A DNA stretch of 64,000 nt from Eubacteriales bacterium (GTDB lineage: Bacteria > Bacillota > Clostridia > Oscillospirales > QAKW01). Made by a program: the position numbers and the translations under genes. The DNA is taken from contig JAZQAE010000167.1 in assembly GCA_045544995.1 (NCBI GenBank), forward strand, positions 1,218 to 65,217. The letters run 5' to 3'. Under the pieces are notes generated by a model. It ran no database searches and was not told the DNA's origin. It was given only the letters and a program-made list of their open reading frames with translations. Below are positions 1 to 64,000 of the stretch, piece by piece. The number at the start of each line of letters is the position of its first letter. Within the stretch, counting starts at the first letter, position 1.

Positions 1-686
1 TATTCCCCACCGGCTTTTGGCTGGGGGATATGGTGGGCGTCAAGGGTCATCCTCGTGCCATCCAAATTAACCAAGGTACCATCGCCCTTAATCCCCATAC
101 CCTCTTGACGGTTTTGGAGGAACTTTGCGACGAGATCGCACGCAACGGCTTCCGGAAGATCCTCATCGTCAACAGCCACGGCGGCAACCAAACCCTTTTG
201 AGTTTCTTCCTGCGTTGTCAAGGCTATAAAAATAAAAATTATGCAACCATGGTGCGACCCAAGATCCATGATCGCAAAACCCTTTTTGCCAACCTTTTAG
301 AGCAGTCGGCAGATTTTCCCATGCTGACCGAGAAAGACCTTGAGGTGCTGAAGCGGTACCAAGAAACCGGAACCGGGGGCGGTCATGCAGATTTTGTAGA
401 AACCGCTCGGGTGATGGCAAACCATCCTGAGCTGATCGCAGAGGATCGGTATGATCTGGAAAGCGGTCTCTCCACCCATCGCTCCGATTATCTCTCCGAG
501 TTAGGGGTCAACATTACCCGCGGCTGGACGGCAGATTATCCCAATGCTTTCACTGGCTTTGCGCCTCACGGCTGCTCCCAGACTATCGGTCAAGCTATTG
601 TGGAATACAGCGCAAGAGAATTGGCGCATATCTTTAAGGTTTTGAAGAACGACGAAGAGTGCGTCAACATCGCAACCGGGAAATAA
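1..686 (+). CDS. Creatininase-family amidohydrolase, 5' end cut by window edge
   Basis: The reading frame of ORF 30..686 stays open to the window start. It has the NSHGGN and GGGHADFVET motifs typical of the creatinine amidohydrolase fold. Confidence 0.6.
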   Translation, partial: FPTGFWLGDMVGVKGHPRAIQINQGTIALNPHTLLTVLEELCDEIARNGFRKILIVNSHGGNQTLLSFFLRCQGYKNKNYATMVRPKIHDRKTLFANLLEQSADFPMLTEKDLEVLKRYQETGTGGGHADFVETARVMANHPELIAEDRYDLESGLSTHRSDYLSELGVNITRGWTADYPNAFTGFAPHGCSQTIGQAIVEYSARELAHIFKVLKNDEECVNIATGK

Positions 687-693
687 TAATAAC

Positions 694-724
694 AAAAAAT
701 GCTGTGCAACGCACAGCATTTTTT
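694..724. terminator. Bidirectional intrinsic terminator
   Basis: Perfect 9-bp stem atgctgtgc/gcacagcat with loop aac, flanked by an A-run and a T-run. It sits between convergent genes. Confidence 0.7.
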
Positions 725-1057
725 ATTGTAACAAATCCGAGGGACGGACGCCCTGATATTTTTTAAAGACGCTGGTGAAATAAGAATGGTTATCAAATCC
801 ACATTGTTCCGCCGCCTCCCGAGCGGTGTATTTCCCACTCTCCAAAAGCTCCCGGGCATATTCACAGCGCAGATAGTTGATATAATAATTCACCGTATGC
901 CGGTTACCTCCTTGAAAAGGCGAAGAAAATAATACTTACTGGTGCCGGGGCGCTCCATACGGTTACGATGGAAGATAAAGGGGAATTCTTTATTTTTATA
1001 AAGATGTGGCTCAAAGACCGCATTGGTTAGCAATATATTGTTATTCATAAGCAACAT
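723..1057 (-). pseudogene. AraC-family regulator remnant (truncated N-terminus plus 1-nt frameshift)
   Basis: ORF 890..1150 ends ...SKYYFLRLFKEVTGIR*. In the adjacent frame the text continues VNYYINYLRCEYARELLESGKYTAREAAEQCGFDNHSYFTSVFKKYQGVRPSDLLQ* (stop at 723-725). That is the second HTH of an AraC domain, so the gene is split by a frameshift near 890. Only about 30 residues precede the HTH region. Confidence 0.7.
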
Positions 1058-1124
1058 CTCCTTTTTGCACTTTTTAAAAACATTATATATAATAAAAGCA
1101 AGAAATGCACGGAGGAAAGTGACC

Positions 1125-1821
1125 ATGCTCAATTTGATCCCCCAGGTCAAGACCTTGGAACTTCAGAAAGGGATCTTGGCCAAAAAAGCAATATTTTTTG
1201 AATCTCCAGCAGACAGCCGTTTGACCGCCGCCCTGCAGGCTCTCCCCTCTGCGCCGGACGGCGCAGTCCTGACCTTGGAAGTCGGCAACGAGGGTGAGGG
1301 CTACGAGCTTTGGGTAGAGGAAGAAAACATCTCCCTCATGGCAGAGTACGGCCATAAGCACGGTGCCCTCGGCGTCCTCAATGCCAACTGGGGCGACTAC
1401 GGTCATACCTGCAGTCTGGAACTCTCCCTGTACGGTCTGGTGCTGGGGGCGGAAAAATCCTGGACCGTAGCCACCAAGGTGGGAGAGGAATTCTCCAAAA
1501 AGGTGGATTTCCTGCTCTATCAGCAGGAGGGTGCTCTGGACGCCCTCAAAGAGGTCAGCGCTCTCCAATACGGAGGCCTGGCTCAAGGCCTTCCGTGAAA
1601 AGTGGACTGCCAAGAATAAAGAAAGTGAACTCTACCGCATCGAAGAATTCTTCCGCAATTGGGAGAGTCTTTAAAAAAATACAAACCGCTTTCTGCCGTA
1701 CATTCTGGATAACGGCAAGTTTCCGGAGGATTGGTTTGAAAAGACCTCGACCTGCCGGAAAAACTGCCATGAATGTAGCTATTGCCAAAGGGTTTTGGAT
1801 CAAATCCTTTTGGAAAACTAA
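1125..1821 (+). pseudogene. GH20 beta-N-acetylhexosaminidase-like remnant (internal deletion, frameshift, in-frame stop)
   Basis: N-terminus MLNLIPQVKTLELQKG...GYELWVEEENISLMAE resembles the GH20 N-terminal domain. It is fused directly to a C-terminal-like NANWGDYGH...GAEKSWT segment. The frame then shifts at about 1570 (EAWLKAFREKWTAKNKESELYRIEEFFRNWESL*), and the text continues after an in-frame stop (KNTNRFLPYILDNGKFPEDWF...CRKNCHECSYCQRVLDQILLEN*). Confidence 0.55.
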
Positions 1822-1827
1822 ATATTT

Positions 1828-1858
1828 CCCTGCCGATTGCTTTCGGCAGGGATTTTTG
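1828..1858 (+). terminator. Intrinsic terminator
   Basis: Stem ccctgccg/cggcaggg followed by atttttgtt. Confidence 0.7.
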
Positions 1859-1886
1859 TTATAATAAAGTAAGTGGAGGTGTCGCT

Positions 1887-2882
1887 ATGCCGAAAAAACC
1901 GTTGCAAAACCAAAAGCTTTTACGTCTTCGAGACCTCTTTTTGGAGGAGACCGACGAGACCCATGGCCTGACCATGGAAGAAATCTTAGAACGTCTTGCG
2001 GTGTTCGGCATTTCTGCCGAGCGCAAAAGCATTTACGAGAATATTGAGACGCTCAATCAATGCGGTATGGACATCCTCCGGGAAAGGCGGGGCGGAAAGA
2101 CCTATTACTTTGCCGCCTCCCGGGAGTTTGAGACGGCGGAACTGCGTCTTTTGGCGGATGCGGTGGCCTCTTCCCGTTTCATTACGGCGAAAAAGTCCGA
2201 AGAGCTTTTAAAGAAACTTACCCGACTGACCAGCCGTCACTCGGCGCAAGGGCTACGCAGACAGGTGCACGTCCCCAGCCGGATCAAAAACATGAACGAG
2301 ACCATCTTCTATTTAGTGGATGACCTCAACCGTGCCATCAGCGAAAATACCGCCATTACCTTTTGTTACTACGATTGGAGGGCAGAGGGGAAAACCCTGC
2401 GGCGCATTCCCCGGCACGGCGGACAAAGCTATGAGGTCTCCCCTTGGCAGTTGCTTTGGGAGGATGAGTTCTACTATCTCATTGCCTATGACCACCGTAC
2501 CCATTCCATCCGCCACTATCGGGTGGACCGAATGGGAGAGATCGCCCTCACCGACCAAAAGCGTCAAGGCGAAGAGGAATTCAAAAAGATCCGGATGGAG
2601 GATTATACCTCCCGGCTTTTCGGAATGTTCGGGGGCGAGACCCAGACTGTCACCCTTTCCTTCCCTGCCCGATTTTTAGACGTAATGATCGACCGATTCG
2701 GCAAACAGCTTTCTCTGCAACAAGACGGCGAAAACTGGCGTCTTCGAGTCCCGGTCATTCCCAGCCTCCCCTTTTACGGTTGGCTCCTTTCTCTGGGGCC
2801 GGAGGTAACCTTAACAGAGCCGGAACATCTGAGACAAGAATATTTAATGATTTTAAAAAAGGAGATTGAACGCCATGGTTAA
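1887..2882 (+). CDS. WYL-domain transcriptional regulator (wHTH-WYL-WCX architecture)
   Basis: ATG at 1887 is preceded by GGAGG. The N-terminal wHTH-like segment reads LLRLRDLFLEETDETHGLTMEEILERL. The central part ...YEVSPWQLLWEDEFYYLIAYDHRTHSIRHYRVDRM is typical of WYL domains. Confidence 0.8.
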   Translation: MPKKPLQNQKLLRLRDLFLEETDETHGLTMEEILERLAVFGISAERKSIYENIETLNQCGMDILRERRGGKTYYFAASREFETAELRLLADAVASSRFITAKKSEELLKKLTRLTSRHSAQGLRRQVHVPSRIKNMNETIFYLVDDLNRAISENTAITFCYYDWRAEGKTLRRIPRHGGQSYEVSPWQLLWEDEFYYLIAYDHRTHSIRHYRVDRMGEIALTDQKRQGEEEFKKIRMEDYTSRLFGMFGGETQTVTLSFPARFLDVMIDRFGKQLSLQQDGENWRLRVPVIPSLPFYGWLLSLGPEVTLTEPEHLRQEYLMILKKEIERHG

Positions 2883-3171
2883 ACACATGATTATCTGGAA
2901 GATGAAAGAGGAAATCGAGGATAAAACCGCCGTCAAAAAAGCGGTCAAAGAGGCGCTGGAGGGCTTGGTAGGCAAGATCGACGGCCTTTTGGAGATGAAG
3001 ATCCTCACCGAGGGCTTAGACTGCTCCGCCGGCGACCTGATGATGGACTCCACCTTGGAGAGTAAAGAGGCCCTGGATGCTTACCAAAAGCATCCCCTCC
3101 ACCAGGAAGCGGCCAACACCTTTGTTCGCCCCAATATGAGCCAACGGCTCTCCTTCGATTACGAAGTATAA
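2875..3171 (+). CDS. Dabb (stress-responsive alpha/beta-barrel) family protein
   Basis: MVKHMIIWKMKEE...DAYQKHPLHQEAANTFVRP matches the Dabb family pattern. The ATG at 2875 overlaps the WYL gene stop (ATGGTTAA), with AGGAG 10 nt upstream. Confidence 0.75.
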   Translation: MVKHMIIWKMKEEIEDKTAVKKAVKEALEGLVGKIDGLLEMKILTEGLDCSAGDLMMDSTLESKEALDAYQKHPLHQEAANTFVRPNMSQRLSFDYEV

Positions 3172-3533
3172 AAAATAACCCCCGGCAGAAAAATGCATAA
3201 TGTTGTTAGCGAAACTTTTATTGTAATGCTCAAATGTACTGTTAGAACCAGCATCGCAGTTGTTCGCACAAATGCGATTGACTCACTAACAGCAGAAAAG
3301 AGAAAACTCGTTTATCCACGGGTCTTCTCTTTCTTTTTTGTCTGTCAAATGATGTGCCGACTATCGTCAGCGTGATATTTTTGAAAATCCTCGCCTATGG
3401 CAAGATATTTCAAAAAAAGGAGATATTGAAGCCTTTTGGGAAATGTTCGCTAAGTATATTTCCCAAAGCTCTGCCAGAGTTCTTTTATAAAAGATAACCA
3501 AAAACAGACAAAAATATTTGGTTATTTTGTAAA

Positions 3534-3562
3534 TAGACAACATAAAATTGTTGTGTTATTAT
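3534..3562 (+). promoter_or_regulatory. Sigma-A-like promoter (TAGACA-17-TATTAT, with TG extended -10)
   Basis: Read directly from the sequence. It lies just after a 9-bp hairpin ataaccaaa...tttggttat. Confidence 0.4.
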
Positions 3563-3610
3563 GAAATCGTAATAGATTCACGTTTATCATTTTTGAAAGG
3601 AGAATGCAAA

Positions 3611-3700
3611 ATGATTTTCTACAATCATAAAATCAAAATAGGCATTCTATGCGCCAATCAGAATTTTTCAAAAACAACAAAACTTCTCCTGTCTATATAA
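3611..3700 (+). CDS. Candidate 29-aa small ORF (MIFYNHKIKIGILCANQNFSKTTKLLLSI)
   Basis: AAAGGAGA lies 7 nt upstream of the ATG. The ORF has its own promoter upstream and a terminator immediately downstream. No similarity was recognised. Confidence 0.25.
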   Translation: MIFYNHKIKIGILCANQNFSKTTKLLLSI

Positions 3701-3701
3701 G

Positions 3702-3743
3702 CGTGCGGAGCCGTACTAAAAACCGGGCTCTGCACGTTTTTTT
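3702..3743 (+). terminator. Intrinsic terminator
   Basis: An 11-bp stem cgtgcggagcc/gggctctgcacg (one G-U pair) followed by T7. Confidence 0.7.
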
Positions 3744-3772
3744 AAGAAAAATTAAAAGAGGAGGAAATATTT

Positions 3773-4843
3773 ATGTTTAGAAATTATCGAAAAATAGCGC
3801 TAATAGCCATCTTGGCACTATTGTTTTCTTGCACACCCTATACGCCGTTGCCAAAGGTGGAAGCGGCTACGGTTAACGAGAGCGAAAACAATAACACAGG
3901 AGAGACCGCTGATGTGACGCAAGATGATAATACCAATTATGGTGCAATCACCAGTAGTTCGGATGAAGATTGGTGGAAAATAACCTTTTCTTCAAGCGGG
4001 ATGGCTAATTTTTGGTTGGGAAATATCCCATCAGGATGTAATTATGCCATTCATGTAAAAACAGGTGATACAGCATATGCCTCGGTTGCTTATCGTGACA
4101 CCGGAACAGGTAATTCAAAGCTTGTTAAAGTCAATGTGAAGGCAGGAATTACATATTATGTCCAAATTTTTTCCATGTCCGGTTATTCATCACAAAAATA
4201 TACTTTGCGGATAAAGCGATATGATTATCGGCCTGCTAATATGTTTACATCTACCACAGATGCATATGGAAACAATTTCAGACCCGCAGCCACTGGTTCT
4301 TATTCATATATATGGAATATGGGATTTGGTGGACAGGAATATCTTAACAATACGGCCTCAGAAGCATTTGAATCCGTTCCATATTCTGATATAACGGTTT
4401 TTAGAGGTCACGGCTATACGGGAGGAGGCGGAGCGTTTTTCTATGATGAAAACGGTGTTGAAAGTTTGATTTATGCATCCGCAGCTAATAGTTCACAATT
4501 GGCCATATCTAATTACGGGTGGAGTGGTTTAGATGGAGTGAAACTCTTTATGTTTGTTGGATGCGATACCGGTTTAACCAGTACAGCCAGAGGGAATTTA
4601 GTAGATTCAGCTATTACAAAGGGAACATATGTTGCAGTTGGATGGAAGGGAACGATTTATACGGAAAGCGCTAACAATTGGGTTATACAGTTTTTTAAAA
4701 ATTGTGCTCAAAATGGAGGAAATATGGAAGGAGCACTAAATCGGGCAGATCTATGGATGGAAACAAATAACCGCAACTTTGCCGACGAAATGGAAAATCG
4801 CTATGTAGGAAGTAGTATGCCTTCTGCCTTGAAATTAGGATAA
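3773..4843 (+). CDS. Secreted protein: signal peptide, PPC (pre-peptidase C-terminal)-like domain, and a putative clan-CD (gingipain/caspase-like) cysteine peptidase domain
   Basis: GGAGG RBS and a hydrophobic N-terminal signal. ENNNTGETAD...GAITSSSDEDWWKITF...GITYYVQIF...YTLRIKRY fits the PPC pattern. The C-terminal half has VFRGHGYTGG and then KLFMFVGCDTG, a His-Gly ... hydrophobic strand-Cys arrangement as in peptidase families C25/C14. Confidence 0.45.
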   Translation: MFRNYRKIALIAILALLFSCTPYTPLPKVEAATVNESENNNTGETADVTQDDNTNYGAITSSSDEDWWKITFSSSGMANFWLGNIPSGCNYAIHVKTGDTAYASVAYRDTGTGNSKLVKVNVKAGITYYVQIFSMSGYSSQKYTLRIKRYDYRPANMFTSTTDAYGNNFRPAATGSYSYIWNMGFGGQEYLNNTASEAFESVPYSDITVFRGHGYTGGGGAFFYDENGVESLIYASAANSSQLAISNYGWSGLDGVKLFMFVGCDTGLTSTARGNLVDSAITKGTYVAVGWKGTIYTESANNWVIQFFKNCAQNGGNMEGALNRADLWMETNNRNFADEMENRYVGSSMPSALKLG

Positions 4844-4864
4844 TTTATTGAAAGGGGATTTAAA

Positions 4865-5671
4865 ATGACCTACAAAAAGTGTATATGGATTCTTCTATCT
4901 ATTTTACTATTCACTTCTGCTTTTAGTGTAGTTTCGTTTGCACTATGCCAATTTGACAAAACTATTGAAGACCCTATGGCGATAAATAAAGAGTGTTATC
5001 TTCGAGATGAGGCTGTCACAAAAAGGGAAGTATCTCTTTCAAATAACGAACAACGGTTAGTGACTTATAAACAGACAGAACAAGTGACTCAAAGTGAATA
5101 TATAGATGTTTATACTCACGAACAAGAAGAGTATTGGTATGGTCAAGAGGGAAAGTTGACGGCATATTATAAAGGGTCAAATAGCCTCCCCATTGACAAC
5201 TCGGAAATTGATCAACAGACAGCACAAAGAATTGCGGATCAGCATATTATGGACCTTTATGGAAAACCAAACGAATATACATTGGATTCTAGTGAATATA
5301 ATGATTCAAAATCTTCGTATAGTGTCCGATATACTCTATGCGTTGGAGAAGAAAACCTTGTTTATGCCGATGTTTGTAGCGTGACAGTATCTAAAGATGG
5401 TCAGGTCATTTCAAGTAGTGCACCTCACTCTGAAATACTAAACGGGTTTGATAAAGAAACCCTAAACGGAATTACACGAGAAAAATTAGGTGAATATGCT
5501 TTGAAACAGATCAATACAATGTATGCAAAAGAAAAAGTCAAATCGGTTGAATTGGAAGAGGTATGGCTTCAGAGGGAAGACGACGGTAAATTTTATTTAC
5601 TTCTCTCTGTAAGAATAACGAAATCTACCGAGATGGTAATAGCGAAGGAGCTTGTATATGCGCTGGTTTAA
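4865..5671 (+). CDS. Membrane-anchored exported protein with PepSY-like segment(s)
   Basis: N-terminal TM/signal anchor. EIDQQTAQRIADQHIMDLYG...VTVSKDGQVISS resembles the PepSY/propeptide-inhibitor pattern. The assignment is weak. Confidence 0.35.
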   Translation: MTYKKCIWILLSILLFTSAFSVVSFALCQFDKTIEDPMAINKECYLRDEAVTKREVSLSNNEQRLVTYKQTEQVTQSEYIDVYTHEQEEYWYGQEGKLTAYYKGSNSLPIDNSEIDQQTAQRIADQHIMDLYGKPNEYTLDSSEYNDSKSSYSVRYTLCVGEENLVYADVCSVTVSKDGQVISSSAPHSEILNGFDKETLNGITREKLGEYALKQINTMYAKEKVKSVELEEVWLQREDDGKFYLLLSVRITKSTEMVIAKELVYALV

Positions 5672-6596
5672 AAAGGGCATTATCATACTATTGAGTGTCG
5701 GAATTCTTTTAACGGGAACGGTTACGGCAATCAATTTGTATCGTTATTTTTCTACCAAGGAAGAACCCGCTCAAACAGCGCTGTTTCATACGCCAGACTT
5801 TTTGGAAATACGGCTTGGAAATAAAACGGTAATACTTACCAAAACAGACCCCGCCTTTGATAAAATCATTGTTTCAAACCGTCAGAGAGGAGCACATCTC
5901 TCTTATTATTACCAAGCGGAAGACACATTAAGTTACGGAGTAGATACAGATGTTTTGGTCTTGACCTACGGTTATAACAAGCCGATACAACTATCCATTC
6001 CACTGAGATTAGAAGATGCGAAAATGGCAGCGCAAAATATCTCCTTTCTTTTGACCGGAGATTACGGCGATGCGTTCGTTATTAACGAACAACCGTCTGT
6101 CTTTTATACTGCGTTAAACATAGATGCAGAATTGATCCAATATGCAGAAGATCTCTTGGAAGAGCGAGGGATACCCATAGAGGAAAAAAATTCCTTTTTC
6201 CCTACTCCTACCAAAATCATCTTAAAAAACATCCATAAATCCGTCTCCATCTTATCGGGAGAAGAAGTCTTTCAAAGTTTATTAAAATCCAATAATCGTC
6301 GGTTAATTGCATCGTTCTATCCGGAAGTAGAACCGTATAAAACCTATGTAGCCGATGAGAATTATAATGGACTTAGGATGTATTATTGTTATGAGGAGCC
6401 GGTTTCCTTCTCCATTCCGAGCGCAGAAGGGCCGAAAACCGTTCAGGCAGACCGGATCCTGTTTATCCTTACAGCTGAGGAATCCGATAAGTTCATCTTG
6501 GAAAAGAACGGATCGTTCAACTGTTATACCGGGATTGCAGAAGGAAGTGAACTATTGCAACTCGGATTTAAAACCTTAAATGAAACAGAATCATAA
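5652..6596 (+). CDS. Membrane-anchored protein with two tandem copies of an unknown ~140-aa domain
   Basis: N-terminal TM segment. The internal duplication is visible by eye: FLEIRLGNKTVILTKTDPAFDKIIVSNRQR / KIILKNIHKSVSILSGEEVFQSLLKSNNRR; YGYNKPIQLSIP / YCYEEPVSFSIP; ISFLLTGDYGDAFVINEQPSVFYTAL / ILFILTAEESDKFILEKNGSFNCYTGI. It overlaps the upstream gene by 20 nt (alternative start at 5658). Confidence 0.5.
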   Translation: MYMRWFKKGIIILLSVGILLTGTVTAINLYRYFSTKEEPAQTALFHTPDFLEIRLGNKTVILTKTDPAFDKIIVSNRQRGAHLSYYYQAEDTLSYGVDTDVLVLTYGYNKPIQLSIPLRLEDAKMAAQNISFLLTGDYGDAFVINEQPSVFYTALNIDAELIQYAEDLLEERGIPIEEKNSFFPTPTKIILKNIHKSVSILSGEEVFQSLLKSNNRRLIASFYPEVEPYKTYVADENYNGLRMYYCYEEPVSFSIPSAEGPKTVQADRILFILTAEESDKFILEKNGSFNCYTGIAEGSELLQLGFKTLNETES

Positions 6597-6597
6597 A

Positions 6598-6637
6598 ACT
6601 CACCCCGGCAGAGAAATCTCTGCCGGGGTGAGTTTTA
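6598..6637. terminator. Bidirectional intrinsic terminator
   Basis: Perfect 16-bp stem actcaccccggcagag/ctctgccggggtgagt with loop aaat. It is flanked by an A-run and a T-run between convergent genes. Confidence 0.85.
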
Positions 6638-8485
6638 TTGATACATTATTTTGTTTCCATAACGTTTACCGTACAGGCCGTCGTAGACCAGAAGGAGATA
6701 TTCCTCCCACTTCTTTTGAACAGTCTCCGGCACCTGATATGCCAGGGTGCCGTCGGCGGTGAGGGTCAACTGCCGGGTGACGCCCCGAATCTCTTCAAAG
6801 AGGGTATCCATATAGGCATGGAAGACCGGTCGTTCCATCCCCAGCATCCGGGTCATATAGGGCACCAGATGGAACATGGAAAGGGTCTCCTTGGCAGCGG
6901 TGGGTTGTTCCTCAAAGTTATTCCAGATGAGATAGGGGGTGGACTGGGTCCTCTGCATCCCCTCCACCGTTCCGGCCCCACCGGCATAGCCGATCCGTTC
7001 CGCCAGTTGGGCGGTATCGGTGCCCAAGGCCGGGATGTGGTCGCCGAAGAAGAGAATTACCGTCGGCTCTTCCTGCTTAGAGAAATAATCCACCAAAGCG
7101 CCCAAAGCCTCATCCGCCTGGGTCAGGCCGGTAGCATAGGTACGGATGGCTTCATATTCGTCCGTCGTCAGTTCCGCCTCCGAGGTCAGCCCCACCGTCT
7201 CTTCAAAATCTCCGACAGGGTACGAGGCATGGTTCTGCATCGACACCGCATGACAGAAAAATCCTTGGTCGGTGGACTGGTTTTTCTCGTACTCGGCGAT
7301 GATCCGCTCGGTCAACGCCATATCGGAGATATACTGTTCACTGCGCACCCGCTCCGCATTCTCAAAGTGCTCTTCACTGTAGAAATCATCAAATCCCAAT
7401 ACGGTATATGCCTTATCCCGGCTGAAAAAAGTACGCTGGTAAGGATGCAGTGCCACCGTATAATAGTCCCGGCTATTGAGATAAGAAACGTAGCTGTCCA
7501 CGTCCCGATTGACCACGTTCATATAGGCGATGGTGCCGGAGGGAAGCTGATAGGTGGAATAGCCGGTCAATACCTCGTACTCCGAATTGGCAGTTCCGCC
7601 GCCAAATTCACTGGTCAAGCACCGTCCGGAGAGGTACTGCTCTTTCAAACGGTTAAAATTAGGGGTGAGTTCCCGATCAAAATGCAGTTTTTCCGCCGAC
7701 TCCAGATCCACAAAGGCTTCGCTCATCCAGATAATAACGTTGGCTTTTGTGCCGTCGGTTGCTTTCAGGTCTGCCAAGGTCTCCTGCACCGCTTTTTCTC
7801 CATAATTCTCCGGCTCTTTCACCTCGGCAGAATATCCGGCAGCGGCAAAGGAATATAAGAATCCCTGCTGACGGTAACTGCCTTTCGGATTCCAGGATAT
7901 GAAGGTAATTCCCTTTTCCTCAAGATAATCCGGACTCAACAGCATGAAACCGCTGACCAAAACCACCGCTCCGCACAGGAGTGCAGCCAAGGCTTCTTTC
8001 CAATAGGCGGTGCGGATCTTTTTCATCAGGAAAACGTCCGCCAGAATGGCCGCCGTCAGTCCTAAAAGAACGTACACTGCCCCCACGATCATTGGGGGTG
8101 AAAACTGAAACTCCATGGAGGAGGCAATATTGCCCACCTCTCCCAAAAGGGTCAGATCCCAGGGATAGACCGGCTCGTTTCGGAAGATCATCTTCATGGC
8201 GTTGGCCAGATGAAATCCAAAATATGCCACGCTGACCAAGCCCACAGAAACGGAGATCTTCCGCACAAGAAATCCCAACGCCGTCAGCAAAAAGAAGACT
8301 AAAAAGGCGCTGTTCCAAAGGGCGGTCTTGCCCCAGGAACTCAAAAGAAACTCTTTGAAATTTCCCAGGCTTTGCTGAGCCGCCGCCTCGCTGATCAAAA
8401 CCAGTCCGCAGGCATACACCGCCAGAGCAAAAATCCCTGCCGTCCAAAGCCAGAATCTTTTACTTTTCAATAATCGTTTTAACAT
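6635..8485 (-). CDS. LTA synthase/sulfatase-family membrane protein (phosphoglycerol-transferase-like)
   Basis: About five N-terminal TM helices, followed by an extracellular sulfatase-type domain (NVIIWMSEAF, GGGTANSEYEVLTGYS, MQNHASY). Confidence 0.75.
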   Translation of the reverse strand: MLKRLLKSKRFWLWTAGIFALAVYACGLVLISEAAAQQSLGNFKEFLLSSWGKTALWNSAFLVFFLLTALGFLVRKISVSVGLVSVAYFGFHLANAMKMIFRNEPVYPWDLTLLGEVGNIASSMEFQFSPPMIVGAVYVLLGLTAAILADVFLMKKIRTAYWKEALAALLCGAVVLVSGFMLLSPDYLEEKGITFISWNPKGSYRQQGFLYSFAAAGYSAEVKEPENYGEKAVQETLADLKATDGTKANVIIWMSEAFVDLESAEKLHFDRELTPNFNRLKEQYLSGRCLTSEFGGGTANSEYEVLTGYSTYQLPSGTIAYMNVVNRDVDSYVSYLNSRDYYTVALHPYQRTFFSRDKAYTVLGFDDFYSEEHFENAERVRSEQYISDMALTERIIAEYEKNQSTDQGFFCHAVSMQNHASYPVGDFEETVGLTSEAELTTDEYEAIRTYATGLTQADEALGALVDYFSKQEEPTVILFFGDHIPALGTDTAQLAERIGYAGGAGTVEGMQRTQSTPYLIWNNFEEQPTAAKETLSMFHLVPYMTRMLGMERPVFHAYMDTLFEEIRGVTRQLTLTADGTLAYQVPETVQKKWEEYLLLVYDGLYGKRYGNKIMYQ

Positions 8486-8520
8486 CTTTTAAAAAGGCTG
8501 TGCGCTGAGCGCACAGCCTT
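8486..8520 (-). terminator. Intrinsic terminator after pgsA
   Basis: A 12-bp stem aaggctgtgcgc/gcgcacagcctt, followed by a T-run on the minus strand. Confidence 0.7.
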
Positions 8521-8529
8521 CCTCTCTTT

Positions 8530-9126
8530 TTATTTTCTATAATCTACGTATTTCCAGTTTTGAATGAGATATTCCATGCCGGAAATAATCGTCAGCAACG
8601 TAGCAATATAGATCATCGCCGTTCCGAAAATGGCGGTGGTAGCAGGGGTAGCGCCGGTCAAGACCGGAAGACCCAGCCCATATTCCCACTCGCCCAGGAG
8701 AACCGGTTCCACCATCAAAAGCAGGGTGGCGATCATCTGGGTCACCGTCTTGGCTTTTCCCCACCAACCGGCGGCGATCACCTTGCCGGCAGAACTGGCG
8801 GCGATCAGACGAATAGAGGTCACCATCAGTTCACGGGCAATAATCACCACCGTCACAACCGGGTGAATCAAACCCATATGCTGCAACAGCACCAATGCGG
8901 TGATGACCAGCATCTTATCCGCCAAGGGGTCTAAGAATTTGCCGAAGTCTGTCACCTGATTATTCTTACGAGCCAGATTGCCGTCCAAGGCATCGGTGGC
9001 TGATGCGATGGCATAGACGGCCGCACCCAGCAAGGGCCCCCAAGGATAGGGCGCCAAGAGCAAGATCCCCATAAAAAGAGGGATCATCAATACACGTAAT
9101 AGGGTCAATTTATTGGGTAAATTCAT
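8530..9126 (-). CDS. pgsA: CDP-diacylglycerol--glycerol-3-phosphate 3-phosphatidyltransferase
   Basis: CDP-alcohol phosphatidyltransferase motif DALDGNLARKNNQVTDFGKFLDPLADK. Length and TM pattern are typical. Confidence 0.85.
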   Translation of the reverse strand: MNLPNKLTLLRVLMIPLFMGILLLAPYPWGPLLGAAVYAIASATDALDGNLARKNNQVTDFGKFLDPLADKMLVITALVLLQHMGLIHPVVTVVIIARELMVTSIRLIAASSAGKVIAAGWWGKAKTVTQMIATLLLMVEPVLLGEWEYGLGLPVLTGATPATTAIFGTAMIYIATLLTIISGMEYLIQNWKYVDYRK

Positions 9127-10448
9127 CGTTCGATCCTCCCGATCAAGTCAAAGTCCATGGCTTCTTCGATCCGTACGTTCAAAAATTCGCCGGCTCGAAT
9201 ACTGCCGTCTCCGGTGAAGAAGATCTTCCCGTCGATATCCGGTGCTTCCATATAACTGCGTCCGTACCAACATTCGCCGAACCGGTCGTAGCCTTCCACC
9301 AGAACCCGGAAGGTCTTGCCCACCATGGCCTGCTGTTTCTTTTCCACAATATCCGCCTGGATGGTCTCCAAAACGTCCCGGCGCCGTTCTTTTACCTCGT
9401 CCGAAATCTGATTCGGCATCTCTGCCGCCGGCGTTCCCTCTTCCTGAGAATAACAAAAGACGCCCAATTTATCGAATTCCGCTTCCTTGACGAAGTTGCA
9501 GAGGGCTTCAAATTCCTCTTCCGTCTCGCCGGGAAATCCGACGATGAGGGTGGTACGAAGAACCACGTTCGGCACCCGACTGCGCAGCTTGCGGATCAGC
9601 TCCATCAACGTTTTTTCGTTCCCCGGACGTTTCATTCGGGTAAGCACCGAGCCCACCGCATGCTGGATGGGCATTTCCACGTAAGGGAGCAATTTCTTTT
9701 CTTCTGCAAAAAGGTCGATCAATTCCTGATTGATCTTATCGGGATAGAGATACAGCAGACGGATCCACTCGAGTTCTTCGATCTTCCCGATCTCCCGGAT
9801 CAATTCCGCAAGGCGCCGGCGACCATATCGTTCCATGCCATAGTTGGTGGTGTCCTGGGCAATCAGGATCAGTTCCTTGCACCCGCCCTCTGCCAGTTTT
9901 TCGGCTTCGGCGACGATCCTACTAAAAGACCGGCTCTTGAACGGCCCCCGGATCTCCGGAATACAGCAGTAAGCGCATCGATTATTACAACCGTCTGCAA
10001 TTTTAAGATAGGCGGTCTCCGGCGGTGTGGTCAGCACCCGCTCTCCCTCCAACTGGAGGTTTTCCTTGGGATCGAACCACGTTACACGCTCCCCGTCCAA
10101 GACCTTTTCCACCGCCTCGGTGATCCGCTGGAAGGACCCGACGCCCAAAAAGCCGTCCACTTCGGGAATCTCTTCGGCGATCTCACTCTGATAGCGTTCA
10201 GAGAGGCATCCGGCCACGATGATCTTTTCCACCTTACCCTCTGCCTTTAACTGCGCCACCTCAAAAATGGTCTCCAACGCTTCCTGCTTGGCGCTTTCAA
10301 TAAAGCCGCAGGTATTAATGACCACTACTTGGGTCTCTTCCAGATCGCTGACCAGTTCATAGCCGGCATCCCGGCAGGCAGCGATCATCATTTCGGTATT
10401 GATGGTGTTTTTCTCACACCCCAACCCGATAAAACCAACTTTAATCAT
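9123..10448 (-). CDS. rimO: Ribosomal protein S12 methylthiotransferase (MiaB/RimO family radical SAM)
   Basis: [15 protein letters not shown]-terminus, a CNNRCAYC radical-SAM cluster motif, and a C-terminal TRAM-like domain. The start was chosen at MIKV (10448). The ORF is open up to 10490. Confidence 0.75.
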   Translation of the reverse strand: MIKVGFIGLGCEKNTINTEMMIAACRDAGYELVSDLEETQVVVINTCGFIESAKQEALETIFEVAQLKAEGKVEKIIVAGCLSERYQSEIAEEIPEVDGFLGVGSFQRITEAVEKVLDGERVTWFDPKENLQLEGERVLTTPPETAYLKIADGCNNRCAYCCIPEIRGPFKSRSFSRIVAEAEKLAEGGCKELILIAQDTTNYGMERYGRRRLAELIREIGKIEELEWIRLLYLYPDKINQELIDLFAEEKKLLPYVEMPIQHAVGSVLTRMKRPGNEKTLMELIRKLRSRVPNVVLRTTLIVGFPGETEEEFEALCNFVKEAEFDKLGVFCYSQEEGTPAAEMPNQISDEVKERRRDVLETIQADIVEKKQQAMVGKTFRVLVEGYDRFGECWYGRSYMEAPDIDGKIFFTGDGSIRAGEFLNVRIEEAMDFDLIGRIER

Positions 10449-11067
10449 CGTCGTATTCATCCAATCTGATGTCCTCGTATTGAAACCCAAGGCGCAAAAG
10501 ACCTTGGACGACCTTTTGGCGAACCTTTCGATCCGTCAGGTCATAGCTCCGGTATTTGGTGGAAAGATGGTAGCGCACCGATTCGGTATAGTCCACCTCT
10601 AATTCCTCTACCGCTTCCTGGGCATTCTCCATGGGGATTCCCCGTTGCAAAAGCTCCGGCAGGATCCGCCGGGGTCCCCAGTATTTTCCCTCGGCAAACC
10701 GCTCTGCCAGGCGACGGGCCAGACGGGCATCGTCCAAAAAGCCCTTTTCCTCCATGGCATCGCAGGTGGCCTCCGCCACTTCCGGACGGATGCCGAACCG
10801 GGTCAATTTCTCATAGAGTTTTTTTCGGCTCAGGTCTCCGTAACCCAAGTACTGATAGGCCTTCTCCTTGGCAGGAATTAATTCCGCCGCCAAGGTCAGG
10901 GCTTCCAGTTCCTGCTCTCCGAAGGGAGCCCCCACGTAGAGATCCTGCTGGAGAACCAGCTCCAGGGGCAGGGTGATGTAGAACGCTCCGTCCACGTAAA
11001 GATCCCGTTTTGCCGGGTCGTCCTTATGGGGCAAGAGGTCTGTAATGACCGGCTTATTCAAAGTCAT
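10441..11067 (-). CDS. recX: Recombination regulator RecX
   Basis: It lies immediately downstream of recA and overlaps it. Repeated three-helix segments ([32 protein letters not shown]...) are typical of RecX. Confidence 0.75.
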
Positions 11068-12154
11068 CCGCAGAAACGTCTAAAGAGACGGCCGGCTTGA
11101 CCGGCTCCTCTGCTGCAGGAGCAGCCGCCGCAGCCTTTTTAGGTTTGCTGACCTTGCTGTCCATCTCACGGAGCTTATCAAAGTTCTCCCGGATCTTCTG
11201 TTCTAATTCATTGGCAATATCGGGGTTTTCACGCAGGAACAGCTTGGCGTTATCCCGGCCCTGGCCGATGCGGGTGTCCATATAGGAGAACCAAGCGCCG
11301 CTCTTCTTGACGAACTTGAGCTTCTCACCCAGATCCAGCAGTTCGCCTTCCTTGGAGATGCCTTCTCCATACATAATATCAAAGGTTGCCACCTTAAAGG
11401 GAGGCGCCACCTTATTCTTGACGATCTTACACTTGGTAGCACTACCCACCATCTCACCGCCGGATTTCAAGGTCTCGGTGCGGCGAACGTCGATCCGGAC
11501 GGAAGAATAGAACTTCAGCGCATTACCGCCGGTGGTGGTCTCGGGGTTGCCGTACATCACGCCGATCTTCATCCGCAACTGGTTGATAAAGATAGCCACG
11601 CAGTTGGTCTTTGCCAAAACGCCGGTCAGCTTTCTGAGCGCCTGGCTCATCAGCCGTGCCTGCAGACCCACGTGGGAATCTCCCATCTCACCTTCGATCT
11701 CCGAACGGGGGGTCAAAGCTGCCACGGAGTCCACGACCACCAGGTCGATGGCGCCGGAGCGCACCAACTGCTCGGTGATCTCCAAGGCCTGCTCGCCGTA
11801 GTCCGGCTGAGAGACCAAAAGGTTATCCACGTCCACACCCAGATCTGCCGCATAAACGGGATCCAGGGCGTGCTCCGCATCAATAAATGCGACGGTACCG
11901 CCGGCTTTCTGCGCCTCGGCGGCGATATGCAAGGCCACCGTCGTCTTACCGGAAGATTCGGGTCCGTAGATCTCAATAATACGGCCCTTAGGCACACCGC
12001 CGATGCCCAGTGCTAAGTCCAACTGAAGAGAACCGGTGGGAATGACTCCCACGTTCATATGGGTATTATCCCCCAATTTCATAACGGCGCCGGCGCCGAA
12101 CTGCTTTTCGATCTGCTCTAATGCAATCGCCAGAGCATCTTTTCTATCTGCCAT
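11054..12154 (-). CDS. recA: Recombinase RecA
   Basis: GPESSGKTT Walker A, ALDPVYA, and the [38 protein letters not shown] signature. Confidence 0.98.
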
Positions 12155-12190
12155 GGTAGAATTCTCCTTTATACATACTTATATATAATA

Positions 12191-12219
12191 ATTATATAAT
12201 AGAACGCCCCGGATTGCAA
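12191..12219 (-). promoter_or_regulatory. recA promoter (TTGCAA-17-TATAAT)
   Basis: Read on the minus strand upstream of recA. Confidence 0.5.
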
Positions 12220-12253
12220 GAAAAAAGTACGGTCTGAAATGACCGTACTTTTT
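12220..12253 (-). terminator. Intrinsic terminator
   Basis: A 13-bp stem aaaaagtacggtc/gaccgtacttttt, followed by T6 on the minus strand. Confidence 0.75.
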
Positions 12254-12929
12254 AATTCAATTCACGTAAGAGCAAAACGGCATCGGCAATATTTAAAGAT
12301 CCGTTGCCGTCCCAATCCAACATATCAATACGTTCCTCCTTGGTGGGCTTACCAATCAGGTGACGCATAATCTCGATGGCATGAAAAGTGGAAAGCGCTT
12401 CGTCCGTTCCCACGCAGACTTGTCCCCCTTTATAAATGGGATACACATTTGGTGGAGCGTCTTGCCCCTCCGGGATTTCTATCACAAATGGAACAAAAGA
12501 GGAAAAATAAATAGGCGTTACTCTTGTTCCAAAATAACCGGGCGTCTCTGCTTTAATCCGAAAAACAACGTCTACCAAATGCGTATTGCCGGAAAACAAT
12601 GGGCTGCCTAACGCCATCGCTGCCATTTCCATAAACACCACTGTCTTTCCGCCATACTCATACGAAAGTTTCACCTGCTGGAACTCTGTGTTAATATCCA
12701 CTTTTGCATCAACCCCAACCGGCTCTAAGATCGCCGGATCATATTCCAAAAGCAGATAAAAAGCCTGACTCTCCGGGGCATTCTCCGTGATGGCGGAAAC
12801 CGTCACCAGATCCCCCACGTTACCGGAGCCACCTTCTAAGCGCAGACGGACTTCGTCTTCCGCCGTAACCGTCGGTACCATCGCAAAAATCAGCGCAACG
12901 GCCACCAAGATCCATCCCATTCTTTTCAT
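12252..12929 (-). CDS. Secreted protein with cohesin-like N-terminal module and dockerin-like C-terminus
   Basis: Signal peptide. RLRLEGGSGNVGDLVTVSAITENAPESQAFYLLLEYDPAILEPVGV fits a cohesin pattern. The C-terminal ...ALSTFHAIEIMRHLIGK...DWDGNGSLNIADAVLLLRELN resembles dockerin F-hand repeats. Confidence 0.55.
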   Translation of the reverse strand: MKRMGWILVAVALIFAMVPTVTAEDEVRLRLEGGSGNVGDLVTVSAITENAPESQAFYLLLEYDPAILEPVGVDAKVDINTEFQQVKLSYEYGGKTVVFMEMAAMALGSPLFSGNTHLVDVVFRIKAETPGYFGTRVTPIYFSSFVPFVIEIPEGQDAPPNVYPIYKGGQVCVGTDEALSTFHAIEIMRHLIGKPTKEERIDMLDWDGNGSLNIADAVLLLRELN

Positions 12930-12997
12930 AAGGTGCCTCCTTTCTGTATCTTTCTTATATTAAACCATATTTTCAAGCCAATAGCAAGAACTTTTCC

Positions 12998-13026
12998 TTG
13001 CTTTCCGCTGTTTTCCATACTATAAT
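12998..13026 (+). promoter_or_regulatory. Promoter (TTGCTT-17-TATAAT) for the riboswitch-led operon
   Basis: Read directly from the sequence. Confidence 0.5.
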
Positions 13027-13029
13027 GGG

Positions 13030-13240
13030 GGAAGAAACAACTCCGACGAACAAGGAATGGGGTGTAATTCCCCGGCGATCCCGTCGTCGTGTTGGGCGAG
13101 GATGGCTCATTATCCACTGCGCCGAAAGCGTGGGAAGGAGAGCCTTCTGCTTGAGCCCTCAGCCGAAAGACTTGGCGTCGGAGGATCGGTGCGGCCGCCA
13201 CGATGTATGGCCGCTTTCATTTCGCTCTTTGAGGCAGAAA
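13030..13240 (+). promoter_or_regulatory. Cobalamin (B12) riboswitch with terminator-type expression platform
   Basis: Core-like GGAAUGGGGUGUAAUUCCCCGGCGAUCCCGUCGUCGUG, CCACUG...GGGAAGG, and a B12-box-like GUCGGAGGAUCGGUGC. These are followed by hairpin gcggcc...ggccgc plus a U-rich tail. The downstream genes are of types usually found behind B12 riboswitches. Confidence 0.65.
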
Positions 13241-13306
13241 AAGAGGGGGATGGGAGCGTTGCGCCGGATACGGTCGGTTTCAAAAAATTAAATAAGGAGA
13301 AAAACC

Positions 13307-13699
13307 ATGAAGAAACAAAACTGGCTGATTATCATCAGCGCAATGGTACTGGTAGCACTTTTGGTTGGTGCTGTGTTTCTCTGGAAGGGCTGTTCTGCCA
13401 AGCCTGAAACAGGAAGCAAAGCATTGACATTCGAGGTCGTCCTCCAGGACGGCACCTCCAAGGAATATTCCATCCAAACGGATGCGGAATACTTGGCGGA
13501 CGCCTTGGTGGAGAAAGGCCTTGTGACCTATGCGGAGGATGGGATGTACAACACCATCGCCGGCGTCACAGTCGATTGGAATAAAGACCAGAGTTGGTGG
13601 AACATCAAAAAAGACGGCACCGCTCTGACGGTGGGGATGAACGCCCAGCCAATCGCCGATGGAGAGCATTATGAAGCAGTCTACACCATCGGTTTTTAA
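13307..13699 (+). CDS. DUF4430 (transcobalamin-like) domain lipoprotein/anchored protein
   Basis: N-terminal TM anchor. LTFEVVLQDGTSKEYSIQTDAEYLADALVEKGL...WWNIKKDGTALTVGMNAQPIADGEHYEAVY matches the DUF4430 pattern. Confidence 0.7.
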   Translation: MKKQNWLIIISAMVLVALLVGAVFLWKGCSAKPETGSKALTFEVVLQDGTSKEYSIQTDAEYLADALVEKGLVTYAEDGMYNTIAGVTVDWNKDQSWWNIKKDGTALTVGMNAQPIADGEHYEAVYTIGF

Positions 13700-14180
13700 G
13701 ATCCGGGATCTGACCGCTTTGGCTGTCTTTGCGGCCTTGATGATCGCCTTGCAGGTGGCATTGGCCGGGCTTCCGAATATTGAGATGGTCACCCTTTTGA
13801 TCATCCTCGCCACCGTCCATCTGGGAGCAAAAAGTTTTCTCTCCGTCACCGTTTTTATCCTGGTGGAGGGATTGGTCTATGGATTTGGACTTTGGTGGAT
13901 CAACTATCTGTATGTTTGGCCGATTTTAGTACTCATTGTATTGGCACTTCGCAAATGGAGCCACCCGGTTCTTTGGGCGATGATGGCAGGCATTTATGGC
14001 CTTTCCTTCGGCACCCTCTGCTCCCTGCCCTATTTCATTACCGGTGGCTGGGGCGCAGGAATCGGTTATATCGTCGGCGGAATCCCATACGATATCCCCC
14101 ACTGTATCGGCAATATCGTCCTGACCGCTCTGCTGTGGTATCCCTTGGATCTGGTTCTTAAAAAAGTATTACCAAAATAA
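13671..14180 (+). CDS. ECF-type S-component-like membrane protein (possible cobalamin-specific CbrT/BtuM-like)
   Basis: About six TM helices in about 169 aa. The context is a riboswitch plus DUF4430. The start at 13671 has GGAGAG 5 nt upstream. Confidence 0.5.
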   Translation: MKQSTPSVFKIRDLTALAVFAALMIALQVALAGLPNIEMVTLLIILATVHLGAKSFLSVTVFILVEGLVYGFGLWWINYLYVWPILVLIVLALRKWSHPVLWAMMAGIYGLSFGTLCSLPYFITGGWGAGIGYIVGGIPYDIPHCIGNIVLTALLWYPLDLVLKKVLPK

Positions 14181-14181
14181 T

Positions 14182-14219
14182 AAAATGCACGGTGTGCTTT
14201 CGCACACCCTGCATTTTTT
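14182..14219. terminator. Bidirectional intrinsic terminator
   Basis: Long stem aaaatgcacggtgtgc/gcacaccctgcatttt (one mismatch), flanked by an A-run and a T-run. Confidence 0.75.
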
Positions 14220-15600
14220 ATAATTCTTTCAGGATCTCCTTCAAAAGAGTCCACGTCCGCTCGGCGGAGGAAAGGGAGAGACGCTCCCGGGGGGAATGAA
14301 TATCCCTCATGTCCGGGCCCAACGACACGCTGTCCAATCCCGGCAATTTTTCTGCCAAAAGCCCGCACTCCAAACCGGCATGGATGGCCAAGACCTTCAT
14401 GTCCTTTCCGGTCAGGTTGCGATAACACCGGCAGACCGCCTCCCGTAAGGGAGACTCCGCCCGATACTCCCAGGCAGGATAACTGCCTTCTTTTTCTGCC
14501 CGGGCGCCCCAGCGCTCCATCAGAAGCACGATCTTTTCTGCCAGGCGATCCCGTTCCGCATTCTTCATACTCCTTAGAGAGGTCAGCACCGTCAGTTCCT
14601 CTTCCCCGGTTTTTACCACACCGCAGTTCAGGGAAGTCTCCACCAGTCCGTCGATCTCACCGCTCCATTCCTGCACCCCGTCCGGCAGCCCTGCAACAAG
14701 GCCGATGGCCCGATCGGAGCAGTCTTTTTGCATCATTCGGGATGCGGTGGAGGTGGTGACGGTCACGGTGAGTTCCGGCTCCCGCTCCCCGTATTCCCGA
14801 CGGAACAGGTTCGTCAGATCTTTGCCGTCCACCGGCTTTTCCATGGCAACCACCGCCGTGGCATAGGGGGTGATGACGTTGGGCTTTTGACCGCCGTTAA
14901 TGGAAATGAGGCGGCAGGGCAGACCGGAGAGGATCTTGCCCAAAAGAATATTGGCATTGGCACGCCCTTGGTGGATCTCCGCACCGCTATGTCCGCCCCG
15001 CAGTCCATCCACCCGAATCTCATAGACCGGCATGGTACAGTCCTCATAAGATAACGGCAGATAGGCCGTCACGTTTTGTCCGCCGGCAGCGGAGACGGTC
15101 AATTCTCCTTCGTCCTCGGAGTCTAAATTCAAAAGCTTCCGTCCGGTGACCCAAGAGGGATCAAAATTCATTGCTCCGTCCATTCCGGTCTCTTCATCCG
15201 TTGTGAAAAAGAGTTCCAACGCCGGATGGGGAATCTTTTCCTCTAAAAGTGCCAGGCAGTAAGCGATGGCGATGCCGTTATCTCCGCCCAAGGTGGTATC
15301 GGTGGCCATCAGCCAATCCCCGTCCCGACGTAATTTCAGCCCGTCGGTCTCAAAGTTATGGGTACTTCCCTCGGTCTTTTCGCAGACCATGTCCAGGTGA
15401 CCCTGCAATACCACCGTCTCATGGTTCTCATAACCGGCGGTGGCCGGAAGGCGGATCAACACGTTATTCCATTCGTCCTGCAACACCTCAAACCCACGCT
15501 CTTTTGCATACTGCACGCAATAATCGCTGATGGCTTTGGTATTGCCGGAACCATGAGGGATGGCCGCCAAGGCTTCAAAGATTTTCAACACTTTTTCCAT
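14218..15600 (-). CDS. pepD: Aminoacyl-histidine dipeptidase (M20C, PepD)
   Basis: IPHGSGNTKAISDY..., VVLQGHLDMVCEK, GGDNGIAIAY and TTDEETGMDGA motifs. The start was set at MEKVLK (15600). Confidence 0.85.
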   Translation of the reverse strand: MEKVLKIFEALAAIPHGSGNTKAISDYCVQYAKERGFEVLQDEWNNVLIRLPATAGYENHETVVLQGHLDMVCEKTEGSTHNFETDGLKLRRDGDWLMATDTTLGGDNGIAIAYCLALLEEKIPHPALELFFTTDEETGMDGAMNFDPSWVTGRKLLNLDSEDEGELTVSAAGGQNVTAYLPLSYEDCTMPVYEIRVDGLRGGHSGAEIHQGRANANILLGKILSGLPCRLISINGGQKPNVITPYATAVVAMEKPVDGKDLTNLFRREYGEREPELTVTVTTSTASRMMQKDCSDRAIGLVAGLPDGVQEWSGEIDGLVETSLNCGVVKTGEEELTVLTSLRSMKNAERDRLAEKIVLLMERWGARAEKEGSYPAWEYRAESPLREAVCRCYRNLTGKDMKVLAIHAGLECGLLAEKLPGLDSVSLGPDMRDIHSPRERLSLSSAERTWTLLKEILKEL

Positions 15601-16687
15601 TTTGTTTTCCTTTCCATAATACACTCAACAACATCAGTCCCAGTCCCAAGATCCATAAGGTCTCGGGCAGGCCGATCTGCCGCACGGTAAAACTCCAAAA
15701 TAATGCGCCGATGGGCATGGCGCCCACCGTCACCACGGTATAAAGACCCATGACGGCGGTGATCTCTTCCTTCTTTGCCTTTTGGGAGAGGGCATAGACG
15801 GCACCGGAGAAAAATCCGAAATCCATCACCCCGTAAAGAAGGATGCAAAGTCCCTGCCACCAAATTCCGGGCAGGAGTGCCAGCCCGATATTTAAAATCC
15901 CCATCCCCGGTAAAAACCATCGGGGGGACGGTTGCTTTTTAAGCCGGGCTTTCAGCCAAAATCCCAAAAGAGCCCCGGCGCCCAAAAGTCCCAATGCAAC
16001 GCCGTAGGAAGCGCTCCCAAGACCGGCTTTTCGCACCAGCGCCACAAAGGTGATATTATAATTGACCCCAAAAAACGAGGCCAAAAAGATCCGTCCCAAA
16101 AAGGGGAGCCATGGCCGAAGCGACGCTCCCTCTCCCGGTCTTTCTTGAGGGATCTTTAAGAAACAAAGCAAAACAACCGAGGGGATAAACGAGCAGAAAT
16201 TAACGAAAAACGGCACCGCACTCCCCCACTTGGCATAAAGCAGTCCACCCAAAATGGGGCCTAAGCCCCGGGCGGTGTAGGTTACCACCGTCAAAAGAGC
16301 GGTTCCTTTGGAGAGCTCCCCGCTCAATTTACGGGGCAGACTTTGGTAAATAGGGGTCTGAAAGGCCCGAACCACGCCCCAGACGGCACCGAAGATCAGT
16401 AAAAACCGAAAGGTGATCGCCCCTCGCACCGCCATCCGCCAAAGATAAAAGGACAGTCCGGCCAACAGGGCTTCACTCCCCACCAGCCAGCCTTTTTGCG
16501 GCCGCCGATCCAACCATCGACCAAAGGGATAGGATAAAACCGCCACCGGAAGATAACAGGCGATCATATAGGCCGCCAGGCTGTAAAGCCCGCCGCCCAG
16601 GTCCGCCGCTACCCAAGAGAGCACCAAGGTCTGGATATACCCTCCCGTCAGCGAGCAGGCCTGCGCAATCAACAGTATTGTAAACAT
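15575..16687 (-). CDS. MFS transporter
   Basis: About 11-12 TM helices, with a typical MFS loop GRWLDRRPQKG. Confidence 0.7.
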   Translation of the reverse strand: MFTILLIAQACSLTGGYIQTLVLSWVAADLGGGLYSLAAYMIACYLPVAVLSYPFGRWLDRRPQKGWLVGSEALLAGLSFYLWRMAVRGAITFRFLLIFGAVWGVVRAFQTPIYQSLPRKLSGELSKGTALLTVVTYTARGLGPILGGLLYAKWGSAVPFFVNFCSFIPSVVLLCFLKIPQERPGEGASLRPWLPFLGRIFLASFFGVNYNITFVALVRKAGLGSASYGVALGLLGAGALLGFWLKARLKKQPSPRWFLPGMGILNIGLALLPGIWWQGLCILLYGVMDFGFFSGAVYALSQKAKKEEITAVMGLYTVVTVGAMPIGALFWSFTVRQIGLPETLWILGLGLMLLSVLWKGKQNGKSVENL

Positions 16688-16724
16688 CTGCCATACCTCC
16701 CAAAATCAGTATGGCAGTTTTGCG

Positions 16725-17225
16725 TTAATCTATACGCCCGGTCAGTTCTCCCTCCCGCAGAAGACTGCCGAAATCCTGCTGACGTAACGCCTCATAGGCG
16801 ATGATCGCCACCGAGTTGGAAAGATTTAAGCTTCTTGCTTCTGCAATCATGGGAATACGGATACATTCCTCGGGATGCTGTTTTAAAATTCGTTCCGGCA
16901 ACCCTTTGGTCTCCTTGCCGAAGATCAGGTAAATATCCTCTTCGGTGCGGTAGTCTATCTCACTATAGGTCTTTTTCCCCTTGGTGGTGCAGTAATATTT
17001 CCGCCCTTTTCCTTGGGTCTTTTCCTCAAACTCTTCATAATTCTTATAGGTGGTCAGATTGAGGAACTGCCAATAGTCCAGCCCTGCCCGACGGACGGCT
17101 TTTTCATCGATCTGAAAGCCCAACGGCTCGATCAGATGCAAGGCACAGCCGGTGGCGGCGCAGGTACGGGAGATATTGCCGGTATTCTGAGGGATCTCCG
17201 GCTCCACTAATACAATATGAATCAT
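16725..17225 (-). CDS. trmL: tRNA (cytidine/uridine-2'-O)-methyltransferase TrmL (SpoU family)
   Basis: MIHIVLVEPEIPQNTGNISRTCAATGCALHLIEPLGFQIDEKAVRRAGLDYW. The start was set at MIHIV (17225). Confidence 0.85.
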   Translation of the reverse strand: MIHIVLVEPEIPQNTGNISRTCAATGCALHLIEPLGFQIDEKAVRRAGLDYWQFLNLTTYKNYEEFEEKTQGKGRKYYCTTKGKKTYSEIDYRTEEDIYLIFGKETKGLPERILKQHPEECIRIPMIAEARSLNLSNSVAIIAYEALRQQDFGSLLREGELTGRID

Positions 17226-17285
17226 GCTTTCACTTCCTTTGTTCGTTCTATGATACCATACTAACCCATTTTTTTCAATCATATA

Positions 17286-19706
17286 ATGAAAAAGACGCAC
17301 CCTGTCAATAATGATATCAAAAGGAGCGTGATCCATATCGAACGATTTTCAAAATTAGCGGCCCACGCCTTAGAGCGCAGTCTGAATTTGGCGGAGGAAC
17401 TGGGCCATTCCTATCTCGGAAGTGAACATCTGCTTTTAGGATTACTCAAGGAGACGGAGGGAGTCGCTTCCCGTCTTATGATCTCCAAAGGCGTCACTCC
17501 CGATAAGATCCGTAAAAAAATGGAGAGTCTCATCGGCATCGGCTCCCCCACCCTGCTTTCTATCAACGATATGACCCCTCGATTGGAAAAGATCATCACC
17601 CGGTCGGGAGAGTTGGCGCACCGTTACGGCTTCAGCGTGGTGGGAACCGACCATCTTCTGATGGCACTCTGCGAAGCCCCGGAGGCGGTGGGATACCGCC
17701 TTTTGAGCGATGCCGGATGTGACCCTAAGCGTCTCATTCAAAGTTTGCAAGAACGGATGGGAATGAACGATCTCCCCCTCCAATCGGAAAAAGGGAAAGG
17801 CAAACCGGGAAAAAACATCGCTAAATTTGCCATCAACCTGACCAAAGAGGGGGCTTTGGGAAAGACCCATCCTCTCATCGGCCGGGAAAAAGAATTGGAA
17901 GCTCTGATGCGGGTGCTGGTACGGCAAAATAAGAATAACCCCTGCCTGATCGGCGAGCCGGGGGTAGGAAAAACGGTCATCGTGGAGGGCTTGGCCGGGC
18001 GGATCGTTTTGGGGCAGGTCCCCCCCTCCCTCCGGGATTTACAGATCCAGATGCTGGATCTGACCGCCATGATCGCCGGCACCAAGTACCGGGGGGAATT
18101 TGAAGAACGGCTCCGGGCATTGATCGACGAGGCGGAACGGGACCCCAATCTGGTTCTTTTTATTGACGAGATGCATATTTTAGTGGGTGCCGGAGCGGCG
18201 GAGGGCGCCATCGACGCCGCCAATATCCTCAAGCCGGCCTTGGCCCGGGGACGGATCAAGGTCATCGGCGCCACCACCCTGGAAGAGTACCGCAAACACA
18301 TCGAAAAGGACGGTGCACTGGAACGGCGGTTTGCTCCCATCATGGTGGAAGAGCCCACCGAAGAGGAGACGATGGAGATTCTGCGGGGGCTCCGCCCAGC
18401 TTTGGAAAGCCATCATGGCATCCGCCTGCCGGAAGAGACCCTCTCCTCCGCCATCCGACTCTCCCAGCGTTATATGGGAGATCGTTTCCTGCCGGACAAA
18501 GCCATTGACCTTTTGGACGAAGCCGGCGCCAGAGAGCAATTACGCTCCTTTACGGGACGCAGTCAGGATCGCCGAACACGGATCCGTCAGGTGCAGGCAG
18601 AGTTGGATACTGCTTTGCGCTCTAAAAAACTAACCGAAGCGTTAGAACTTCGGGATGAACTGGAGCAACTGAAAGCCCTGCAGGAAAACGAACCCCCGGC
18701 GAGTCCCCAGTCCGTCACCCCTGCCGATCTTGCCGATCTGGTGGGCGAGAAGACCGGCATCCCCCTCTCTTCGGAGGATCCGGAGGGCAACCGCCTCTAT
18801 CTGGAACTGGCGGATCGGCTCCGCCAACGGCTGATCGGGCAAGAGGAAGCGGTGCAAGCCTTATCCTCTGCTCTGCTCCGGAGCAAGACCGGAGTGGGAG
18901 ACCCCGGCAAGCCGGCTTGTACCCTTCTCTTTTGCGGGCCTACCGGCGTGGGAAAGACCCGACTGGCCCGACTTTTGGCAAAAGAGCTTTTCGGCAAAGA
19001 AGAGACCCTCATCCGCTACGATATGGGGGAATATATGGAAGCCCATTCCGTCTCCCGCTTGATTGGATCTCCGCCGGGGTATATCGGCTATGACCGAGGA
19101 GGCGGGCTGGTCAGCCGAATTCGCAACCGTCCCTATTCCGTTCTTTTATTCGACGAGATCGAAAAGGCCCATCCGGAGGTGCTGAACGTACTTTTGGGCG
19201 TGCTGGACGAAGGACGGCTTACCGACGGCCAGGGAAAAACTGCCGATTTTCGCAACACCATCATTATTCTCACCTCGAACCTGGGAACGTCTGCCCTGCA
19301 GGAGGAGCCCTTGGGTTTTGGCGATTCTGCCTCCGCCGACCTTTCCAAATCGGTGCGCCGGGCAGTCACCAAACAGTTCCGTCCGGAATTTGTTAACCGA
19401 TTGGATGAGATCATCGTCTTTCAGCCCTTGGAGCTTGCGGCACTCACCGAGATCGCCCGGCTCCATCTGCGGGATCTTTCCCGGCGGTTGGAAAAGCAGG
19501 GACATTCCGTGGTCTTTCACGAAGAGGTGGCGCAGGAAGCCGCCGCCCGGGGATATGACCGGCGGTACGGGGCCCGTTCCGTTCGCCGTCTCATTGAAAA
19601 GGAGATCGGCAGCCGGGTCGCCGAACAGATCCTTGCCGGTACCCTCCCGGAGGAACCCTTGCGTGCCGACACCCTCTTTGAGGGACTGGCAACAACCGGC
19701 AGTTGA
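17286..19706 (+). CDS. ClpC-like AAA+ ATPase (two NBDs, Clp_N repeats)
   Basis: Clp_N repeats, GEPGVGKT and GPTGVGKT Walker A motifs, and the GARSVRR sensor-2 region. The exact start is uncertain; the conserved (I)ERFS begins near 17338. Confidence 0.85.
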   Translation: MKKTHPVNNDIKRSVIHIERFSKLAAHALERSLNLAEELGHSYLGSEHLLLGLLKETEGVASRLMISKGVTPDKIRKKMESLIGIGSPTLLSINDMTPRLEKIITRSGELAHRYGFSVVGTDHLLMALCEAPEAVGYRLLSDAGCDPKRLIQSLQERMGMNDLPLQSEKGKGKPGKNIAKFAINLTKEGALGKTHPLIGREKELEALMRVLVRQNKNNPCLIGEPGVGKTVIVEGLAGRIVLGQVPPSLRDLQIQMLDLTAMIAGTKYRGEFEERLRALIDEAERDPNLVLFIDEMHILVGAGAAEGAIDAANILKPALARGRIKVIGATTLEEYRKHIEKDGALERRFAPIMVEEPTEEETMEILRGLRPALESHHGIRLPEETLSSAIRLSQRYMGDRFLPDKAIDLLDEAGAREQLRSFTGRSQDRRTRIRQVQAELDTALRSKKLTEALELRDELEQLKALQENEPPASPQSVTPADLADLVGEKTGIPLSSEDPEGNRLYLELADRLRQRLIGQEEAVQALSSALLRSKTGVGDPGKPACTLLFCGPTGVGKTRLARLLAKELFGKEETLIRYDMGEYMEAHSVSRLIGSPPGYIGYDRGGGLVSRIRNRPYSVLLFDEIEKAHPEVLNVLLGVLDEGRLTDGQGKTADFRNTIIILTSNLGTSALQEEPLGFGDSASADLSKSVRRAVTKQFRPEFVNRLDEIIVFQPLELAALTEIARLHLRDLSRRLEKQGHSVVFHEEVAQEAAARGYDRRYGARSVRRLIEKEIGSRVAEQILAGTLPEEPLRADTLFEGLATTGS

Positions 19707-19763
19707 CTTTGATTATGAAAAATATTAAAATAAAGGAAAGTACTTTTGTAAAAAGGAGTTCCT

Positions 19764-21035
19764 ATGAAGTTAAATTATAAGCGCACATTCCTGATCGGTC
19801 TGGCCTTTATGGCCATCTCTGCTTTCTGGCAATTATACGATAACGCCATCCCCCTCATGCTGAAAAAGACCTTTGGCGTCACCGACGACGTGAGCGGGTA
19901 TATCATGGCCGCCGATAATCTCTTGGCCGTCTTTCTCCTGCCCCTTTTCGGTTCTCTTTCCGATCGGGTGCGGACCCGCTTCGGCAAACGCAAGCCCTTT
20001 ATCATCGTCGGGTCTTGCTTAGCGGCGGCAGTGATGCTCTTGGTGCCGATGGCCAATAACCAAAAAAATCTCCTGTTCTTCGTGATTATTCTGGGTGTCC
20101 TTTTGGTGGTGATGAGTTCTTACCGCTCTCCTGCAGTAGCACTGATGCCGGACGTAACCCCCAAGCCCCTCAGAAGTAAGGGCAACGCCGTTATCAACCT
20201 GATGGGTGCCTTGGGCGGTATTATGACCTATCTGGTCATCGCCTTTTTGATCAAAGATCAGTCCCTGGCGAACTACACCTACGTCTTCGCCATCATCTCC
20301 GGCTTTATGGTGGCCTGCGCCATCATCTTGGGCTTTACCGTCAACGAAAATAAACTGGTGGCAGAGATGCCGGAAGAGATCGAAGAAAAGACCGAGGACG
20401 GAAAGAGCGCTCCCATGCCGAAGCCGGTCAAACGGAGCCTTTTCTTCATCCTCCTCTCCGTCTCCCTTTGGTTTATGGCTTATAATGCGGTCAATACCGC
20501 CTATTCCCGTTACGTGGCAGAGGTCTGGGGCAAGAGCCAAAGCACCGGCGCCACCATGATGATCATCGCCATGCTGGTGGCCACCGCTTCCTATCTGCCG
20601 GTGGGTCAGCTTTCCGCCAAATTGGGACGTAAAAAGGTGATCTTAGGGGGCGTTTCTCTCCTGGCCATCGCCTTTTTGACCGGAATTCTGATGCCTCACT
20701 ACAGCATCATGGCCTACGTCATCATGGCGGTCATCGGCATCGGCTGGGCCGCCATCAACGTCAACTCCTATCCCATGGTGGTGGAGATGAGCAAGGGCAG
20801 CGACGTGGGTAAATATACCGGACTGTACTATACCTTCTCTATGTCCGCTCAGATCCTGACCCCCATCCTCTCCGGCTATCTCTTTGCCTATCTGCCCTGG
20901 GGCTATAAAGTCATGTTCCCCTATGCGCTGATCTTTGCAGTATTGGCTTTCATCACCATGCTGTTTGTCCGCCATGGCGATAACCGTCCCGATGCACCCA
21001 AAGATGCCTTGGAACTCTTTGATACTGAGGACTGA
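19764..21035 (+). CDS. MFS transporter (SLC45/GPH-like)
   Basis: Twelve predicted TM segments and an LSDRVRTRFGKRKPFI motif. Confidence 0.7.
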   Translation: MKLNYKRTFLIGLAFMAISAFWQLYDNAIPLMLKKTFGVTDDVSGYIMAADNLLAVFLLPLFGSLSDRVRTRFGKRKPFIIVGSCLAAAVMLLVPMANNQKNLLFFVIILGVLLVVMSSYRSPAVALMPDVTPKPLRSKGNAVINLMGALGGIMTYLVIAFLIKDQSLANYTYVFAIISGFMVACAIILGFTVNENKLVAEMPEEIEEKTEDGKSAPMPKPVKRSLFFILLSVSLWFMAYNAVNTAYSRYVAEVWGKSQSTGATMMIIAMLVATASYLPVGQLSAKLGRKKVILGGVSLLAIAFLTGILMPHYSIMAYVIMAVIGIGWAAINVNSYPMVVEMSKGSDVGKYTGLYYTFSMSAQILTPILSGYLFAYLPWGYKVMFPYALIFAVLAFITMLFVRHGDNRPDAPKDALELFDTED

Positions 21036-21037
21036 TT

Positions 21038-21844
21038 ATGGTAGTAGTTTATTTGCTTTTAGGGTTTATTTTGCTTTGGATCTTTATGATCATGCCCCGG
21101 CTTCGCCGGCCTCATGGGTTGCGTCAACTGCAAAACCACCGCTACGCCCACCGAGGATTGCACGACATTCAAAAAGGTGTCCCCGAAAACTCTCTTTTGG
21201 CCTTTCGTCTTGCCCGGGATGCGGGCTACGGCATTGAACTGGACGTCCATCTTTCCAAGGACGGAAAGCTGGTGGTGGAGCACGACGACACCCTCCGCCG
21301 TACCTGCGGTGCCGATCTTCGGATCGAAGAGACCGACTGGGAGACCCTCTCCGCCCTTCGATTGGAGGGAACGGGGGAACGGCTCCCCCTTTTGGAAGAG
21401 GTCTTTTCGCTGGTGGACGGAAAAGTTCCCCTCTTGATCGAATTAAAGATCGTGAAGGGAAACTGGTCTGCCCTCGGAAAAGCGGTTCGGGAAGCGCTCC
21501 GCCATTATAATGGCCCCTTTTGCATCGAATCCTTTGAGCCGAGAGCCCTGCTCTGGTTCCGCAAAAACGCACCGGAGATCCCCCGGGGACAATTGGCCGG
21601 AGACGTCCGCAAGGAGAGCACCGTCTCCCCCGTTATCAATTTTGTTTTAAAAAATCTCTTGGTTCACGTCCTGTCCCGTCCGGACTTTGTGGCTTATCAT
21701 TTCCAGGATCATCGGAACCTTTCTTTCCGACTCTGCCGTCTCCTCTTCCGTCCTCCGGTCTTTTTTTGGACCGTCCGTTCGGTGGAGGGGGAAAACCTCT
21801 CCCAAAAATACAGCGCCACCCCCATTTTTGAGAACTTTCAATAA
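21038..21844 (+). CDS. Glycerophosphodiester phosphodiesterase family protein
   Basis: HRGLHD...PENSLLAFRLARDAGYGIELDVHLSKDGKLVVEHDDTLRRTCG. Confidence 0.8.
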   Translation: MVVVYLLLGFILLWIFMIMPRLRRPHGLRQLQNHRYAHRGLHDIQKGVPENSLLAFRLARDAGYGIELDVHLSKDGKLVVEHDDTLRRTCGADLRIEETDWETLSALRLEGTGERLPLLEEVFSLVDGKVPLLIELKIVKGNWSALGKAVREALRHYNGPFCIESFEPRALLWFRKNAPEIPRGQLAGDVRKESTVSPVINFVLKNLLVHVLSRPDFVAYHFQDHRNLSFRLCRLLFRPPVFFWTVRSVEGENLSQKYSATPIFENFQ

Positions 21845-21898
21845 GCGCCTTGCGTTCTCCCGATAAAAATGGTATACTACTCATCGAGGTGAATTTTC

Positions 21899-22435
21899 TT
21901 GGGAGAAGAACAACTGAAATATGCCATCCTGCCCTGGATGGATCAATTAACGCCGGGTAAGATCATTCCCCCGGTGGTGGGGCTTTTAATTGCATACTGC
22001 ATCTTTGAATACTTTTTTAAAAAATTTAATTATTCGGTGCGCCGGGGAACGCTGTCTTTGATCAGCAATACCGTCTGGCCCATCCTTTTGAATACCTGCA
22101 TCTTTACCATCGCTTACTGGCAATGGGCCTTCCCTCTTGCCACTGTGATGGGACTGATCTTTGTCTCCGTCCTCTTGCATGAACTGAAGATTGCATACGA
22201 AGACGAAAAGGAAGGCTACCGCGGACTGAATAAAGAGGTGCGCAAACTGCGGGCAGAGGCGTTCGCCGATCTTCCCATCGAGGAGCAGATGGCGTATAAA
22301 GCCAAGGTGAAACCCCATAAATTTTATTGGTGGATCTTCCTGCCCCTGGTCGTGATCATTCCCTTCCTGATCGTCCTTTTATTGGAGCAATTGGGACTGG
22401 GTGATTACCTCTTCCAAGTGGTTTATTATGAATAA
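21899..22435 (+). CDS. Hypothetical membrane protein
   Basis: TTG start with GAGGTG 7 nt upstream. Four hydrophobic segments. No family was recognised. Confidence 0.45.
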   Translation: MGEEQLKYAILPWMDQLTPGKIIPPVVGLLIAYCIFEYFFKKFNYSVRRGTLSLISNTVWPILLNTCIFTIAYWQWAFPLATVMGLIFVSVLLHELKIAYEDEKEGYRGLNKEVRKLRAEAFADLPIEEQMAYKAKVKPHKFYWWIFLPLVVIIPFLIVLLLEQLGLGDYLFQVVYYE

Positions 22436-22441
22436 ATATAA

Positions 22442-22470
22442 AAGCGACCCATTTTGGGTCGCTTTTATCA
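22442..22470 (+). terminator. Intrinsic terminator
   Basis: Stem aaaagcgaccc/gggtcgctttt plus a T-run. Confidence 0.8.
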
Positions 22471-22616
22471 TTTCATTTATTGGTTTATAGTGATATACGC
22501 CAATCTTATTAAAAATAAGTCGAGATTGCATACAGAATTCTTTGACTCAAGGCGTCGGCGTACTTTTGTACGTTAAGCGCAGAGTCGAAGAATTGTGCGC
22601 CGATCTACGCCAATTT

Positions 22617-22799
22617 TTACAGGCTCTGCTCAGCCTTCTCAACCAACTTCTTGGTCATCTGGCCGCCGATATGACCAGCCTGAGCGGAAGTCAAATCACC
22701 ATTATAGCCCTGCTTCAGGTCCACACCGATCTCACGGGCGACCTCAAACTTCATCTTATCCAGACCAGCCTTCGCATTGCTCTTAACAGAATTGTCCAT
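22617..22799 (-). CDS. Alpha/beta-type small acid-soluble spore protein
   Basis: KFEVAREIGVDLKQGYNGDLTSAQAGHIGGQMTKKLVEKAE is a classic SASP signature. Confidence 0.9.
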   Translation of the reverse strand: MDNSVKSNAKAGLDKMKFEVAREIGVDLKQGYNGDLTSAQAGHIGGQMTKKLVEKAEQSL

Positions 22800-22848
22800 T
22801 TCATTACACCTCCTTGTAAGATTTATAAAGCCTTCGCTTTACAATAAG

Positions 22849-22877
22849 TATTTTGGGCGAAATGAGATGAAAAATTC
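22849..22877 (-). promoter_or_regulatory. Candidate forespore sigma-G/F-type promoter (GAATT-17-CAAAATA)
   Basis: Read on the minus strand upstream of the SASP gene. It resembles the GHATR-N17/18-CAxxxTA pattern. Confidence 0.35.
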
Positions 22878-22889
22878 ATGTAAAATTTG

Positions 22890-24917
22890 TCAGTTAAAAA
22901 TGGTGTCTTCCGATTCAAAGAGCGCTTGGACTTTTTGCAAAATGCCTTGATTATAGTCGGCTTCCAGCCGAGGATCATATTGCAAAATCCGTTTGGCGCA
23001 ACGGTTGGAGAGGGTGAGAAGCTCCATATCGGTGGCCACGTCGGCGATCTGCATCTTCGGCAAGCCGTGTTGCATATTGCCAAAGAAATCACCGGGTCCC
23101 CGAAGCTCCAGATCCTTTTCGGAGATGGCAAAGCCATCGGTGGTGGTACAGAAGTATTCCAACCGTTCCCGGGTCTTTTCGCTTTTATTATCGCTGACTA
23201 GGACGCAATAGGATTGCTTTTCTCCACGGCCGACCCGGCCCCGCAACTGGTGCAACTGGGAAAGTCCGAACCGCTCGGCATTCATCAAGACCATCAAGGT
23301 GGCAGACGGCACGTTGATACCCACCTCGATGACGGTGGTAGAGATCAAAATTTTTGTCTCTCCCGCCACAAACCGTTCCATGGCCTTATCCTTTAACGCC
23401 GGCTTCATCTTGCCGTGGATGAGATCGGCCTGCTCTCCAAATTTTTCCCGAAGTTCTGCAAACAGCGCCTCGGCGCTTTTCAGTTGACTATCTTCGTTTT
23501 CCTCCACTAAGGGGCAGACGATATAGACTTGACCGCCCTCCTCGATCTGACGGGTCATAAAACTCTCCAATCGAGGCTGATATTCCGGCCCCACCAGATA
23601 GGTCTTGATCTCTTTTCGGCCGGCAGGTAAGGTATCCAGCACCGAAAGATCCAAGTCTCCCCAGACCATCAACGCCATGGTACGGGGAATGGGGGTGGCG
23701 GACATCACCAAAACGTGCGGTTTTTTGCCCTTAGCGGCCAAAAGTGCCCGTTGACGGACGCCGAACCGATGCTGTTCGTCGGCGATGACCAGCCCCAGGT
23801 TTTCAAACTGCACCTTTTCCTGCAAAAGGGCATGGGTGCCGATCACCAACCGCAACGAGCCGTTTTCCAGCGCATGATATTGTTCTTTTTTCTCTTTTTG
23901 GGTCATGGAGCCCACCAAAAGACCGGTGGAATATCCCAATTCTTCAAAAAGGGGACGGAAATATTCTGCGTGCTGACGTGCCAGGATCTCCGTCGGCGCC
24001 ATGATCGCCACCTGATAACCGGCGGATAGGGCAGCGTACGCTGCCTCTCCTGCCACGTAGGTCTTACCGCTGCCCACGTCTCCTTGCAAAAGCCGATTCA
24101 TGGCGGCCGCTCCTTGCATATCCTGAAGGATCTCTTCTACTGCCTGACTTTGGGACGGGGTGGGAGTAAAGGGCTGCAGATCTGAAAATCCGCTGTCGTA
24201 GGTTCCTACGGGGAAACTGTTTTTTGCTTTTTCCCGTCCGGAATAAAGTCCCAGTCCCAACTGGAAATATAATAGTTCTTCAAAGATGAGGCGACGGCGT
24301 CCCCAGATGACGTCCCGAGGACTTTTGGGGAAATGCACCGCCTCTAAGGCTTCCCGTAATCCGGCCAATTGATACTTTTCCCGCAATTTTTCCGGCAAAG
24401 GATCTTTCCATTCTTCGATCTTTTCAAAAGCAGACCGCACCCAACGGCGCAATTGCGGTTGATTTAGTCCGGCGGTCAAAGGATAGATGGGATAGACCGT
24501 GGGCACCGTTCCGGGCTTCAGCTCCTCCACCTGAGGGGAGATCATATTGAGAAGCATTTTGGGATCCGGCCGGCCGTAGAAATTAAAGACCCGGCCTTCC
24601 TTCAATTTATCTTTAATATAAGGATTATTGAAAAAGGTGACGGTCATCATGCCGGTCTTATCGCCGACCAACGCCGTTGTCATGGTTCGTCCGCCGTAGA
24701 TCCGACGCATTTTCGGCGGTTCCATCACCGCCGCTACGATACTGACCGTCTCCCCCATATGCAGAGTCAACTCTTCAATGGGGATGATGACCGTGCGATC
24801 CTCATAGCGATGGGGATAAAGTTGCAGTAAATCCTCCGCCGTGCGAATTCCTAATTTTTCCAAAAGGGCAGCCCGGGTTTTTCCCACGCCGGGCAACGCT
24901 GTGACGGGAATACTCAT
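22890..24917 (-). CDS. recG: ATP-dependent DNA helicase RecG
   Basis: Wedge/OB N-terminus, GDVGSGKT, DEQHRFG and QLRGRVGRG helicase motifs. Confidence 0.95.
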   Translation of the reverse strand: MSIPVTALPGVGKTRAALLEKLGIRTAEDLLQLYPHRYEDRTVIIPIEELTLHMGETVSIVAAVMEPPKMRRIYGGRTMTTALVGDKTGMMTVTFFNNPYIKDKLKEGRVFNFYGRPDPKMLLNMISPQVEELKPGTVPTVYPIYPLTAGLNQPQLRRWVRSAFEKIEEWKDPLPEKLREKYQLAGLREALEAVHFPKSPRDVIWGRRRLIFEELLYFQLGLGLYSGREKAKNSFPVGTYDSGFSDLQPFTPTPSQSQAVEEILQDMQGAAAMNRLLQGDVGSGKTYVAGEAAYAALSAGYQVAIMAPTEILARQHAEYFRPLFEELGYSTGLLVGSMTQKEKKEQYHALENGSLRLVIGTHALLQEKVQFENLGLVIADEQHRFGVRQRALLAAKGKKPHVLVMSATPIPRTMALMVWGDLDLSVLDTLPAGRKEIKTYLVGPEYQPRLESFMTRQIEEGGQVYIVCPLVEENEDSQLKSAEALFAELREKFGEQADLIHGKMKPALKDKAMERFVAGETKILISTTVIEVGINVPSATLMVLMNAERFGLSQLHQLRGRVGRGEKQSYCVLVSDNKSEKTRERLEYFCTTTDGFAISEKDLELRGPGDFFGNMQHGLPKMQIADVATDMELLTLSNRCAKRILQYDPRLEADYNQGILQKVQALFESEDTIFN

Positions 24918-25038
24918 CGGACTTCCCTCCTTTCATCGGTTTCTACCTTTTAATATACACGATTTTTTCGGTTTTTTCAATTAAATCTTGTCTTCTATTT
25001 TAATTTCAGTTAGAATAATAATAAAGGGAAGTGATCAA

Positions 25039-25743
25039 ATGAAAAAAATGCTTATTACCGGCGGAACCGGCGCCATCGGCAGTATGACTGCTTACTTAGG
25101 TGTCCGCCGTGGCTGGGAAGTGGTTTTGGCTTATCGGCAAAGCCATGAAACAGCGCAAAATTTAAAAGAAGATTTAGAAAAATTGGGCGGAACCGTCACC
25201 CTTTTCAGCGGAGATCTCACCCAAAAGGAAGACCGTCTGCGTCTGGCAGAGTTGGCAGGATCCGTGGATCTTTTGGTCAATAATTTCGGGGTTGCCCACT
25301 ACGCCCCTTTCACCGAAGAGACGGAAGAGAGCCTTGCAGAAGTGCTCCAGACCAATCTCCTTTCCCATATGGCGCTGACCCGGCTTATTCTGCCGGAAAT
25401 GATCCATGCCAAAAAAGGCAGTATCGTCAATCTCTCCTCTGTCTGGGGACAGACCGGCGGATCCTGTGAGGTAGCCTATTCCGCCGCTAAGGCCGGGCTG
25501 ATTGGTTTTACCAAAGCCTTGGCCAAGGAACTGGCGCCTTCCGGCATCACCGTCAACTGCGTTGCCCCCGGATGCGTGGAAAGCCGGATGCTGGACGGAT
25601 TGGATCGAGAGGCCTTAAAGGAGATGATCCCCACGGGAAAACTGACCTCCGGCTTGGACGTGGCGAACTGTATTCTCTTCTTAGCAGAGCAGGAGCAGAT
25701 CACCGGACAGGTGCTTTCTCCCAATGGCGGAATGTATATTTAA
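25039..25743 (+). CDS. SDR-family oxidoreductase (FabG-like)
   Basis: TGGTGAIG Rossmann motif, a YSAAK catalytic motif, and NCVAPG. Confidence 0.8.
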   Translation: MKKMLITGGTGAIGSMTAYLGVRRGWEVVLAYRQSHETAQNLKEDLEKLGGTVTLFSGDLTQKEDRLRLAELAGSVDLLVNNFGVAHYAPFTEETEESLAEVLQTNLLSHMALTRLILPEMIHAKKGSIVNLSSVWGQTGGSCEVAYSAAKAGLIGFTKALAKELAPSGITVNCVAPGCVESRMLDGLDREALKEMIPTGKLTSGLDVANCILFLAEQEQITGQVLSPNGGMYI

Positions 25744-25765
25744 TCGGTTTTATAACAAATAGTAT

Positions 25766-25803
25766 AAAGGATGTGCTGTATAAAAGCACATCCTTTCTTT
25801 TTT
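25766..25803 (+). terminator. Intrinsic terminator
   Basis: A 12-bp stem aaaggatgtgct/agcacatccttt followed by cttttttt. Confidence 0.8.
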
Positions 25804-25819
25804 AGGAGAAAAAACAAGT

Positions 25820-27199
25820 ATGCAATTATTGGAAAAACTTGCCTCATTATTATGGGGGCCTTGGATGATGGCGTTGATTTTAGGAACGGGGATTTATCTG
25901 ACCATCGGTACCCGTTGGCTCTCCGTCACCAAACTGCGCCGTGCCTTTCGCTCCGCTCTTCGGGGACAGCCGGGGGCAGAGGGTGACGTTTCCGGGTTCT
26001 CCGCCCTTTGCACCTCTCTGGCGGCCACCTTGGGAACCGGCAACATCATCGGCGTTGCCACCGCCATCACCGCCGGCGGGCCCGGTGCGCTCTTCTGGAT
26101 GCAGGTCGCCGCTTTTTTCGGGATGGCCACCAAGTATGCCGAAGGGTATCTGGCTGTCCGTTACCGTCGGCGAGACCCAGACGGTCGGTTTCTGGGAGGA
26201 CCCTTTTTTTACTTGGAATACGGTCTGAACCGGCCGTTCCTTGCCCGGGTCTTTGCCATCGCCTGCGTCATCACCTGTCTCATCAGTATGGGAACCACCT
26301 CTCAGATTAATGGCATCGTCATGGCGGCAGAGGACTTTTTCACACCCAACGGCGGATGTACTGCTTTTTCGATCGGTGCTTTCTCCATCTCCTGGCCGGC
26401 TTTGATCACCGGCAGTCTGACCACCCTCTTAGTGGGACTGGTTTTGACCGGCGGAATTCGCCGCATCGCTTCGGTCTCCACCTTTTTGGTGCCCTTCATG
26501 GCGGCGCTTTACGTCCTTTTGACGGTTTGGTTACTGCTTCTCCATCTTTCCGAGCTCCCTGCCGCCACTCGACTGATCCTTCATTCTGCCTTTTCTCCCC
26601 GTTCGGCGCTGGGGGCTGCCGCCGGCATCACCTTTCAAAAAGCCATGCGTTATGGTCTGGGACGGGGCATCTTTTCCAACGAAGCCGGCATGGGCTCCGA
26701 TCCCATTGCGGCGGCCGCCGCCCAAACGGATAGTCCTGTCCGGCAGGGCCTGATCTCCATGCTGGGGCCTTTCCTGGACACTGTGGTGATGTGTACCCTC
26801 ACCGGTTATGCGGTGGTTCTCACCGATGCCTGGCGGATGCCGGAGCTGAACGGCGCCGGGATCACCCTCTATGCCCTGCGTCAACTGCCCTTGCCGGATA
26901 GACTTCTTTCCTTTCTCTATATGATCTGTCTCTTTTTCTTTGGCTTTGCCTCCATCATCGGATGGAGTTTTTACGGTGAGCAAAGTCTACGCTATCTATT
27001 GCCTTGCCATGGGCGCTGTGTCTATTGGTTTCGTATCGCCTTTCTTCTTCTATTATTCATCGGTAGTTTTATGACTGCCGATGCGGTCTGGAGCCTGGCC
27101 GATATCTTCTGTGCCCTGATGGCTGTTCCCAATCTCATTGGTTTGATCGGAATGGGCTCCCAGGTCTTCCAAGGTACGGCGACTTATTTTAAAAAATAA
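25820..27199 (+). CDS. Alanine/glycine:cation symporter (AGCS family)
   Basis: GDVSGFSALCTSLAATLGTGNIIGVATAI..., FSNEAGMGSDPIAAAAAQTD. Confidence 0.85.
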   Translation: MQLLEKLASLLWGPWMMALILGTGIYLTIGTRWLSVTKLRRAFRSALRGQPGAEGDVSGFSALCTSLAATLGTGNIIGVATAITAGGPGALFWMQVAAFFGMATKYAEGYLAVRYRRRDPDGRFLGGPFFYLEYGLNRPFLARVFAIACVITCLISMGTTSQINGIVMAAEDFFTPNGGCTAFSIGAFSISWPALITGSLTTLLVGLVLTGGIRRIASVSTFLVPFMAALYVLLTVWLLLLHLSELPAATRLILHSAFSPRSALGAAAGITFQKAMRYGLGRGIFSNEAGMGSDPIAAAAAQTDSPVRQGLISMLGPFLDTVVMCTLTGYAVVLTDAWRMPELNGAGITLYALRQLPLPDRLLSFLYMICLFFFGFASIIGWSFYGEQSLRYLLPCHGRCVYWFRIAFLLLLFIGSFMTADAVWSLADIFCALMAVPNLIGLIGMGSQVFQGTATYFKK

Positions 27200-27232
27200 G
27201 GAGAAAAAGTAAAAACTCTTTCTCCTTTTATA
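27198..27232. terminator. Bidirectional terminator
   Basis: Stem aaggagaaa/tttctcctt plus a T-run, between convergent genes. Confidence 0.55.
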
Positions 27233-27234
27233 CT

Positions 27235-28287
27235 TTATTCAAAGGTAGGAACCGAATACTGACTGGATGCCATGCAGACCCAGGTATTTCCTGCGCTCAT
27301 TTTGAATTCAGACCCATCTTCATAGGTGAACTTAAAGGGTTGATCTGCGGCGCCCTTGGACCATTTGATGGCACGGAAGGTACCGTTGGTGATATAGTAT
27401 CCTTTTCCGCCTTCCATGGGAACGTTCCGATGCTCTTTATCGGGATAATCCTTAATGGGAGTCAGACAGACGATGACGTTCTTCACCTTGGTGGATTCCT
27501 TGGTGAAATACTCCGTCGGCACTTTATTCTTGAAATTCCGCTCGTAGAGACCGGTCTTTTCGTCATAAATAAAGATGGATTTAAAGTTGCCGGAGAAGGC
27601 CACGGTCACCTTTTTGGCGTCTCCGCCGGTCAGCTTCACCGTCTCGTCTTCCTTGGCAAAATTCTGCCACGGCTGTACCTGGTCCAAGGTGGTCTTGAAT
27701 TTAGAACTGATGCCTTTCCAAAGGGTCTCGCCGTGGGTATAGAGGGTATGCTCCAAAGCCAGGCCGTTTTTCAAACGTTCGCCGTAGTTCCCTTCGTGGA
27801 TATCAATGTTATCAATATCCGACAGATGAGGCCGGGCATACCGCTCATCGGTTCCCCGATAGATCAAGACGGCCCGATGACCCATTGCCAGGTCGATATA
27901 GGGATAGCGGGAGGAACGAACGGTACCGATGTTCTTAACGTTTTTAACGTCCTGGAACACCGCCATCAACCGGGTCTCACCGCCCTCGATCTCAGTCTCA
28001 TAGATGATGTCTGCTTCCGGCAGACCGGCCTGGGCGTTCTGCGCCCGGACGTCATTATTGATCATCACTGCAACGGGACGGCTGGAGGCGATCCCTTCGC
28101 TCTCGTAGCAACCGGTCAGGGGATTGAAATTACTTTCTAATTTCGTCTCTTCTTTTTGCGGGGTCTGCTGGGTGGTTTCTTGCTTTTCTTCTTCCTGTGG
28201 TTTCTTTTCCGGTTTTTTACCGCATCCGGCGCTCAGTAATAATACTGCCAATAACGCAATCGCTGTGATCTTCTTCCACATAATCAT
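27235..28287 (-). CDS. DUF3048-domain lipoprotein
   Basis: LLSAGCG lipobox and a K/E/Q-rich linker. RPVAVMINNDVRAQNAQAGLPEADIIYETEIEGGETRLMAVF is typical of DUF3048. Confidence 0.75.
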   Translation of the reverse strand: MIMWKKITAIALLAVLLLSAGCGKKPEKKPQEEEKQETTQQTPQKEETKLESNFNPLTGCYESEGIASSRPVAVMINNDVRAQNAQAGLPEADIIYETEIEGGETRLMAVFQDVKNVKNIGTVRSSRYPYIDLAMGHRAVLIYRGTDERYARPHLSDIDNIDIHEGNYGERLKNGLALEHTLYTHGETLWKGISSKFKTTLDQVQPWQNFAKEDETVKLTGGDAKKVTVAFSGNFKSIFIYDEKTGLYERNFKNKVPTEYFTKESTKVKNVIVCLTPIKDYPDKEHRNVPMEGGKGYYITNGTFRAIKWSKGAADQPFKFTYEDGSEFKMSAGNTWVCMASSQYSVPTFE

Positions 28288-28297
28288 CCCTCCGTTT

Positions 28298-29422
28298 TTA
28301 TTTTACCATATTTTTAAATTGATTTAAGGTCGTATCCCGTGCGACGAACTTTCGATAGATCATCATGGGGTTTTCTCCGGTCTCCCAGGTCTTTCCGGAC
28401 ATCAGCAGTGCAAATTGATATTCCTTTGCCACCGCTTCCCGTACCTTTGCGTTTTGCTTTCCGGTAGGATAGCACAAAACGAAAGGCTCTTTTCCGGTCA
28501 ACTTAGCCAACGTCTTTTTGGATTGGGTCAGTTCTGTTTCCAGTTCCTCGGCGTTCAGATCCGGCAGCATACTGTGGGTAACGGTATGGCTTTGGAAAGA
28601 AACCAAGCCGCTCTTTGCCATCTCTTTGATCTGGGCTTCGGTGAGGTACTTATCCTCTCCGATACTGCCGGTGATCATAAAGACGGTGGCTTTTACGTTA
28701 TATTTCTTCAAGAGCGGAAACAGTTCGGTATAATTATCCTCATATCCGTCGTCGAAGGTCAAAATGATGGGTTTTTTAATTTTGTCTAACTTAGTGAGGT
28801 CTTCAAACCAGATGGGGGTATATTCGTTTTCGGTCAGCCATTTCAACTGCTCTTCCATCCGTGCGGGAGAGACAAACAAGGATTCAATTCCCCAAAGGTC
28901 ATCGCTTACCGCATGATACATCATGACGGGAACTTCAACGCCCTCCGGAACCGTCTCCGGTTCCGGCTCTTCGCCATAGTAGTAGACCTGACTGCGACTA
29001 TAGTCCTGGGTTACCGTCAGGCCGAAATAATCCGTCAAGGCTTCCACCGGACAGTAAAAGGTCTTGCCGTCATAAAGACTGCCTTTATAATAATAGATCG
29101 CTTCCGTGGTCTGCGCTCCTTTATAGGAGGTAAACGAGTAAGTTTTTTCCCCGATGGTCATTACCGCCTGGTGCTCTTCCATTCCTTCAAAGACCTCGAC
29201 GGTTCCGCCAAAAGCATTGGCCATGGCGGCGGCTTCCAGATAAAAAAGTCCTTTTTGCTGATAGACCGGTTCCACCTGGGTTCCATTCAGATAAATGATC
29301 CGTTCCGAAATTTCCGGTGTGGGATCCAATGTCATCTCCAGCGGTTTTGGATCTGCTTTCTTACAACCGCCGAGAAGGACCGCAAGGATCAGCAGTCCTG
29401 CGATCAGCCCTTTTCTTCTCAT
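28298..29422 (-). CDS. Polysaccharide deacetylase (CE4) family lipoprotein
   Basis: LGGCKK lipobox. The NodB-type motifs are ILTFDDGYEDNY, ATVFMITGSIG and SFQSHTVTH. Confidence 0.8.
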   Translation of the reverse strand: MRRKGLIAGLLILAVLLGGCKKADPKPLEMTLDPTPEISERIIYLNGTQVEPVYQQKGLFYLEAAAMANAFGGTVEVFEGMEEHQAVMTIGEKTYSFTSYKGAQTTEAIYYYKGSLYDGKTFYCPVEALTDYFGLTVTQDYSRSQVYYYGEEPEPETVPEGVEVPVMMYHAVSDDLWGIESLFVSPARMEEQLKWLTENEYTPIWFEDLTKLDKIKKPIILTFDDGYEDNYTELFPLLKKYNVKATVFMITGSIGEDKYLTEAQIKEMAKSGLVSFQSHTVTHSMLPDLNAEELETELTQSKKTLAKLTGKEPFVLCYPTGKQNAKVREAVAKEYQFALLMSGKTWETGENPMMIYRKFVARDTTLNQFKNMVK

Positions 29423-29444
29423 TCTTTTTAAAATCCTTTCCTAC

Positions 29445-29480
29445 GGAAAAGTCTCCGGTGCATGGGCACCGGAGACTTTG
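29445..29480 (-). terminator. Intrinsic terminator after the SLH-protein gene
   Basis: A 14-bp stem aaagtctccggtgc/gcaccggagacttt, followed by a T-run on the minus strand. Confidence 0.8.
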
Positions 29481-29484
29481 GTTC

Positions 29485-32400
29485 TTATTTCATACCGCAG
29501 AGGAATCTGCCCACAATTGCAGCTACCTCATTCCGGGTGATCATATTTGCAGGGTTGATCTGTTTATTGGGATCCCCTTTGATGATTCCATCGAAGATGG
29601 CGGAATAGACGTAAGGAATAGCCCACTCTTCGAGCTTATCCAGATCCTTAAACTCGACTTCTTCTACAAACTTATCAATAGCTTCCTGATTCTCATTATA
29701 ATACTTCTCGGCGTCGCCGGTAGCGGCGTTCATGAAAACTTTCAGGAACTCAGCCCGGGAAGCATTATTCTGACCGCTGAAGTTATAACCTACAACCGTC
29801 TCGCCTTCCAGGATCTCATAACCGTTGATCATGCCGTACTTATAAGCAGCCTTGACGTAATCGGCAGCCCAAGCAGGGATCTGATCTGCATCCAGGAAGT
29901 TGAGGCTCAGCTTACTGTAGAGATCTTTATTGATACCGGCCATACGAACCAGCATCGTCACCATCTCAAAACGGGTCAGATTGTTGGCACCGTTGAATTT
30001 ACCGTGCTCGTCGCCCTTCATGATGGCCATACCGGAGGTACCCAGAGCCTTGACGTAGTCTTTGGCCCATTCTACAGGCTTATCGCTGAAGGTATAGTAC
30101 TTCGCAGACTTGATCTCTACGAGATAGGGCTTCACTTCGCCGTTCTTGACCGCTTCCACGTAAAGACGGGTCAGACCGGAATCCAAAGTGATAATTTGAT
30201 CATTCTGGGTCAGCAGGGAGGCTTTGTTATCGGTATAGATGCGAACTCTATAACCATTCAAGCCATCCACCAAGAAACGATACTGAGCAGTACCGGCAGG
30301 CAGTTCCACGGTTACGCTCTCTTTGCCGAAGGAAGTGGCACCGGTCACCTGGATCACGCCGTTTCCTGCGAAGGGCAGGTATTCCACACCGGCCTCGGTG
30401 GCGGTCTTCGTGGTAACGATCACCACCTGCTTCACAACGGAAGTGGTGCCGTTTTCGGCCGTCACCTTTACCCAGACGTTGGTGGTCTTTTCGGTCAAGG
30501 TCAGATTTGCACCGGCCAATTTCTTGGTGCAGGCGGCATCGGAGTAATAAGCGATGGTTGCGCCATCTGCATAGTTATAATCTGCGCTGATGGTGAACTT
30601 ATCCTTTGCGATAGATGCCGTGTAGACCGTCTTTGCTTCGTTGGCTTTTGCGCCCTCGATGCCGTTGATCTTGGCAATGGCCCGTGCGGGACGATCAAAG
30701 ATCAAGGTATATTTTTCAGTATTCTTCTGGTTCTGTGCCGTCACGGTAGCAGTATAGGTACTCTTACCGACGGGAAGCTCTTTCAAGCTATAAGAATCGT
30801 TATTTGCAGTAAGGGGAGCGCCATAGACGTGATCCACAACCTGAACCGTCGCAAACTCGGAGAGATCCAGACGGAAGGTGGTATCCACATTGATTGCATT
30901 TAAGTTGATATTCCAGGTGTTTCCGTTCGTGCTGGTTGTACCATCCGTCGGCACTACCACCAATTGAGTCCGTTCGTTCAAGTTCCGGAAGAGGCTCATG
31001 GTATATCTCTCCACGCCTTCCGTGGGACTGGTAACTACCACGTCATAAGCATAGACCGTTGCAACTTCGGTCAAGGGGATCTCAAAGTAATTGGTACCCT
31101 TGGCTTCCACAGGATTGCCTTCAGCATCGGTGAGGGTTGCCACCGCATCTGTCGGCACATCCAAGGCGAATTTGAAGACTTTATGCTCAAAGTTTACTTT
31201 ATAGTTGAAGTAATCAACCGTCGTATCCTGTTCTTCGGTCTTGGACAGAGCATCCACGATACCCTTCAACTCCGCACTCATTCTCATAGCACGATTGAGG
31301 GTTACTTTATAATCCTTAGACGATCTGCCGTCGATGGAAAGAACGGAGAGTACGTAGTAATTTTCGCGATCTTCTGTACTCAGTTTAAACTCTTTTCCGT
31401 CATAAAGAACCTGCTCTTCGCCTTTATTGAAGAACTTATCGGCCTTATAGGCCTTTATCGTGTTGACGGCAAGATCTTTCTCATTCAAAGTGGAATAAGT
31501 GGATTCGTCGCACTTCATGGTCACGGAATAGGAGTGATCGCTTGCAGGACGATTTTCAAGGATATCACCGGATGCCAAAGCGTCGTTGATATAGATCTTG
31601 GATTCGTTGATATAATTGGATTTCTGCTTGGGATCGTCGTTATTTCCCTGAGGATCGTACTTCAACCAGACCCATTTATCATAGTTGTTTACGGAAAGTC
31701 CCTCAGCGGGAGTGGTGAGCGCATTATTGATAATAACGCCTTCCATCGTCTTCGTGGGATCATAGACGCAAACATCAGTTGCCGCATCATAGGGAAGATC
31801 GGTATAAAGGTTGCCCTTATTTTCGATCAAGGTCTTTTCGCTGGTGTTAGTACCGATATCAATAAGCTTCCAGTACTCTTTGGAGAAAATATTATTCTCA
31901 ATAGAAAGGTTCCGATCACTCAGTTCGTAATCTGCCGTAGAGGTATAGGAAATATTATTTACGGCATCTGCACGGGAGACCTGCCCGGTGGCACTGATAT
32001 AGTTATAATTAATGGTAATGGGAGGACGATGCTGACCGTCATTAACGGGATTGGTAGAGATCATCACGTTATCATGGAACTTGATCATCTCATCGCTACT
32101 GGCCATATAGAAGAGGAACGGACTGGCACTGCTGCCCAAGTCACCGGTCGTCTTCATCATCGTGGCATTACAGAAGGTATTGTTGCTGATATCATAGTGG
32201 TAAGGCTCAGTGTCACTACCGGAGTCTGCTCTGGAGGTATAGGTATAGACGAAACGTCCGATATAATTTGCTTTCAGTTTGCTGGTGGCAAACTCAGGAC
32301 TGTTCCAGACGTGGCAGTTGGTCATGGCGAAATCCATACCGACCCACTGCATGGTCATGACGTTATAAACGAAGTCCTGTACGCACTGCTGATAAGAAAC

Positions 32401-33303
32401 ACCGTTGAAATGCAGTTTCGTAGCATGACCGGAATAGAAACCGGGTGTAGGAGCATTAGAATCATTTCCGGTGATGTAGGAATTGCTCATATGGAACTGC
32501 TTTTTCACCGTTGTTGAGGCCCCACGGCCCCACAGACGAACCGGCGTCATATCATAGGCAGAGTTATCGTTCATAATAACGTTCTGCAGATAATAGGAAC
32601 GGACACCGGATCCGGCGCCGGTATCCACAAAGGAAGCACCGTAGCCCTGGAAAACCAGACCGTCAATAATATAGTTGCTTTCCGCCTCTGTAGGTACAGC
32701 AACAGAGAAAAGACTCAACTCATTTCCGTCTTCTCTTTTGGTCAGACAGGTTCCTACACCGGCCCAGATCCGGGTCTCGCCCTGGTTATCTTCGCTGTTC
32801 ATCTCCGGCAAAGAACGCTCCGGGCTCAGCTTCCATTCGTTGGCAGGATTGCTGTCGGGAACGTTGGGGTTGATACCGGCCTTTGCACCCAAAAGAATGA
32901 CACTGCCGGTCAAAACGATGCCTTTGGTATAGTTGCCTGCCGTCAAAATACAGACAGGAACTTTCACTCTCTGCTCGGCCGCTTTGGCATACATATCTGC
33001 GACCGTCGCCAGATGGCGGTTCGGATCATATGTTTCGGTGATGGCATTGCCACGGAAAGCATAGGTAACCTCTTTGGGTTTTTCCTCTCCGGGTTCAAAT
33101 GCCCACTCTTCATTTACGACGTAAACGCCCTTTTTCGCTTGGTTTTCTTTACCAACGTAGGAGTCATAGTCGATCTCTTTGTACTCTTTGGTGGTGGCAG
33201 CTTCATCGTACTGATACTGCGCGGTAGCGATCACAGTCGTCATGGAAACGACCATTAATACCGCAAGGATCAGACTCAGCAACCGAGTCATCTTGTTTGC
33301 CAT
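29485..33303 (-). CDS. Large cell-surface protein: signal peptide, beta-helix-like region, repeated Ig/cadherin-like beta-sandwich modules, three C-terminal SLH domains
   Basis: 1272 aa. The C-terminus carries SLH-type repeats (FSDKPVEWAKDYVKALGTSGMAIMKGD.., FLDADQIPAWAADYVKAAYKYGMINGY.., FKDLDKLEEWAIPYVYSAIFDGIIKGD..). Confidence 0.8.
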   Translation of the reverse strand: MANKMTRLLSLILAVLMVVSMTTVIATAQYQYDEAATTKEYKEIDYDSYVGKENQAKKGVYVVNEEWAFEPGEEKPKEVTYAFRGNAITETYDPNRHLATVADMYAKAAEQRVKVPVCILTAGNYTKGIVLTGSVILLGAKAGINPNVPDSNPANEWKLSPERSLPEMNSEDNQGETRIWAGVGTCLTKREDGNELSLFSVAVPTEAESNYIIDGLVFQGYGASFVDTGAGSGVRSYYLQNVIMNDNSAYDMTPVRLWGRGASTTVKKQFHMSNSYITGNDSNAPTPGFYSGHATKLHFNGVSYQQCVQDFVYNVMTMQWVGMDFAMTNCHVWNSPEFATSKLKANYIGRFVYTYTSRADSGSDTEPYHYDISNNTFCNATMMKTTGDLGSSASPFLFYMASSDEMIKFHDNVMISTNPVNDGQHRPPITINYNYISATGQVSRADAVNNISYTSTADYELSDRNLSIENNIFSKEYWKLIDIGTNTSEKTLIENKGNLYTDLPYDAATDVCVYDPTKTMEGVIINNALTTPAEGLSVNNYDKWVWLKYDPQGNNDDPKQKSNYINESKIYINDALASGDILENRPASDHSYSVTMKCDESTYSTLNEKDLAVNTIKAYKADKFFNKGEEQVLYDGKEFKLSTEDRENYYVLSVLSIDGRSSKDYKVTLNRAMRMSAELKGIVDALSKTEEQDTTVDYFNYKVNFEHKVFKFALDVPTDAVATLTDAEGNPVEAKGTNYFEIPLTEVATVYAYDVVVTSPTEGVERYTMSLFRNLNERTQLVVVPTDGTTSTNGNTWNINLNAINVDTTFRLDLSEFATVQVVDHVYGAPLTANNDSYSLKELPVGKSTYTATVTAQNQKNTEKYTLIFDRPARAIAKINGIEGAKANEAKTVYTASIAKDKFTISADYNYADGATIAYYSDAACTKKLAGANLTLTEKTTNVWVKVTAENGTTSVVKQVVIVTTKTATEAGVEYLPFAGNGVIQVTGATSFGKESVTVELPAGTAQYRFLVDGLNGYRVRIYTDNKASLLTQNDQIITLDSGLTRLYVEAVKNGEVKPYLVEIKSAKYYTFSDKPVEWAKDYVKALGTSGMAIMKGDEHGKFNGANNLTRFEMVTMLVRMAGINKDLYSKLSLNFLDADQIPAWAADYVKAAYKYGMINGYEILEGETVVGYNFSGQNNASRAEFLKVFMNAATGDAEKYYNENQEAIDKFVEEVEFKDLDKLEEWAIPYVYSAIFDGIIKGDPNKQINPANMITRNEVAAIVGRFLCGMK

Positions 33304-33423
33304 ATCTTTGTCCTCCCTTTAGAAAAGATATTGATAGATACTAAAATTATAGCAAATGACCTGTTAATTAGACAGAACCTTATGTTGCTTTTATTAAACA
33401 ATTTGTGACAATTGGTTTAAAAA

Positions 33424-35910
33424 TCAATTGTCTGCGGTTTCTTCCTCGGAAACCTCTTCTTCTTCCCGAGCCGCACCGGCGATGTCGATCACCTTAACGC
33501 CCTCGCCGAGACGGACCACACGGACACCCTGCGTGGAACGGCTGAGGAGGGAGATTTCCTCCACCTGCGTCCGCATGATGATGCCGCCGCTGGTCACCAA
33601 AAGGAGATCTTCTCCCTCTTCCACCATCCGGATGGCGGCGACCTTACCGGTCTTTTCAGTAATATTATAATTGGAGATCCCCTTACCGCCACGGTTCTGC
33701 AACCGATATTCTTTGGTGGCGGTACGTTTGCCGTAGCCGTTTTCGGTGATGGTCAGGAGAGCGGCACCTTCCCGTTCGACGACCATGCCGACGAGATAAT
33801 CCTCTTCGGCGATGCGGATCCCCCGTACACCGCGGGTGACACGGCCCATAGAACGCACGTCCCCTTCCGCAAAGCGGATGGCCTTACCCTCATGGGTTGC
33901 CAAGAGGATGCTGTCGCCATCTTTCACAAAGACCACGTCCATCAGATCGTCGCCCTCATCCAGGACGATGGCGATCACACCGGATTTCCGGATATTTGCA
34001 TAGTGGGAAAGGGGCGTCTTTTTGACGGTACCGTTGCGGGTAGCCATCACCAGATAACCCTCATCCTCAAAGTTTTCCACTCGAATCATGGCGTTGACCC
34101 GTTCCTCACTCATAAGAGGCAGGATATTGACCACGTTGGTTCCCTTTGCAGTACGGGAACTCTCCGGCACTTCATAGCCTTTGAGCTTATAGACCCTTCC
34201 CATGGTGGTGAAGAACAAGATGGTATCGTGGGTAGAGGCGGCAAAGAGATCCTTCACCACGTCCTCTTCTTTGGTCTTCATCCCGGTGATACCACGTCCG
34301 CCACGGTGCTGGGCCTTATAGGTGCCCACCAGCTGACGCTTGATGTAGCCGGCCTCGGTCATGGTAAAGATGCAATCCTCCACAGGGATCAGATCCTCAT
34401 CCTCCAGACCGATCTCACCGTTTCCAATCTCAGTCCGACGGGCATCGCCGAATTTCCGGGCGATTTCCAGAAGGTCGGTCTTCAGGATCTCCACCACCCG
34501 ATGATCGTGGGCCAGAATATCCTTCAGATCGGCAATCTTTGCGGTGATTTCTTTATATTCGTTTTCCAGTTTTTCACGTTCCAGACCAGAGAGCTGACCC
34601 AGACGCATCTCCACGATGGCCTGCGCCTGAATCTCATCCAGATCGAAGCGATTCATCAATTTTTCCTTGGCGTCGGCAATATGCTTACTGCCGCGGATGA
34701 TGGCGATGACTTCATCAATATGGTCGATGGCCTTCAAAAGACCGGCCAAAATATGGGCTCTGGCCTCTGCCTTTTTAATTTCATAAGCAGTCCGGCGGCG
34801 GATGACCTCTTTTTGATGGAGGAGATACTGCTCCAGCATCTGCTTGAGGGTCAGGATCTTCGGCTCGCCGTTGACGAGCGCCAACATAATGACCGAGCAG
34901 GTGACCTGCATATCGGTATATTTGTAAAGCTGATTTAAAATAACCTGAGGATTGGCTTCCTTTTTCAGCTCCACGACGAAGCGCAAGCCGTCCTTATCCG
35001 ACTCATCACGGATATCGGAGATGCCGGAGATCCGGTCGGTCTTGACCTCTTCGGCGATCTTTTCAATCAAAGCCGCCTTACGAATCATATAGGGAATTTC
35101 ATTGACGACGATCTTATAACGGCCGTCCTTCCATTCCTCGATCTCCGCCCGGGCACGGACGTAGATCTTGCCGCGGCCGGTCCGATAGGCGTTACGGATG
35201 CCGGTCCGGCCCATGATGATAGCACCGGTGGGAAAATCCGGACCTTTGATGTACTCACAAAGTTCATCCACGTCCATCTCCGGGTTATCCAAGAGAGCCA
35301 CGGCGCCGTCCACGACCTCACGGAGGTTATGGGGCGGAATATCCGTCGCCATACCGACGGCGATACCGGAAGAACCGTTCACCAACAGGTTGGGGTACCG
35401 GGCAGGAAGCACACGGGGCTCTTTCCGGGTCTCATCGAAGTTGGGATCCCAGTCGATGGTATCTTTTTCAATATCTTTGAGCATCTCATTGGAGATCTTG
35501 CTCATTCTGGCTTCGGTATACCGGTAAGCAGCCGCCGGGTCGCCGTCGATGGAACCGAAGTTTCCGTGGCCGTCTACCAAAGGATAACGCAGGGAGAAGG
35601 GCTGAGCCAGACGAACCAAGGCATCGTAAACAGAGGCGTCACCATGGGGATGGTACCGACCGAGCACGTCACCGACGCAGGTGGCGGACTTCCGGAAGGG
35701 TTTATCGCTGGTGAGATTATCCTCATACATTGCATAAAGAATTCTGCGGTGAACGGGCTTTAAGCCGTCCCGCACGTCGGGAAGCGCACGTCCCACGATA
35801 ACCGACATCGCATAGTCGATATAGGATGTCTTCATTTCTTTTTCCAGGTCCACGGGAACGATGACCTGATTTTCATAACTACTGGTATCAAACTGATCGT
35901 ATTTAGCCAT
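33424..35910 (-). CDS. gyrA: DNA gyrase subunit A
   Basis: [22 protein letters not shown] (active-site Tyr region), and C-terminal beta-pinwheel repeats. Confidence 0.98.
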
Positions 35911-35924
35911 TTTCGTGCACCTCC

Positions 35925-37859
35925 TTATACGTCAAGATTCATCACGTACTTGGCATTTTCTTCGATAAATGCCTTTCTGGGTTCGACCTTTTCACCCATC
36001 AGGATGGAGAAGGTCTCGTCGGCGGCAATAGCGTCGCCCAAAGTGAACTGTTTCAAGGTACGGGTCTCGGGATCCATGGTGGTGGCCCAAAGCTCTTTGG
36101 CATCCATCTCACCAAGACCCTTATTCCGGCTGATCTCTACCTTACCCTTGCCGTCCTCTCCCCGCAGTTCTGCAGAGATCTGATCTCTTTCGGCATCGGA
36201 ATAGGCGTACCGGGTCTCTTTTCCCTTGACCAACTTATAGAGAGGAGGAACCGCCGTATAGACGTAACCACCCTCGATCAAGGGGCGCATGAAGCGGAAG
36301 AAGAAGGTCAAAAGCAGGGTTCTGATATGCGCACCGTCCACGTCCGCATCCGCCATGATAATGACTTTGCCGTATCGGAGCTTTTCAATATCGAAATCAG
36401 CACCGATATTGGTACCTAAAGCGGCGATGACCGGATTTAATTTATCATTATTATAAACCTTATCCAAACGGGATTTTTCCACGTTCAGCATCTTACCCCA
36501 AAGGGAAAGGATCGCCTGGAACCGACGGTCCCGTCCGTCCTTGGCGGAGCCGCCTGCAGAATCTCCCTCTACGATATAGATCTCAGTATATTTAGTATCC
36601 TTGCTCTGGCAGTCTGCCAGCTTACCGGGCAGGGAAAGAGAGGTGGAAAGGGCGCTCTTCCGGGCGCTCTCTCTGGCCTTTCTTGCCGCCTCTCTGGCCT
36701 GAGAAGCGGATACCGCCTTACTAATGATGGTCTTGGCCGTCTTGGGATTCTCTTCAAAGAATTCGTTGAGCTTTTCGGTAATGATATTGCTGACCAGACC
36801 GTGAACCTCACTATTTCCAAGCTTGGTCTTGGTCTGACCCTCAAACTGGGCCTCTTCCACCTTGACGCTGATGATGACCGTCAAGCCCTCACGCACGTCC
36901 TCGCTGGAGAGATTGGCATCCTTTTCTTTGAGGTAGCCGTGCTTTCTGGCATAGTTATTGATGACACGGGTCATGGCACTCTTAAAACCGGTCTCATGAG
37001 TACCGCCCTCGGTGGTATTGATATCGTTGGCAAAGGAGATGAGGGTCTCATCATAACGGGTGGTATACTGCATGGCGATCTCCGCCATGGAAGTATTCTT
37101 GGTACCGCTTACGTAGATGATCTCTTCATGAAGAGGCTCCTTGCTCTTATTGAGATAGGTCACAAATTCCTTGATACCGCCCTCATAATGAAGGTTCTTT
37201 TTCTTTTCCTGACCCTCTCTGAGATCCTCAAATTCGATGCGGAGACCTGCATTTAGGAAGGCCTGCTCCCGCAGTCTCTTCAAGAGCACGTCGAATTCAT
37301 ATTCCAAGGTCTCAAAGATCTGGTCATCCGCCAAAAACCGAACGGTTGTTCCCGTCCGATCGGTGGTGCCGATCTTTTTCAAGGTACCGCCGGAATGACC
37401 GCGCTCATATTTTTGATAATAGATCTCGCCGGCAGAATGGACTTCTACCTCCAACCACTCGGAAAGAGCGTTTACAACAGACGCACCTACGCCGTGCAGA
37501 CCGCCGGAGACCTTATATCCGCCGCCGCCGAACTTACCGCCGGCATGCAGAACGGTAAAGACGACCTCCACCGTCGGGATCCCCATCTTAGGATGGATTC
37601 CCACCGGGATACCACGGCCGTTATCCTGCACTTCAATAATATTGCCGGGCAGGATCTTAACCTTGATGGTATCGCAATATCCGGCCAGCGCCTCATCAAT
37701 AGAGTTATCCACGATCTCATAAACGAGATGGTGGAGACCCCGAATGGAGGTGGAGCCGATATACATACCCGGTCTCTTACGTACTGCTTCCAGACCCTCC
37801 AATACCTGAATCGAAGACTCGTCGTATTGGTTGGTTACTTTTTGCTGATCCATTTTCAT
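35925..37859 (-). CDS. gyrB: DNA gyrase subunit B
   Basis: [41 protein letters not shown] and PLRGKILNVEK-like motifs. Confidence 0.98.
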
Positions 37860-37875
37860 ACTCCGTTTCTATAGA

Positions 37876-38145
37876 TTAAATAAGTGATATTTTTTTCACG
37901 AAATTACAGCGTTTCAGCAAGGTGGGTGCTGAAATCTGAGAGATATAGACCACCACGTCCATGCCCCAATTACATACAATAAATGATTTTGGAATATCGG
38001 TGGCCACGTTGATCAATTTATGTTCTTTTTCCTTTTCTTGGAGAAACATCCGCGTCCGTTTGGAGACGGTGGCTTTATCCATATCAAAGATGCCGATAAT
38101 ATCGTTTTTCTTAATGAGGACGTCCTGCCCCAGATGAAGATACAC
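37876..38145 (-). CDS. DUF370 (RemB/YaaB-like) protein
   Basis: (V)YLHLGQDVLIKKNDIIGIFDMDKATVSKRTRMFL... is typical of DUF370. It sits between recF and gyrB as in Bacillus. A GTG start was inferred at 38145, with GGTGG 9 nt upstream. Confidence 0.65.
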   Translation of the reverse strand: MYLHLGQDVLIKKNDIIGIFDMDKATVSKRTRMFLQEKEKEHKLINVATDIPKSFIVCNWGMDVVVYISQISAPTLLKRCNFVKKISLI

Positions 38146-39244
38146 GCATCTTCGCCACCTTTCCTTCTTTGATCTTAAATACTTTATTGCCTTTTTTGCG
38201 GATCTTTCCCAATTCGCAGGTAGAGAGCACCGTTTGCCGTCCCTCCATCCGCTGGAAAATAAACTTCTGACGATGGGCATCCAGCTCCGATAAAATATCA
38301 TCCAATAATAATACCGGCTCGGTTCCCTTTAATTTTTTAATACATTCGGCTTCCGCCAATTTAATGGCCAATACCGCTGAACGGATCTGACCTTGGGATG
38401 CAAAAAACTTCATGCTTTTTCCGGCCAGCAGGATCAAAATATCATCCTTATGCACGCCGTGCATCGTCTGTCCCATGGCAATATCCGTCTCCCGCATCCG
38501 CCGGAGCCTGGCCAAAAAGAGACGGGCATATTCTTCCCGGCTGACCGTATCTTTGGTAAATTGATTTAAGTAAATAAGTTTTAGTTTTTCTGATTTTTGA
38601 GAGATCTCTCCGTAATATTCTTTGGCACAGTCGGAGAGGATCTCAATGTATTTCTGCCGTGCTTCTGCAATATAGGCGCCGGCGTCCGCCAATTTTTCGT
38701 CCCAGATATCCAGCATCTCCGCAAGGGTGGGATCATTTTGACACTGCCGCAATAACGCATTTCGGTTCTTAATGATCTTTTGATAGTTCAGTAAGGTATC
38801 GGTATAGTGGAGATCCAGCGAACAAAGTGCCATATCTAAAAAATTCCGGCGTTTATTCGGTCCCTCTTTAATGAGGTTCAGATGGTCGGGGGTAAAGATC
38901 ACCGCCTGAAAACATCCCAATAGATCCCGCAATCTGGGAACTACCAATCCGTTATGACGAAATTCCTTGGCTTTTCCCTTTGCAAAGAGGATCTTTAATT
39001 CTTCCTCGCCATGCTCCAGTTCATAGGATAAGGTAACGGAGGCCTCTTCCGTTCCGAAACGGATGAGTTGCTCTTCCTTTAAAACCCGATAACTCTTCAG
39101 GCAGGAACAAAAGTAGATGGCTTCGATGCAATTGGTCTTTCCTTGGGCATTATGTCCGGCCAGAATATTGATCCCGTCCTCAAAGTCAAACTGAACGTCC
39201 TCAAAGTTTCTGAAATTTTTCAGATGTAAGGAACGGATCTTCAT
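38111..39244 (-). CDS. recF: DNA replication/repair protein RecF
   Basis: GHNAQGKTNCIEAIYF Walker A, ASQGQIRSAVLAIKLAE signature, and LLLDDILSELD Walker B. Confidence 0.95.
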   Translation of the reverse strand: MKIRSLHLKNFRNFEDVQFDFEDGINILAGHNAQGKTNCIEAIYFCSCLKSYRVLKEEQLIRFGTEEASVTLSYELEHGEEELKILFAKGKAKEFRHNGLVVPRLRDLLGCFQAVIFTPDHLNLIKEGPNKRRNFLDMALCSLDLHYTDTLLNYQKIIKNRNALLRQCQNDPTLAEMLDIWDEKLADAGAYIAEARQKYIEILSDCAKEYYGEISQKSEKLKLIYLNQFTKDTVSREEYARLFLARLRRMRETDIAMGQTMHGVHKDDILILLAGKSMKFFASQGQIRSAVLAIKLAEAECIKKLKGTEPVLLLDDILSELDAHRQKFIFQRMEGRQTVLSTCELGKIRKKGNKVFKIKEGKVAKMRVSSSGAGRPH

Positions 39245-39450
39245 TGGATAATGGTATATTCTGCTCCGTCAAAGGAGAACCGATCGCCGGGATAGAGCTT
39301 CTTTCCCTTCATCAGGCAGACTTCTCCGTTGACCCGGACGTCGCCGGAAAGGATCATCATTTTTGCCATTCCGCCGGTATCTGCTTCGCCGGAGAGCTTC
39401 ATGGCGTCGCAAAGACGGATATATTCATCTCTGATCAAAAGTCTGTTCAT
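39241..39450 (-). CDS. yaaA: S4-domain RNA-binding protein YaaA
   Basis: 69 aa. It has the conserved position between dnaN and recF and the S4-like segment VRVNGEVCLMKGKKLYPGD. Confidence 0.8.
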   Translation of the reverse strand: MNRLLIRDEYIRLCDAMKLSGEADTGGMAKMMILSGDVRVNGEVCLMKGKKLYPGDRFSFDGAEYTIIQ

Positions 39451-39456
39451 CGTTTT

Positions 39457-40575
39457 TTACTCTTTCATTCTGAGGGGCAGCACCAGGAAGAGATAATCTT
39501 CTTTATCAATCGGTTTAATAATGATGGGAGCCAGATTGGACTGCAGTTCGATCATGACTTCTTCATCGTCACAAGCGCTGAGCGCCGCCAACATATATTT
39601 ATAATTGAAACCGATCACCATTTTATCGGAGAAGGGTTCGCAATGAACGGTATCGTTAAATTTACCGATATTGGATGCGGTGGTAATGTCGATATGATCA
39701 AAATCGAAATCACACCGGATGGGGCTGATAATGGTGGCATTTGCCATTAAGGAAGCCCGTTCGATCACCTGCGCAAATTCTCGTACGTTGACCTTGACCC
39801 GGAATTTGAAATCCTTGGGAATGGCAGCCTTATAATCCAAAAACTCACCCTCTAAGAGACGGGAGACCAGCTGCACGTTACCAAACCGGAAGGAAACGAA
39901 GTTTTTACTATGGCAGATGCGGATGGTATCCTCTTCGCTATCCGGCAGGATCTTCAGCATTTCATTCAGAGCACGGGAAGGAATGACCACCTTTTTAAAG
40001 TTGCCCAGCACCTGCGCATAAGGCACTTTGCGAATGGCAAGACGGAAGTTATCCACGGCCACGGCATTGACGTATCCATCTTCTGTCAACTCAAAGAGAA
40101 CACCGGTCAAAATGGGTTTCAGATCGGTGATGGAAACGGCAAAGATGGTCTGCCGTACCATATCTTTAAAATCAGAATAGGTCAGGATGATGCCGTCCTC
40201 ACTCAAAACGTCCGGCAGTTCCGGAAAGTTCTCGGTGGACATTCCGGTAATGGTAAAATTGGAATTTCCGCCTTGCACGGTGGTCAAAAGGGTTTTATTA
40301 TCCACTTCGACCGTCACCGGGCAGGAAGGCAATTTCCGTACAATGTCGCCGATGAGTTTGGAAGAGAGGATGACGGTACCGTTTTCGGTATCCTCTGCAT
40401 CAATTTCATAGGTGATGGAAACGCTCAGGTCATAAGCGCTGAACCGGACGTTTCCCGGCCGGTCGATCTCGATCAGAATACCTTCCAAAGCCGGAATGGT
40501 TGATTTCACACTGGCCGCTTTTTGCACAATATTGATTGCTTCATTTAATACGTTTCTGTCGCAGGAAAATTTCAT
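39457..40575 (-). CDS. dnaN: DNA polymerase III beta subunit (sliding clamp)
   Basis: MKFSCDRNVLNEAINIVQKA..., three-domain length, and position after dnaA. Confidence 0.95.
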   Translation of the reverse strand: MKFSCDRNVLNEAINIVQKAASVKSTIPALEGILIEIDRPGNVRFSAYDLSVSITYEIDAEDTENGTVILSSKLIGDIVRKLPSCPVTVEVDNKTLLTTVQGGNSNFTITGMSTENFPELPDVLSEDGIILTYSDFKDMVRQTIFAVSITDLKPILTGVLFELTEDGYVNAVAVDNFRLAIRKVPYAQVLGNFKKVVIPSRALNEMLKILPDSEEDTIRICHSKNFVSFRFGNVQLVSRLLEGEFLDYKAAIPKDFKFRVKVNVREFAQVIERASLMANATIISPIRCDFDFDHIDITTASNIGKFNDTVHCEPFSDKMVIGFNYKYMLAALSACDDEEVMIELQSNLAPIIIKPIDKEDYLFLVLPLRMKE

Positions 40576-40791
40576 CGTTCATTTCCTTTCATTGTTTATT
40601 GTAGTAGTTGTTGTAGTAGTGTTCAAAACCCTAAAAAACATCAATTTAGGAGATGGCCAAGCAAAAATTTGCTTGTCTATTTCCTGTTTACACCCCGGTT
40701 CTCTTTCCACAATCCTTAAACAGCATTATGTAAACTGTTAAAAAATCTGTGGAAATTGTCTAAATCCGTCTGTGGAAAAAGGAAAACTCTG
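40576..40791. other. oriC part (dnaA-dnaN intergenic): three DnaA-box-like 9-mers plus a TAG/TTG triplet tract
   Basis: Boxes: CTTTCCACA (40703-11), TGTGGAAAT (40748-56), TGTGGAAAA (40771-79). Triplet run: TAGTAGTTGTTGTAGTAG (40602-19). Confidence 0.6.
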
Positions 40792-42153
40792 TTAATAAGA
40801 TTTCTTGATGTTTTCCACCAGTTCCGCCACAATCTTTGCGATCTGGGGATCCTGTTTGATGGCTTCTTCGATCTTTTTAATGGAATGGAGAACGGTGGTA
40901 TGATTTTTACCGCCCAGCTCTTTTCCGATTTCAGGAAGAGAGAGATTGGTTTTTTCCCGAATGATATACATGGCGATTTGACGGGGCAGGACGATATCAC
41001 TGGTACGCTTGTCCCCTTTGATCTTTTCTACCGAGACGTCATAATACCGGGACACTTCATCAATGACCGCTTCCGGCGTGATGGTTGCATTGGTATTTTC
41101 CTTGATGACCGCTTCCATGGCATCCTTGGCCAAAGCGATGGTCGGAGTATGACCCCAAAGAGAATTATAAGCTTTGAGTTTTTTGATGGTGCCTTCCAAT
41201 TCCCGGACGTTGTTTTTAATTTTAGTAGCGATGAGTTCCACCACTTCGTCGGGAATATTCAGATTATAGAATTTTGCTTTCCGCTTGATGATCGCCACAC
41301 GGGTCTCGTATTCAGGCGGTTGCACGTCGGCAGTCAAGCCCATGGCAAAGCGGGATTGCAACCGTTCTTCGATATTATTTAGATCCTTAGGGGGACGGTC
41401 GCTGGTCAAAATGATCTGTCTGTTATTTTCATAAAGGGCATCAAAGGTATGGAACATCTCTTCCTGAACGGAAGGTCTTCCGCTTAAGAACTGCACGTCA
41501 TCCATCAATAGAATGTCGGCTTTACGGTATTTATTTTTAAATTGACGCTGAGTCTGATGCTGGATCGCTTCGATCAGTTCGCTGGTAAACTCATCACCCT
41601 TGATATAGACGATCACAAGATCCGGATTATTTTGCTGGATCTTATTGGCGATCGCATTAATAAGATGGGTCTTACCGAGACCGCTATGGCCGTAGAGGAA
41701 AAACGGATTGTATGCTCCGGCAGGATTATTGGCGATGGCCAATGCTGCCGCATGAGCAAATTCATTTTCCTTACCGACCACGAAGTTTTCAAAGGTCAGA
41801 TTGGATTTTGCATTGAACGCCTGGATCTCTTCCTCAAACCGAGGCAGTTCCTGGCTGACTTCTTCGCTCTTACGCTGGGTCATTTCTCTGAACCGAGGCG
41901 GAACCTCTTCTTCCGTCATGACCTGAATGGTCACGTCGAAACCCATCACATTCGATATTGCGCTCTCTACTTCCGTCTTGTACTTTTTATCAATAATACT
42001 TTTTTGAAAGAGAGTGGATACGCAAAAATATGCAACGTCATTTTCCATTTTCATGGGAACCAGCAATTTGATCCAGCTTTCAAATGAAGTGCTGTTCAGA
42101 TCATTCTCCAGAATGACTAACGCTTTATCCCAAACATCCTTAAATGATTGCAT
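40792..42153 (-). CDS. dnaA: Chromosomal replication initiator DnaA
   Basis: NPFFLYGHSGLGKTHL Walker A, LLMDDVQFL, and the domain IV sequence RQIAMYIIREKTNLSLPEIGKELGGKNHTTVLHS. Confidence 0.98.
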   Translation of the reverse strand: MQSFKDVWDKALVILENDLNSTSFESWIKLLVPMKMENDVAYFCVSTLFQKSIIDKKYKTEVESAISNVMGFDVTIQVMTEEEVPPRFREMTQRKSEEVSQELPRFEEEIQAFNAKSNLTFENFVVGKENEFAHAAALAIANNPAGAYNPFFLYGHSGLGKTHLINAIANKIQQNNPDLVIVYIKGDEFTSELIEAIQHQTQRQFKNKYRKADILLMDDVQFLSGRPSVQEEMFHTFDALYENNRQIILTSDRPPKDLNNIEERLQSRFAMGLTADVQPPEYETRVAIIKRKAKFYNLNIPDEVVELIATKIKNNVRELEGTIKKLKAYNSLWGHTPTIALAKDAMEAVIKENTNATITPEAVIDEVSRYYDVSVEKIKGDKRTSDIVLPRQIAMYIIREKTNLSLPEIGKELGGKNHTTVLHSIKKIEEAIKQDPQIAKIVAELVENIKKSY

Positions 42154-42292
42154 TATTTCATACTCCCCTCTTAAAAATAATAGTTATACACATCTATTTT
42201 AACATATGTTCAAAACAATTGCAATATATTTATTTTATATATTATACTATAAATATAGTTTCATTAATCTAAATTATTGGTTAATGAAACAG
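42154..42292. other. oriC part / dnaA upstream region: one DnaA box-like site and a very AT-rich tract
   Basis: TTATACACA at 42184-92. The AT-rich run is about 42220-42270. Inverted repeat tttcattaa...ttaatgaaa at 42259-42289. Confidence 0.5.
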
Positions 42293-42321
42293 TTGACAAG
42301 AAAGACGATCCATTATATAAT
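42293..42321 (+). promoter_or_regulatory. glyQS promoter (TTGACA-17-TATAAT)
   Basis: Consensus hexamers read directly. Only about 31 nt separate the -10 element from the ATG. Confidence 0.65.
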
Positions 42322-42352
42322 CTATTTTTAGAACATAAATGGAGGGAAAACC

Positions 42353-43735
42353 ATGAAAAATACAGAAAAAACAATGGAACAGATCGTAAATCTTTGTAAA
42401 AACCGCGGCTTTGTCTATGCCGGCAGTGAGATTTACGGCGGACTTTCCAACTCTTGGGATTACGGTCCTTTGGGTGTGGAGTTCAAAAACAACGTAAAAA
42501 AAGCTTGGTGGAAGAAATTCGTGCAGGAATCTCCCTATAACGTCGGTTTGGATTCCGCCATCATTATGAATCCTGAAACCTGGGTCACCAGCGGTCACGT
42601 AGGCGGTTTTTCCGATCCTTTGATGGATTGTAAGGATTGCCATGCCCGTCACCGGGCAGACAAGCTCATCGAAGACGTGGGCGGCAAGGCTGAGGGGATG
42701 ACCTTTGAGCAGATGCAGGAATATATCAAAGAGAACAATATCGAGTGTCCCGATTGCGGCAGCAAGAACTTTACCGACATCCGTAAGTTCAATTTGATGT
42801 TTAAGACCTTCATCGGCGTGACGGAAGACGCTAAAAACGAGGTTTATCTGCGTCCCGAGACGGCACAGGGTATCTTTGTCAACTATGCCAATATCCAGCG
42901 GACGACCCGTAAAAAACTGCCCTTCGGCGTCTGCCAGATCGGTAAGTCCTTCCGTAACGAGATCACTCCGGGCAACTTTGTGTTCCGTACCCGTGAGTTT
43001 GAGCAGATGGAATGTGAATTCTTCTGCAAACCGGATACCGACCTGGATTGGTTCTATTATTGGAAAGATTATTGCAAAAACTGGCTGATCTCCCTTGGCA
43101 TGAACGAGGAGAATATGCGGTTGCGTGACCATGAGAAGGAGGAGCTTTCCTTCTATTCTAAGGCAACCACCGATATTGAATTTCTCTTCCCCTTCGGCTG
43201 GGGTGAACTGTGGGGTATTGCAGACCGTACCAATTACGATCTGGGCCGTCATCAGGAAGCCAGCGGTAAGAGTCTGGAATACTTCGATCCCGAAACCAAC
43301 GAGCATTATATCCCCTACGTGGTAGAGCCCTCTTTGGGTGCTGACCGTGTGGCTTTGGCGTTCCTTTGCGAAGCCTACGATGAGGAAGTTTTGGATGCGG
43401 AAAAGAATGACACCCGTGTGGTTCTGCGGCTGCATCCTGCTCTGGCTCCGGTGAAAGCAGCGATCCTGCCCCTTTCCAAAAAGCTTTCCGCCGCCGCCCA
43501 GGAAAAGGTATACAGCGTTCTTTGCAAGGAATTCAACGTGGAATTTGACGATGCCGGTTCCATCGGTAAGCGTTATCGCCGTCAGGATGAGATCGGTACT
43601 CCCTTCTCCATCTGCTACGACTTTGAGAGTGAAGAAGACGGCTGTGTAACCATCCGTTTCCGTGATTCTATGGAGCAAAAACGGGTAAAAATCGAAGAAT
43701 TGACAGAATTTATCCGGAAAAGCCTTGAATTTTAA
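42353..43735 (+). CDS. glyQS: Glycine--tRNA ligase (class II, homodimeric GlyQS type)
   Basis: [45 protein letters not shown], and a C-terminal anticodon-binding domain. Confidence 0.95.
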
Positions 43736-43744
43736 AAGTTTTGG

Positions 43745-43774
43745 TTGACAAATTATGTTGACCTATTATATAAT
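43745..43774 (+). promoter_or_regulatory. rpmH promoter (TTGACA-18-TATAAT)
   Basis: Read directly from the sequence. Confidence 0.55.
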
Positions 43775-43829
43775 GTAATACGCTCAAAAAATGAATGTAT
43801 AAACCCCTAAAGCAAAGGAGGAAAGAAAC

Positions 43830-43964
43830 ATGCTGCGGACTTATCAGCCCAAAAAGAGACAGAGAAGCAAAGTGCACGGCTTCAGAAAGAGAATGCAGAC
43901 TGCGAATGGCCGTAAGGTTTTGGCCAGAAGAAGAGCAAAAGGCAGAGTAAGATTATCTCACTAA
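43830..43964 (+). CDS. rpmH: 50S ribosomal protein L34
   Basis: Hand translation gives [44 protein letters not shown] (44 aa), with an AAAGGAGG RBS. It is below the ORF-track length cutoff. Confidence 0.95.
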
Positions 43965-43968
43965 TATT

Positions 43969-43993
43969 AAGGCCACAGTAATGTGGCCTTTTA
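43969..43993 (+). terminator. Intrinsic terminator/attenuator after rpmH
   Basis: Stem aaggccaca/tgtggcctt plus tttt. Confidence 0.65.
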
Positions 43994-44017
43994 TATTATG
44001 AGAAGGATGGAAGAAAG

Positions 44018-44329
44018 ATGGAAAGCGTAAAAGAAAACGTCAATTTCAAACGGGCTTATCATCAAGGAAAAAATAAGGTATTTAAGGAAATGGTCGTCTA
44101 TTGGCGGAAAAACCGGATGGGAACCACTCGCCTCGGCATCACCGTCAGTAAAAAGATCGGCAACTCTCCTGCCCGCAACCGTATCCGGCGGATCATTCGG
44201 GAGGGGGTTCGGCAGAATATGGATATCCTGCCCAAAGGGCATGATATTATTATTGTGGCCCGGAGTCGCTGTCTTTCCTGTAAAAGTACCGATATTGAAC
44301 GCCTGATCCGGGAGACCTTTTCGGCTTGA
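44018..44329 (+). CDS. rnpA: Ribonuclease P protein component
   Basis: RLGITVSKKIGNSPARNRIRRIIRE (RNR motif). Located after rpmH. Confidence 0.9.
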   Translation: MESVKENVNFKRAYHQGKNKVFKEMVVYWRKNRMGTTRLGITVSKKIGNSPARNRIRRIIREGVRQNMDILPKGHDIIIVARSRCLSCKSTDIERLIRETFSA

Positions 44330-44583
44330 GCATCCTGAAAGGACTCCGAAAGCTTTTCATTCTACCGATCCGAGGGTACCAGAAATGGATCTCCCCTCAT
44401 CTGCCTGCACGATGCAAATTTTATCCCACCTGCTCCGCTTACGCCTGTACGGCGATTTTGCGCTTCGGCATATTCATCGGCGGAGGACTGGCATTATGGC
44501 GCATTTTGCGGTGTAATCCCTGGTCCATGGGTGGCTACGACCCTGTCCCGGAAAAGGGGCAGTTGTTGAAAAGGAGAAAGTAA
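44326..44583 (+). CDS. yidD: Membrane protein insertion efficiency factor YidD
   Basis: YQKWISPHLPARCKFYPTCSAYACTAILRFG...RCNPWSMGGYDPVP. TTG start overlapping the rnpA stop. Confidence 0.9.
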   Translation: MSILKGLRKLFILPIRGYQKWISPHLPARCKFYPTCSAYACTAILRFGIFIGGGLALWRILRCNPWSMGGYDPVPEKGQLLKRRK

Positions 44584-44588
44584 AAACT

Positions 44589-45560
44589 ATGTGGAGTTAT
44601 CTTGTTGTCCCGTTCGCTTGGATCATGCAGCAATGCATGGCCTTTCTGAACAACTACGCCCTGGCGTTGATCGCATATGCCGTCATCACCAAGGTGATCA
44701 TCTTCCCCATCTCCATGAAACAGCAGAAAAATCAGCTGAATATGGTGCGCCTGCGTCCTTATCAGGATGCGTTGGCAAAGAAATACGGCAATAACCGTGA
44801 AAAATACAACATGGAACTGCAGAAACTCTATCAGCGTGAGGGATATAATCCCATGAGCAGTTGTCTGCCCCTGCTGATCCAGCTTCCCCTGATCCTGTTG
44901 ATCTATAACATTGTCCGTCATCCCTTGACCTACGTTCATTTCAATGAACTCTTTACCGCCAATGCGGCGCAAAAGGTCTATGATCTGGCAAAAGGACTTT
45001 CCAATCTGCCTGCCGCTGTGACCAAAGTGATGGAGACCATCGCTTCCGATCCCTCCAAACTGGCAAAGATCAGCGATTATGAACTGCAAATTTACAGTTC
45101 CGCTTCCCAGGCCGGTGCGGTCAAGATCCCCGGTGATAGTATTTTAGGGCTCTTCAGCCTCTCCGGTACCCCCAGCCAGGATTTTTGGAGCCCCATGATC
45201 CTCATCCCCATCTTGGCAGGCTTGACCGGATTTTTGACCTCTTGGGTCAGTCAGAAACTTAATTCCATGACCCAGGATCCCTCCGTGGCCGGCAATACCA
45301 AAATGATGACCTATATGATGCCCCTGATCTCGGTCATCTTCTGCTATTCCCTCAACTGTGCGTTGGGTTGGTACTGGATCATCACCAACGTATTGACCAT
45401 CGCTCAGACCTATATTCTGCATAAGATGTATGACCCCAAAAAGGTCTTGGCAGAAGTAGAAGAGAAGATGCAGAGAGAAAAGGATCAGAAAAAGGCCAAG
45501 CGTAGCGCCGCCGCTGCAAAAAAGGCCGCCGCAATGGCTGCCGCTAAGAAAAAGAAATAA
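44589..45560 (+). CDS. yidC: Membrane protein insertase YidC/SpoIIIJ family
   Basis: The 60-kDa-IMP core includes MKQQKNQLNMVRLRPYQDALAKKYG and YNPMSSCLPLLIQLPLI. It has a basic C-terminal tail. Confidence 0.9.
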   Translation: MWSYLVVPFAWIMQQCMAFLNNYALALIAYAVITKVIIFPISMKQQKNQLNMVRLRPYQDALAKKYGNNREKYNMELQKLYQREGYNPMSSCLPLLIQLPLILLIYNIVRHPLTYVHFNELFTANAAQKVYDLAKGLSNLPAAVTKVMETIASDPSKLAKISDYELQIYSSASQAGAVKIPGDSILGLFSLSGTPSQDFWSPMILIPILAGLTGFLTSWVSQKLNSMTQDPSVAGNTKMMTYMMPLISVIFCYSLNCALGWYWIITNVLTIAQTYILHKMYDPKKVLAEVEEKMQREKDQKKAKRSAAAAKKAAAMAAAKKKK

Positions 45561-45575
45561 TAAGAGGAATAGAAA

Positions 45576-46397
45576 ATGGCAATCAAAGAACTGTTTTTTG
45601 AAGGAAAGACCATCGAAGCAGCAGTAGAGAACGCTGCTTTGGAATTGGGCGAAGATAAAGATCTGCTCAGCTACACGGTTGAAGAAACCCCCTCCAAGGG
45701 AATCTTTGGTATCGGTGCTACCCCGGCAAAGATCAAGGTGGAGATCGAAGTAGCAGAGGAAGAGATCAAAAAAGAAGAACCGAAGAAAGAAGTAAAGATC
45801 CCTGCTTGGGAGCCGGAAAAACTCTCCGGCAAAGGCAAAAAGTCCGAAAAGGCTGAGAAAAAATCCGAAAAGAAGCCTGCAAAGAAGGCAGAACCCATCG
45901 TTTTGGATGCAGAGGTTGAAAAGAAACCGGTAGACGATGATAATTCTAAGAAGATCACCGAGTTTTTGAGCGGTCTTTTGGTTCACATCGGTGCGGAAGA
46001 AGACAGCGCCATCAAAGTAGAGATCGGTGAAGAAGATCACTATTACGTGGAAGTCAGCGGCGCCAAGATGGGCGTCTTGATCGGCCGCCGTGGCGAGACC
46101 TTGGATGCCGCCCAGTATCTTTGCGGACTGGTTCTCAATAAGGGTCGCAGCGGAGATAAGATCCGTGTGACCATTGATACCGAAAACTATCGGGCAAAGC
46201 GTATCCGTACTCTCCAGAAATTAGCAGAGAAGAATGCGGAAAAAGCCGTCAAGTATAAGAGAAACATCACCATGGAGCCCATGAGCCCCTATGAGCGTCG
46301 GATCATCCACGCCACCCTGACCGGAAGAGAGGATATCACTACCTTCTCCGTCGGAAGTGAGCCGAAGCGCCGGGTCGTTGTTAGCTACAAAAAGTGA
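45576..46397 (+). CDS. jag: Jag/KhpB RNA-binding protein (Jag_N, KH, R3H)
   Basis: The N-terminal Jag_N is followed by a K/E-rich linker and a KH domain (MGVLIGRRGETLDAAQYL). The R3H domain reads MSPYERRIIHATL. Confidence 0.9.
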   Translation: MAIKELFFEGKTIEAAVENAALELGEDKDLLSYTVEETPSKGIFGIGATPAKIKVEIEVAEEEIKKEEPKKEVKIPAWEPEKLSGKGKKSEKAEKKSEKKPAKKAEPIVLDAEVEKKPVDDDNSKKITEFLSGLLVHIGAEEDSAIKVEIGEEDHYYVEVSGAKMGVLIGRRGETLDAAQYLCGLVLNKGRSGDKIRVTIDTENYRAKRIRTLQKLAEKNAEKAVKYKRNITMEPMSPYERRIIHATLTGREDITTFSVGSEPKRRVVVSYKK

Positions 46398-46402
46398 TTA
46401 TG

Positions 46403-46450
46403 AAAGGGGCTGTAAAAAAACATTTGTTTTTTTACAGCCCCTTTTATTTT
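46403..46450. terminator. Bidirectional intrinsic terminator
   Basis: An 18-bp stem aaaggggctgtaaaaaaa/tttttttacagcccctttt between convergent genes. Confidence 0.8.
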
Positions 46451-46927
46451 TTATTCTACTTCCGAATCATCAAAATCGCTGTACTCTTCTTCCATGCGAT
46501 CCAGAAGCACTCGCACGACTTCTCCATCCTGCATGAAAGAAAGCTCCACCCGGTTATTCCCCATCCGCTCATAGCGGTAAACGTAGATCATGCCGTCTTC
46601 GTCCGTCAGCGTAAAGGCATCCCGATCCACCACAAACGTACCGGACACAATGGTATCGCCATTAGCCAAAAGGAACATCTTTTCCTCCGAATCGAAAGTA
46701 ATGGCCAGACTGGACCCTTCCCAGGAACCATCCATCCAGGTGCTCCTGAGATAATAGGAAATGATGCTTCCCACGATCAGCCCCACCACCATCAAGGAGC
46801 CTGCCGTCCAAGCCACCGGCCGGAACCACTTCGGCAATTGAATTTTCTTTTTCGGCCGTCCGTAATAGCAGCGAGGACAGATATGTTCCTCGTTTTCAAA
46901 TTCTGTTCCGCAACGTTGACAAATCAT
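46451..46927 (-). CDS. Zinc-ribbon, single-pass membrane protein of unknown function
   Basis: CQRCGTEFENEEHICPRC zinc ribbon, one TM segment, an extracytoplasmic beta-rich domain, and an acidic C-terminus. Confidence 0.55.
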   Translation of the reverse strand: MICQRCGTEFENEEHICPRCYYGRPKKKIQLPKWFRPVAWTAGSLMVVGLIVGSIISYYLRSTWMDGSWEGSSLAITFDSEEKMFLLANGDTIVSGTFVVDRDAFTLTDEDGMIYVYRYERMGNNRVELSFMQDGEVVRVLLDRMEEEYSDFDDSEVE

Positions 46928-47021
46928 AATCGTTCTCCTTAGGGTATTGGCGAGTATTTTAACGAAGAGTTTAATTGCTCACCCTAACAAACAACCGTCC
47001 CGAAGGACGGTTGTCTATTTT

Positions 47022-48116
47022 TTACTCGCCCAGGTTTGCAAAGAGATCCAGGAAGTTCAGTTCCTCTTCCTGCTCTTCATCCTTATCCTCCGCTTCCACA
47101 GAACCGGGGAATGCCAGGATCGGCTCATCGGCCATCAAACCCTTCTTGGAAGACTCCGAAGAGGGAAATCCGGTTGCGATCACCGTGACGATGATCTCAT
47201 CATCCAGATCGTTATTGAGCGCCACACCCCAGATGATATTGGCATCGGGATGAGCGGCCTGCTCGACCATCCGGCTGGCCTCGTCCACCTCGTCCATCCC
47301 GATATCGGGAGATGCGGTGATATTGAAGATGACGCCGGTAGCGCCGTCGATAGAAGTCTCCAAAAGGGGACTGGAAATCGCCATAGCAGCAGCATTGACC
47401 GCCTTGTCCTTACCGGAAGCACGGCCCACACCCATGTGAGCATTCCCTGCATCCTTCATGATCTTATGTACGTCTGCAAAGTCCACGTTCACAAGACCCG
47501 GGATCAGGATCAGATCGGAAATACTCTGTACACCCTGACGGAGAACGTCGTCTGCCACCTGGAATGCATTGAGGAGGGTGATCCGCTCAGCGGATACGTC
47601 CTTGAGTTTTTCATTGGGGATAATGATAAGGCTGTCTACGTGCGCACGGAGTTTTTCGATACCGGCCTCGGCGGTTTTCAGCTTCATCCGCCCCTCAAAG
47701 CCAAAGGGCTTGGTCACGATAGCAACGGTCAGAATGCCCATATCCTTGGCAATCTCTGCCACGATCGGAGCACTGCCGGTACCGGTACCGCCGCCCATAC
47801 CGGCGGCAATAAAGACCATATCGGCGCCACGGAGGACGGCCTCGATCTCTTCACGGCTTTCGATGGCACTGTTTTCGCCAACCAAGGGATCACTCCCTGC
47901 GCCCTTGCCCTTCGTCAGTTTTTCACCGATCTGCACCTTGATGGGAGCAGGAGAAGCCTCCAGGACCGGTTTATCGGTATTAACTACCACAAAATCCACG
48001 CCCTGCACGCCGGCTCTGATCATACGGTTGACTGCATTACAGCCACCGCCGCCGCAACCGACTACTTTTATATTGACGACGCCCTCGCCGCTATCTGCAA
48101 ATTCGAAACTTGCCAT
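47022..48116 (-). CDS. ftsZ: Cell division GTPase FtsZ
   Basis: IKVVGCGGGGCNAVNRM and the GGGTGTGSAP tubulin signature. Confidence 0.98.
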   Translation of the reverse strand: MASFEFADSGEGVVNIKVVGCGGGGCNAVNRMIRAGVQGVDFVVVNTDKPVLEASPAPIKVQIGEKLTKGKGAGSDPLVGENSAIESREEIEAVLRGADMVFIAAGMGGGTGTGSAPIVAEIAKDMGILTVAIVTKPFGFEGRMKLKTAEAGIEKLRAHVDSLIIIPNEKLKDVSAERITLLNAFQVADDVLRQGVQSISDLILIPGLVNVDFADVHKIMKDAGNAHMGVGRASGKDKAVNAAAMAISSPLLETSIDGATGVIFNITASPDIGMDEVDEASRMVEQAAHPDANIIWGVALNNDLDDEIIVTVIATGFPSSESSKKGLMADEPILAFPGSVEAEDKDEEQEEELNFLDLFANLGE

Positions 48117-48174
48117 TCTTTCTTCCTCCTGATAATTTTATATATCGATCCTATGATAAAATACTCTAAGTTAT

Positions 48175-48203
48175 ATTTTAATATTAAACGAACTGAATTG
48201 CAA
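48175..48203 (-). promoter_or_regulatory. Candidate ftsZ-proximal promoter (TTGCAA-17-TAAAAT)
   Basis: Read on the minus strand in the 124-nt gap upstream of ftsZ. Confidence 0.4.
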
Positions 48204-48240
48204 GTGTTTTTCATAAATTTAAAAAGAAATTCATGGAAAA

Positions 48241-49389
48241 TCAAATGCAAAAAGCAACAACAGCCATCCGCCGTGCAGATTCCTTTAAAGAATCAATTTC
48301 TGCCCGTTCGTGAACCGAATGGATATCAAGACCGTAAACACCCAGATTGTCGATGGTAGGAATTCCGGCGAGGGTCGTATAGGCCGCATCCGAACCGCCC
48401 AACGCTTTTGCCCCCTCCAGACGGGACATCCCGTTTGCTTCATAGATCTCGTTCATCGTCTCCAGAAGTTTAACGTTCCGATCATTCAACGGCATTGCCG
48501 GTCGATCGCTGACCTTTTCCAGATCGCAGGTACAACCGGGAACAAAGGTTTCTGCCGCCACCGCCTCTACGGTACGGATCGCCTCGTCGGCCTGTTCTTG
48601 ATCAGCAAAGCGAATATCTGCCAGGAAACTACATTCCGCCGCCACTGTATTGGCAACGGTACCGCCCTGAATCACACCGCAATTGCAGGTGAGACCGTCT
48701 CCATCCTTCATCGGCTCCAGCTTAAGGATTTTATGAGCCGCCTCTGCCACCGCATTGGCACCGGTCTGACACTTGGAGGAATGAGCCGCCTTGCCGTGAA
48801 TATTGAAACGATACCGCAGAATTCCTTTACGGATATATACAGCAGTCCCCACACCGCAGCCCTCGGTATTCAAAAATGCGACAGAATTCTTCGCCTTTTC
48901 ACACATAAACTCAACGGTCTTCTTCCCGCTGGTCTTGCTGCCGGTCTCCTCGTCAGATTGGATGATCAACTGCACCGGACGACCCTTAAATCCGCATTGG
49001 TCCAGGGCATCCATCGCCATAAAAGAAGCAACGACACCGCCCTTGCAGTCCGTTACGCCGGGTCCGTAGATGTACTTTTCATCAAACCGCACTGCAGGAG
49101 AGCCAAAAAGCCCCTTAGGGTGCACCGTATCAATATGACCGGAGAAGGTGATCGGCGGAGCGTCCACCTCAGAATTCATGGTAATGCAGATCGCATCGCC
49201 TGCCACCTCCTGCCGGGAGAGTTCTACCTTCCAGCCCCGCTCCTCCGCCATGCGGATAAAGTAGTGGCCCACTGCGTCCACCGCCGCCTTATCGGCAGTC
49301 GGACTTTCCAGGTTACAGACGTCTTCCCAAACCTTGATATACTGTTCGTTTATCTTCTCTATTTTTTCAAAAAGTTTTTCACATTTCAT
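48241..49389 (-). CDS. M20-family metallopeptidase (carboxypeptidase G2-like)
   Basis: FSGHIDTVHP, SDEETGS and HGKAAHS motifs. The start was set at MKCEKLF (49389), with AGAGGTGA upstream. The ORF is open up to 49473. Confidence 0.75.
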   Translation of the reverse strand: MKCEKLFEKIEKINEQYIKVWEDVCNLESPTADKAAVDAVGHYFIRMAEERGWKVELSRQEVAGDAICITMNSEVDAPPITFSGHIDTVHPKGLFGSPAVRFDEKYIYGPGVTDCKGGVVASFMAMDALDQCGFKGRPVQLIIQSDEETGSKTSGKKTVEFMCEKAKNSVAFLNTEGCGVGTAVYIRKGILRYRFNIHGKAAHSSKCQTGANAVAEAAHKILKLEPMKDGDGLTCNCGVIQGGTVANTVAAECSFLADIRFADQEQADEAIRTVEAVAAETFVPGCTCDLEKVSDRPAMPLNDRNVKLLETMNEIYEANGMSRLEGAKALGGSDAAYTTLAGIPTIDNLGVYGLDIHSVHERAEIDSLKESARRMAVVAFCI

Positions 49390-49453
49390 TTTTTCACCTC
49401 TATTTTTCATTATAGCATCACTCTTTCTTATAATCAATAAAAAACAGAGGATT

Positions 49454-50392
49454 TTACTCCTCTGTTTCTTCATTTTCTGTATTTGATTCTTCCGTTTCCG
49501 TCTCCTCGGCCTCCGGTTTTTCCGTCTCTTGTTTCTTCGGTCTGAAATAGACCCGCTCCGGATTGGAAACGTCCACGATGGCAGACTGCCCCAAACCGTT
49601 ATCTTTGATCAAATAAGCAGCCAACTCCATTTTGGTTTCGGATTGATCTAAGCTTCCAAAATCAATGGTCAGGAATTCTCCGTAAAGAACCTGAATGTCG
49701 TAACGGGCAAAAAACTGCACTTCCCGTACCTGTTTCCAATCCAGATCCGGATTTTTGCTGAAGCCCTCATACAACCGTTTCAGGAATCCCGTATAATCTT
49801 CTTCGCCAAAGACTGCCGTCTCCCCCACCTTCAGCTGGGTGGCAGCGATCTGCGTTAATTGAGGAACGCCGTCCAATGGAGAAGTCACTTCCTGCTCCGT
49901 CTCCTCGTCTTCTTGCTCCCCCTCATCCTGTTTTTTCTCTTCGGACGCACCCTCTTCCGGGATCACTTCTTTCGGCAATGTCAGCAGTTCCAACACCCGA
50001 TATTCTTCGTTGAGAAATGCGGCGCCGGTCTCGGTGGGAACCCAGACGACCGGCTGGTTTTCCACCACCTTAACAGAAAGCGTATTGGGCAGTTTCCGAT
50101 TGATTTCCACCGTCTTTACGTAGGGTAAACTCTCCATCCGGTCGATCACTTCAAACTTATCCAGCCGGAAAAGATTTTGACCGATCTTAAGACCGCCCAC
50201 CTCCAAAAGTTCTTCGGCGGTATAGCGGGTATTCCCTTCCAACAAAATGGTCTCCGCATTAAAGAAGACCGTCACAGAAAGGATCGCCAACGTCAGCATC
50301 ATCAACACAAAGAGCAACCCGAAAAAGACCATTTTGGCCCGTTTTTTCCGTCTCTTCTTTTTTTGATAGTAGCGCTCTACGCTATTGGCCAT
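49454..50392 (-). CDS. ftsQ: Cell division protein FtsQ/DivIB (POTRA domain)
   Basis: Basic N-terminus, a TM segment, and a POTRA domain (ILLEGNTRYTAEELLEVGGLKIGQNLFRLD...VKTVEINRKLPNTLSVKVVE). It has an acidic T/E-rich C-terminal tail. Confidence 0.85.
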   Translation of the reverse strand: MANSVERYYQKKKRRKKRAKMVFFGLLFVLMMLTLAILSVTVFFNAETILLEGNTRYTAEELLEVGGLKIGQNLFRLDKFEVIDRMESLPYVKTVEINRKLPNTLSVKVVENQPVVWVPTETGAAFLNEEYRVLELLTLPKEVIPEEGASEEKKQDEGEQEDEETEQEVTSPLDGVPQLTQIAATQLKVGETAVFGEEDYTGFLKRLYEGFSKNPDLDWKQVREVQFFARYDIQVLYGEFLTIDFGSLDQSETKMELAAYLIKDNGLGQSAIVDVSNPERVYFRPKKQETEKPEAEETETEESNTENEETEE

Positions 50393-50404
50393 ACTATCAC
50401 TTCC

Positions 50405-51514
50405 TTAATGTATCAATTGATAGAGTTCATTATAGATGGTTTCTGCCGCTTCCGGCAACGCCAACTCTTTGGCATGACGGCTGAGAGCAGCTCTCTCTTG
50501 AGGATGTTCTTTCAACCGCATCACTTCGCTATACAGCCGACGGGCAGAAAGATCTTTCTCCTCCAGGAGGATCGCGCCGCCCCGGTCAGAGAGAGAACGT
50601 GCATTATAGTACTGATGGTTATGGGTCACGTTGGGCGAGGGAATCAAAACCGCCGGTTTCCCGAGGGCGGTCAACTCTCCCAAAGTGATGGCTCCGGCAC
50701 GGCTGATGACCGCATCGGCGGCCGCCAGATGCAAGGGCATATCGTAAAGATAAGGCTGAACGGAAATGAAGCCTTTTTTCTCCACGTCAAAGCCTTTATC
50801 TCTCAAGGCCTCCGGCATCCATTTCCATGCCCGATCTCCAGTGGCATGGGTATGATAAAAATCTTTTTTCTTGGCATTTTCCGCAATCACGTCCACCATC
50901 GCCCGATTGATCTCCAAAGCGCCGAGACTTCCGGCGAAGGACAGGAGATAAAAGGCATCCTCCGGAATTCCCAAGGCAGCTCTTGCATCCTCTCTGGAGG
51001 TCGAGAGGATCTCTGCCCGCAGAGGATTGCCGGAGAGGATCATCTTCTTGGTCTTTCCAAAATATTGCTCACTGCCGGGAAAACTGATAAAGACGATATC
51101 CGCCTTCCGGGCCAGCATTTTACTGGTGATACCGGGATAGGCATTCTGCTCATGGATGCAGGTGGGAATGCCCATATTCTGAGCCGCCGCCACCACCGGA
51201 CCGGAAACGTAACCGCCGGTTCCGATCACCAGATCCGGCTTAAACTCACGGATCAGGGCTTTACAATCCGACCGGGCTTTTAAGTATAACTGAATGGTTT
51301 TCAGATTATCCAGCGTCAATTTCCGGCGAAAGCCTTGGGTCTTGACCGCTTTGAACGCAAAGCCAGCTTTTTGAACCAACGTTTCTTCGATCTTGCCGGA
51401 ATTCCCGATGAAAAGGATTTCTGCGTCCGGATTTTTTGCTTTAATGGTACTGGCGATTGCGATAGCCGGATTGCAATGTCCGGCGGTACCGCCCCCTGCT
51501 AAAAGTACTCTCAT
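50405..51514 (-). CDS. murG: UDP-N-acetylglucosamine--N-acetylmuramyl-(pentapeptide) pyrophosphoryl-undecaprenol GlcNAc transferase
   Basis: MRVLLAGGGTAGHCNPAIAIA and GTGGYVSGPVV. The start was set at 51514, with a GGAG RBS. Confidence 0.95.
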   Translation of the reverse strand: MRVLLAGGGTAGHCNPAIAIASTIKAKNPDAEILFIGNSGKIEETLVQKAGFAFKAVKTQGFRRKLTLDNLKTIQLYLKARSDCKALIREFKPDLVIGTGGYVSGPVVAAAQNMGIPTCIHEQNAYPGITSKMLARKADIVFISFPGSEQYFGKTKKMILSGNPLRAEILSTSREDARAALGIPEDAFYLLSFAGSLGALEINRAMVDVIAENAKKKDFYHTHATGDRAWKWMPEALRDKGFDVEKKGFISVQPYLYDMPLHLAAADAVISRAGAITLGELTALGKPAVLIPSPNVTHNHQYYNARSLSDRGGAILLEEKDLSARRLYSEVMRLKEHPQERAALSRHAKELALPEAAETIYNELYQLIH

Positions 51515-51615
51515 TCTTTCGTCTCCATTCATTAGCAAACACGAATAATCCGAGCCGGATTTTTAGGGAAGGATTTTCGCCTTTGCCGTGTTAAAATACT
51601 CGTTAATCGACTGGG

Positions 51616-52770
51616 TCAATCTTGCTTGCTAAAACGGGATACCGCCAAGACGATTCCCATTTCAAACAGTAACATCAATAACGCCGTACCGCCGTAGCTG
51701 AAGAACGGCAAACTGATTCCGGTGGGAGGCACCGAATTGGTTACCACCGCAATATTCAGCACCGTTTGAATGGCCACACGGGAGATGATTCCCACCACCA
51801 GGAGGGAACCGAATTTATCCTTGGCATGATAGGCGATCACAAATCCCCGCCAGATCAAAAGCACAAACAAAACGATCACCATCATGGCACCGATAAAGCC
51901 CAATTCTTCGCAGATGATGGAGAAAATATAGTCATTCTGCGGTTCCGGGATATAGAGATATTTTTGCCGGGATTGCCCAAGCCCCAGTCCCAAAAGACCG
52001 CCGCTTCCGATGGCATAGAGGGACTGGATGGTCTGGAACCCGTCGCCGGTGGGATCAGAAAAAGGATCCAGCCAGGTGTTGATTCGTGTTTTCGCATACG
52101 GAGTCAAAAAGGCAAAGCCTGCCAACGCCGTTACACCGGCGGCACCGATTCCTAAAAATTGCTTCAGATTGGATCCGCCCACAAAGATCATGACGGCACC
52201 CACCAAGAAGATGAGGATCGCACCGGAAATATGGGTCTCCACCGCTACCAATCCGCAGACCACCATCAGGACGGCAGCCGGAATCAGGATGCCCACCTTA
52301 AACTCTTTCATCCGCTTATAATTGGCGGACATATACGAAGCGAAGGTCACGATGATCGCCAATTTACCGATCTCACTGGGCTGGAACCGAAAGGCGCCAA
52401 AGCCCAACCAACGCCGGGCGCCGTTTACCTTGATACCGATTCCCGGAATAAGAACCAGCATCAGCATCAGTACCGCCGCCCCCAGAAGAATCAGCGAGAA
52501 ACGGCGCAGATTATGATAATCAAACCGAGGCACAAACAGCATGAATGCCACGCCGACCACCGCAAAAAGCAACTGACGTTTGATAAAGTGGTAACTGTCC
52601 CCGTATTTATAGAGGGCGCTGACGTAACTGGAGGACGCCACCATGATCAAACCAAAGGTCAGAAGACAAAGAACCAGGATCAGAAACACCAGATCAATTC
52701 CGCCGGCCTCTGCCTTATCGGCAAACCATTTATTCTTTTTTTTCGGCTGGTTTTTTGCCAATCGTGGCAC
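51616..52770 (-). CDS. ftsW: SEDS-family peptidoglycan polymerase FtsW/SpoVE
   Basis: Ten TM segments. Includes RWLGFGAFRFQPSEIGKLA and LPFFSYGGTALL. Confidence 0.9.
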   Translation of the reverse strand: MPRLAKNQPKKKNKWFADKAEAGGIDLVFLILVLCLLTFGLIMVASSSYVSALYKYGDSYHFIKRQLLFAVVGVAFMLFVPRFDYHNLRRFSLILLGAAVLMLMLVLIPGIGIKVNGARRWLGFGAFRFQPSEIGKLAIIVTFASYMSANYKRMKEFKVGILIPAAVLMVVCGLVAVETHISGAILIFLVGAVMIFVGGSNLKQFLGIGAAGVTALAGFAFLTPYAKTRINTWLDPFSDPTGDGFQTIQSLYAIGSGGLLGLGLGQSRQKYLYIPEPQNDYIFSIICEELGFIGAMMVIVLFVLLIWRGFVIAYHAKDKFGSLLVVGIISRVAIQTVLNIAVVTNSVPPTGISLPFFSYGGTALLMLLFEMGIVLAVSRFSKQD

Positions 52771-52786
52771 CCCCTTTTAATAAATC

Positions 52787-53797
52787 TTAAAGATTGAAAT
52801 AGCGATAATAGAACATTCCCCAAAGAGCCAAAAGGCAGCCCAGGGCGCTGATAGCGGTAAAGACGGCAACGATTTTGTTTTCCGACCAACCGCACATTTC
52901 AAAATGATGATGGATCGGGGTCATCTTAAAGATCCGTTTGCCGTGGGTCAGTTTATAGAAGCCCACCTGCAGGACCACGGAAAGCCCCTCCAAAAGATAC
53001 ATGATACCGCCGATCAGGATAAAATACGGCATATCATAAGCCATCGCCAATGCCACAATGGCGGCACCCAAGAATAAAGAGCCGGTATCGCCCATAAAAA
53101 CTTTCGCCGGATGGAAATTATAGATTAAAAAGCCTGCCAAACCACCGGTCAAAGCGGAAGCAAAGAGGGTAATGCCGGTATTATTGGTTCCGGTCAAAAA
53201 GAAGCCGATGATCATAAAAGAAATGGTGTACGGCAGAGAAACGCTGGTCACCAAGCCGTCCAGGCCGTCCGTCAGATTGACGGAATTCACAAAGAAGAAC
53301 AGCATCGGGATCATCAGCAGGAAATAGAAATAATACAGATGAATCCGAATATTCAGATAGGGAATGAAAATGGTATCGGTAATGGTATTGGTGGCATAGA
53401 GCGCCCCAAGAAAGAGCGCCATGAAGAGCATCAAAGGCAAGGTCTTTTGCAAGACGGATAATCCCTTATTCCGCTTTTTCACCACCTTAATATAGTCGTC
53501 CACAAAGCCGACGATTCCGCAAAGAACCACAAATACCAAGCAGATCAAAAGCCGCCAATCTCCCCGGATCATCTCACCGATGCCCATGACGAGGGTCACC
53601 AAAATGGTGGGAATGATAAAGATCAGTCCACCGATGGTAGGCGTTCCCTGCTTGGTCTCCTTATGCCAGGAAGGACCGATATCCAGAATGCTCTGAGCAC
53701 ATTTCAAACGCCGCAAAAACGGCAGGATCCAGGGCGCAAGTAACAGCGCCAGAAAGAAGCTTGCCGCAAGGGCAATGATGATCAGCCAGTAATTCAT
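52787..53797 (-). CDS. mraY: Phospho-N-acetylmuramoyl-pentapeptide transferase
   Basis: KQGTPTIGG, NSVNLTDGLDGL, MGDTGSLFLGAA and PIHHHFE. Confidence 0.97.
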   Translation of the reverse strand: MNYWLIIIALAASFFLALLLAPWILPFLRRLKCAQSILDIGPSWHKETKQGTPTIGGLIFIIPTILVTLVMGIGEMIRGDWRLLICLVFVVLCGIVGFVDDYIKVVKKRNKGLSVLQKTLPLMLFMALFLGALYATNTITDTIFIPYLNIRIHLYYFYFLLMIPMLFFFVNSVNLTDGLDGLVTSVSLPYTISFMIIGFFLTGTNNTGITLFASALTGGLAGFLIYNFHPAKVFMGDTGSLFLGAAIVALAMAYDMPYFILIGGIMYLLEGLSVVLQVGFYKLTHGKRIFKMTPIHHHFEMCGWSENKIVAVFTAISALGCLLALWGMFYYRYFNL

Positions 53798-55135
53798 TTA
53801 TTTCCCCATCCTTTCCTTTAATGCCGCCGCCAATTTGTCAAAGCCCATGGAATTGGAGGCCTTGAACAAAACGGTGTCGCCGGGTTTCACCAAGTTCTCC
53901 AGCAGAGAAAAGGCTTCGTCCCGGGTAGGAATATAGTATTTTTCGATTGCTTCGGGCAACCGATCAAAGATCATTTTAGCCCGTGTCCCGATGGCAACGA
54001 CCACGGGAATCCCCAAACGGGCGCAACAGTCCGCCACTCCTTCGTGGCCTTGTTTTTCATAAGAACCCAACTCCAACATATCGCCAAGGACGGCGATCTG
54101 CCGACCGGGCTTGCCGGACAATACCTTAAGAGCGGCGGCCATGGAATCGGGCGAAGCATTGTAAGTATCGTCAATGACAGTCACACCGCCAACAGTTTCG
54201 GTAAACTGCCGGCGTCCGTCCCCGGTAAAGGATTCAATCCCCTCTTTCAGCAACCGAGGATCAACGCCCATAAGATGCCCCACACCGAACGCCGCCAAAG
54301 CGTTCATCACCTGATGTTCGCCTTCTACCTGCAGGGCGATCTCGATGGAGCCCCCGGGATAACACAGCGTAAAGGCAGAACCCTCCGCCTTTTCGGCTCT
54401 ATAATCATTATGCGCAGAAAACCCGAAATAAACGCATCGCTTCTGAGGACGGGCTCCGTACAGCAACGGTTCGTCCCCATTCAGAAGTGCCACCCCGTCT
54501 GCCGGCAACGCATCCACCAGTTCCAGTTTGGCACGGGCGATATTTTCCCGGCTCTTCAAAAGTTCCAGATGCGCCACGCCGACATTGGTCACCACGGCGA
54601 TCTCCGGGGTAATGAACTGGGTCAGATAAGAGATCTGTCCCAGTCCGCGCATCCCCATCTCAATGACGGCCGCCCGGTCGGTCGGCTCCACCGCAAGACC
54701 GGTCAGGGGGACACCCAGTTCATTATTCATATTGCCCTTGGTTCCGGAGACCTGCATCGCCGCACTCAGCGCAGATAAAATGAAGTTTTTCGTGGTGGTC
54801 TTACCCACACTGCCGGTGACGCCGATCACTTTCGCCGTTAAGGATTCCAGATGCGCTTTCGCCAACTGGCCCAGTGCGAATCGTTCGTCTTTCACTTCAA
54901 AATACGGGCTTTTCGGCGCATTTTCTAACGGTTTTGACCCCAAAAATGCGATTTTTTCATAGGTTTTATCCAAAGCAGCGATAAACCGATGTCCGTCCAC
55001 CCGTTCTCCCTCGATGGCGACGAAAAGACATCCCTCTTCCGCCTGACGGGAGTCGGTAACCACCTTTTGGATGTCAAAATCCAAGTTCGGTTTCGGACAA
55101 TTTAAAATTTCAGCGATTTGACAGACGCTTAACAT
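53798..55135 (-). CDS. murF: UDP-N-acetylmuramoyl-tripeptide--D-alanyl-D-alanine ligase
   Basis: GVTGSVGKTTTK, IDDTYNASPDSM, and its position between murE and mraY. Confidence 0.93.
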   Translation of the reverse strand: MLSVCQIAEILNCPKPNLDFDIQKVVTDSRQAEEGCLFVAIEGERVDGHRFIAALDKTYEKIAFLGSKPLENAPKSPYFEVKDERFALGQLAKAHLESLTAKVIGVTGSVGKTTTKNFILSALSAAMQVSGTKGNMNNELGVPLTGLAVEPTDRAAVIEMGMRGLGQISYLTQFITPEIAVVTNVGVAHLELLKSRENIARAKLELVDALPADGVALLNGDEPLLYGARPQKRCVYFGFSAHNDYRAEKAEGSAFTLCYPGGSIEIALQVEGEHQVMNALAAFGVGHLMGVDPRLLKEGIESFTGDGRRQFTETVGGVTVIDDTYNASPDSMAAALKVLSGKPGRQIAVLGDMLELGSYEKQGHEGVADCCARLGIPVVVAIGTRAKMIFDRLPEAIEKYYIPTRDEAFSLLENLVKPGDTVLFKASNSMGFDKLAAALKERMGK

Positions 55136-56556
55136 TCCTCTAAAAATTCCTTTACGATCTTCTTTTCATCAAAGGGGTACTTGGTCTTGCCGATGATCTG
55201 GTAATCTTCATGTCCTTTACCGGCCAGTAAGATCAGATCTCCGTCTTGCGCATTGCGGATGGCATAGCCAATGGCTTCACGCCGGTTTTCGATAACGGTA
55301 TACGGAACCGCCGTCCCCTCCAAGCCGACCAAAATATCTTGAATGATGGCACCCGGCTCTTCTGTCCGGGGGTTATCGGAGGTGACGATCAAGGCGTCGC
55401 TGTACTTTGCGGCCATGGCGGCCATCAACGGACGCTTGGTACGGTCACGGTCTCCGCCACATCCAAACAGTGTGACCACACGCCCCTTGGCATAGGTCTT
55501 AATCGTAGTGAGAATATTCTCCAAGGCATCGGGGGTATGGGCATAATCCAACATCACCGCAAAGGGGTAGCCCTCGGTGATCACCTCGGCCCGGCCTGCC
55601 ACCTTAGGGATGTTATTCAATCCTGCCGTTACCTCCTCAAAGGAGTATCCGGCCGCCAAAAGAAGTCCTGCGGCGCAAAGGGTATTATGAACCGTAAACA
55701 TCCCGGGAGTAGAGACCCGAATAGGAGCGCTTTTCTCCCCCATCTCCAAAAGATAAGAGACACCGGATACGTCGATCTCGATCTCCTTTGCCTGAAGGTC
55801 TGCGGCCGTCTCGGCAGAATAGGTCATTCCGCCATACCGCTCCGCCAATTCCCGTCCGGCAGCATCATCCAGGTTGAAAACACCGGTTCCCGCCATGGTG
55901 AACAGACGGGCTTTGGCCTCTTTATAGTTTTCCATCGTCTTATGGTAATCCAGATGGTCTTGCGTCAGATTGGTAAAGCCTGCGGCGGCAAACGGAAGAC
56001 TATCCACCCGTTTTTGATCCATCGCCTGAGAGGAGACCTCCATCACCACGGTACGGACCCCGGCATCCCGCATCTCTTTCAAGAGGGTAAACAGCTGATA
56101 GGGTTCCGGAGTGGTGAAGACTGCCGGGATACTCTTTTCGCCGATCATATTATGGACCGTACCGATCAAGCCGGCCGGTTCTCCTAATCCATCCAAAATG
56201 CTTTTGGCAAACTGGGCGGTAGAGGTTTTTCCATTGGTGCCGGTCACACCCAAGAAGCGCAGTTCCTTTTCCGGATGGGCGAAAAAGTTGGCGCAGACCA
56301 GCTGAAACGCCCAACGGGTAGAGGGGGTCTCCACCACAGGAATGCCCACCTCCAAGGAATGCTCTGCCAAAATGACGGCGGCGCCGTTTGCTTCGGCTTT
56401 GGCGGCAAAAACGTGGCCGTCCACTTGTTCGCCGGGAATGGCGGCAAAGAGCCAGCCCTCTTTTACTTCCCGGGAATCACAGGTAATTCCCAAGATCTCC
56501 CGATCCTCATAGGAATTCAAAATTTCAAGTCCATTTAACAGTTCAGACAGGTACAT
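55129..56556 (-). CDS. murE: UDP-N-acetylmuramoyl-L-alanyl-D-glutamate--2,6-diaminopimelate ligase
   Basis: GVTGTNGKTS, and the DNPRTEEP (DNPR) motif associated with DAP-adding enzymes. Confidence 0.93.
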   Translation of the reverse strand: MYLSELLNGLEILNSYEDREILGITCDSREVKEGWLFAAIPGEQVDGHVFAAKAEANGAAVILAEHSLEVGIPVVETPSTRWAFQLVCANFFAHPEKELRFLGVTGTNGKTSTAQFAKSILDGLGEPAGLIGTVHNMIGEKSIPAVFTTPEPYQLFTLLKEMRDAGVRTVVMEVSSQAMDQKRVDSLPFAAAGFTNLTQDHLDYHKTMENYKEAKARLFTMAGTGVFNLDDAAGRELAERYGGMTYSAETAADLQAKEIEIDVSGVSYLLEMGEKSAPIRVSTPGMFTVHNTLCAAGLLLAAGYSFEEVTAGLNNIPKVAGRAEVITEGYPFAVMLDYAHTPDALENILTTIKTYAKGRVVTLFGCGGDRDRTKRPLMAAMAAKYSDALIVTSDNPRTEEPGAIIQDILVGLEGTAVPYTVIENRREAIGYAIRNAQDGDLILLAGKGHEDYQIIGKTKYPFDEKKIVKEFLEEC

Positions 56557-56569
56557 GCTGACACCTCGA

Positions 56570-58801
56570 TTACATACTTGATACGCCTTCGGAGCTATTG
56601 GTACGGATGGTCACAACGGCGCCCTCCGCCACCACGGTTCCCGCCTCCGGAGACTGGGAAATCACCAAGGCATCGGAGCCGGAATTGGCGTTGCCGACCA
56701 CCCGGACGTTCAAGCCGGACTGCTTGATACGGTTGGTGGCACCGGCCACGGAATAATCCACAAGGTTGGGGATGGTAATATTCTTAGAAGGCTTGGAATC
56801 GCCGGTATAAAGGATGACCGTACCGCTCTGAGGCATGGTGGAACCGGCCTCCGGCATCTGCGCCACGACGGTATCGCCGTCGCCCTTGATCTTATACTTG
56901 ATCTCTGCGTCAATTAAGGTCTTTTCCACCTCTTCTAAGGTCTGATCCATATAGGAGGGGATGGCAATATCCAAGGTTGCCAGTTCCTCTTCCGTATACT
57001 CAGGCTGCACCCCCAGATACGGCAAGATGTCGCTGAGAATATCCCCTGCCACGGGAGCGGCGATGATACCGCCGTAGATCTCGCCGGCGCTGGGGGTATC
57101 CAGCATTACTAAAATGGCGTACTCCGGATCGTCTGCCGGAGCAAAGCCGATGAAAGAGGAAATATAATCTTTGATACCGGTAGCCACGTAATCGTCGATC
57201 TTCTCGGAGGTACCGGTCTTACCGGCCACCCGATAGCCCTTTACGTAGGCATTCTTACCGGAACCGACGCTGACCACTTCTTCCAAAAGGTCACAAACGA
57301 TACTGCTGGTCTCGGCAGATATCACCTGCCGTTTAGCGGTACCCTCGAAATTTTTAACAACCTTTTCAGTGCCGTCCTCCTGGGTCTCGGTGATCTCCTT
57401 GACCACGTGGGGGGTGATGAGTTTTCCGCCGTTGGAGGCGGCGGCCACTGCCGAGATCATCTGCAACGGCGTGATCTTAAAGTTCTGACCGAAGGAGGCG
57501 GTCGCCAATTCTACTTCCTGGAAGGTGGAGAACCAGATTCCGCTGGCCTCGCCGTTGAGATCAACGCCGGTTTTTTCGGTCAGGCCGAAATTCTTGAAGT
57601 ACTGATAAAACTTGGTGGCACCTACTTTGGCGCCGATGGAGATAAAGGCCGGGTTACAGGAATTCTGAATTGCCTGAGACAAGGTCTGATGGCCGTGTCC
57701 GCCGGACTTCCAGCAACGGATGGTCCGGTCTGCCACACGGATATAACCGGGACATCCATAGGTGTCGTTCAAGGTGATCAGCCCCTCTTCCATCGCCATG
57801 GAAAGGGTAACGATCTTAAAGGTGGATCCGGGCATATAGGTATCCACGATACACTTATTACGCCAGATCTTATTGCGGTAATCGGTGGTTTTCTCTTCCA
57901 ACTCTTCCCCGGCCAACGCCGAAAGGTTTTCCAGTACCATCTTATCGGTGATGGTGTAGTACTGGTTGGGGTCATAATTGGGCAGAGAGGCCATGCCTAA
58001 GATCTCACCGGTCTTTACGTTTAAGACGATGCCGGCGGCTCCCTCTTTACACTTTTGCTCGATCCGGGCTTCCTGGAGGTGCTTTTCCAGATAGTACTGT
58101 ACCGTTTCATCAATGGTCAGTACCACGTTCTTTCCGTTTTCCGCCTCCACGTAGGTCTCATATTCGATGGGCAATTCCGTTCCCACTGCATTTTTAGCGG
58201 TGATCAATTTGCCGGACGTTCCCTGGAGATATTCATTGTAGATCGACTCGATGCCGTCCAGACCCACGTTATCGGTACCGGTAAAGCCCAAAATATGGCA
58301 GGCAAGGCTGTTATAGGGGTAATATCGCTTGGTATCCTCCACCAGGTGAATACCGGGAAGGTCATTTTCGTCCACAAACGTCCGCACTTTATCCGCCACG
58401 TCCGACTCGATACGGCGTTTGATCAGCTCATAATAGTTTTTCTTTTGGGTCTTTTCGTAGACCGTCTCCTCATCCACACCTAAGATCTCGGCAAGTCCGG
58501 AGGCGATCTTACGGCAAAGAGCGGTATCCTCTTTATCGATAGAGTTGGGGGCGATATAGACAGTTTCCACCGGGGCAGACTTCGCCAAAGCGGTATAGTT
58601 CCGGCTGTAAATGGTTCCCCGCTGGGCATTCAGCGTCGTATCCATCGTCTGCTGACTGATGGCTTTGGTTTGATAATAACTATAATTGACGATCTGATAT
58701 TTTACCAACATTCCTGCCAGCCAAAGCAATAATGCCAAAGCAAAGATCGCCAGCATGACCGTACTGCGGTTTACCATCGAACGGCTTGGTCCTTTTCCCA
58801 T
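56570..58801 (-). CDS. Class B penicillin-binding protein with two C-terminal PASTA domains (FtsI/PBP2B/SpoVD-like)
   Basis: N-terminal TM segment and PBP dimerisation domain. The transpeptidase motifs are STFK, SCN and KTGT. Two PASTA-like repeats close the protein. Confidence 0.9.
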   Translation of the reverse strand: MGKGPSRSMVNRSTVMLAIFALALLLWLAGMLVKYQIVNYSYYQTKAISQQTMDTTLNAQRGTIYSRNYTALAKSAPVETVYIAPNSIDKEDTALCRKIASGLAEILGVDEETVYEKTQKKNYYELIKRRIESDVADKVRTFVDENDLPGIHLVEDTKRYYPYNSLACHILGFTGTDNVGLDGIESIYNEYLQGTSGKLITAKNAVGTELPIEYETYVEAENGKNVVLTIDETVQYYLEKHLQEARIEQKCKEGAAGIVLNVKTGEILGMASLPNYDPNQYYTITDKMVLENLSALAGEELEEKTTDYRNKIWRNKCIVDTYMPGSTFKIVTLSMAMEEGLITLNDTYGCPGYIRVADRTIRCWKSGGHGHQTLSQAIQNSCNPAFISIGAKVGATKFYQYFKNFGLTEKTGVDLNGEASGIWFSTFQEVELATASFGQNFKITPLQMISAVAAASNGGKLITPHVVKEITETQEDGTEKVVKNFEGTAKRQVISAETSSIVCDLLEEVVSVGSGKNAYVKGYRVAGKTGTSEKIDDYVATGIKDYISSFIGFAPADDPEYAILVMLDTPSAGEIYGGIIAAPVAGDILSDILPYLGVQPEYTEEELATLDIAIPSYMDQTLEEVEKTLIDAEIKYKIKGDGDTVVAQMPEAGSTMPQSGTVILYTGDSKPSKNITIPNLVDYSVAGATNRIKQSGLNVRVVGNANSGSDALVISQSPEAGTVVAEGAVVTIRTNSSEGVSSM

Positions 58802-58828
58802 GCGAAACTCCTTTCTCTCCTAAAATCC

Positions 58829-58870
58829 CCCAAAATATGCGGTGTAAAATTACACCGATGCCCAAAATAA
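58829..58870. repeat. Copy 1 of a short palindromic element (core GCGGTGTAAAATTACAC)
   Basis: CCCAAAATA-tgc-GGTGTAAAATTACACC-gatg-CCCAAAATA. The 17-nt core at 58839-58855 is identical to 63659-63675. Confidence 0.6.
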
Positions 58871-58949
58871 GGCAATTTTTTCATTCCATATAAAGCGCAA
58901 AATGAGAGTAAGAATAAATTCCCACTCTCGTTTCACTTTTATTGAAGCA

Positions 58950-59336
58950 TCAGCTCAGATATTCCAAAATAATATTAAATTCTGCCACGACGCCGTCCCA
59001 CCAGCTATTGCCTTTGGGCTCATCCTTGATGATTTCTACCGTATCGTCCGTCAGCAGGTTAATGGTCTGGATCTGATAATTCTCGATCTTGACCATCCCC
59101 AGTTCCTCGGTGGCGATGCGCTCGATTTCGTCCATGGAATTCTTACTTTCAATGGATACCTGTAATGCGCCGGTCTCCCCTTCCAGTTTGGTCAGGTTCG
59201 ATTTTGCGGCGAGGAGGTCACTGGAGACCTCGTTGAGAGCGATATGGCTATATAAGAGATAACCGCCGATGGCCAGAAACAGTGCGATGCAAAGTACCGC
59301 CGACCAGCGGATTCCCCGAATATTCAGTTTTCTCAT
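58950..59336 (-). CDS. ftsL: Cell division protein FtsL-like (septum formation initiator family)
   Basis: Small bitopic protein with a TM segment and a coiled coil (LLAAKSNLTKLEGETGALQVSIE). It has the conserved position between rsmH and the PBP gene. Confidence 0.75.
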   Translation of the reverse strand: MRKLNIRGIRWSAVLCIALFLAIGGYLLYSHIALNEVSSDLLAAKSNLTKLEGETGALQVSIESKNSMDEIERIATEELGMVKIENYQIQTINLLTDDTVEIIKDEPKGNSWWDGVVAEFNIILEYLS

Positions 59337-60274
59337 ATGGGTCTCCTTTCTGCTATACGCAACTTTGCGGGCTTTGAGCGGTTATTGGCCGCCAACTCTT
59401 CCTGGGATGCCGTGATCGGCTTATGGGTGATCTGCCGGATAATGGGCTTGCGTCCGCAAACACAGATCGGCAGATTTTTATCACAGATACAGCCGGAAGC
59501 TAAATCTGCAAAGGTGGTCTTCACAATGCGATCCTCCAGCGAATGGAAGGTCATCACAGCGATTCTTCCGCCGGGTTTCAAGACGGACACCGCATCCCGG
59601 ATTGCTTGCTCCAGGATCCGCAGTTCGCCGTTAACTTCAATCCGGATCGCTTGGAAGGTCCGCTTGGCAGGATGCTTATTTCCGTAGCGATCCTTGGGTG
59701 GGAAGACCTTTTCAATGATCTTCACCAATTGTCCGGTGGTTTCGATGGGTGATTCTTCCCGACGCTTACAGATCGCACCTGCGATCCGGGGCGCCATTCG
59801 CTCTTCACCGTAACGGTATAAAATATCGGTCAATTGTTCTTTGGAATAGGTATTGACCACTTGATATGCATCCAGAGGGCTTTCCCGATCCATCCGCATG
59901 TCCAGCGGAGCATCGAAACGGTAAGAAAAGCCACGGCTTTCCTCATCCAATTGAAAACTGGAAACGCCCAGGTCGAAAAGAATTCCGTCAATGGCGGAGA
60001 TCCCTTCCGCATCCAACACACTCCGCAGGGCAGAGAAATTGGATTTGACCGCTTTGAACCGCGCTCCAAAAGGTTCTAACCGTTTAGTGGCTGCTGCCAA
60101 AGCGTCCCGATCCTGATCAATGCCGATCAGGAAGCCTTTATCTAACCGTGCGGCTATCAGACTGCTGTGACCGCCTCCGCCCAACGTGGCATCCACATAG
60201 ATCCCATTGGGGTCGATGGCAAGTCCTTCGATGCACTCCTCAGCCATCACGCTATAATGCGAAAATTCTTTCAT
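59333..60274 (-). CDS. rsmH: 16S rRNA (cytosine1402-N4)-methyltransferase
   Basis: HYSVMAEECIEGL, DATLGGGGHS, DLGVSSFQLD and FHSLEDRIVK. Confidence 0.97.
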   Translation of the reverse strand: MKEFSHYSVMAEECIEGLAIDPNGIYVDATLGGGGHSSLIAARLDKGFLIGIDQDRDALAAATKRLEPFGARFKAVKSNFSALRSVLDAEGISAIDGILFDLGVSSFQLDEESRGFSYRFDAPLDMRMDRESPLDAYQVVNTYSKEQLTDILYRYGEERMAPRIAGAICKRREESPIETTGQLVKIIEKVFPPKDRYGNKHPAKRTFQAIRIEVNGELRILEQAIRDAVSVLKPGGRIAVMTFHSLEDRIVKTTFADLASGCICDKNLPICVCGRKPIIRQITHKPITASQEELAANNRSKPAKLRIAERRPI

Positions 60275-60699
60275 CAGAAGCCCAGCTCATCCATGGCAGC
60301 GACAATGCTTTCGCTATCCATCTTGGCTTCCATCTCAGCATAACGCTCGGGGGACCAGATCTCTACCCGATTGCCGTTACCGATGATGACTGCCTTTCCT
60401 TCGATGGCCGCCAGTTCTCTGAGTTTGATGGGCAATTGGATCCGTCCCTGCTTATCGGGGGTCACGTCCTTTTTATGGGCATTGAAGAAAAGAGAAACGC
60501 CCCGGCCTTTGGACATCGGCATGGCTGCCAGCTTATTCTGCAGTTCCAACCATGCTTCCCGGGTCAGTACATACACGCAATCATCTAAGCCACGGGTCAG
60601 TACCAGATCTCCGCCCATCAGTTCTTTGAACTCTTTCGGCAGGATCGCCCGGCCTTTTTCGTCCACGAAGTTTTCGTAGTAGCCTGTCAGATAAACCAT
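60274..60699 (-). CDS. mraZ: Transcriptional regulator MraZ
   Basis: Two SpoVT-AbrB halves, DEKGRAILPKEF and DKQGRIQLPIKL. The start was set at 60699, with an AAAGGAGG RBS. Confidence 0.93.
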   Translation of the reverse strand: MVYLTGYYENFVDEKGRAILPKEFKELMGGDLVLTRGLDDCVYVLTREAWLELQNKLAAMPMSKGRGVSLFFNAHKKDVTPDKQGRIQLPIKLRELAAIEGKAVIIGNGNRVEIWSPERYAEMEAKMDSESIVAAMDELGF

Positions 60700-60722
60700 G
60701 TATGCACCTCCTTTCGCATTTT

Positions 60723-60799
60723 CACCCACTCAATGTACACTAAGCACCCATTTAGACTCCACTTGATTTAAATTATACCAAAAAAACAGGAAAATGCAA
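60723..60799 (-). promoter_or_regulatory. dcw-cluster promoter (TTGCAT-16-TGgTATAAT) followed by four GTG(G/T)-type direct repeats (candidate MraZ operator)
   Basis: Minus strand: -35 at 60794-99 and -10 at 60772-77. The repeats are AGTGGAG (60757-63), ATGGGTG (60745-51), AGTGTAC (60735-41) and GTGGGTG (60723-29), spaced 10-12 bp apart. Confidence 0.5.
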
Positions 60800-60834
60800 T
60801 AGTTTTTTATTAAAAAAATAAAAAAATACAAAAT

Positions 60835-61124
60835 AAAAAAACACCCCGTTGTGGCACCTCTCCTACGGATGGTGCCACAGTTATATTCGCCTCTCGGCGA
60901 GTGATATTGCTTCGCAGTTATATGATGCTTCGCATCGTTATATTGTCCTTCGGACAGTTTTATAGGCGAATATAATATAACGAAAGCCGTATGGCTTTCA
61001 TATCACTTGGCCGTAGGTCAAATATAACTGCAAACGGTAGTTTGCAATACAACTCACACTTGAGAATAATAGAAAAACGGAGACGGCTTCTTTACGAAGC
61101 GTCTCCGTTTTCGAGGTGTTTTTT
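60835..61124. repeat. Mirror-symmetric heptamer/mini-hairpin array of unknown function (candidate structured ncRNA or protein-binding array)
   Basis: Five GT(T/G/T)ATAT heptamers are followed by four reverse-complement copies. Within each arm every gap is a unique GC-rich hairpin. A 13-nt inverted repeat brackets the unit. No ORF is present. See findings. Confidence 0.7.
61073..61111. terminator. Bidirectional intrinsic terminator
   Basis: Stem cggagacggcttc/gaagcgtctccg (one bulge), flanked by A5 and T4. It terminates the minus-strand EIIC-like gene and could also end a plus-strand transcript of the array. Confidence 0.8.
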
Positions 61125-61133
61125 CCTATTAAA

Positions 61134-62174
61134 TTATAACTTCAAGTCGCCCTCTTTGATCCAGCCCAGCTTACGGAGCAGCAGTCCGCCCAGCCAAGTA
61201 AGGATCGCCGGAAGCACGAAGCAGATCAGCGCAAGACCGATCCAATCAAAGGCGGTGATGGGGGTTCCGCTCTCCACCCAGCCGGTATATACACCGATCT
61301 GACCCACCAGTCCGCAGGTACCCATACCGGAGGAAACGGCGGGGCCATTCATTTCCAGCTTAAAGAGGCAGGTAGCCAGAGGGCCGGTGATGGCAGAGGT
61401 GACGATGGGAGGGATCCAGACCTTGGGGTTCCGAACGATATTGCCCATCTGGAGCATGGAGGTACCGAGGCCCTGGGAAACCAGACCGCCCCAGCGATTT
61501 TCACGGAAGCTCATGACGGCAAAGCCCACCATCTGAGCGCAACAGCCAGCAACTGCCGCACCGCCGGCCAGACCGGTCAGACCCAGCGCCGCACAGATGG
61601 CGGCGGAGGAAATGGGCAACGTCAAGGCGATGCCCACCAAGACGGAAACTACGATGCCCATCAGCAAGGGTTGCAGTTCTGTCGCCTGCATGATCAGCGT
61701 ACCGAAGGCGCTGGCCGCCTTGCCGATATACGGCGCAATGCCGGCGGAAAGTGCCACGCCCACCAGGATGGTGACCGAGGGGGTGACCAGAATATCCACC
61801 TTCGTTTCCTTGGAGACCAGTTTGCCGCACTCGGCGGCAACGATAGCAATCACCAGAACGGCCAAGGGGCCTCCGGCACCGCCCAAGCCATTGGCGGCAC
61901 TACCTACTGCTGCCAGGGAAAAGAGCACCAAATTCGGCGCTTTCAGCGCATAGCCGATGGCAATAGCCATCGCCGGGCCGGACATGGCAGAGGCATATTT
62001 GCCGATCTCCACCAAGAAGCCCCAGCCGGTCAGATCACCGATGGTATCAATGATGGTGCCGATCAAAAGGGAGCAGAAGAGCCCCTGCGCCATGGCACCC
62101 AAAGCGTCAATAAAATAACGCTTCCAGGAAAACTCAATGTCTTTTTTCTTTAAGAATTCTGCAAATTTACTCAT
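61134..62174 (-). CDS. PTS EIIC-like membrane protein (stand-alone PTS_EIIC_2-type)
   Basis: About ten TM helices, Gly/Ala-rich. The N-terminus KRYFIDALGAMAQGLFCSLLIGTII resembles that family. No EIIA/EIIB gene is adjacent. Confidence 0.55.
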   Translation of the reverse strand: MSKFAEFLKKKDIEFSWKRYFIDALGAMAQGLFCSLLIGTIIDTIGDLTGWGFLVEIGKYASAMSGPAMAIAIGYALKAPNLVLFSLAAVGSAANGLGGAGGPLAVLVIAIVAAECGKLVSKETKVDILVTPSVTILVGVALSAGIAPYIGKAASAFGTLIMQATELQPLLMGIVVSVLVGIALTLPISSAAICAALGLTGLAGGAAVAGCCAQMVGFAVMSFRENRWGGLVSQGLGTSMLQMGNIVRNPKVWIPPIVTSAITGPLATCLFKLEMNGPAVSSGMGTCGLVGQIGVYTGWVESGTPITAFDWIGLALICFVLPAILTWLGGLLLRKLGWIKEGDLKL

Positions 62175-62872
62175 CCTAATAAACCTTCTTTCTGAAGCAG
62201 ATCACGCAGATAGTCAATAAACATTTCATAGCCCATTTTATTGAAATGAACGCGGTCGGTATCGAAGATATCTTCCCGCACCATTTCGGGATCGCCGATG
62301 TCTTCAGGCTTTTCAAAATAGAAGGGTGCCTGATACAGATCCACGATCTGAACCCCTTCCTTCCGGGCGCAATAATCTTCCAAATATTCATTGTACTCTT
62401 GACGGAAGCGGGTAACGTGATTTACCGTTCCTTTATTCTTGATACCCGGCATCTTTTTAAAAACATAGACCGGTGCATCGGGGAATTCAGCCCGGAACCA
62501 GTCGATCAGGGTTGCGGTAACGTTCATGGACTCGGCAGGGCTATAGCCGAACCCGATATCGTTGCTACCGGTGGAAAGGATCAACGCACGGGGCGCATAA
62601 GGGCGCACCAGACGGTCGTAGTAGTACAAAAGGTCATCGGCACTGCTGGTACCAAAACCATGATTAATGACCGCCTTAGAGCCGTCCTTTGCCAAAAGCG
62701 TCTCCTCAAAAAGAGGATGACCCTTTTCGGGATGACGGTCGCAGTATGTGAAAGAACTGCGGGTAAAGAAGGAATCTCCGTAAAAAAGGATCTTGCCGGT
62801 CTCTACGGGGCGTCCCAAGTACTTTGCAATTTCATCGTCAAATCTTCTGACTTCCAATCTTGATCCGAACAT
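62171..62872 (-). CDS. SGNH/GDSL-family hydrolase (esterase)
   Basis: YGDSFF (block I Ser), GFGTSS, GSND, and DRVHFN (block V Asp/His). Confidence 0.75.
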   Translation of the reverse strand: MFGSRLEVRRFDDEIAKYLGRPVETGKILFYGDSFFTRSSFTYCDRHPEKGHPLFEETLLAKDGSKAVINHGFGTSSADDLLYYYDRLVRPYAPRALILSTGSNDIGFGYSPAESMNVTATLIDWFRAEFPDAPVYVFKKMPGIKNKGTVNHVTRFRQEYNEYLEDYCARKEGVQIVDLYQAPFYFEKPEDIGDPEMVREDIFDTDRVHFNKMGYEMFIDYLRDLLQKEGLLG

Positions 62873-63582
62873 TACAGCAGTCCCTCCTGATCTAGAAAAT
62901 CACGGAACCAGGCAATGAATTTTTTGTATCCTGCTGGATTGAAGTGTACCTGGTCACCCACGTAGTGAATGGTTTTAACCTTGCTATAGTCGCCAATGTC
63001 CTCCGGATTTATGTCGTAGGCCTTGGTATCGCCCGCCTTGGAATAAAGGAACGGGATCTTTTCCATGGCGATATAGGTGCAATCGTTCTTTTTGCAATAG
63101 TCCTCTAAAAGTTCGTTATACTGGGCACGGGCATTGAGATAGATCTTCTGGGTGTTGTTCTTGCAGTTGGGCAGATAATTCATGCAATAGACGGGAGCAC
63201 TGGGGAAATCCGCCTTAAACCAATTAATGATCCGTGCTTCAATATCCATGACATCCTTGGGGAAATAGCCAAAGGCAAAATCGTTTGCCGCAGTAGCCAG
63301 CACCAAAGCCTTGGGCTTATAAGGACGGACCATTCTGGAATAATAATACAGCAGGTCATCCGCACTACTGGTGCCGAAACCATGGTTGACGATAGCCTGA
63401 GAGCCGTCATTCATCAGCAGCTCCTGCTCGATATCCGGATTTTCCTTCACAGTTCTGATGGGAGAGCAACGGGTAAAGAGAGAATGACCGTACAGAAGGA
63501 TCTTTCCCTCTACCACCGGCATCGCTTCGTAGTTCAAAATCGATTCCTCAAACTTCTTGACTTCCAGTTTTGAACCAAACAT
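62872..63582 (-). CDS. SGNH/GDSL-family hydrolase, paralog of the downstream gene
   Basis: YGHSLF (GHS instead of GDS), GFGTSSADDLLYYY shared with the paralog, AAND, and DQVHFN. Its stop overlaps the next start (TAATG). Confidence 0.7.
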   Translation of the reverse strand: MFGSKLEVKKFEESILNYEAMPVVEGKILLYGHSLFTRCSPIRTVKENPDIEQELLMNDGSQAIVNHGFGTSSADDLLYYYSRMVRPYKPKALVLATAANDFAFGYFPKDVMDIEARIINWFKADFPSAPVYCMNYLPNCKNNTQKIYLNARAQYNELLEDYCKKNDCTYIAMEKIPFLYSKAGDTKAYDINPEDIGDYSKVKTIHYVGDQVHFNPAGYKKFIAWFRDFLDQEGLL

Positions 63583-63647
63583 TATTTAGTCCCTCCTTTG
63601 ATTTTTTATATTCTAACATAACGATAAACGAATCACAAGGGAATATT

Positions 63648-63676
63648 ACCCAAAAATAGCGGTGTAAAATTACACT
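63648..63676. repeat. Copy 2 of the short palindromic element (core GCGGTGTAAAATTACAC)
   Basis: ACCCAAAAATA-GCGGTGTAAAATTACAC. The 17-nt core at 63659-63675 is identical to 58839-58855. Confidence 0.6.
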
Positions 63677-63678
63677 AT

Positions 63679-64000
63679 TCATAGCAATTCTTCCAAACCG
63701 CGGACGTCATCGTAGCAAAGCTTCGGCAGATCCGCATTGGGACAGTTCCACGGACTCTGGGCACGGATCCAGATCGGGACGTATCCCGCCGCCCGGGCGC
63801 CTTGGATATCGTTGATGGGGTTATCGCCCACGTAATAAAGATCTTTCGGCTCAATTCCCAGCTTCTCTGCCGTATATAAAAACGGCGCCGGGTCCGGCTT
63901 TTGGATGGGAAAATCGCCATCCCCCTCCTTGGGAGAGGCACAGACGACCAGATCAAAGGCATCCTCCAGACCGATCAACCGTATTTTATCCTTCTGCAAC
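63679..64000 (-). CDS. HAD-superfamily hydrolase (subfamily IA-like), N-terminus beyond window edge
   Basis: KPDPAPFLYTAEKLGIEPKDLYYVGDNPINDIQGARAAGYVPIWI matches HAD motifs III/IV. The ORF is open to the window end. Confidence 0.7.
   Translation of the reverse strand, partial: LQKDKIRLIGLEDAFDLVVCASPKEGDGDFPIQKPDPAPFLYTAEKLGIEPKDLYYVGDNPINDIQGARAAGYVPIWIRAQSPWNCPNADLPKLCYDDVRGLEELL

Follow-up and report, generated by a model that had tools for sequence, protein, structure and literature searches.

The array of heptamers and hairpins between the PTS EIIC gene and mraZ in the window, by which we mean the whole 64,000-nucleotide stretch that was analysed, is most plausibly read as an insertion of MITE-like character within a terminator, and it is a member of a known, uncharacterised Rfam family, Gut-1. 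With a probability of roughly 0.7, positions 60849-61111 are an ORF-less copy of a hairpin-rich repeat dispersed among Clostridia, a non-autonomous mobile element lodged in a terminator, whose spread and recognition we infer. Beyond what is on record for Gut-1, the analysis adds a second arm, a long-range pairing (P1), insertion sites in terminator loops, a partner gene of the PF05635 family and ORF-deleted derivatives.

The element spans about 263 bp and is present once in the 64-kb window. The genes near it all lie on the minus strand, namely the PTS EIIC permease gene (61134-62174), mraZ (60274-60702), rsmH, ftsL and the gene for a penicillin-binding protein. The following parts were delimited.

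60836-60848, no strand assigned: left half of the split host terminator, AAAAAACACCCCG, outside the element; pairs with 61112-61124
60850-60879, no strand assigned: hp0, the left terminal hairpin (tgtggcacc-12 nt-ggtgccaca), recognised as an inverted repeat; the 21-mer at its junction with arm 1, GGTGCCACAGTTATATTCGCC, recurs elsewhere
60880-60963, plus strand: arm 1, five GT(T/G)(A/T)TAT heptamers and four short GC-rich hairpins, equal to the Gut-1 motif of Rfam
60964-60975, no strand assigned: centre segment AGGCGAATATAA, the 3' strand of the long-range pairing P1, recognised as a perfect 12-nt complement
60975-61053, minus strand: arm 2, four inverted heptamers and three longer hairpins, delimited by the heptamer sites and a weak Gut-1 match
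61054-61073, no strand assigned: short remnant between arm 2 and the terminal hairpin, tcacacTTGAGAataatag, recognised by comparison with the copies L142, L170 and L046
61074-61111, no strand assigned: hpT, the right terminal hairpin, a bidirectional intrinsic terminator (AAAACGGAGACG...CGTCTCCGTTTT), recognised as an inverted repeat
61112-61124, no strand assigned: right half of the split host terminator, CGAGGTGTTTTTT, outside the element; pairs with 60836-60848 at 12 of 13 positions

In arm 1 the heptamers are GTTATAT at 60880, GTGATAT at 60901, GTTATAT at 60917 and 60937, and GTTTTAT at 60957; their reverse complements in arm 2 are ATATAAC at 60975, ATATCAC at 61000, ATATAAC at 61022 and ATACAAC at 61047. 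Exact GTKATAT sites number seven within 149 bp, whereas 10.2 would be expected over the full 64 kb with both strands counted. The gaps between the heptamers consist exactly of small palindromes, the eighth of which (tcacacttga) is weak. A repeat search recovered the 12-nt complement (60881-92/60964-75), in which the partner of the centre segment is the first heptamer together with the 5' half of hairpin 1 (60881-60892), as well as the hairpin 60850-58/60871-79, the terminator 61074-85/61100-111 and the outer inverted repeat 60836-48/61112-24. All these features had been listed in a preliminary description of this DNA, and the nine heptamers, the gap-filling palindromes, the 12-nt complement, the preceding hairpin, the terminator and the outer repeat were confirmed base for base. 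Its statement that the region is devoid of an ORF also held, as no ORF of substance over the array was found among the window ORFs. Compared with shuffled sequences, the array region is predicted to fold strongly on either strand, with -123.6 kcal/mol (z -11.8) on one and -125.5 kcal/mol (z -12.9) on the other.

A scan of the window against Rfam identified the left half of the array. RF01706 (Gut-1) was matched over the full model (1-77) at 60878-60948 on the plus strand with 54.5 bits, above the gathering threshold of 50 bits, and with an E-value over the whole window of 5e-8. On the minus strand, the same model has a second, weak match over the right arm (60952-61030, 21.5 bits, E 0.06). In seven other copies the model also matches arm 1, with 54-80 bits. 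The Gut-1 consensus consists of three hairpins parted by GUGAAAU, and the linker of the window copy, GUUAUAU/GUGAUAU, is a variant that is present among the seed members. The preliminary description had found no match to a known RNA class and had proposed a comparison with all Rfam models as a check; because one of them matches significantly, its label 'unclassified' was wrong. The scan also returned cow-rumen-3 (20.8 bits against a threshold of 86.7) and group-II-D1D4-7 (16.8 bits, E 0.21, far below threshold); both matches overlap the terminator or the arms and were rejected.

Gut-1 was first described by Weinberg et al. in 2010 from 43 human-gut metagenome sequences, and was judged to be an RNA from its covariation and not to be cis-regulatory, with neither an organism nor a function given (PMC2864571). 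In the flanking sequences of the Stockholm file from that study the same mirror arrangement is present, closed by an outer helix and with an identical centre, GGCGAAUAUAAUAUCAC (PMC2864571); the published model ends after the first arm. No literature on Gut-1 later than the 2010 paper was found.

The host site was established by comparison with orthologous loci, which were fetched with MraZ from 14 Clostridia MAGs that share the order EIIC-terminator-mraZ and whose MraZ proteins are 73-99% identical. The array is absent from the EIIC-mraZ spacer in 14 of 14, including three loci with MraZ 98-99% identical. In the three closest relatives and in L124, a plain terminator, AAAACACCCC(A/G)-TTTT-(T/C)GGGGTGTTTTT, stands at the empty site, and the window carries about 263 extra bases there, between ...CACCTCG and CGGGGTGTTTTTTT. 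Positions 60836-60848 align with the 3' half of the terminator and its T-run (GGGGTGTTTTTTT, gene strand) at the empty site of L121-L124, while ggagacNNcttctttacgaagNgtctcc of hpT is a conserved right-end sequence of copies from other genomes and is absent from the empty sites. Sequence alignment thus shows the window copy to be an insertion in the intrinsic terminator 3' of the PTS EIIC gene. Since the empty sites carry a plain terminator where the window has the extra bases, the 13-nt bracketing repeat corresponds to the stem of the host terminator: the repeat seen in the preliminary description is there, and pairs as stated, but it does not belong to the element.

The alignment at this locus fits two options, in that the element either lies in the loop of the old terminator or has replaced the old 5' stem half. 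In the first case the left half in the window would derive from the old 5' stem by one C-to-T change; in the second it would be a similar upstream repeat. The empty-site evidence comes from one locus, EIIC-mraZ. A metagenome scan for a second empty site, with the reconstituted terminator of L147, yielded unrelated hairpins only, and an exact look-up found no identical MraZ, EIIC or RsmH products on record.

The position of the array, about 60-110 bp upstream of the mraZ promoter, and its two opposed repeat clusters had suggested a cis-regulator of mraZ and the dcw cluster, or a chromosome partition site or iteron. The preliminary description had considered an iteron- or centromere-like array, and among the findings that would refute its reading it had named the lack of any similar arrangement upstream of mraZ in close relatives, which is what the comparison showed. 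The 14 empty sites contradict such a role; downstream of them, the mraZ promoter and the region of repeated MraZ boxes are intact. Moreover, other copies of the array are located behind unrelated genes and tRNAs, and plasmid records contain no similarity. We give this explanation next to no credence. Transcription that leaves the EIIC gene now first meets hpT with its T-run and then, in minus-strand order, the arrays, hp0, the old T-run and the intact mraZ promoter. At this locus the element would be a passenger, acting at most as a terminator or insulator and without a part in mraZ or dcw regulation. The result disposes of the tempting but mistaken idea that the array newly regulates the cell-division genes, and it accounts for all the features listed earlier.

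Of 120 genome stretches sampled with a gapped heptamer pattern, about 85 contained arrays. Almost all the hosts are gut or rumen Clostridia (Oscillospiraceae, Acutalibacteraceae, Ruminococcus, Christensenellaceae), together with a few Akkermansia and Bacteroidales. The exact 21-mer at the junction of hp0 and arm 1 was found in at least 118 stretches from gut and rumen Clostridia MAGs, at unrelated loci, and in six MAGs it occurs on three to four different contigs each. At least 20 of its copies lie at true contig ends, which is expected behaviour because repeats break assemblies. The nearest sampled copies are about 86% identical to the window copy over 205 nt. In one stretch (L064), two copies that are 96% identical over 247 bp stand behind different genes, one beginning 1 base past a tRNA-Asn gene and the other at the stop codon of a protein gene.

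The brackets seen in the window recur in this subfamily. About 30 of the 91 copies with the 21-mer for which both sides were in hand lie between the halves of an inverted repeat that is perfect over 10 bp or more, which has the form of an A-run and stem on one side and a stem and T-run on the other and is different at every copy. Between bracket and element lie 0-5 nt on the side of TGTGGCACC and 2-5 nt on the side of the conserved right end. Together with the empty site at EIIC-mraZ, the simplest reading is that these pairs are split host terminators and that bidirectional intrinsic terminators receive the element in their loops. A direct repeat indicative of a target-site duplication was not found, and the nucleotides between the host stem and the element ends vary. 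Copies of the GTGAAAT subfamily sit after intact terminators or tRNAs, not inside split terminators. Where a tRNA gene lies within 150 nt of an array, it points towards the array in 20 of 20 cases, and the arm closest to it invariably shares the strand of the tRNA.

ORF clustering over about 230 loci revealed no transposase among the neighbouring genes, which comprised only common families and PF05635; a reverse transcriptase, a template or variable repeats were not seen either. Carriage by phages was considered and rejected: the 21-mer is absent from viral contigs, three of 120 viral pattern matches contain real arrays, and one weak match was obtained to a phage record. Carriage by plasmids was likewise discarded, with no match among the plasmid records. 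Taken together, the filled and empty sites, the many dispersed copies and the deletion derivatives described below favour one of the suggestions of the preliminary description, a small non-autonomous mobile element, albeit one without a target-site duplication.

Read in the sense of the Rfam model for arm 1, a full element consists of hp0, arm 1, the centre, the inverted arm 2, a variable stretch and hpT. Across the family, arm 1 holds four to five heptamers with short hairpins, the first of which is usually tcgcc-N-ggcga, and arm 2 holds three to four inverted heptamers with longer hairpins, the innermost usually being tgaaacc-N-ggtttca. The arms follow each other in the order plus-then-minus in about 30 elements, compared with the reverse order in two. 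The heptamer type is uniform within an element and specific to the lineage (GTGAAAT, GTGATAT, GTTATAT, GTTAAAT, GCTAAAT or GTTTTAT). Pairing of heptamers between the arms is not kept, as illustrated by L046, where four GTTATAT stand opposite four ATATCAC. By eye, the loop of hp0 bears an imperfect likeness to hpT or to an alternative right end, in the manner of terminal inverted repeats. Shortened copies that are devoid of arm 2 or of internal parts were also encountered (L146, L151, L160, L185). Relative to fuller copies, about 110 nt are missing from the window copy at the remnant 61054-61073, between arm 2 and hpT, where longer relatives hold a promoter and a PF05635 gene.

The weight that the preliminary description gave to the 12-nt long-range complement was well placed. 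Complementarity in P1 reaches at least 9 of 11 positions in 68 of 85 mirror elements, whereas the opposite polarity and a control region reach at most 8 of 11. The pairing covaries, with at least six sequence variants such as TATATTCGCC/GGCGAATATA, GAAATAAATCC/GGATTTATTTC and TAAATCCACCC/GGGTGGATTTA. P1 competes with hairpin 1.

The hairpins between the heptamers evolve in a similar manner. Among 254 inter-heptamer spacers, 219 are distinct, and 231 are at least 80% palindromic, compared with 8 after shuffling, which indicates that hairpin potential is selected; the earlier remark on the window copy, that its stems vary while complementarity is kept, thus holds family-wide. Of the 1410 stem positions, 1339 are Watson-Crick pairs; the remainder are 18 A·C, 16 G·U and 37 mismatches of other kinds. 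The figures for spacers, stems and P1 are direct counts; a MAFFT alignment put several rows one unit out of register. Unlike typical structured RNAs, the stems show no excess of G·U over A·C on either strand. The loops are C-TTC-G, C-TGC-G, C-TAC-G and C-TTGC-G on the heptamer-sense strand, and on the opposite strand GNA triloops and GNNA/GNRA tetraloops closed by C-G, which we take to be of the d(GCGAAGC) type. Because the inverted arms put one arm of each kind on each strand, loop identity cannot choose between the strands. The missing wobble excess and the loop pattern, taken together, suggest that the structure is needed on both strands or in DNA, and they are also compatible with RNA.

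These counts bear on the explanation that the array is a stand-alone sRNA gene, transcribed and acting in trans, for example as a protein sponge that displays GUKAWAU linkers, with the copies forming a gene family. The Rfam match and the curators' assignment 'RNA: yes, covariation' (PMC2864571) speak for it, and so do the covarying hairpins and the single-arm members L039, L097 and L117, which have a sense-strand terminator behind them. However, G·U pairs are not in excess over A·C, both strands fold equally well, hp0 adjoins arm 1 and leaves no room for a promoter, and of the two arms of the unit the Rfam model takes in one. Filled versus empty sites, copies at contig ends and ORF-deleted derivatives are properties of a mobile repeat. 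The structured ncRNA and the sponge that had been proposed earlier gained no support, though either may yet apply to the family, and we regard an sRNA gene as an improbable account of the array. An sRNA role and mobility are not mutually exclusive.

The mobile-element reading acquired a partner gene when the neighbouring ORFs were clustered. Directly past arm 2 and pointing away from it, a protein of 115-126 aa is encoded at eight loci, including ones in Akkermansia and Roseburia. It belongs to PF05635, the "23S rRNA-intervening sequence protein" family (E 3e-28), with a weak match to bAvd in addition, and the nearest relative with a solved structure, 2RLD, is an uncharacterised protein whose deposited entry comprises five chains. 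The converse test started from 80 PF05635 homologues with flanks and called an array when any 7-mer occurred at least three times and was then followed by at least three reverse-complement copies, with one mismatch allowed; two other detectors were rejected, an exact-7-mer mirror being too strict and chains of hairpins spaced by 7 nt failing to part real regions from controls. A mirror array was detected upstream of 47 of 74 PF05635 genes, downstream of 0 of 76 and in 0 of 74 shuffled regions, and several of the misses upstream show arrays by eye. In the gene-carrying units, a predicted TTGAAA-17-TATAAT promoter adjoins the last heptamer of arm 2.

A profile of the array-linked proteins found no PF05635 gene among the window ORFs. 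The sequence just 3' of the PF05635 stop codon recurs shortly after arm 2 in ORF-less copies; a BLAST comparison of the whole L268 unit with these copies gave no two-sided matches, whereas the post-stop segments of all units did match when used as queries. In L138, the promoter and an ATG are fused directly to the post-stop sequence. Because of this recurrence and the L138 fusion, the ORF-less copies, the window copy included, look like internal-deletion derivatives of an array-plus-PF05635 unit. Even within one MAG, ORF-less and gene-linked arrays are only 78-81% identical, so that their relationship is an old one. The gene-carrying form shares the target as well, as in L268 a whole such unit lies inside a split terminator of 14 bp.

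The arrangement of array, promoter and gene could also be that of a double-stranded DNA operator, in which the heptamers bind a regulator, perhaps the PF05635 protein itself, of the promoter next to arm 2, and the window copy is a gene-less relic. The fixed orientation in which the last arm-2 heptamer adjoins the promoter fits this explanation, as do a spacing of about two helical turns and heptamers that are uniform within an element and lineage-specific, as expected of a co-evolving protein site. A site bound as a duplex leaves unexplained why 219 different spacers should stay palindromic, why the loops are polar (TNC in the heptamer sense, GNA/GNNA on the other strand) and why P1 covaries, and hundreds of gene-less copies persist. 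We regard an operator as an unlikely account of the array.

For the mobile element, a mechanism can be sketched. It would spread by insertion into the loops of terminator-like hairpins, and its folded heptamer-hairpin modules would be recognised, probably in single-stranded form, by a trans-acting factor for which the PF05635 protein is the obvious candidate. This working mechanism, a trans factor that recognises the folded modules and insertion into exposed hairpin loops, is tentative, and we would not be surprised to see it replaced. A broader proposal is possible and equally in need of caution: Gut-1 arrays and the PF05635 gene may together constitute a hitherto unrecognised type of mobile element whose homing targets are stable hairpin loops, in terminators, tRNA trailers and, by extension, the rRNA helices from which PF05635 first became known. 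The modules would then be the recognition structure, and the PF05635 protein, a possible pentamer facing four to five modules per arm, would be the element-encoded factor. If true, this would provide a function for a very large protein family whose role has been obscure and an origin for the ORF-bearing intervening sequences of rRNA.

Gut-1, for 16 years an orphan among the Rfam families, gains hosts, a full anatomy, an insertion behaviour and a partner gene, PF05635, from this analysis, and the roles of both Gut-1 and the "23S rRNA intervening sequence protein" family become testable. In genome annotation, Gut-1 matches are best treated as copies of a repeat that also breaks MAG assemblies.

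In comparison with the Gut-1 family as recorded, the likeness lies in arm 1, which scores above the gathering threshold, in the design of three hairpins with a conserved heptamer between them, in the AU...GU that closes each stem, in the flanks, which are shared by the seed members with GUUAUAU/GUGAUAU linkers, and in the gut habitat. The Rfam entry comprises one arm only and is filed under Gene; sRNA, with function and host unassigned. The element described here goes beyond that model: it measures about 190-400 bp, has an inverted second arm, terminal hairpins and a long-range pairing that covaries, and shows the behaviour of an insertion.

The MITE-like repeats of bacteria include BOX, RUP and SPRITE of pneumococci, ERIC and the Correia elements (review PMC10969869). 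Like these, the element is small, non-coding, dispersed, intergenic or located in 3'-UTRs, strongly structured and subject to size variation by internal deletion (PMC10969869); BOX is also modular with a repeated sub-unit, and SPRITE is terminator-like (PMC10969869). The differences are the target, a terminator-hairpin loop, for which the review reports no MITE (PMC10969869), and the ORF-bearing relative, which carries a 118-aa gene for a four-helix bundle and no transposase. The window copy is short (263 bp), non-coding and dispersed, and it is present or absent at orthologous sites as a MITE would be, but a target-site duplication and terminal inverted repeats that match those of a transposase-encoding autonomous element are missing. 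As two classical properties of MITEs, the target duplication and the transposase-bearing parent, are not found, the element was not filed as a MITE.

REP and BIME elements are built from hairpin modules with a short conserved single-stranded flank, occur in opposed clusters after genes and are associated with RAYT, and IS1397 inserts into REP hairpin loops. In REP and BIME the palindrome is conserved and the linkers vary, whereas within the present element it is the linker, GTKAWAT, that is conserved and the palindromes that differ. The GTAG motif is absent, and no RAYT, IS3-type or recurrent HUH-type gene was found in the flanks of the copies. Without a conserved GTAG-type palindrome and RAYT, membership in REP/BIME was rejected. 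Integron attC sites were judged by inverted core sites (RYYYAAC ... GTTRRRY) at each hairpin, cassette ORFs and an integrase; here the heptamers flanking each hairpin are direct, not inverted, repeats and there are no cassettes, and attC was also rejected.

Group IIC introns insert after intrinsic terminators, and the Avd/RT systems of DGRs home in a hairpin-dependent manner. The use of a terminator or hairpin as target cue is common to these systems and the element, and the PF05635 protein weakly matches bAvd. In contrast to group IIC introns and DGRs, the element has no ribozyme domains, the group II match mentioned above being the only one, and it is inserted inside the hairpin, not after it.

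Intervening sequences of 23S rRNA that carry a PF05635 ORF are insertions in hairpin loops, and they gave the protein family its name. We know of no heptamer arrays in such rRNA insertions. The element has a terminator or tRNA trailer as its host site in place of an rRNA helix, and the window copy carries no PF05635 ORF of its own, whereas its location in the loop of a host hairpin, as read from the flanks of the split terminator, is that of a PF05635-type element. By analogy, the two would share insertion into a hairpin loop of a transcribed unit, and relatives of the element carry the PF05635 gene.

The element copy at 60849-61111, between the EIIC gene and mraZ, leaves the mraZ control region beside it intact. 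The features of the window considered here are as follows.

60716-60800, minus strand: mraZ promoter TTGCAT-17-TATAAT, then GTGG-type repeats in series (gtggagtctaaatgggtgcttagtgtacattgagtgggtg)
61016-61141, minus strand: Rfam cow-rumen-3, matched weakly (20.8 bits, with 86.7 needed)
12992-13193, plus strand: full-length cobalamin riboswitch (RF00174) at 75.6 bits
62171-62872 and 62872-63582, minus strand: two ORFs side by side, 233 and 236 aa long

When mraZ upstream regions were compared, the promoter and its GTGG-type repeats proved near-invariant across the orthologous EIIC-terminator-mraZ spacers (14 of 14), and the repeat run behind the promoter is presumably the MraZ operator. In one relative, L131, the orthologous upstream region (approximately 2500-3000) holds another kind of repeat over some 350 nt, consisting of many copies of a GC-rich hairpin with a T-run (cggcgg...ttttt) and bearing no relation to the heptamer arrays. 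The N termini of the 233- and 236-aa ORFs are near-identical (MFGSRLEVRRFDDEI and MFGSKLEVKKFEESI, respectively), and the two neighbors look like a tandem duplication.

The sub-threshold cow-rumen-3 match spans the final hairpin of arm 2, the inverted arm, together with the terminator hairpin hpT, and AAACUACCGUUU is common to the model and that arm-2 hairpin. The model gave no match to the fuller element copies in 18 other loci.

In longer relatives, the gene directly beyond arm 2 encodes a PF05635 protein ("23S rRNA-intervening sequence protein" family). The arrays upstream of this gene in L316 and L330 are built on a very different heptamer, GCTAAAT/ATTTAGC, with the anatomy of the element unchanged; here too the centre is complementary to the beginning of arm 1. 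In L288, GAAGCGTGTTTTTAGTTTTATT, which comprises the 3' half of the left terminal hairpin hp0 and the first heptamer, is found at 945-985 and recurs directly 3' of the PF05635 gene at 1565-1600; the two copies form a direct repeat enclosing both the array and the gene. An Akkermansia MAG (L005, 5650-6700) carries heptamer-hairpin arrays of the ATATAAC/GTTATAT type on either side of its PF05635 gene, along with a repeated block of ~300 bp that is also present on either side, as if the gene lay within a tandem set of arrays. In L157, hpT of the first element is followed directly by another array, which belongs to a different subfamily (GTGATAT/GTGAAAT); the two elements are adjacent or nested.

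Among solved structures, the nearest relative of the PF05635 proteins encoded beside the arrays is PDB entry 2RLD, which contains five chains of one sequence, and each arm of the element has four to five heptamer modules. The possible correspondence between a pentamer and the number of modules per arm is so far no more than a coincidence of numbers.
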